Below are positions 1-64,000 of a stretch of DNA of 64,000 bases, one piece after another. The notes below the pieces were generated by a model. It ran no database searches. It had not been told where the DNA came from and saw nothing but the letters and a program-made list of their open reading frames with translations. The stretch is from an uncultured Clostridia bacterium (GTDB lineage Bacteria; Bacillota; Clostridia; TANB77; CAG-508), in the NCBI GenBank assembly GCA_934154805.1, contig CAKPGM010000005.1, positions 9,188 through 73,187 on the forward strand, written 5' to 3'. A program made the translations under genes and the position numbers. Positions within the stretch are counted from its first letter, which is position 1. The number at the start of each line of letters is the position of its first letter.

Positions 1-480
1 ATATGCTAATTCTCCATTAACACATTTTTCTTCCAATTCTTTAGTCCAATATTGTATTTCAACTATTGGGAAGATTGTTCCACTTGCCAAACCACTATTT
101 TCAGCATATTTTTTGTCCATATCTACAATTTGATGTGTTCCATCATATTTTTCTTTGCCATCTGTTCCATGTTGTCTTGTTTCAAGAATAACAAATATTT
201 TAGAAATTTCGTCCCTTATACTTTGAGCATCATTTCCATCTTTGGCCACTATTCTTATTCCAAAACAATCATCAGGAACTTTTTTTAAATCATTTTCATA
301 GGCAGATTTAAAACTTTTTAATCTACCTGATATATGAACGTCCTCATCGATTAAACCACTTTGTGTCATCTTCTCTATTACATAGCCTACCATTTTCGCT
401 ATGATTTCATAACCTTCTCTTTGGTCTTCAATATACTTTTTATAGCATTGCTCTTTTTTTTCTTTTTCCTGCAAATTCAT
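1..480 (-). CDS. RelA/SpoT-domain protein (small alarmone synthetase-like), truncated by the window edge
   Basis: Own minus-strand translation from the ATG at 480: MNLQEKEKKEQCYKKY...GRLKSFKSAYEN...CFGIRIV...YDGTHQIV...FPIVEIQYWT. The motif order matches RelA_SpoT nucleotidyltransferase domains. It is absent from the ORF track because no stop falls inside the window. Confidence 0.6.
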   Translation of the reverse strand, partial: MNLQEKEKKEQCYKKYIEDQREGYEIIAKMVGYVIEKMTQSGLIDEDVHISGRLKSFKSAYENDLKKVPDDCFGIRIVAKDGNDAQSIRDEISKIFVILETRQHGTDGKEKYDGTHQIVDMDKKYAENSGLASGTIFPIVEIQYWTKELEEKCVNGELAY

Positions 481-639
481 CCCTACTTTCTTTGCCGTTC
501 TATATCATATCATATATATAATAATTTTTCAAGTCCTATTTATTATATGCTACTATTTTCACCAAAATTCCTATTTCACAGCATAAGAGACCTATTTTCA
601 TAGGTCTCCACTTCTATTATGCACTTTATGTGCTTTTTC

Positions 640-924
640 TTATTCAGCTGGTGTTTCAGAAACTGGTTCTGGATCTTCAGCTTTATCATAAGCTTCTAAT
701 ATAGCATCTTTAATCTTATCTCTTGTAGCTTGATTAATAGGATGAGCTATATCATTAAACTTTCCATTTCTTTCTTTTCTAGGCATAGCTATGAATAAAC
801 CGTTTTTGCCATCTATAACTTTGATTTCATGAACAACAAATTCATTGTCAAATGTTACTTGAGCAACAGCTTTCATTTTATTTCCTGAATTTACTTTTTT
901 AATACGTACTTCTGTGACTTCCAT
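640..924 (-). CDS. spoVG: Septation protein SpoVG
   Basis: [50 protein letters not shown] is the classic SpoVG N-terminus. Start moved to the second ATG (M7 of the track ORF). Confidence 0.9.
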
Positions 925-1200
925 TTGAGCACCGCCTTCCAATGTTTTTTTATTTGTACAAAATTTTGTATGTACATATATTATTATTCTCCATTTTATT
1001 ACTTTTTCCTTCTATTTTTGCAAATTTTTTTAAATTATTAAAATGCACGTATTTATTTTCATCTGAATATATTAGAATAAAACATATATTTTTATTAATT
1101 TTACTCAATGCAAAAATAATATTTGTTTTTTATATTGAAAAACTTGTTTTTTAAGTATATAATATATTGAGTTAAATTTATGTAAAGGGGTGCTTACACG

Positions 1201-2589
1201 GTGGTTCATATTGACGAACTAAAAAAATATAAACATATACATATGTTAGGAATAGGCGGAACAAGTATGAGTGGTATTGCCACTATTTTAAAAAAATGGG
1301 GAATTTACGTTACTGGTTCTGACGCTAATCATTCTGAATTAGTAGATAAATTATTGACTGAGGGTATTCATGTTACAGTTGGTCATGATTTAGATAATTT
1401 AAGAAAAGCAGATTTAATAGTTTATAGTGCTGCTATATCTAAAGAAGATATTGAATATAAAGAAGCTGAAAAACTTAATATAGAATTAATGGAAAGGTCC
1501 ACATTTTTAGGACTTATTACAAAAGCTTTTAGAAATACTATATGTGTTTCTGGAACTCACGGAAAAACAACTACAACTTCAATGATTTCTGTTTGTTTCT
1601 TAGAAGCTCATAAAGATCCTAGTATTCAAGTGGGTGCTATTTTAAAACCTATAGGCGGAAATAACAGAGTCGGCAATAGCGATATATTTGTACTTGAATC
1701 TTGTGAATATGTTGAAAGCTTTTTAAAGTTCCATCCAAAAACAGAGGTTATTTTAAATATAGATAATGACCATTTAGATTATTTTAAAGATCTAGATCAT
1801 ATAAAAAATGCTTTTGTTAAGTTTGTAAAACTATTACCTAATGATGGCTTATTAGTTTTAAATGCTGATGACGCTAATTCAGTTGACTTATACAAGAATA
1901 CAAATGCCAAAATCGTAACATTTGGTATCAATAGTGAGAAATCTAATTTTACAGCTAAAAATATAACATTTGATAACAATGGATTTCCTCTTTTTGACGT
2001 ATACAGAAACAATTCTTTCTACAAGAGTATAAAACTTTCCGTACCTGGAATGCACAATGTTTACAACGCTCTTGCTTGTATTGCAACTTGTTATGAATAC
2101 GGAATTGATAAAGAAACTATTAAAAATGGACTTTTAAAATATACTGGAGCTCATAGAAGATTTGAATTTGTTGGAAATAGTAATGGGGCTTCTATATATG
2201 ATGATTACGGTCATCATCCAACAGAAATTAAGGCTGTATATGATGCTATGAGAAAGAAAAAATATAATAGATCTTGGGTTGTTTTCCAACCACATACTTA
2301 TAGTAGAACTAAAAATTTGTTAAGCGATTTTGCTAATGCTTTAGTTGGGTTTGACAATATTATAATTACAGATATTTATGCTGCAAGAGAGTCTAATACT
2401 GTTGGAGTTTCGCCACAAGATTTAGTAAATCAAATTAATCTTAATAGAATTGGAAAACCTGCTATTTATATGTCTGATTTTAACGATATTGCTAAATATA
2501 TTAGAGATAGAGTTATGCCTAACGACATAGTTTTAACAATTGGTGCAGGAACAGTTACCAATATTGGTCCAATGATTATTAATAAATAA
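1201..2589 (+). CDS. murC: UDP-N-acetylmuramate--L-alanine ligase
   Basis: GIGGTSMSGIA nucleotide-binding N-terminus, GTHGKTTTTSM P-loop, 462 aa Mur ligase architecture, GTG start. Confidence 0.92.
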   Translation: MVHIDELKKYKHIHMLGIGGTSMSGIATILKKWGIYVTGSDANHSELVDKLLTEGIHVTVGHDLDNLRKADLIVYSAAISKEDIEYKEAEKLNIELMERSTFLGLITKAFRNTICVSGTHGKTTTTSMISVCFLEAHKDPSIQVGAILKPIGGNNRVGNSDIFVLESCEYVESFLKFHPKTEVILNIDNDHLDYFKDLDHIKNAFVKFVKLLPNDGLLVLNADDANSVDLYKNTNAKIVTFGINSEKSNFTAKNITFDNNGFPLFDVYRNNSFYKSIKLSVPGMHNVYNALACIATCYEYGIDKETIKNGLLKYTGAHRRFEFVGNSNGASIYDDYGHHPTEIKAVYDAMRKKKYNRSWVVFQPHTYSRTKNLLSDFANALVGFDNIIITDIYAARESNTVGVSPQDLVNQINLNRIGKPAIYMSDFNDIAKYIRDRVMPNDIVLTIGAGTVTNIGPMIINK

Positions 2590-2593
2590 AATT

Positions 2594-2627
2594 TACGCTT
2601 CCATTTAACTGGAAGCGTATTTGTTTT
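2594..2627 (+). terminator. Rho-independent terminator after murC
   Basis: Stem TACGCTTCCA / TGGAAGCGTA followed by TTTGTTTT. Confidence 0.7.
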
Positions 2628-3351
2628 AGTATAACTCGACTATTGCGTGTAGTGTTTTTTCATCTTCTGATTTTATTGTAACTATATGTTTTCCGTTTTG
2701 TTTAGTATATAAGCAAACTATCTTATCATCTGGTTTTATTTGCCTTTTATACATTATTTCTATATTATTTAATGTTTCATTCTCATATACTTCTGCTGGT
2801 AATGTTTCATATGCATAATTTAGATAATTAACATTATGAACATGTCCATTCATATCAATATCTCCTCTTAATACAGGACAATCCCTTTTTAAAATCACCG
2901 TTTCTGGTTCTGCTAACTTATCAATTTTTCTTTCTTCAAAAACAGATATATCTTCTGGTTGATAGTCTTTTTCTATTTCTGGTGTTATTTCTGCAATCTT
3001 TCCTCTCTTAACATCTATCATCGCCCACTTTGCAGTTGCTATAACTGCTAAATTTCCATCCTCATCATACATTTTGTAATCTCTATATGTAAATATTCTA
3101 TTTATATCTCTTGCCCAAGTATGTGTTTCTACTTCTGTATTATATTTAGGTCTTGATAGCACTTTAATTTTCCAAGCTAGAATTACCCAACCTTTTCCAG
3201 TTTCTTCTATGTCAGTATATCCACACTTTATAGAATCTGAATGCATTCCTCCTGCATTTTCTAATATTTTTATTATCGCTCTATTTTTTATTAGATTATT
3301 CTTATCTATGTCAGTAAAACCTATTCTATACTTACATTTATATATTGCCAT
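2626..3351 (-). CDS. Acyl-ACP thioesterase family protein
   Basis: 241 aa double hot-dog layout. Opens with YRIGFTDIDKNN and later has RGDIDMNGHVHNVNYLNY, typical of acyl-ACP thioesterases. Confidence 0.75.
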   Translation of the reverse strand: MAIYKCKYRIGFTDIDKNNLIKNRAIIKILENAGGMHSDSIKCGYTDIEETGKGWVILAWKIKVLSRPKYNTEVETHTWARDINRIFTYRDYKMYDEDGNLAVIATAKWAMIDVKRGKIAEITPEIEKDYQPEDISVFEERKIDKLAEPETVILKRDCPVLRGDIDMNGHVHNVNYLNYAYETLPAEVYENETLNNIEIMYKRQIKPDDKIVCLYTKQNGKHIVTIKSEDEKTLHAIVELY

Positions 3352-3413
3352 TTTGTTCTCCTCTTTTCGTATCTCATTTCCGCATTATATTCTATTTTTG
3401 TAATTGTGTCAAA

Positions 3414-4298
3414 TTAAAACTCTGGTACATATTCCTCTTCGTGTTTTCCTAAATCCTGCATATATCCATTTTCTATATCTAACAAATATAAATATTTTTC
3501 TATTTCTGAATATTCTTTTTTCGTTAATTTTCTATTTATCTTTTCATCTTCTTTTGCCTTATAGGTTGGAAAGTATTGTGCCATTACGCTTACATATGCC
3601 TTTGTTTCTACATTTTCTTTTAACCATTTCAAAATATGTTTTGAATTTTGAATATAGTTTGGTAATACTAGATGTCTGATTATTACTCCCTTTTTTATAA
3701 TACCATTATCATCAAATTCCGTTTTTCCAACTTGTTTTATCATTTCTAATATTGCTTTCGTTGCTACTTTAAAGTAATTTGGTGCTTTTGAGTATTTAAT
3801 AGCAAGTTCATCATAGTAATATTTCAAGTCCGGTAAATAAACATCTACAAATCCATTTAAAGCCTGTATTGTTTCCACATTTTCATAACCATTTGTATTA
3901 TATATTACTGGTAATTTAAGTCCTTTTTTCTTTGCAATTTTTAGTGCTTCTATTATTTGATATACATACATTGTTGGAGTAACTAAGTTTATATTATTTG
4001 CCCCATTTTCTTGTTGCTTTAAAAATATATCTGCCAATTCGTCTATTGTTATTTCGTAGCCTTTTCTTTCTTGGCTTATTTTATAATTCTGACAATATAT
4101 GCAATTCAAGTTACATCCTGAAAAGAATACTGTTCCTGAACCGTTCTTTCCACTTATACAAGGTTCTTCAAAATAATGTAAAGAATATAGATCTATTTTT
4201 ATTTTATCATTACATCCACATTTTCCAATTTGTCCTTTTAACCTATTTACTTTACACCTAAACGGACATATTTCACATTTTTCTAATTGTTCTAACAT
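3414..4298 (-). CDS. Radical SAM protein (PflA-like activase family)
   Basis: CNLNCIYCQNY CxxxCxxC cluster motif preceded by a Cys-rich N-terminus (CEICPFRCKVNR). Confidence 0.8.
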   Translation of the reverse strand: MLEQLEKCEICPFRCKVNRLKGQIGKCGCNDKIKIDLYSLHYFEEPCISGKNGSGTVFFSGCNLNCIYCQNYKISQERKGYEITIDELADIFLKQQENGANNINLVTPTMYVYQIIEALKIAKKKGLKLPVIYNTNGYENVETIQALNGFVDVYLPDLKYYYDELAIKYSKAPNYFKVATKAILEMIKQVGKTEFDDNGIIKKGVIIRHLVLPNYIQNSKHILKWLKENVETKAYVSVMAQYFPTYKAKEDEKINRKLTKKEYSEIEKYLYLLDIENGYMQDLGKHEEEYVPEF

Positions 4299-4540
4299 CT
4301 TCTTTCCTCTTTTCGCATATACATTTTACTATTATTTGCTTGATTTAGCAATATTTGAATGTGTATTTTATAATTTTAGTTCGCTGTCCGGCAAAATCGT
4401 GCGTCAAAGTTCGACAACAAAATGTATTTTTTCTGTTTTAGGAGAATTTAATTTCTTCAAACAATATCTATTTTTATTCTGGAGTTTCATAAAAATAAAA
4501 CTGACAACCATTAAGATTGTCATTTTTATTTATTTCATTT

Positions 4541-5749
4541 TTATGATGGTTCCACATTTCCCATATTCACTATTCCTATATATTCTTTATTGTCTTTTAC
4601 TAGTATTATTGTTTGATCCGTGTATCCTAAAGAACCTCTTTTGCTTATCTGTTTGTCATATAATACTATATCGATCATTATCGTTTCAATATATGACGTG
4701 TTATTATTTTCATCTATTCTTATTTCAGATGTCACTTCTACTTTCTCATTATTATACATAATATATGCTTCTTCAAAGTTTGTATATTCATCTGTTATCT
4801 CAAATTTTAACATAATATATACATAACCATGTGAATCCTTTTCTCCTACTATTGTATACAATGGTAAACTCTTATCTATATTGGTTACTTCTACTTCTTT
4901 TGTATATATTTTTCCTGTTAGTATGTCTTGTACCTTGAATGTATATGTACCATTCTCTGTGGCTATATATCTGTTTGAAGTTTCATTGTCTGGGTTTGTT
5001 ATAGTATAACCTTCTATCATTTTAGTAGATTCGTTATAATAAAATTCAATAAGTATTTGACCTGTAATTCCATTTATTCCAAGTTCACTTGTTTCCACTG
5101 CCGTCCAAAAAGCATCTTCGGTCGCCTCATCTATCCATTGTTGGTTCTTTACCCATTCTACCGCCTCTTGAAATGTTGTGCAATTTGCTGATGGGTCTTG
5201 TTTATTCACTACCTTTATATACCCATTTCTAATTATCTCTTTCTTCTGGTTTTCACTTAGCAAATTTATAAAATTGCTAAGTTCTTCTTCATTTTTGATT
5301 GTTGGTATTGTAAGTCCCTCTACAGATTCAACTTTTAATATAACCACTCCTGATTTTTCTGTTGCTGGTGTTTTACTGATATTTATTTTTACATTTCCAT
5401 ATTCTATTTGTTTTAATATACTTCCGTCTCTTCTTTTTATTGTTATTATTTCGTTTTCTCTATCTATCTCGTCTTCGTTTAAAAGTTTTCTTGAAAGTAA
5501 ACTTTGTAATACAGCGTTTGCATTTTCTATGCTTTCCCCTGTTTCTGATTTTATAAAATTATTCTGTTTCCATAGTCCTATTTCATCTTCTACTTGTGAT
5601 GCCCTTGTTTCTAGTCTAGATTCTTTAGATTTTCCTATGATTCCATTATTGTCTAATACTAAACTTATACTCACTCCCACTAGTATTAAAAGTACTACTA
5701 TTGTTACTACCAGTGCTATTAAAGTTATTCCTTTTTTATTTTTTAACAT
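4541..5749 (-). CDS. Prepilin-like N-terminus protein with an unknown 360-aa C-terminal domain (locus 1 cargo)
   Basis: MLKNKKG|ITLIALVVTIVVLLILVGVSISLVLDNNGII matches the class III (prepilin) signal pattern G-[FI]-T-L-I-x, with Ala replacing Glu+5. GGAGG RBS is present. Confidence 0.75.
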   Translation of the reverse strand: MLKNKKGITLIALVVTIVVLLILVGVSISLVLDNNGIIGKSKESRLETRASQVEDEIGLWKQNNFIKSETGESIENANAVLQSLLSRKLLNEDEIDRENEIITIKRRDGSILKQIEYGNVKINISKTPATEKSGVVILKVESVEGLTIPTIKNEEELSNFINLLSENQKKEIIRNGYIKVVNKQDPSANCTTFQEAVEWVKNQQWIDEATEDAFWTAVETSELGINGITGQILIEFYYNESTKMIEGYTITNPDNETSNRYIATENGTYTFKVQDILTGKIYTKEVEVTNIDKSLPLYTIVGEKDSHGYVYIMLKFEITDEYTNFEEAYIMYNNEKVEVTSEIRIDENNNTSYIETIMIDIVLYDKQISKRGSLGYTDQTIILVKDNKEYIGIVNMGNVEPS

Positions 5750-5778
5750 AATTTTTCCTCCGTTTTATATATATTTTT

Positions 5779-5951
5779 ATTAAATATGTTATTTAATAAA
5801 AATATTTAATCTTTCAAGCAATCTTAATTCTAAGTTTAGATCATTTTCGGTATTTTTTATGTTTACAATTATTTGTTTTAATCTATTGACTTTTTTCCTA
5901 CAGTTGTGCTATATATAAAATAGTTAGTTTTAATTAAATAACATATTTAAT
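5779..5951 (+). promoter_or_regulatory. Invertible promoter cassette 1, with the promoter facing away from the 4541..5749 gene (OFF)
   Basis: Perfect 19-bp inverted pair ATTAAATATGTTATTTAAT (5779-5797) / ATTAAATAACATATTTAAT (5933-5951). Internal promoter TTGACT (5886-5891), N18, TGcTATATA (5907-5915) lies on the + strand. Confidence 0.7.
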
Positions 5952-6013
5952 TAAAAAATTATTTCTTCATATGTATACTAAGCCAAAATTTTATATTTTG
6001 GTTTCTTTTTTAT

Positions 6014-6042
6014 TTGACAAAAGTCGACATTCATTGTACAAT
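6014..6042 (+). promoter_or_regulatory. Sigma-A type promoter of the 6074..6925 gene
   Basis: TTGACA (6014-6019), N17, TACAAT (6037-6042). Confidence 0.6.
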
Positions 6043-6073
6043 ATTGTCATATATTGAAAAAGGGGATAAAATA

Positions 6074-6925
6074 ATGTTTGGACACAGAAGTGATGGTAGG
6101 AAATTAAAAACTCTTCCTCCATTTTTTAGAGTAATTCCTAGCGTAATGCTAGAAAGATCAGATGCACAAGTTTATTTTAAGCAAGACATCTCTCTTAAGA
6201 CTATAGATGATTACATCGACAAAAAAGCTGCAGAAGGAACTAAATTTTCTTATATGAATATAATTTATGCAGCATTAGTTAGAATTTTAGCTGAAAGACC
6301 TCAGTTAAATAGGTTTGCTATGAATGGCACCTTATATGCTAGAAATCAAATTCTAGTTTCTCTAGCTATTAAAAAAAGTCTTTCTGACGAAGGTACTGAA
6401 ACTACTATTAAAATGCCTTTTACAGGAACTGAAAACATTTTCGAAATAAAAGAAAAACTTGATAATGTTATAGAAAATAATAAAGATACGGGTACAGTTA
6501 ATAGTACTGACCGTCTTGCAAAAGCTTTAAGTTTAGTATCTAATGGTACTTTAAGAAGAGCTATTAAATTCTTAAGTTTCTTAGATAGACATGGTATAAT
6601 GCCTAAGGCAGTAATAAATGCTAGTCCCTTTCATACTAGCTTGTTCTTAACAAATGTTGGTTCTTTAGGAATTGATAGTGTTTATCATCATTTATATAAT
6701 TTTGGAACTACTAGCTTATTTTTTGCTATGGGTAAAAAGAAAAAGAGCTTTATCTATGACGATGACGAAATACACGAAGAAAAGTGTATCACTATTGCAT
6801 TTGTTGGAGATGAAAGAATTTGTGACGGTTATTATTTTGCAAACTCATTTAAGTTACTAAGTAAATATTTAAGAAAACCCGAGTTGCTAGAAGAACACGC
6901 ACAAGTAAAAGAAGATATAAAATAA
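6074..6925 (+). CDS. 2-oxoacid dehydrogenase E2-type acyltransferase catalytic-domain protein (stand-alone)
   Basis: C-terminal GDERICDGYYFANSF aligns with the E2 DHRxxDG active-site motif. Start moved to the ATG at 6074, which has an AAAGGGG RBS. Confidence 0.55.
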   Translation: MFGHRSDGRKLKTLPPFFRVIPSVMLERSDAQVYFKQDISLKTIDDYIDKKAAEGTKFSYMNIIYAALVRILAERPQLNRFAMNGTLYARNQILVSLAIKKSLSDEGTETTIKMPFTGTENIFEIKEKLDNVIENNKDTGTVNSTDRLAKALSLVSNGTLRRAIKFLSFLDRHGIMPKAVINASPFHTSLFLTNVGSLGIDSVYHHLYNFGTTSLFFAMGKKKKSFIYDDDEIHEEKCITIAFVGDERICDGYYFANSFKLLSKYLRKPELLEEHAQVKEDIK

Positions 6926-6930
6926 TATTA

Positions 6931-6954
6931 AAACCCTGAGTTGTCTCAGGGTTT
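6931..6954. terminator. Bidirectional terminator hairpin between convergent genes
   Basis: AAACCCTGAG ttgt CTCAGGGTTT, flanked by A and T runs. Confidence 0.7.
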
Positions 6955-6963
6955 CATCATGTT

Positions 6964-8142
6964 CTATTTTAATATTTCATTTTTAAAGCTTGTTCCATTT
7001 TCTAGTTTTGGCATATTTAGTATATCTAATACTGTTGCTGATATGTCTGAAAATGTTTCTCTTATTCCTAAATTTATATTTTCTTTTATTTGTTTTCCAT
7101 AAATTAAAATTGGTATATATTCTCTATCATGGTCAGTACTTGGAGTACTTGGATCATTTCCATGGTCAGCAGTTACTATCAACATATCTGTTTCTTTCAT
7201 TTTTCCCATTATTATTGGTAGTTGCGAATCAAAATACTCTAGTGCTTGTGCATAACCTTGAATATTGTTTCTATGTCCATAAAGCATATCTGTATCAACT
7301 AAGTTTGTAAATATTAGATTTGCTTCTTCATTTTCTATTTCTTCAATTGTTTTTGCTATTCCGTCAGTATTTCCACTTGTGTGTATAGCTTTTTCTATTC
7401 CTCTACCATTGAACAAGTCTTGTATTTTTCCTATTGATATTACTCTACCATTATTTTCTGATATAACATCTAACATTGTTCTACCAAATGTTTCCGATTC
7501 AAAATCTTTTCTATTATATGTTCTTGTAAAGTTCTCTGCATTATCTCCTATAAAAGGTCTTGCTATTATTGTTCCAATATTATATTCAGGTTTATCTGCT
7601 ATTTTTCTTGCAACTCTACAAATTTCATATAGTTTTTCTACTGGTATTACATCTTCATGTGCAGCTATTTGGAACACGCTATCTGCTGATGTATAAACTA
7701 TTGGATAACCTGTTTTTACATGTTCTTCTCCATATTGTTTAAGCAATTCTGTTCCAGAACCTACTTTGTTACAAAGTATTCCTTCTAAGCCCGCTTCTTG
7801 TATAAATTCATTTATCAATTCGGCTGGAAAAGCATTTGGATATGTTTTAAATCCTGGCTTTTTAATATATCCAGATATTTCCCAATGTCCTACTGGACTG
7901 TTTTTGCCTTCTGCTTGTTCTCTTGCTTTTCCAAAAGCTCCAATAGTAGTTTCTACTTTATTTCCAACATTTACTCCATCAATATTATATAAACCTAATT
8001 TCTGCATATTTAGAATTTCTAGTTTTGCATTATTATACACTCCTGCTAATGTATTGCTTCCACAGTCTCCATATTTATCGGCATCCGGTGCTTCTCCAAC
8101 TCCAAATCCATCAAGCACCATTATAATTACTCTATTAATCAT
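6964..8142 (-). CDS. deoB: Phosphopentomutase
   Basis: VIIMVLDGFGVGEAPDA N-terminus and TADHGNDP metal-site motif, 392 aa. Confidence 0.92.
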   Translation of the reverse strand: MINRVIIMVLDGFGVGEAPDADKYGDCGSNTLAGVYNNAKLEILNMQKLGLYNIDGVNVGNKVETTIGAFGKAREQAEGKNSPVGHWEISGYIKKPGFKTYPNAFPAELINEFIQEAGLEGILCNKVGSGTELLKQYGEEHVKTGYPIVYTSADSVFQIAAHEDVIPVEKLYEICRVARKIADKPEYNIGTIIARPFIGDNAENFTRTYNRKDFESETFGRTMLDVISENNGRVISIGKIQDLFNGRGIEKAIHTSGNTDGIAKTIEEIENEEANLIFTNLVDTDMLYGHRNNIQGYAQALEYFDSQLPIIMGKMKETDMLIVTADHGNDPSTPSTDHDREYIPILIYGKQIKENINLGIRETFSDISATVLDILNMPKLENGTSFKNEILK

Positions 8143-8144
8143 AA

Positions 8145-10493
8145 TTAATTTCCTTTCTTCTTTAATGTGTATTCATATACTTTAACTTTTTTAACGAAAT
8201 TATTAAATTCATCTTTAAACATATTGATATTAAAATCTTCTTTGTCTTTTAATTCTAAGCTATATAAATCAAGATTTATTAAACATTCTTTTGATACATC
8301 CATTCCCAAAGGTAATGTTTTATTTGTATTTTCAAAAAATACTATATTAGAATATACAGCTAACTTTGTACCTTTCTCCACATTTATTTTATATAAATAT
8401 GTTTCTTTAGATGTTTCTATCTTTTCTAGTTCATCTAAAGTTTCGAATGGACTTATACTAAATTTATTAAATCCCTCAGGTAATATTTTTTCATTACTTG
8501 CCTTGTATAAAGGTAAATCATATGATATTTCTACCTTATCTTCCTCTTCTTCTAAATATGTTTTTAATTCTTTTAATTTGTTTATAAATTCTTCTAAAGT
8601 TGTTTCTAAATTCACATTTAATACTTTGAATTTATCTTTTTCTATTTCCCTATGCTTATTATTCTTTAATGTTTTTATTTTAGTTTTGTCTTCGCTAATA
8701 TTTCCAAATATATCAAAATCCTTTTTCTCTATTTTTTCTATATTCTCTTTATATTCTTCTTTTAAAGAACTTAATAATTTTTCTAAACTTTCTGTATCTT
8801 CTTTTGATAATTCATTTTTTGAAACTATGTTTATTCCGTCTAAAACAGAATTTGCAGCAAACATTGCATCTAACTGATTATGTGATAAGTTTTCTCTTTG
8901 TTTAGAATCTAAGTAGCTTGCTAAATCCTCTATATCTGTTTCATAATCAAATGTCTTCTGCAATATTCTACTCTTCTCTTCATTCTCTGTTTCAATATCT
9001 CCCTCTGCCAACATTTTAGATTCATCTTTATTTGCATATTTCCAAAAATCAAATATACTTTTCCTATGTTTATCAATTTCACCAAGATATTGTTCTGCAT
9101 TTTGTATTTTTCTGTCTATACTTTGAATAGTATTCTTCAAAGCATCTAAATCTAGATGTGCATTTTTGTTTTCTCTTTTATTATTAGCTAGTTCATTTCC
9201 TATTTTGATTATATCTTCTACTGTATAATTCTTATTTTCGAGCTCTTCTTCATTATAATGGTTACATCCTTCTTTGTCTTGTTTTAGTATTTCCTTCATT
9301 CTGTTTTTACTATATTGACTTATAATCTCATCTTCTTCTGATTGTTTTTTCTTTCCTTTAAAGAAGTATCTTATTCTTCCCATAAATGTTTTCTTTGACT
9401 CTAAGAATTGTACAATTTGTCCTTCTTTTCTTATATATTCTTGGTTTAATTCTTCTTCTTTTCTCTTTAAATCTTGAATATCTGCTTTTGTTTCTTTTGT
9501 GTCAATTACTATTTGCTCATTTTCTTTTATTTTTGATATTGCTTCTTCTTTCAAAAATTCCAATAACGAATCATATTCAATTTTTTTATTATTATAGTAG
9601 AATTCTATTCCACCCTTTTTACTTATTCCTATTTGGAATTTATATAAATTCTGTAAATCATATGACAAAATGAATAATGCCTTTATTAACTTATATACTT
9701 TTATTGCTTCTTGTTTGTCATTCAATATCATTCTATATTTACTAACCATCTTGTCATATATTCTTGCTTCTCCAACAATTTGTAAAGATACATTTCCATC
9801 TTTATCTGTTATCTCATATATTGATGGCCAATTTTTAGTAAAATACCATAAGTAATTTTCCAGATCCTCTATCTCTGATTTTTTAAGTATTTTTTCTGAA
9901 TATTCTTCATTACTTATTGGAACAAAAATAGTATTTTCTTTTTTGCTTCTGCTTTTATTCTCTTCTATTTTTCTTTTTAATAAATAAAACATTGGAGAGT
10001 TGTCTGTTTCATTTGTTGATGCTAACATAAAATATTTCTTCGCATAATCTGAGTAGAATATTTGCCATTTAAAATTATTGGCAAATTTAACATCAAATGG
10101 AATCTCTTTGTCAAACTCTTTTTGTTCTTTTTCTATGTTTTCAATATCCAACACATTGGTTTGATTTATCATTTTCAAGAAATACGCATATTTTTCTATA
10201 TCTTCGTTTGTTTCCGGTTTCATATATGTGAACAGCGGGCTAGCTAATTTATATCTTTCTGATAATTCATCTAGTCTGTCTTTTGGTGTTATTAATATCT
10301 CTATGTCTTTTATTTTTACATATTTATATATCTTGTATGTTGTTTCATCATATACTTTTGGAACTCTATAATTAAGCGGTTCAAAGTCTTTTAAAAACTC
10401 TGGGACTTTTTCTAATTCAAATCCGATATATTTTATTTTGCTATTTAATATGTTTAAATTTTCTGTATTTCCTTTTACTATTTTTCTTGGCAT
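8145..10493 (-). CDS. Large hypothetical protein with a Lys/Glu-rich coiled-coil centre
   Basis: Long uninterrupted ORF. GGAGG RBS sits before MPRKIVKG (M5 of the track ORF). Its stop abuts the deoB start. No family recognised. Confidence 0.6.
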   Translation of the reverse strand: MPRKIVKGNTENLNILNSKIKYIGFELEKVPEFLKDFEPLNYRVPKVYDETTYKIYKYVKIKDIEILITPKDRLDELSERYKLASPLFTYMKPETNEDIEKYAYFLKMINQTNVLDIENIEKEQKEFDKEIPFDVKFANNFKWQIFYSDYAKKYFMLASTNETDNSPMFYLLKRKIEENKSRSKKENTIFVPISNEEYSEKILKKSEIEDLENYLWYFTKNWPSIYEITDKDGNVSLQIVGEARIYDKMVSKYRMILNDKQEAIKVYKLIKALFILSYDLQNLYKFQIGISKKGGIEFYYNNKKIEYDSLLEFLKEEAISKIKENEQIVIDTKETKADIQDLKRKEEELNQEYIRKEGQIVQFLESKKTFMGRIRYFFKGKKKQSEEDEIISQYSKNRMKEILKQDKEGCNHYNEEELENKNYTVEDIIKIGNELANNKRENKNAHLDLDALKNTIQSIDRKIQNAEQYLGEIDKHRKSIFDFWKYANKDESKMLAEGDIETENEEKSRILQKTFDYETDIEDLASYLDSKQRENLSHNQLDAMFAANSVLDGINIVSKNELSKEDTESLEKLLSSLKEEYKENIEKIEKKDFDIFGNISEDKTKIKTLKNNKHREIEKDKFKVLNVNLETTLEEFINKLKELKTYLEEEEDKVEISYDLPLYKASNEKILPEGFNKFSISPFETLDELEKIETSKETYLYKINVEKGTKLAVYSNIVFFENTNKTLPLGMDVSKECLINLDLYSLELKDKEDFNINMFKDEFNNFVKKVKVYEYTLKKKGN

Positions 10494-19890: not shown

Positions 19891-20447
19891 CTCTCTTGTT
19901 CTCCTTCTTTAATTTGTCCTTTTATGTGATCTTCAATTTTTGCTCTTGTATTATTTATAGAAGAAATCCTTGTATTTCTAAACAAATTATTTCTTTGTAT
20001 TGAAGCCATAATTTCGTTTCTTGATTGAGCTAAATGGTTATTATCTATGTTTCTTTCATCAAAAGATAGCGTATGGTCTTCTGAAATTTCTTGTTTAGTT
20101 TTCAAAAGCCACGGCATACTTTTATCACCTTTTTGATATCTGCAAGCATTCCAACACGGATCATCATATAAACTATAATAATCATCTATGCAAATTATAC
20201 TATGATATCCGTCAGTTGGTAGTTTGTATGTTGTATATTTATTTTCTCCTTTACTGTCTGCCATATGAGTCGTATCTTTTTCTGCATAACAATCTACATT
20301 GTGAGAATTAATCCCTTTGAGTTTTAAAAGGTATTGCATTGCTCTTGTATAGCCTTCACATACACAAATATTTTCCATTATAGCATTATATGCTCCATTA
20401 GTTCCTCCCGCTGGTCCAACTCTCATTCTAAGACCTTTCATTCCCAT
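19887..20447 (-). CDS. Transglutaminase-like cysteine peptidase core fragment
   Basis: CVCEGYTRAMQYLLKLKGI (Cys), GYHSIICIDD (His) and LYDDPCW (Asp) occur in transglutaminase-core order. It probably continues the upstream LRR ORF. Confidence 0.5.
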   Translation of the reverse strand: MGMKGLRMRVGPAGGTNGAYNAIMENICVCEGYTRAMQYLLKLKGINSHNVDCYAEKDTTHMADSKGENKYTTYKLPTDGYHSIICIDDYYSLYDDPCWNACRYQKGDKSMPWLLKTKQEISEDHTLSFDERNIDNNHLAQSRNEIMASIQRNNLFRNTRISSINNTRAKIEDHIKGQIKEGEQER

Positions 20448-20460
20448 ATCTTTAGAGTGA

Positions 20461-21336
20461 TTATGCCCGATTTTTCATTCCTTCATAATCATATTTTACA
20501 TTTCTAGAAAGATAATCTTCTATTCCAATAATTATATCTTTACTACCAGCAGATTCAGGTACATTCTCTGAAAGTATTTTACATGCTTTATTATGTAGCT
20601 GTATCATTTGATAAGTGTTGATTTTTATTGCTCTGTTTCCATTTCTTCCTTCTCTCCAAGAAACTTGCCCACTATCAGATAATTCTTGAATACTTGAAAG
20701 TGCTTTTGAATTATATTCACCACTTTTTACATTATATCCAATAGCATTTGGAAATAATAGTACATCTAAGTTTACTTCTCCTAGTTCTGGGTTTTTCATT
20801 ATTATTTCATCAAGTCCTTCAATAGAAGTTAATCTATTATTACCGTAGCACTCAATTTTCCATAACTTACTTAATTTTTCCATTCCACTAATTTCCTCTA
20901 AGTGTTGATTGTGCGATATAGTCAAAATTTCTAATTGTTCAAGTTTAGAGACATCTATATAATCAGCTCTAGCTTGATTTACAATTGAAAGACTTTTTAG
21001 AGAAACACATTTTGCAATTTCCTTAAGATCTTCTTTTCCTATAGATTGAATGTTTTTCTGTTGTATATGTGCAGTAATGCCATCTGATTTAATTTCTAAG
21101 TTTTGCAGATTTGGAAGAAGGCTAATTCCTTCTAATTCACCTTGTGATGGTCCTTCTATTTCTAGAGATGTAATAAGTTCTACCTCTTCTCTTGAAAAAT
21201 TAAAGTCTACAAGTCCCAATTTATTTGTTCTACGTGAAATATTATATTTCTGCTCTAATATCTTCCAAACTCTTATTCCCAAGTTCATTGGTAATGTTAT
21301 TTTTTCGCCTTCTAAATTATCTTGCTTCTGTTGCAT
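20461..21336 (-). CDS. Leucine-rich repeat protein
   Basis: Repeats of about 22 aa such as LxxLxIxxNxxLxxIxGL (LPNLQNLEIKS, LKSLSIVNQ, LEQLEILTISHNQHLEEISGMEKLSKL). Confidence 0.65.
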   Translation of the reverse strand: MQQKQDNLEGEKITLPMNLGIRVWKILEQKYNISRRTNKLGLVDFNFSREEVELITSLEIEGPSQGELEGISLLPNLQNLEIKSDGITAHIQQKNIQSIGKEDLKEIAKCVSLKSLSIVNQARADYIDVSKLEQLEILTISHNQHLEEISGMEKLSKLWKIECYGNNRLTSIEGLDEIIMKNPELGEVNLDVLLFPNAIGYNVKSGEYNSKALSSIQELSDSGQVSWREGRNGNRAIKINTYQMIQLHNKACKILSENVPESAGSKDIIIGIEDYLSRNVKYDYEGMKNRA

Positions 21337-21495
21337 AAATTTTCTCCTTTAATTTCAATTTATTTATATCATTACAGTAGTAGAAAGTCAAGAAAAAGCT
21401 TATATATATTGTTTATTACATATAGTTGTGATATAATTTGTTATGTAATCTTTGCACTTTAACTTTAGTATTTTCAATGAAAGGACTGATATACT

Positions 21496-21708
21496 ATGGC
21501 AAAATACTTAGTAGCAATGGTTATTGGTGGTCTCGAAGATCCCCCCGAATTTGAATTCACAACTAAGCAAGTAATTGAAGCTTCTTCTAAGGAAGAGGCA
21601 GAGAAAATCTATAACGAATCAAATAATTGCAATTTCTTTTACGGAAAATGTGTCGGTGAATATGACGAAGCTACCAAAACTGTTTCCATTCCTATTAGCC
21701 TTTTGTGA
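21496..21708 (+). CDS. Hypothetical small protein
   Basis: GAAAGGA RBS, 70 aa, TGA stop immediately before a strong hairpin. Confidence 0.45.
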   Translation: MAKYLVAMVIGGLEDPPEFEFTTKQVIEASSKEEAEKIYNESNNCNFFYGKCVGEYDEATKTVSIPISLL

Positions 21709-21757
21709 TTGCTAAATTGCCAATTGGCATAGAGTTGCAATAAAGCCTAGAGTCCCT

Positions 21758-22231
21758 CTAGGCTTTATTGTTTATTTTTTTATATTCAGATTTGTCAAAT
21801 GCAAGAATTGGATAAAATACTAAGTCCAATATAATTATTCCAACTATAAATCCTATACCTTTTCCAAATTTTTTCACTAATAACGATTTCTGAGTTGCAT
21901 CCACTACATTCCATATTATAAATCCTATAATTCTTATAAAACTTACTGGTATAAATTGTATAAACACTAGTAATATCAAATATGGCGACACTCCAGATAT
22001 TTTATATAACAAAATATAATTATATACTGGTATTAAACTTTTCCAAGGCTTAATTCCAGCCTTTTTAAATATCTTCCACATCGAAGCTACTATTATTGTT
22101 ATAACTACTGCTGATAATAATATCCAAAATATTCTAGCAAACGCCAGACCTGCTTCATAAGCTTCTTGATTCATATTTCCATTTAATAAGCTTTCAATTA
22201 TTCTTAAATATTCATCTATATTAAACTTCAT
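21758..22231 (-). CDS. DUF5684-like small membrane protein
   Basis: MWKIFKKAGIKPWKSLIPVYNYILLYKISG matches the conserved core of the DUF5684 membrane family. Confidence 0.6.
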   Translation of the reverse strand: MKFNIDEYLRIIESLLNGNMNQEAYEAGLAFARIFWILLSAVVITIIVASMWKIFKKAGIKPWKSLIPVYNYILLYKISGVSPYLILLVFIQFIPVSFIRIIGFIIWNVVDATQKSLLVKKFGKGIGFIVGIIILDLVFYPILAFDKSEYKKINNKA

Positions 22232-22330
22232 AACTCACCTCTTTTGTTATTTTCTTTATTATAACTCACTACAGATTTTATTACAATAATTAATATAACG
22301 AAAAATGTAGTCAAAGCTGACTACATTTTT

Positions 22331-22834
22331 CTAGTGACTCCTAGTGATTTTTATTGTTGCCAATTTATGATACAAAAAATTAGTATCATAATAATTCGGT
22401 CCACTTAGTTCTGCTACTGAACGGTATCTTCTTTTCTCCGTCCACTTTCCATTCTCTCCTCTGATAAAATGAAAATCCCCAATTTTTCCATTTGCCCATA
22501 TTACAGCATACAATTTAATATAGTAGACATTTTGGATGTCAAAGTCTATGTCTTCTTCCGATATAATTTCATACTTTAGTCCAAAAACTTTAAGATCCTT
22601 TTGCATAAGTTCTACTAATTCCTGAGTTGAATAGTATTCCTGGTCAATAGCTTTCTCGCCAGAAACCAATCCTAACCTATATAACTTTATTTCAGGAAAT
22701 GTTGCTCCAATTGCATAAGCAAAACAATTTGTATTATTTTTCACATTGGTGTTTTCATATTCTTTGTATTCTAATGGATTTTGAACTTGCGACCGAACTA
22801 TCTCTATGCTCTCGCTTAAATTCACATAAATCAC
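22331..22834 (-). CDS. Hypothetical protein with a possible papain-like Cys/His pair
   Basis: NCFAYAIG ... GDFHFIRGENGKWTEKRR arrangement. Terminator AATGTAGTCA/TGACTACATT lies downstream. Confidence 0.45.
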   Translation of the reverse strand: MIYVNLSESIEIVRSQVQNPLEYKEYENTNVKNNTNCFAYAIGATFPEIKLYRLGLVSGEKAIDQEYYSTQELVELMQKDLKVFGLKYEIISEEDIDFDIQNVYYIKLYAVIWANGKIGDFHFIRGENGKWTEKRRYRSVAELSGPNYYDTNFLYHKLATIKITRSH

Positions 22835-23281
22835 TCCTTAGAAATTTGATTTCTCCTATATTATACCATATTAACAGAAATTTCTCAAGATTATGTATAC
22901 ATTAACAAATTTATGTTAATATATTATAATATTATGATTATTTGTACCCAAAAAGTAATTATTTCATATGTCAAAAATCATATTGCTGTTCACTAGGTAA
23001 ACACTCTCAAATAAAACCGACTGTCGTTAGCGACAATCGGTTTTATTTTTGTGTGGTTTAATCGTCTTTACGTCGTGTTGATGTACACAAACATTGTCCA
23101 AATGTCATAATCTGGAATACTACATAGTAATCTATATCAAATAACTTTGTAGCACACCAAGTGACAGACAAAGTTATAGCAACTATTACTTGATACTTGC
23201 AATTTCATTTTTTATATGGTAAACTCGACATTGTACAAGATACAAAATCAACTAACAAAACATAAGTATGAGGATATTATA

Positions 23282-23938
23282 ATGAGTATAGAAAATAAGA
23301 AAACCGTTGAAATATATAAAGAAAAGGCAAATACATATTTAGAAATAAGTATTAAACATGATAAACTTGATCCAGAAAAAGCAATTAATAAACGTAAGAA
23401 ATTAAATAATTTTTTAAAAGATTCTTTTCAATCATTGCCTGAAAATTCAAAAATATTAGAAATAGGTGCAGCCGATGGTGTGAATTCGAAATACCTTGAA
23501 AGTTTAGGCTACAATGTAACTGCAAGCGACATTGCAGAAGATTTCATAAGTGCATCTAAGAATAATGGTTTAAATACTATAAAATTCAATATATTAGAAG
23601 ATAATTTTAATGAAAAATATTCTGGAATTTTAGCTTGGAGGGTATTTGTTCATTTTACTGAGGAAGACATTTTTGATGCCTTAAATAAATCTTATGAAAA
23701 TCTTGAAACTAATGGTATTCTTGTTTTTAATGTTATAAATCGAGAAACAAAAGATGTTGATAATGAATGGGTTGATTTTTCTAATGAATATCATATGGGC
23801 GTAGAACGATATTACAATTATTTTAGTAAAGAAACCTTAGATAATATTATTTTAAAAACTAATTTCAAAATACAAGATTTTCATACAGAAGGTGGCGATA
23901 ACAACAATAAATGGTTAGTATATGTTTTAAAGAAATAA
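23282..23938 (+). CDS. Class I SAM-dependent methyltransferase
   Basis: ILEIGAADGVNSKYL motif I (GxGxG-like) and acidic motif II (VTASDIAE). Start moved to MSIENKK, which has a GAGGA RBS. Confidence 0.75.
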   Translation: MSIENKKTVEIYKEKANTYLEISIKHDKLDPEKAINKRKKLNNFLKDSFQSLPENSKILEIGAADGVNSKYLESLGYNVTASDIAEDFISASKNNGLNTIKFNILEDNFNEKYSGILAWRVFVHFTEEDIFDALNKSYENLETNGILVFNVINRETKDVDNEWVDFSNEYHMGVERYYNYFSKETLDNIILKTNFKIQDFHTEGGDNNNKWLVYVLKK

Positions 23939-23949
23939 GTTTGTTTTTA

Positions 23950-25554
23950 CTAATCCCTTTCTCCAGCATCAATCTCTCTGTTTTTTATATATTCGAAAAA
24001 ACTATTTAAATCTGAATTAGCCCATTTAACAGAATCTTCTTTTCCTACTTTTTTAGCATTTTCTAATAATCTATTATATAAATAATCTATAATATCAAAT
24101 GCTGTATCTCCTTTTTCTGTACGTATCATAGTTAATTTTTCCGGACTAATAGCATGGTTTGCTTTCCCTTTTATATCTCTTTCAGGATTTTGTTCAAACA
24201 TTTTTCTTAAACTTTCCCTCGAAAAATCTTTTGCAAAGACGCCATCATACTGATCTTCTATTATAAAATCTTCTCCTTCTTTGGCACTAACTTGGAAATA
24301 AATTTCATCTTTAAATCTTTTCTCCATAGCATCATAAACTGTTTTTTCATCAATTTGTTCTTGACTAGAATAATCTTTTATATCAAAATACCTTCTATAT
24401 TTTTCAGGAATATCACAAACTCTTAGTTTTTTAAATTCGTGAATGAATGAATTTTTTATTTCAATTATTCCTTTTCCCCCTCGTGAAAGATATACTCTTG
24501 ATTTCTCTTCATTTTTCATTTTTGAAGCACCACCAATTTGTGGTTTTAATCCTTCTCTACTTATTCTTCCTAAATTATCTCTTCTTGTAAAATGGAAATA
24601 TGAATTATTTAAATCAATCTCACTAACATCGACTTGTTCTATACTACTTTGTTGTTGTATTTCCAACTCTTGACTTACCATTTCATTCTCCGTTTCATCA
24701 GTCAATGGTGTATCTGACATTTCTTCTAATACTTGCTTTCCTAAAATAGGAGTATCAACTTGTTGATCAGGAGGCAAAAATGTAGGTATATCTACAACAT
24801 CAGGTATTTCAATTTCTTGTTCACCTACTAATTCTCTCATTTCTGTTAAATTTTGTGGTATAACTCCAAATTCATTTTCTATTACTTCTCTTGCCATTTG
24901 AATTAAATCAACTACAGAAGACTCTTTTCCCATTAGTGAGCCTAATATATATTCTCTATAAGCATTACTAAATTGTGGATTGGCATGTAAATACTCTGCT
25001 AATCCCTTTGCTTGTCCCGACATTATGCCCAATTCCATTTCTAACATTGTATTAAATGATGTCATATTTGCATTAAAACATTCTTCTACTTTGAAATCTT
25101 GATTAACTTCAAAAAAGTCTGTATCTATAATTTTTATTCTATCTCTTTTTTCATCCCACATTATTCCTCCTTGATTTAAATCTTGAAAGAATACTCTATC
25201 TTGTGCCAAATCTCTTATATCTTGTTCTGCTTTTTTTATTGCGCCTATTAATGTATCTAAATCAATTTTTTCCACTTTTTCTTGTAATTGTTGTCCATCA
25301 ACATATTCCATTGTATATCCTTGAAATTTTCCATCAATTTCAACTCTATTTTGTGGAAATGCACAAATATCATTATTAATTCTTAGTAATTGTTCGAATT
25401 GTTCTTCGTTATGAAGTTTCATACCACTTTCATTTAATACTTTAACAACTTGATTATCTCCATATTTATATACAACTGAACAAGCACCTCTTCCTAATAC
25501 TTGCATTTTATTTAACATCTCTGAATTTATTTTAATTATTTCATTTTTAGCCAT
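23950..25554 (-). CDS. Two-domain protein: atypical protein-kinase-like N-terminus plus a C-terminal domain opening with an ART/Tpt1-like H-x-T motif
   Basis: LGRGACSVVYK..VVKVL (G-loop plus Lys) and FQDLNQGGIMWD...IKIIDTDFF (catalytic and DFG-like). Later YFHFTRRDNLGRISREGLKP...SRVYLSRGG resembles the lyHGT..l.sI...GL.p...vhLS pattern of 2'-phosphotransferase/ADP-ribosyltransferase folds. Confidence 0.45.
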   Translation of the reverse strand: MAKNEIIKINSEMLNKMQVLGRGACSVVYKYGDNQVVKVLNESGMKLHNEEQFEQLLRINNDICAFPQNRVEIDGKFQGYTMEYVDGQQLQEKVEKIDLDTLIGAIKKAEQDIRDLAQDRVFFQDLNQGGIMWDEKRDRIKIIDTDFFEVNQDFKVEECFNANMTSFNTMLEMELGIMSGQAKGLAEYLHANPQFSNAYREYILGSLMGKESSVVDLIQMAREVIENEFGVIPQNLTEMRELVGEQEIEIPDVVDIPTFLPPDQQVDTPILGKQVLEEMSDTPLTDETENEMVSQELEIQQQSSIEQVDVSEIDLNNSYFHFTRRDNLGRISREGLKPQIGGASKMKNEEKSRVYLSRGGKGIIEIKNSFIHEFKKLRVCDIPEKYRRYFDIKDYSSQEQIDEKTVYDAMEKRFKDEIYFQVSAKEGEDFIIEDQYDGVFAKDFSRESLRKMFEQNPERDIKGKANHAISPEKLTMIRTEKGDTAFDIIDYLYNRLLENAKKVGKEDSVKWANSDLNSFFEYIKNREIDAGERD

Positions 25555-25596
25555 AAACAATCCTTCATTCGTTTTTTCTTAATAGTATAAGAAATA

Positions 25597-26043
25597 TTAT
25601 TTTATTTTTAAAAATTTTTTAATTTTATTAAAAACTCTTGTAATAAAATTTGCTTTATAGACTGCCATTTCAGTAACTTCTTTTGCTTCTGTTTTACCAC
25701 AAATATCTTGTTTTTTAAATATATTTTCAGTATCATATAATGACTTTTTTTGTTCTTCTAAAATTAATCTATCATTTTCTTGTTTTTTGATAATTTTCTC
25801 TCTTTGTATTTCTGTTGCCCAATAATCTCTAAATAATATTCCTATTATTGCTTTTGCTCTTTTAGAAACGTTTTGTTCATCTAGTGTCTTTTCAGGATTA
25901 TATGTAAATTTATATTCTTTATTCGAATTCAGCTTAAATAATTCTATTTTACTTGCAGGGATCTTCTCATAATCTTCTTTAGAAATAAACTTTAATATCT
26001 CTAAAACTTCACTATAAGCATTTGCATATTCTACACTAACCAT
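25597..26043 (-). CDS. Hypothetical small protein, paralog of 19450..19890
   Basis: See 19450..19890; the same conserved blocks are present. Confidence 0.6.
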   Translation of the reverse strand: MVSVEYANAYSEVLEILKFISKEDYEKIPASKIELFKLNSNKEYKFTYNPEKTLDEQNVSKRAKAIIGILFRDYWATEIQREKIIKKQENDRLILEEQKKSLYDTENIFKKQDICGKTEAKEVTEMAVYKANFITRVFNKIKKFLKIK

Positions 26044-26063
26044 TTTATCCTCTTTTCATAGTG

Positions 26064-27008
26064 TTATTTTAATATAAGGAATAAAATAGCACTAATAACT
26101 AATTGTACGAGTAAAATTATTCTAGTAACTTTATATATTTTTTCAATCTTTTTTCTTCTCTTTTCTGCATCCCAGTATTTTCCAAAATGTACTTCTGAAT
26201 GTTCTACATAGTCATCAACATCATCAGTATAATTTCCTTTGCCAGTAGAATAATTATATCCTGTATATTTTGTATTTGGTAATAGTGGTCTATATATTGA
26301 TAGAATATACCAATATGAAAATATATTTCCTAATAAAATAGCAATAAACCACTGTCCAAATATCAAAAAGTATTTATTATTTAGATATTCATTAACAAAA
26401 GGAGATATCTTGCTGATATTTAATTTTATTATAGCATATAAAATATAAGACAAAATTATTCCTACAGATATTGTGAAACATTGTGTTCTTATTTTTCTAT
26501 GTTTCATGGTTTTATTATATCTGTCTTCATTATCTTCTAAAATATTCATAACTTCTGAATATAAATTATGTGCTTCATTTTCTTGGTTGGTAGTATCTAC
26601 ATCTATAGTAACATCAAATTCTCTAAAATATAATGAAACATTAATTTTATTATATATATCATTAATAGTATTATTTGGACCTTTTGTATAAAAGCTAACA
26701 TATAAATCTATAGCTATGCTTTTTATTATACTTGGCTGATTTAAGTTTTGTGCAAACCAGTTATAATCACTTTCTTTTATATTCTTCCCATTTTTAAATT
26801 CTATTGTGTAATTTATCGTCGTATTTCCATTTTCATATTCCCATTGCTTTTCTCCATAAGGAATATTCTTATTTTTATTTTGTTCTAATTCAAATTTTCT
26901 ATCATATTCTTCTTTGTATTTTTCTAAATAATTAGCAACTTTTACTATAGTTTCTAATGGTATTTGTTTATTTATTACTTTATTATTCATCATAAATTCT
27001 CTTTTCAT
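26064..27008 (-). CDS. Hypothetical membrane protein (soluble N-domain plus about 3 TM helices)
   Basis: Hydrophobic segments FTISVGIILSYILYAIIKL, LIFGQWFIAILLGNIFSYWYIL and VTRIILLVQLVISAILFLIL. Start codon is uncertain. Confidence 0.5.
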   Translation of the reverse strand: MKREFMMNNKVINKQIPLETIVKVANYLEKYKEEYDRKFELEQNKNKNIPYGEKQWEYENGNTTINYTIEFKNGKNIKESDYNWFAQNLNQPSIIKSIAIDLYVSFYTKGPNNTINDIYNKINVSLYFREFDVTIDVDTTNQENEAHNLYSEVMNILEDNEDRYNKTMKHRKIRTQCFTISVGIILSYILYAIIKLNISKISPFVNEYLNNKYFLIFGQWFIAILLGNIFSYWYILSIYRPLLPNTKYTGYNYSTGKGNYTDDVDDYVEHSEVHFGKYWDAEKRRKKIEKIYKVTRIILLVQLVISAILFLILK

Positions 27009-27132
27009 AATCTTATTATATATATAAATTAACAGATTTTTTCATAAAAATCAAGAAATTTAATTAAAAAGTTTTGCGAAAATTTGTTTCTTTTATATTG
27101 ATTTATTTTAAATTGCGTGCTATACTAGTTCA

Positions 27133-27366
27133 CATAGGAAATGAGAATAAGCAGATGTGGTTTTGCCACCAATTTCACGAATCTTCGTAGGAAGGGTGGT
27201 GATCTTTATGGTTAAAGTGATACTATTTTTATAATATCCTTTATGTTATCTTTAACATTAAACGTTGCCTTGACAGCAGTTCTGTATAAGAACTGGGTTT
27301 GATAAGCAACTACATAAATAAAAAAAGCTCACATCTGTAAATTTGGCGATTTAGATGTGAGTTTTT
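27133..27366 (+). ncRNA. Candidate structured small RNA (orphan promoter-to-terminator unit)
   Basis: Promoter TTGATT (27098-27103), N17, TATACT (27121-27126). Internal hairpins CCACC..ACGAA tc TTCGT..GGGTGG and CAGTTCT gtata AGAACTG. Terminator GCTCACATCT/AGATGTGAG plus T5 at 27327-27366. No credible ORF. Confidence 0.3.
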
Positions 27367-27493
27367 ATATCTATTCGGCAAAACCACGTTTGTGGATTTG
27401 TCATTTCCTATATTTATTATACACAGATATTTAAGAAAAGTCAAATAAAATTTTACACTATCGACATTATCGAAAAATTTTTTGAAATATGTA

Positions 27494-27523
27494 TTGACAA
27501 AAGCAGTTAGTTTGTAGTACAAT
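27494..27523 (+). promoter_or_regulatory. Promoter of tRNA-Leu
   Basis: TTGACA (27494-27499), N18, TACAAT (27518-27523). Confidence 0.6.
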
Positions 27524-27552
27524 AATTTTGTTAGCCAGTAAAGTACATATAT

Positions 27553-27640
27553 GCAGATGTGGCGGAACTGGTAGACGCACAGGACTTAAAATCCTGCGGT
27601 TGAATAAACCGTGCCGGTTCGATTCCGGCCATCTGCACCA
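27553..27640 (+). tRNA. tRNA-Leu (anticodon UAA), class II with a long variable arm and encoded CCA
   Basis: Acceptor GCAGATG/CATCTGC, anticodon loop CUUAAAA, T-arm GGTTCGATTCC, 3' ACCA. Confidence 0.93.
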
Positions 27641-27674
27641 AAAGATTAAATCGTCGCACCAGACGAAAACCAAG

Positions 27675-27705
27675 AAATCAACTGTAAAAGGTTGATTTTT
27701 TTTTT
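27675..27705 (+). terminator. Terminator after tRNA-Leu
   Basis: AAATCAAC / GTTGATTT stem followed by a T10 run. Confidence 0.7.
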
Positions 27706-27740
27706 GATGCCTTTTATTGAGGATGGTGTGATATGATTAA

Positions 27741-27932
<192 letters not shown>

Positions 27933-28100
27933 CTGATAAAAAAGTAACAAATACAGAAAAGGTAGATAAAGAAATTGAAGGTAGATAAAGAAATTGAGAG
28001 TTTACAAAAACAATAAATAAAAAATAAATATTGAAAAGCACTTGACAGTAACAAACAAATGTTTTATACTATATATAGTTTTATATACGGATGTGAAATT

Positions 28101-29066
28101 ATGGAAAATGAAATAAATAATTTGATAGTTCAAGACAACCTATCAAATGAAGAAATAAAGAATTTAATATATACTATAAGAGGAAAACAAGTAATGCTAG
28201 ATAGTGATGTGGCAATGCTATATCACTATGAAACTAAAAAAATAAATCAAGCTGTAAAGAGGAATATAGAGAGGTTTCCAGAAAAGTTTTGTTTTCAGTT
28301 AACAGAAGAAGAGTTTTCTAGTTTAAGGTCACAAATTGTGACCTTAAACCAAACTACTGTACAAGACAATTTTGAGGATTCTTCTCTAAGGTCGCAATTT
28401 GCTGCCTTAAATGAAAATACTGGTAGAGGTAAACATCGTAAATATTTGCCATATGTTTTTACTGAACAAGGTATAGCAATGTTATCTGGTTTGCTTAAAA
28501 ATGATATAGCAATTCAAGTAAGCATAAATATAATGGATGCTTTTGTAGAGATGAGAAAATTTTTAATGGTTAATAGACAGCTGTTTGAAAGATTAACAAA
28601 TGTAGAGTATAAATTATTAGAACATGACAAAAAATTTGATAAAGTATTTGACCAGTTACAAAATGAAGAAAATATTAAACAAAAAATATTCTTTGAAGGA
28701 CAAATATATGATGCATACAGTTTAATAATTGATATTATTAAAAAAGCAAGCAAGAAAATTTTAATAATAGATAATTATATAGATGATAGTGTTTTGAAAA
28801 TGCTTACAAAGAAAAATAAGAATGTTGAAGTTGTAATATTAACTTCTAATAAAAGCAATATACAAAAAATTGATATTCAAAAATTTAATAAAGAATATCC
28901 AATATTAAAAGTTGCTGAAACAAATAAATTTCACGATAGATTTATAGTAATAGATAATAAAGAAATGTATCATCTAGGTGCTTCAATAAAAGATTTAGGC
29001 AAAAAGTGCTTTGGAATTAACAAAATTGAAGATTTAGATATTGTAGAAAAAGTTATTAATTTATAA
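28101..29066 (+). CDS. ORF6N domain-containing protein
   Basis: IRGKQVMLDSDVAMLYHYETKKINQAVKRNIERFPEKFCFQLT is the ORF6N DNA-binding domain. Confidence 0.75.
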   Translation: MENEINNLIVQDNLSNEEIKNLIYTIRGKQVMLDSDVAMLYHYETKKINQAVKRNIERFPEKFCFQLTEEEFSSLRSQIVTLNQTTVQDNFEDSSLRSQFAALNENTGRGKHRKYLPYVFTEQGIAMLSGLLKNDIAIQVSINIMDAFVEMRKFLMVNRQLFERLTNVEYKLLEHDKKFDKVFDQLQNEENIKQKIFFEGQIYDAYSLIIDIIKKASKKILIIDNYIDDSVLKMLTKKNKNVEVVILTSNKSNIQKIDIQKFNKEYPILKVAETNKFHDRFIVIDNKEMYHLGASIKDLGKKCFGINKIEDLDIVEKVINL

Positions 29067-29390
29067 TTAAAATAGAATAGATTTGTGTATAACATTACTT
29101 ATTTCCCATACAACACTAAATATATAATTTATGAATAACAACATTAAAGCTTTGCTTTAATGTTGTTTTGTTTTAGAATGCCGGAAATCGAAAAGAAAGA
29201 TTCCATTTTCATTTTCTTATACTCGTATCCCATTTGTCGAATTTTGCTTGTTTTTCTGAATATTTCACAAAATGTTCACAGTTTCTCCTTGACTTATATA
29301 TTTTTTGTTTTTATAATAGTTTATACGCAACACTCGTGTTTTCTGAGTTTTGCATTACATTATACTTATAAAAATATAGGAGGTTTTTAT

Positions 29391-30095
29391 ATGGATTTTT
29401 GGTTAATGTGGTATGATAACGGCTTAACCATTTTGTTAATGATTATAGGATTTTTTCTTGTGCTTTTTGCACAAATTAGAATTAATTCAGCATATTCTAA
29501 GTATAGAAGAATTCAAAATTATAAAGGTCTTACTGGTTATGAAGTAGCAAAAACTATTTTAAATGCTAATGGATTATCTAATATTGAAATTTATAAAACT
29601 TCTGGTAATTTAACAGATCATTATGATCCATCTAAAAAGTTAATTAGACTTTCTTCTGCAATTTACAATGGAACTTCTATAGCTTCAATGGCTGTTGCAG
29701 CTCACGAATGTGGTCATGCTATTCAAGATAAAGAAAATTATATCTTTTTTAAGATTAGATCTTTTTTAGTTCCTATCGTAAATTTTATTTCATATTTAGG
29801 ATACTTTGGATTAATTGTTTCATTAATTGGTGGTTTAACTGGTTATATCAAATTATCAATTCTAATATTATTTGCAACTGTTGTTTTTCAATTAGTTACA
29901 TTGCCTGTTGAGTTTGATGCTTCTCGTAGAGGAAAAAAGCAATTAGATATGTTAAACTTATCATTCGAACAAGATAATTCAGGAATCAAAAGTGTTCTTG
30001 GAGCTGCTGCAATGACTTATGTTGCAGGCTTGCTTTCGTCTATTTTACAATTGCTTAGATTAGTATTAATTTTAGGAAGTCGTGATAGAGATTAG
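29391..30095 (+). CDS. Zinc metallopeptidase (Zn_peptidase_2 family membrane protein)
   Basis: AAHECGHAIQ HExxH motif and DHYDP block. AGGAGG RBS precedes MDFWLMWYD (start moved to 29391). Confidence 0.85.
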   Translation: MDFWLMWYDNGLTILLMIIGFFLVLFAQIRINSAYSKYRRIQNYKGLTGYEVAKTILNANGLSNIEIYKTSGNLTDHYDPSKKLIRLSSAIYNGTSIASMAVAAHECGHAIQDKENYIFFKIRSFLVPIVNFISYLGYFGLIVSLIGGLTGYIKLSILILFATVVFQLVTLPVEFDASRRGKKQLDMLNLSFEQDNSGIKSVLGAAAMTYVAGLLSSILQLLRLVLILGSRDRD

Positions 30096-30119
30096 TTTAT
30101 TTAAGAAAGGATTTTTACA

Positions 30120-31883
30120 ATGTTAAAGCTTTTAAAGAATTTTACAAAAAAAGATTATTTACTAATATTTATTTGTGTTATATTAGTTGCTTTTCAGGTT
30201 TGGCTTGATTTAAAGCTTCCTGATTATATGTCAGAAATAACGATTTTAGTAAAAACCGAAGGCAGTCAAATGTCTGATATTTTAGAGCAAGGCAAATATA
30301 TGATGCTTTGTGCTGGTGGAAGTTTAGTTTCTGCTATTTTTGTTGGTTATTTATCCTCTTTTATTTCTGCAACTTTTTCAAAAAATATTCGTAAAAAATT
30401 GTTTGAGAAAGTTCAAAATTTCAGTATGGAAGAGATTAATAACTTTTCAACAAGTAGCTTAATTACAAGAACTACAAACGATATTACAAATATTCAAAGA
30501 TTCATTTCTATGGGACTACAGTTATTGATCAAGTCCCCTATTATGGCTGTATGGGCTGTATTTAAGATTTTGAATAAAAGTTGGCAATGGAGTGCTCTTA
30601 CTGGTGCTGCAGTTTTTATTTTGTTAATATGCGTTATATTTTTAATAATTGTTGTAATGCCTAGATTCAAGAGAGTACAGAAATTAATTGATAATATTAA
30701 TGGTTTGACAAGAGAAAATCTAACAGGTATTCGTGTTGTTAGAGCTTTTAATGCAGAAAAATATCAAGAGGATAAGTTTGAAGTTGGTAATAAAGATTTA
30801 ACAGATACGCAGTTATTTAATCAAAGAGCTATGTCTGCTATGTCCCCTGTTATGTATTTAATTATGGACTTACTTACTTTATCAATTTATTTTGTTGGAG
30901 CTTATTTAATTAATGCGGCTAATATGCTTGATAAGATTACAATTTTCAGTAATATGGTTGTATTTTCTAGCTATGCTATGCAGGTTATTATGTCTTTCCT
31001 TATGCTTGCAATGATTTTTGTAATGTATCCTAGAGCTAGCGTTTCTGCAAGCAGAATTGCAGAAGTTTTAGATACAAAAACTAAAATTAAAGATGGAAAA
31101 ATTGATAAAAATACATCATCACTTGTTGGAGAAGTAGAATTTAAAAACGTTTCTTTTAAATATCCTGATGGCAATGACTACGTTTTAAAAGATATTTCAT
31201 TTACTGCTAAAAAAGGAGAAACAGTTGCTATAATAGGTTCTACTGGTTCAGGAAAATCTTCTCTTATTAATTTAATTCCTAGATTCTTTGATGCTACTGA
31301 AGGAGAAGTTTTGGTTGATGGAGTTAATATAAAAGATTATTCGCAAGAATTTTTACATAACAAATTAGGATATGTTCCACAAAAAGCTGTAATGTTCAGT
31401 GGTAGTGTAAATTATAATGTTTCTTATGGTGATAATGGAGATAAAAAAGCTTCCGAAGACGAAGTAAAAAAAGCTGTTGAAATTGCTCAAGGAAAAGAAT
31501 TTGTCGAAAAAATGCCAGAACAATATAACGCATTTATTGCACAAGGTGGAACAAATATTTCTGGAGGTCAAAAGCAAAGATTAGCTATTGCCAGAGCTAT
31601 TGCCAGAAATCCTGAAATTTATATTTTTGATGATTCTTTTAGCGCTTTGGATTATAAAACTGATTTTATGCTTAGAAATGAGTTAAAGAAATATACAAAA
31701 GATGCTACTATGATTATTGTAGCTCAAAGAATTGGAACAATTTTGAATGCTGATAAAATTTTAGTTTTAGAAAATGGCGAGTGCGTTGGTTTAGGTACTC
31801 ATAAAGAACTTTTGAAAAACTGTAAAGTTTATCAAGAAATTGCATATTCTCAACTTTCAAAGGAGGAATTAGAAAATGGGTAA
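30120..31883 (+). CDS. ABC transporter ATP-binding/permease protein (exporter half-transporter 1)
   Basis: Six-TM domain plus GSTGSGKSS Walker A, SGGQKQR signature and IFDDSFSALD Walker B. Confidence 0.88.
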   Translation: MLKLLKNFTKKDYLLIFICVILVAFQVWLDLKLPDYMSEITILVKTEGSQMSDILEQGKYMMLCAGGSLVSAIFVGYLSSFISATFSKNIRKKLFEKVQNFSMEEINNFSTSSLITRTTNDITNIQRFISMGLQLLIKSPIMAVWAVFKILNKSWQWSALTGAAVFILLICVIFLIIVVMPRFKRVQKLIDNINGLTRENLTGIRVVRAFNAEKYQEDKFEVGNKDLTDTQLFNQRAMSAMSPVMYLIMDLLTLSIYFVGAYLINAANMLDKITIFSNMVVFSSYAMQVIMSFLMLAMIFVMYPRASVSASRIAEVLDTKTKIKDGKIDKNTSSLVGEVEFKNVSFKYPDGNDYVLKDISFTAKKGETVAIIGSTGSGKSSLINLIPRFFDATEGEVLVDGVNIKDYSQEFLHNKLGYVPQKAVMFSGSVNYNVSYGDNGDKKASEDEVKKAVEIAQGKEFVEKMPEQYNAFIAQGGTNISGGQKQRLAIARAIARNPEIYIFDDSFSALDYKTDFMLRNELKKYTKDATMIIVAQRIGTILNADKILVLENGECVGLGTHKELLKNCKVYQEIAYSQLSKEELENG

Positions 31884-33693
31884 TGACGAAAAGACTTATA
31901 AACAAAAACCTAGAAATGTCGGTCCTAATAGAGTTAATGAAAAGCCTAAGAACTTAAAATTAGCTCTAAGAAAATTATTGCATTATATGAAAAGATACAT
32001 ACCTTTTATTGTAATTGCTCTTATTTTAGCAACTTTGAGTTCTATTTTGGTCATAATTGGTCCAAATAAATTAAGTAATTTAACAAACGAAATAACAAAT
32101 GGTCTTATGGGCGGAATAAATTTCGATTCTGTAAAATCTATATCACTATTTTTATTGATAATTTATTTAATTGGTGCTGTATTCGATTATCTTCAGGGCT
32201 TTATAATGTCAACAGTTTCTAACAAATTTGCTCAAAGCTTACGTACTCAAATATCTAAGAAGATAAACGCTCTTCCTCTTAGGTATTTTGATAAACATAG
32301 TTACGGTGACATTTTATCTAGGGTAACCAACGATGTTGATACTATTAATATGACTCTTCAACAAAGTTTATGTACTCTTATAGGAGCTTTAACATTGTTT
32401 ATTGGCTCAATTATAATGATGTTCTATACAAATTGGATTTTAGCTTTAACAGGTATTATCTCTTCCCTAATCGGATTTGTATTTATGTTTATAATTCTAG
32501 CAAAATCTCAAAAGTACTTTAACGCTAGACAGGTCGAGCTTGGAAATTTAAATGGACATATTGAAGAAATATATTCTAGTCACAATGTTGTAAAAGCTTA
32601 TAATGGTAATACAGAAGCATCTACCAAATTTGATGAACTTAATCAAAGAGTTTATGAATGTAATAGAAAGAGTCAATTTTTATCAGGTTTAATGCCTCCT
32701 ATTATGAACTTTATTGGAAACTTTGGTTATGTTTTGGTTTGTATTGTTGGTGCTATTTTGGTTATGAATAATCAAATCACTTTCGGTGTAATCATTGCAT
32801 TTATGCTATATATCAGACTTTTCACAGGTCCTCTATCTCAAATTGCACAAGGTATGACAAATCTTCAAACAACTGCTGCAGCATCTGAAAGAGTTTTTGA
32901 ATTCTTAGAAGAACCTGAAATGGATAAACAAGAAAATATTGTAAAGACATTAAAACGCACAGATGCAAAAGGAAATATAATCTTTGACCACATTAAGTTT
33001 TCTTATGATGATGAAAAAACTGTTATAAAAGATTTTAGCTGTAATGTTAAAAGTGGCGAAAAAGTCGCTATTGTTGGACCTACTGGTGCTGGAAAAACAA
33101 CTATGGTAAATCTTCTTATGAAATTCTATGATATTACAGACGGAGATATTAAAATCGATGGAGTTTCTATTAAAGATTTATCTAGAGAGAATATTCACGA
33201 TTTATTTGTTATGGTTCTTCAGGACACTTGGCTTTTCAATGGAACAATTAGAGATAATATAAAATATAACAATACTAATATTTCTGATGAACAAATTATG
33301 CAAGCTTGTAAAGTCGTTGGAATTGATAAGTTCGTTAACTCCTTACCAAATGGTCTTTTATTTGAAATAACTGATAACGAAAGTATTTCAGCTGGTCAAA
33401 AACAGTTAATTACTATTGCTCGTGGTATGTTAAAAGATGCTCCTTTCCTAATTTTAGATGAGGCAACAAGTAATGTCGATACTCGTACAGAGGAGCTTGT
33501 TCAGAAGGCAATGGATAAATTGACTGAAGGAAAAACTTCTTTCATAATTGCTCACAGACTATCTACAATAAGAAATGCAGATATGATTTTAGTTATGAAT
33601 GAAGGAAATATTGTTGAGCAAGGAACTCATGAGGAGTTAATTGCAAAAAATGGATTTTATGCAGATCTTTATAACTCACAATTTAAAAAGTAA
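31876..33693 (+). CDS. ABC transporter ATP-binding/permease protein (exporter half-transporter 2)
   Basis: GPTGAGKTT Walker A, SAGQKQL signature and LILDEATSNVD Walker B. It overlaps the upstream partner by 8 nt. Confidence 0.88.
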   Translation: MGNDEKTYKQKPRNVGPNRVNEKPKNLKLALRKLLHYMKRYIPFIVIALILATLSSILVIIGPNKLSNLTNEITNGLMGGINFDSVKSISLFLLIIYLIGAVFDYLQGFIMSTVSNKFAQSLRTQISKKINALPLRYFDKHSYGDILSRVTNDVDTINMTLQQSLCTLIGALTLFIGSIIMMFYTNWILALTGIISSLIGFVFMFIILAKSQKYFNARQVELGNLNGHIEEIYSSHNVVKAYNGNTEASTKFDELNQRVYECNRKSQFLSGLMPPIMNFIGNFGYVLVCIVGAILVMNNQITFGVIIAFMLYIRLFTGPLSQIAQGMTNLQTTAAASERVFEFLEEPEMDKQENIVKTLKRTDAKGNIIFDHIKFSYDDEKTVIKDFSCNVKSGEKVAIVGPTGAGKTTMVNLLMKFYDITDGDIKIDGVSIKDLSRENIHDLFVMVLQDTWLFNGTIRDNIKYNNTNISDEQIMQACKVVGIDKFVNSLPNGLLFEITDNESISAGQKQLITIARGMLKDAPFLILDEATSNVDTRTEELVQKAMDKLTEGKTSFIIAHRLSTIRNADMILVMNEGNIVEQGTHEELIAKNGFYADLYNSQFKK

Positions 33694-33731
33694 TACGTAA
33701 AAAGAAACCGCTCATATGAGCGACTTCTTTT

Positions 33732-36302
33732 TTATTTTGTTATCCATTTTATTAAATCTAAATTAGCTGAATCTAATATCATTTTATTTTTTGGCATTAC
33801 TCTGAATGTATAACCATAATTTCCACCTGATAGCAATTCTATAGTTGCTTGGTATTCATATTCCTTATTTTCATCATCTGAATTTATTAATGTCATTGGG
33901 ATTATTGAAATATTATCTACTATTCCATCTTCCATTATTTGTCCATAATAAACTTGTGCTTCCACACTATCAACTGATATATTTGGAAGTGTTACTTTGC
34001 ATTTTACCGTTATTTTATTTCCAGCATCTACTGTAATATTGTCCAAATTACTTGCCTCTTGCTTTATAACAATATTCTTCCAATTTAATGTAACATTATT
34101 TTTCCAAGTATTAAACTCTCCAACAGTTGATAAGTCTGAATAATATTGGTTATATAAATTGCAAAGAGGTATATAAAGTTTAGAAACATAATCTATAAGC
34201 ATTCTAGATGTACTATATTTCCCTGCATTTGACATTATAGAATTTTTCATTATTTCTATCCATTTTTTTGATATTCCATTTGCATCTTTTGAGTAATATG
34301 CTGGTATTATTTTATTCTCTAATATTTGATAAATGCTTTCACTATCTGCATTATCTTGTTCATCATAAGAAGAATATTCAGCATTTGTTCCTATTACCCA
34401 ACCATTCTTTTGATTATATCCTTCAGCCCACCATCCATCTGATATACTAAAGTTTATAACTCCATTAGTAGCTGCTTTTTGTCCACTTGTGCCAGATGCT
34501 TCCATTGGTCTTCTAGGAGTATTTAACCATACATCAACACCACTAACCAAATGTTTAGAAAGTTCCATATTATAATTTTCTAATAAGAATATTTTTCCTT
34601 TAAATTGTGGTTTCATAGATATTTCATGTATAAATTTAATTAGGTCTTTTCCCCCACCATCTGATGGATGAGCTTTTCCAGCAAATATTATTTGAACTGG
34701 TCTGTCAGCATTATTTAATATTTGTGTAATTCTTTCTAAATCTCTAAATATTAATGTTGCTCTTTTATATGTAGCAAATCTTCTAGCAAAACCAATTGTT
34801 AACGCATTTGGATTTAGTTGTGATGTTATCTTTTCAATTTCATCATAACGATATCCTTCTCTTTTTAGTCTTGCTGTTATATTATCTTTTACTAATTTTA
34901 AAAGTTTTACTTTTCTGTCATAGTGTGCATTCCAAAGTTCTTTATCTGGAATGTCTGCTACTTTTTGCCAAGTAGAATCATTTTGTATATCGTCTTGCCA
35001 ATATGGTTTTAGATATTTATTATATAATTTCTTTATATTTGGTGCTAGCCAAGTACAAGTATGTACACCATTTGTAACATATGTAATTGGTGATTCATTT
35101 GCTGCAATATTTGGCCATACTTCTCCAAACAATTCTCTTGAAACTGCACCGTGCAATTTACTAACTCCATTTTTCTTTCCGGCATATTTAAGAGCAAGTA
35201 TTCCCATATTAAATCCAGATGTTGCCATGTCAGCATTTGGTTTCATTCCTAGTCTAAAGAAATCTTCTTTTGATATTGAATATCTTTTCCAGTAGTCCTT
35301 AAAATATTCTTCTACTAAATCAAGAGGGAATATGTCATTTCCAGCAGGGACTGGTGTATGAGTTGTAAATATTGTTTTTGATGATACAATTTCTCCTGCA
35401 ACTTCAAAAGATACCTCTTTCTCTTTTATTATATTTTTCATTAATTCTAATATTAAGAAAGCTGAATGTCCTTCATTCATATGATATACAGTAGGAGTTA
35501 ATCCTAATACTCTAAGTAGGCTTGTTCCAGCCATTCCTAGTACAATTTCTTGTTGAATTCTTGTTTCCTGATTTCCACCATATAAATTAGATGTAATTCC
35601 TCTATATTCAGGAATATTGGCATCTATATCAGAATCCATTAAATATAAATTAACTCTACCAACATTTATTTGCCAAACTTTTAAATATAACTTTTTCTTT
35701 GGCATTTTTACAGATACAAGTAAATCTTTTCCTTCTACGTCTTTTACTGGATGTACTGGTAATGAACTCCAATCATTTTCTATATACTCTTCTATTTGTT
35801 GACCATTTCCATTAATTCTTTGGTGCATAAATCCTTGTTTATACAAAAGACCTATAGCTACAAGTGGAATTCCTAAATCACTTGCTGATTTTAGATGATC
35901 TCCTGATAACATGCCCAATCCACCAGAATATATTGGTAGTATTTGATCTAAACCATATTCTGCAGAGAAATATGCAATTAAATCGTGTTTATTATCTGGG
36001 TAGTTCTTTTTAAACCAAGTGTTTTTACTACTCATATAATCTTCAAAATTATTTACAAATTTATCATATTCTTTTAAGAAATCAGAATCCTCAGCTGCTG
36101 CTTCTAATTTTTCTTGAGATACAAGCTTTAAAAATTTAACCGGATTTTTATTCACTGTTTCCCATAAATCTATATCCATTCTTTTAAAAAGCTTTAAAAA
36201 GTCAGTATTCCAAGCCCACCATAAATTTCCAGCTATTTCTGGTAGTTTTTTTATTCTTTCTGGAAGTTGTGGTGTTACCGTTATTTTATTAAAAATGTAC
36301 AT
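33732..36302 (-). CDS. glgP: Alpha-glucan family phosphorylase
   Basis: GGLGMLSGDHLKSASDLG and EASGTSGQKAATNG (PLP-Lys region) motifs. AGGAGG RBS before MYIFNKITV (start moved inward). Confidence 0.82.
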   Translation of the reverse strand: MYIFNKITVTPQLPERIKKLPEIAGNLWWAWNTDFLKLFKRMDIDLWETVNKNPVKFLKLVSQEKLEAAAEDSDFLKEYDKFVNNFEDYMSSKNTWFKKNYPDNKHDLIAYFSAEYGLDQILPIYSGGLGMLSGDHLKSASDLGIPLVAIGLLYKQGFMHQRINGNGQQIEEYIENDWSSLPVHPVKDVEGKDLLVSVKMPKKKLYLKVWQINVGRVNLYLMDSDIDANIPEYRGITSNLYGGNQETRIQQEIVLGMAGTSLLRVLGLTPTVYHMNEGHSAFLILELMKNIIKEKEVSFEVAGEIVSSKTIFTTHTPVPAGNDIFPLDLVEEYFKDYWKRYSISKEDFFRLGMKPNADMATSGFNMGILALKYAGKKNGVSKLHGAVSRELFGEVWPNIAANESPITYVTNGVHTCTWLAPNIKKLYNKYLKPYWQDDIQNDSTWQKVADIPDKELWNAHYDRKVKLLKLVKDNITARLKREGYRYDEIEKITSQLNPNALTIGFARRFATYKRATLIFRDLERITQILNNADRPVQIIFAGKAHPSDGGGKDLIKFIHEISMKPQFKGKIFLLENYNMELSKHLVSGVDVWLNTPRRPMEASGTSGQKAATNGVINFSISDGWWAEGYNQKNGWVIGTNAEYSSYDEQDNADSESIYQILENKIIPAYYSKDANGISKKWIEIMKNSIMSNAGKYSTSRMLIDYVSKLYIPLCNLYNQYYSDLSTVGEFNTWKNNVTLNWKNIVIKQEASNLDNITVDAGNKITVKCKVTLPNISVDSVEAQVYYGQIMEDGIVDNISIIPMTLINSDDENKEYEYQATIELLSGGNYGYTFRVMPKNKMILDSANLDLIKWITK

Positions 36303-36497
36303 TAAAATTCCTCCTTCGTAACTTTGCAATCTTTTCTTTTTGTTTAACATTTTCCCCTATATTATCTATTAATAGAAAAAAATTTGCAAGGGTTTTTGGA
36401 AAAAATATTAATATTTTTATATTATAAAAAATGACAAAAAAATACACAGATTTTAATCCGTGTATTTATATGAATTCATATATTTATAAAATTCAAA

Positions 36498-36776
36498 TTA
36501 TTTCTTGTTTACTAAGTCTTTTAGAGCTTTTCCAGCTTTGAATACTGGAGCTTTTGATGCAGGTATTTTGATTTCTTCCTTAGTTTGTGGGTTTCTTCCT
36601 TTTCTAGCTGCTCTTTTTCTAACTTCAAAAGATCCGAATCCAACTAATTGAACTTTGTCTCCTTTTACTAAAGAATCTGTTACAACATCAACAAATGCAT
36701 TTAATGTTGCTTCTGCATCTTTCTTTGTGCTTCCTGTTTTAGCAGCTATGGCTGCGATTAAATCAGATTTGTTCAT
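36498..36776 (-). CDS. hup: DNA-binding protein HU
   Basis: [11 protein letters not shown]...[24 protein letters not shown]; 92 aa. Confidence 0.92.
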
Positions 36777-36950
36777 TTAAATTTACCTCCTAATAAGATT
36801 GTATATGTAGACTTAAATGCATCTACTAATAACATTATTCGCCAATATTTGATAAAATCCTTCTTTTTTTTAATATATTTTTCGTGAATCCGTTTTGTCT
36901 GTAAGGTTTGTTCAATTTTACTATCAAAAAAGCCTTGTTTTTCAACACTT

Positions 36951-38574
36951 TCAGCTTTTATAACTTTTCTTATCTCTATTAAAAATCTTACCAATTGGCA
37001 ACATTTCAAGCTCTTCTTTGCTAAATATTTTTATAATATATATACTCACTATGTATACAACTACCGCAAAAATGATTGTTAATATTATAGCTATATTTTG
37101 GTTTATTATACTATTTAGTAATTTATATGTTTCAAATGATAAAATCGCCATTATAAAAGTTGCCAAAATTGGTTTCAGAACAAATTTCGTAAATTCAAAT
37201 TTTATTTTTACATTCTTCTTTAAAGCATATATACTTATAATCATTGATATAATATGGCAAAGTAATGTTCCCACAGCTGCACCGACTATTCCTCCAAGTA
37301 TAAAATCATTAGGGTTTATTTTTATTAATATAACATTAGTAATTAATTTTACTATTACACCTATTCCCAGTGCTATAACTGGAATATAAACTTTTCCTAA
37401 TCCTTGTAGTGCACCATTGACTGTTTGTTCCAGTGTTATAAAAACAATTGATATTGCACTTACTTGATATAAAAATTCTCCAGAACTTGCATTTGGAAAA
37501 AGCATCATTAATATTGGTTTTGCAAAAATTATCATTCCGTATAGTACACGGCATTCCTATTAATATTGTTACTAACATAGAAAGTTTTATTCTCTTTTTT
37601 ATGTTTTTTGTATCTTCTATTGCTTTAGCTGCCGATATTGCTGGTACAAGAGCCGTTGCAAATGCAATATTAAATGACATCGGCAAAGTAACTAACATAT
37701 CTATTTTTCCACTTAGTATTCCATATTGAATTTTTGCTTCTTCTTCTGATAAAAAGTTTTTAAGACCTCTTATTACTGTTACAGAATCAATATTTTTATT
37801 TAGTGATCCTAACACAGCACTTAATGTTAGCGGTAATGCAATAATAATTATACTTTTTATAATCTCTGAGGTTGTTATTGTTTTATGCCTTCTTAATATT
37901 TTCGCCTCATATTTTCTATTTTTTAAATATAATCCAAATAGATATATAAAACCTATAAATGTAGCAATTGTGGTTGCTAGATTTGCTCCTGCTGCCATTA
38001 TATTTGTAGTTCCCTGATATCCCATCACCAAGCATATCATTTCTACTATAAATATAGTAAGTACTGTTTTTGAAAGCTGTTCTATTGTTTGCGATTGAGC
38101 CATCGGCTTCATATTTTCATATCCATTAAAATATCCTCTTAATACTGATATTAAAGAAACAAAAAACACAGAAGGTGCAAGTATCATTAACGTAAGCTCT
38201 GCTTCTGGAATTTGAAGCCATACATTTGCAATAAAATTTGCTCCAAAAAACAATAACATTGCTCCAGCAAATCCAACTAACGAAAACATTGCAAACGCTA
38301 CTTTAAAGATTTTCTGTGCACCTCTATTATCTCCAACCGATAGTTTTTCCGAAATTAGTTTAGCTATTGCATTTGGCACCCCTATTGAAGCTATTGTTAG
38401 TAGCAAAGCATATATTTGAAAACCACTATTATAAATTGCATTTCCTGCATCTCCAAATCCTTTTTTATTTGTTAAATATAGTTTATAAATTAATCCGAAA
38501 ATTTTTATTACAACTTGAGAAAACATTAGTGTTATGATTCCTTGCATAAAACTTTGTTTTTTTGCTTTAGACAT
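36951..38574 (-). pseudogene. SpoVB/MurJ-type (MOP superfamily) polysaccharide/lipid II flippase, split by a frameshift near 37536-37555
   Basis: ORF 37336..38595 reads as a flippase through ...LVTILIGMPCT and then goes out of frame. ORF 36951..37535 (MIIFAKPILMMLFPNASSGEF...) continues the same protein in another frame. Confidence 0.7.
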
Positions 38575-38747
38575 CACATTTCCTCCTGTTTTCAAATATA
38601 TTCTATTATTTTATTTTTAATACTTTTTTCTTTATGTTATAGTTTGGTCCTTACTTTTATAAATTTTTTGACATTTTTTGCAGAAAATTGCTCAAAACAC
38701 TTGTATTTTTCTCGATTTTATAAGATAATATATATGTATGAAATTTT

Positions 38748-41087
38748 TTGAAAGTGGTGAAATTTTTGAAAGTAATAGATAAAATATTAAAAAAATTAAA
38801 AACTGATCGAAATACTTTTTTTACATATATACTCACTCTAATATCTGCTTATTTAGTTATAGATAGAGTAGTTGAAATGTTGATGATGATTTTTACAGGA
38901 ATGGCTTGTACTTATTGGGGACCAATAGGATATACTTTAGCTATTGCCTGTCCTGTGTTTGCATTCTTACTTTCATTCTCATCTAAGTATGCCGATTCAG
39001 ATGCAACAAAGTTAATACTATTTGATACCTATGTTATATGTGTATATATAATGGTAATATCAATGTTCACACAATTCTTTAATCAACTTGGTTGGATGTT
39101 ATTCTTATCAGTTCCAAATTTCACATATATAGCAGCTAACTTCTACACATTGATTAAACCAGCATTTTCAGCCTTAGCATTATACTTGCCTTTAACAACA
39201 TTCTATTTAGTAATCAACTTCTTAATTAAGCAAGTACATGATAACAGACAAATGCTTGAATCTATATACGAATATAAAGGAATTAGCCTTGCTGATAAAT
39301 CAGCATCTTGGGGAAATTATACTTGTGAATTATATTTCGGACTTGACAAACGTAATGGTACTAAGGTTAAGTTAGCAGAGGAAAAAAGATTCTACCCTAC
39401 TTTAATATGTGGTGTGTCTGGCTCTGGAAAAACTTCTCTTTTATTTGAACCTATGATTGCACAAGATTTAACTAGAAAATATTTCTTTAGAGAAATATCA
39501 AAAGAAATGGGATTCACAGCTTTAAAAACAGGAATAGCAACATTAACTTGTCCTTACACTAGTGAATATATAAATGCTAACTTTAATTTAAATATGATAA
39601 AACCAAAAGAAAATAAAGTTAATGTTTATAACACTTATATGCAAAAAATGATTATTGCCGGTTCAGGTGACAATTATGTTTATAAAAACTTAGGACTTAC
39701 TTATATGGCTCCTGACATTGAATCAATAAATCGTATAAAGAAAGTACTAAAAGCTCATAAGCTAAAAGCAAATATTATAGATCCTAACGACATAAATTCA
39801 ATCGGTTTAAATCCTTTTGTATTTGATGATCCAATTCAGACAGCTATTGCAATATCAACCGTCTTAAAAGGGTTATATGCTTCAAGCAATCCTGATATGA
39901 CATTAGCTTATAGAGAAAATGCAGCAAATCAAGCTGTCGAAAACTTAGCAATATTGCTAAAAGAAATGTATCCAAGATTACACAATGATGATTTACCTAC
40001 TCTAGAAGATTTACTAAATTGCTTAACAAATTTCGATTTAGTAGTTAATTTATGTGAAGAATTAAAACAAGACCCAGAGCTTAATACTAAATATTCAGCA
40101 TTAGTAAGTTATATTGAAAGAAACTTTTATCCAAATGCTCCTAGCAGAAACGATATGGAGAAATTTGTAACACATGCAACAGCTCAATTAGATAGTTTAT
40201 TAAGATATTCTGGTGTTAAGAACATCCTATGCAATAGAATAAACACAATTAATTTTGATAAAGCATTATCAAACGGAGAACTTACTCTAATTTGTACAAG
40301 ACGTGGAGATTTAGGACCAAATATTCATCAAGCATTCGGTTTATTCTGTATTCTTATGATGGAATATTCAGTACTAAGAAGACCTGGAACAGAAAAAGAT
40401 AGGATTCCACACTTCTTATACATTGACGAATTCTCAGATTTTGTAGGAGACGCTACAGACCCATTATTTACAATATATAGAAAATATAAGGTTTCAACAG
40501 TTGTTTCTGTTCAAAACTTAGCTCAATTAGATGGTGCAGATAAAAAACACAGATCAACAATAGTTTCTAACTGTTCTAATAAATTCGTATTTGGTAACAA
40601 CTCTCCAGAAGACAACGAATGGTGGTCTAAAGAAATTGGTGAAGAAAAGAGATGGCAATTTGGTAATAGTTATGATACAGCAAAAGGAGAATACGAGTCA
40701 AAGCTATCTGGAATCAAATATGGACCTGAAATAAGATATAAACCAGGAAAAATACAAGCACTTAAATTTAAACAAGGTTTCTACAAGCTAAAAAATATAG
40801 GTGGTAAGTTTGATAATGGTATTGTTATATTAGATTTCTTATCAGCAAAATATTCAGAGGATAAACCTGTTAAGTTTTATGATTTTGATAAATATAATTC
40901 AGGTACACCTTATACTCCTGAAGAATCAGTTAATAAGAAGCAAAAAAATAATTTAAAACATTATCATTTTGATGACAATGTTGAAGATGAAATTGATCCA
41001 ATTAATACAGATACAACAGATTCAAAATATCTATTTGATAATGAAGATGCAATCGTAATCAATTTAAAGAAACAAAACAAACAATAA
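38748..41087 (+). CDS. VirD4/TraG/TraD-like coupling-protein-type ATPase with an N-terminal multi-TM domain
   Basis: About 5 TM helices, Walker A GVSGSGKTS, Walker B FLYIDEFSDF and VVSVQNLAQLDG...VSNCSNKFVFG C-terminal block. The start (TTG at 38748 or TTG at 38766) is uncertain. Confidence 0.6.
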   Translation: MKVVKFLKVIDKILKKLKTDRNTFFTYILTLISAYLVIDRVVEMLMMIFTGMACTYWGPIGYTLAIACPVFAFLLSFSSKYADSDATKLILFDTYVICVYIMVISMFTQFFNQLGWMLFLSVPNFTYIAANFYTLIKPAFSALALYLPLTTFYLVINFLIKQVHDNRQMLESIYEYKGISLADKSASWGNYTCELYFGLDKRNGTKVKLAEEKRFYPTLICGVSGSGKTSLLFEPMIAQDLTRKYFFREISKEMGFTALKTGIATLTCPYTSEYINANFNLNMIKPKENKVNVYNTYMQKMIIAGSGDNYVYKNLGLTYMAPDIESINRIKKVLKAHKLKANIIDPNDINSIGLNPFVFDDPIQTAIAISTVLKGLYASSNPDMTLAYRENAANQAVENLAILLKEMYPRLHNDDLPTLEDLLNCLTNFDLVVNLCEELKQDPELNTKYSALVSYIERNFYPNAPSRNDMEKFVTHATAQLDSLLRYSGVKNILCNRINTINFDKALSNGELTLICTRRGDLGPNIHQAFGLFCILMMEYSVLRRPGTEKDRIPHFLYIDEFSDFVGDATDPLFTIYRKYKVSTVVSVQNLAQLDGADKKHRSTIVSNCSNKFVFGNNSPEDNEWWSKEIGEEKRWQFGNSYDTAKGEYESKLSGIKYGPEIRYKPGKIQALKFKQGFYKLKNIGGKFDNGIVILDFLSAKYSEDKPVKFYDFDKYNSGTPYTPEESVNKKQKNNLKHYHFDDNVEDEIDPINTDTTDSKYLFDNEDAIVINLKKQNKQ

Positions 41088-41090
41088 TAA

Positions 41091-41120
41091 AAAAATTCCC
41101 CCTTAAAAGGGGAATTTTTT
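41091..41120. terminator. Bidirectional terminator between convergent genes
   Basis: AAAAAATTCCCCTT aaaa GGGGAATTTTTTT. Confidence 0.75.

Positions 41121-64000: not shown

Follow-up and report, generated by a model that had tools for sequence, protein, structure and literature searches.

Cassette 1, at positions 5779-5951 of the window (the whole stretch of 64,000 nucleotides that was analysed, with a G+C content of about 28%), inverts in nature, and the asymmetric centres of its two arms are strictly matched. Its centre, ATGTT/AACAT, is not private to it. The centre is the class mark of a cassette subfamily, present in at least two copies in the strain and in three copies in the reference metagenome-assembled genome (MAG), which corrects an earlier reading made from the sequence alone (the sequence-only reading), in which ATGTT was a private lock. 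In our preferred explanation, which as a whole (a multi-copy family, a tyrosine recombinase and a class-marking centre) is given a probability of roughly 0.7, cassette 1 would be one copy of a multi-copy set of ~174-bp invertible promoters (invertons) in a host related to 'Clostridium sp. CAG:780'. The palindromic half-sites would bind the recombinase, and the asymmetric centre would give the site its polarity, as an overlap in which both partners must have the same sequence. The 135-bp interior would be flipped by a recombinase whose gene is outside the window, most likely a tyrosine recombinase of ~305 aa, and the promoter would thereby be directed to or from the gene of a surface protein that has a prepilin-like N-terminus. 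As a by-product, ATGTT would bar recombination between cassette 1 and ATATA cassettes, while recombination with other ATGTT cassettes would stay open to it.

Structure of cassette 1 and of the neighbouring cassettes

The perfect 19-bp pair with an ATGTT/AACAT centre that had been described at cassette 1 was confirmed by direct reading and by a repeat finder. The gene-proximal arm (5779-5797) is ATTAAATATGTTATTTAAT, which is ATTAAAT-ATGTT-ATTTAAT, and the gene-distal arm (5933-5951) is its exact reverse complement, ATTAAATAACATATTTAAT, which is ATTAAAT-AACAT-ATTTAAT. Each arm consists of two inverted 7-bp half-sites (ATTAAAT and ATTTAAT) around an asymmetric 5-nt centre, located at 5786-5790 in the gene-proximal arm and at 5940-5944 in the gene-distal arm. 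The conserved site at the gene-proximal arm reaches 5775-5801 (TTTT...AAAA). As a matter of sequence architecture only, a site of this type can also be read as 6+7+6 (ATTAAA-T[N5]A-TTTAAT). The arms enclose an invertible interior of 135 bp (5798-5932), the promoter-proximal half of which is conserved in the ATGTT subfamily, while the promoter-distal half is variable and mosaic between strains. In most cassettes, a TCTAA/TCTAG motif is present ~48 nt inside the promoter-distal arm (window 5829-5833, for example), at a fixed distance from the arm and in sequence that otherwise varies freely among cassettes; an accessory factor may act at this motif.

The interior harbours a putative promoter at 5886-5915 (+), with the sequence that had been described (TTGACT-N18-TGcTATATA): a -35 element TTGACT at 5886-5891, an 18-nt spacer, TGC at 5907-5909 and a -10 element TATATA at 5910-5915. 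A consensus promoter scanner made no call at this TTGACT-N18-TGC-TATATA sequence, because the final base of the -10 element is A. The block is designated a promoter on two grounds, its resemblance to the consensus and its strong conservation across cassettes. In the alignment, a TTGAYT-N17/18-TGC-TATAWA block is present in every cassette, the version in cassettes 2 to 4 being TTGATT-N17-TGC-TATAAA, and the window cassettes have an interior block in common, TATTGA(C/T)T...TACAG.T.TGCTATA, which is on the + strand in cassettes 1 to 3 and on the - strand in cassette 4.

The gene that cassette 1 would control (4541-5749, -) is the sole adjacent gene that starts at the cassette; its start is 30 nt outside the arm and it is preceded by a ribosome-binding site, GGAGG, at 5757-5761. 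The 402-aa product has a prepilin-like N-terminus (MLKNKKG/ITLIALVVTIVVLLIL), beyond which no domain was recognised; an exact-protein look-up returned no match for it, and comparison with PDB and NCBIfam gave no informative match. As the promoter of cassette 1 is on the + strand and is directed away from this minus-strand gene, the cassette is OFF in the window, in agreement with the sequence-only reading. In this orientation the promoter faces a 10-bp hairpin and its trailing U-run (5980-6011, +), with a folding energy of -8.4 kcal/mol and a z score of -2.7. A terminator scan did not call this hairpin because its stem has too few G-C pairs; judging from its structure, it would halt transcripts of the OFF-oriented promoter ahead of the next gene. 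That gene (6074-6925, +; 283 aa) has its own promoter, TTGACA-N17-TACAAT, at 6014-6042 and is outside the control of cassette 1. A search of the window against Rfam detected a single tRNA and nothing else.

Eight matches to ATTAAAT-N5-ATTTAAT with at most one mismatch were found in the window, against 0.84 expected, and none of 100 shuffles reached eight. The matches form four pairs of arms 154-155 bp apart, which are cassettes 1 to 4. Cassette 2 (16389-16561; promoter +, OFF) is upstream of gene 14933-16234 (-), cassette 3 (50048-50220; promoter +, OFF) is upstream of a BspA-type LRR gene, 48110-50017 (-), and cassette 4 (59205-59378; promoter -, ON) is upstream of an operon led by 58056-59126 (-). 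The claim that these three have one common centre, ATATA/TATAT, distinct from that of cassette 1, was borne out; the outer half of the gene-distal arm of cassette 3 has one mismatch (ATTCAAT). The genes behind all four cassettes are on the minus strand, and a prepilin-like segment (...KKG/ITLIALVVTIVVLLILAG...) opens their products.

A fifth cassette is located ~3.24-3.41 kb past window position 64000, at 394-568 of contig L177. Over 4832 bp this contig matches window 59169-64000 with 100.000% identity, and it then runs on to the cassette, which is OFF and has an ATGTT/AACAT centre (ATTAAATATGTTATTTAAT ... ATTAAATAACATATTTATT). It is ~61 kb from cassette 1 and upstream of two DUF285 genes with prepilin-like starts. 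Its gene-proximal arm has one mismatch (ATTTATT). In the window strain, cassettes 1, 2 and 3 and the fifth cassette are accordingly OFF, and cassette 4 is ON. Sister strains have a sixth cassette ~280 nt to the left of window position 1 (L011 3594-3778, and likewise in L012-L014), with a Big_2 gene downstream of it. One of its arms is degenerate and unmatched (ATTAAAAAATATATATTTAAT vs ATTAAATTATATATTTAAT), it was ON in all four assemblies, and it is possibly a locked switch.

Other features of these loci were also observed. In the leaders between cassette and gene of cassettes 2 and 4, a near-consensus TTGAWT-N17-TATAAT sequence is present at 16343-16371 (-) and 59160-59188 (-), overlapping the palindrome AAAACATATTGTTTT; it was also found at many sister loci. 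This leader sequence is absent at cassettes 1 and 3 in the window strain and present at the cassette 1 locus of L012-type strains. If it is an active promoter at cassettes 2 and 4, the ON/OFF reading for these two loci would be weakened. The 5' leader of the cassette 2 gene (16235-16320, -) has three in-frame stops compared with intact paralogues (MAKEIIKSLKETKERGKR, stop, E, stop, IRY, stop, KVKSGITLIAL...), which leaves a GTG start just ahead of the prepilin-like segment; cassette 2 was OFF in all assemblies seen. Across L001-L020, the cassette-plus-gene modules of cassettes 1 to 4 vary by strain and the housekeeping surroundings stay in place: the cassette 2 module is missing in L015, and the modules of cassettes 3 and 4 are missing in L006 (GCA_964311525.1). 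At cassette 1, the gene behind the cassette encodes the 402-aa pilin-like protein, an LRR_5 protein of 384 or 380 aa, or a 487-aa protein, depending on the strain (L001-L020). Elsewhere in the window, a TraG/TraD-type coupling-protein gene (38748-41087, +) adjoins a gene with a Replic_Relax domain (41120-42058, -), among ribosomal and pseudouridine-synthase genes. This pair was present in all sister contigs and therefore does not have the look of a recent mobile insertion.

Inversion at the cassette 1 locus

Sister loci were taken from human-gut metagenome contigs of the same species, which were 95-100% identical in shared DNA, and the orthologous cassette 1 loci were located with conserved neighbours, including the 283-aa gene at 6074-6925, as anchors. 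The centre was ATGTT/AACAT in all 10 other assemblies. The cassette was OFF in six of these (L012, L014, L016, L018, L019 and L020) and ON in four (L011, L013, L015 and L017), with the promoter block facing the gene. The interior in L011 is the exact inverse of the window interior, apart from one SNP. Given both orientations at one locus, cassette 1 is a working switch, as established by comparison between assemblies, and its description as an invertible cassette was thus upheld.

Other cassettes were also seen in both states: cassette 3 was ON in L007 and OFF in L001, L002 and the window, and cassette 4 was ON in the window and in L177 and OFF in L042. Four contigs end exactly at an arm (L007, L009, L178 and L179, the last two beginning at the arm of the fifth cassette), and contig breaks of this kind are the usual sign of mixed orientations within a sample. 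The differences between assemblies, together with these contig breaks, suggest that switching also occurs within one population.

The base at ±10 was used as a marker of exchange. OFF cassettes have palindromic arms ([T..A]/[A..T]), and the ON forms of cassettes 3 and 4 have the hybrid arms that are expected for an exchange inside the 19 bp, with unchanged outer flanks. The crossover is therefore located within the 19-bp site. At the four ON loci of cassette 1, unlike the OFF loci, the gene-proximal arm has ATTCAAT as its inner half-site, and the 25 nt outside the gene-distal arm also differ, with agreement between ON and OFF loci again over the following 370 nt. A simple inversion does not account for these differences in the half-site base and in the outer 25 nt. 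The ATTCAAT half-site is common in related cassettes, and so it need not lock the switch.

Centre classes, candidate recombinase and competing explanations

One genome per species was scanned with a paired-arm pattern in which the centre was left free, and 28 matches were obtained. Two of these, in a Buchnera genome and a Lachnospiraceae MAG, had unmatched centres and lacked the promoter block, and were set aside as chance matches. Of the 26 real cassettes, 21 were in MAG CAVFFR01, a conspecific reference (mislabelled Bacteroidaceae) whose conserved genes are 92-96% identical to those of the window; the others were in Clostridium sp. CAG:780, in CAG:793 (L048) and in two Clostridia MAGs. Seven centre types were present (ATATA in 13 cassettes, ATGTT, AAGTA and ATGTA in 3 each, ATACT in 2, and ATGCA and AAATA in 1 each), and the centres of the two arms were reverse-complementary in 26/26. 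A metagenome scan for ATGTT arms gave mostly chance single matches; 15 real cassettes were recovered, none of which was an orthologue of cassette 1, and ATTGAAT/ATTCAAT was seen among these metagenome cassettes to be a tolerated half-site variant. In the whole data set, all 52 distinct window-type cassettes had matched centres and constant half-sites. At least six changes of centre type were counted, each on both arms, and there were no half-changed cassettes among the 52. Tabulated by position, the 102 arms vary only from -1 to +2 (A-W-R-Y-W), and the TTT...AAA flanks are invariant out to ±13, although they were outside the search pattern. The core site of the family is TTTW-ATTRAAT-[A W R Y W]-ATTYAAT-WAAA. 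The centre-to-centre spacing is 154-156 bp in 49/52 cassettes, for a cassette length of ~174 bp.

The 5-nt centre thus acts as though a match between the two arms were required, across seven types and with half-sites held constant. Constant half-sites, matched variable centres and hybrid arms fit a core site made of binding element, overlap and binding element, and on this sequence pattern the centre is very likely the strand-exchange (overlap) region, identical in both partners. For Cre, Flp and lambda Int, identity of the spacer is needed for exchange. The matching centres could instead be kept by concerted evolution and not by a strict mechanistic need.

No recombinase was detected by a Pfam scan of the window ORFs of at least 120 aa. 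When all cassette-bearing loci were screened with regular expressions for tyrosine and serine recombinase motifs, only L024, from a goat Clostridia MAG, gave matches, all to tyrosine recombinases. One of them, of 311 aa (PF00589 and PF14659), is 2.5 kb from a cassette and scores far below the Xer cut-offs. It belongs to a family of ~305-aa proteins with 50-69% identity that is abundant in gut metagenomes. Another member, P0086, from a species with 26% G+C, is encoded 0.6-2.6 kb from two cassettes in L169-L172. The sites linked to P0086 (ATTAAG-CTAGAAA-CTTAAT and ATTAAG-CTGAAAA-CTTAAT) have the same 6+7+6 design, and in this species as well the two arms of a cassette have matching centres, which are not the same from one cassette to the other. 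This sister site, ATTAAG-N7-CTTAAT, suggests that the window site may be read in the same way, with a 7-bp overlap and with exact cleavage positions that are putative; enzymes of the lambda Int type use a 7-bp overlap. At L169 11536-11697, a cassette is located between two divergent genes, each with a ribosome-binding site directly outside an arm, and the recombinase gene is ~0.6 kb away; from this arrangement, the promoter may toggle between the two genes. A third member, CCY99525.1, is encoded by Clostridium sp. CAG:793, which carries the window-type cassette L048. In three further species with the recombinase family, no cassette was found within 10 kb. An orthologue in the window species was not found through the contexts of P0086, P0043, P0039, P0075 and their cluster members; the looked-up contexts were all from other species, with at most 78% nucleotide identity in the shared gene, and cassettes were present beside P0086 only. 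For this reason, the assignment of the ~305-aa tyrosine recombinase family as the enzyme that flips the cassettes is tentative, the link being proximity in two lineages only.

According to the sequence-only reading, ATGTT was locus-specific; in the strong form considered here, it would have been selected so that cassette 1 inverts alone and never recombines elsewhere, which would protect tens of kilobases of chromosome from inversion or deletion. This is consistent with the presence of ATGTT at cassette 1 only within the window, and with its retention at this locus in the 10 other assemblies despite the differing downstream gene. The same strain, however, has a second ATGTT cassette ~61 kb away (L177), and CAVFFR01 has three (L025, L030 and L038), so that the centre is private only within the window, and the reading in its original form is refuted. 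Moreover, the interiors of cassette 1 in L013, L015 and L017 are mosaic: the promoter-distal half is 92-93% identical to the ATGTT cassette of L177/L038/L106 and only ~67% identical to cassette 1 of the window, and the promoter-proximal half matches L025 and L030 at 97% identity. Cassette 1 is therefore not isolated, having traded sequence with other cassettes of its class. As ATGTT recurs in the strain, and as ATATA is common to 13/26 scan cassettes, including the adjacent cassettes 2 to 4, avoidance of cross-talk is at most a side effect of the centre, and its selection as a private lock is highly improbable. Two contigs that span cassettes 1 to 3 are collinear with the window although ATATA is common to cassettes 2 to 4, and hence something other than private centres keeps recombination local. 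Among the loci in hand, no hybrid junction was found that joins the flanks of cassette 1 to those of another cassette. In CAVFFR01, three contigs (L027, L029 and L035) have an identical cassette and gene-side flank and different far flanks, and contig ends are present 69 nt outside the cassette; paralogy, a mixture of strains or a rearrangement between cassettes could each account for this.

It might also be argued that the centre has no gating role at all, that heterology is tolerated, that the arms are kept alike by inversion, heteroduplex repair or gene conversion together with duplication, and that locality is due to geometry or accessory proteins. The ATGTT cassettes do form a sequence subfamily by descent, with a TTGACT -35 element, an extra T in the spacer (18 nt) and shared blocks flanking the promoter; the 154-156 bp spacing in 49/52 cassettes points to a geometric constraint, and the cassettes that share ATATA have left the chromosome unscrambled in the contigs seen. 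Nevertheless, the absence of half-changed forms after at least six centre changes, the same rule in the L169 sister system with its different site, the single orientation, in 4/4 assemblies, of the damaged cassette with unmatched arms (L011 3594-3778) and the general tyrosine-recombinase rule of overlap identity known from lambda Int, Cre and Flp all argue against this possibility, which we regard as unlikely. If the invertase were instead a serine recombinase (Hin/Gin/Mpi type), cleavage would fall on a 2-bp core at the centre, and the difference between ATGTT and ATATA would act through the core dinucleotide. Multi-locus promoter inversion by one enzyme is known for Mpi of Bacteroides fragilis, the 12-bp conserved half-sites make the site about as long as hix or gix, and neither recombinase type has been tied to the window species. 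The site, however, has an odd number of bases and a dyad centred on a base, with four variable central positions instead of two; the features of hix- or gix-type sites (even length, a 2-bp core at the dyad and a Resolvase-family enzyme) were not seen in the window or the cassette-bearing loci, where no Resolvase-family gene was found, and the recombinases beside cassettes are of the tyrosine type only. A serine invertase thus seems very unlikely. Finally, the centre classes might correspond to different recombinase paralogues or switching rates, with ATGTT marking a separately regulated group of genes. The distinct promoter variant of the ATGTT cassettes, with its 18-nt spacer, would be compatible with this, as would the finding, for the flagellar switch of C. 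difficile, that single-base changes in the inverted repeat alter switching (PMC12282940). Yet the half-sites and the flanks out to ±13 are identical in all classes, which argues for one binding specificity, and the genes downstream of ATGTT cassettes belong to several families (pilin-like without other domain, LRR_5 and DUF285); we give this explanation little credence.

In the preferred explanation of a class-marking centre, the ATGTT site would have no productive exchange with the ATATA sites of cassettes 2 to 4, according to the homology rule of tyrosine recombinases, and we infer that heterology of the centre blocks exchange between classes in the same way. The near-fixed spacing of 154-156 bp suggests a geometric requirement that would keep recombination local. 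A wider version is possible but speculative, and we would sooner doubt it than rely on it: one tyrosine recombinase would serve at least 20 invertons per genome, at least seven heterospecific centre classes would act as compatibility groups, and the spacing would be a second, geometric filter. If so, sequence exchange and long-range recombination would be confined within a class, and the spacing would block chromosome rearrangement even between cassettes of the same class. The mosaic of cassette 1 with other ATGTT cassettes hints at such groups.

Significance and comparison with known systems

The cassettes represent an extensive inverton family, not described before, from an uncultured lineage of gut Clostridia, with four copies in 64 kb, a fifth past the right edge of the window, a sixth past the left edge in sister strains, and at least 21 in CAVFFR01. 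The exact site sequences of the family were not found in the searchable literature. The surface proteins that the family would switch have prepilin-like N-termini and form a repertoire that includes BspA-type LRR, DUF285 and Big_2 proteins; a system of this sort is likely to shape interactions with the host, phages and the immune system. With constant binding elements and seven co-varying centres, it provides a natural test set for the overlap-homology rule, and the series of cassettes bears on the question of how numerous identical sites for recombination can be tolerated in one genome.

In gut Bacteroidota, Akkermansia and some Firmicutes, inverton groups have been described whose members share a repeat motif and an internal promoter motif and are linked to an invertase (PMC11892184). 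The multi-locus promoters of gut Bacteroides, such as the B. fragilis promoters of capsule and surface-protein genes under the recombinases Mpi or Tsr, resemble the present cassettes in consisting of many short promoter segments with shared repeat and promoter motifs, sited before surface-structure genes, with most copies OFF and an invertase that acts in trans, as it would here. The cassette family differs from them in phylum, site and promoter, in that each arm is a complete palindromic core site, the variable centre of which belongs to one of several classes, in the near-fixed 154-156 bp spacing and in the genes with prepilin-like N-termini.

The RecV switches of C. difficile (cwpV, flgB and cmrRST) are also found in a Firmicutes host as short segments upstream of surface or motility genes, and are served, as the present cassettes probably are, by a tyrosine recombinase encoded away from most of the switches, with switching that is sensitive to the inverted-repeat sequence. 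In C. difficile, however, the repeats are dissimilar from locus to locus and some switches act through terminators, whereas here at least 20 near-identical cassettes have one site. The fimS element of E. coli, with FimB and FimE, is similar in having, on a short invertible segment with inverted repeats at its ends, a promoter the direction of which sets the ON or OFF state, and in its use of tyrosine recombinases, the probable type here, but it is a single 314-bp locus with 9-bp repeats and adjacent recombinase genes, whereas the present cassettes are multi-copy with none adjacent.

The closest counterparts of the centre classes are lox511, lox2272, the FRT variants F3 and F5, and the overlap rule of lambda Int. 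In these also, inverted binding elements surround an asymmetric spacer, and sites with identical spacers recombine while those with different spacers do not, so that the centre classes look like natural counterparts. The lox and FRT variants are engineered, with 8-bp spacers; in the cassettes, a variable core of 4-5 nt would form part of a 7-bp overlap, the classes extend beyond single loci, and their incompatibility is what we infer from the rule. The cassette family is therefore of a kind that is already known, that of multi-locus invertons, and what is particular to it is the uniform cassette, the complete palindromic core sites and the natural centre classes.
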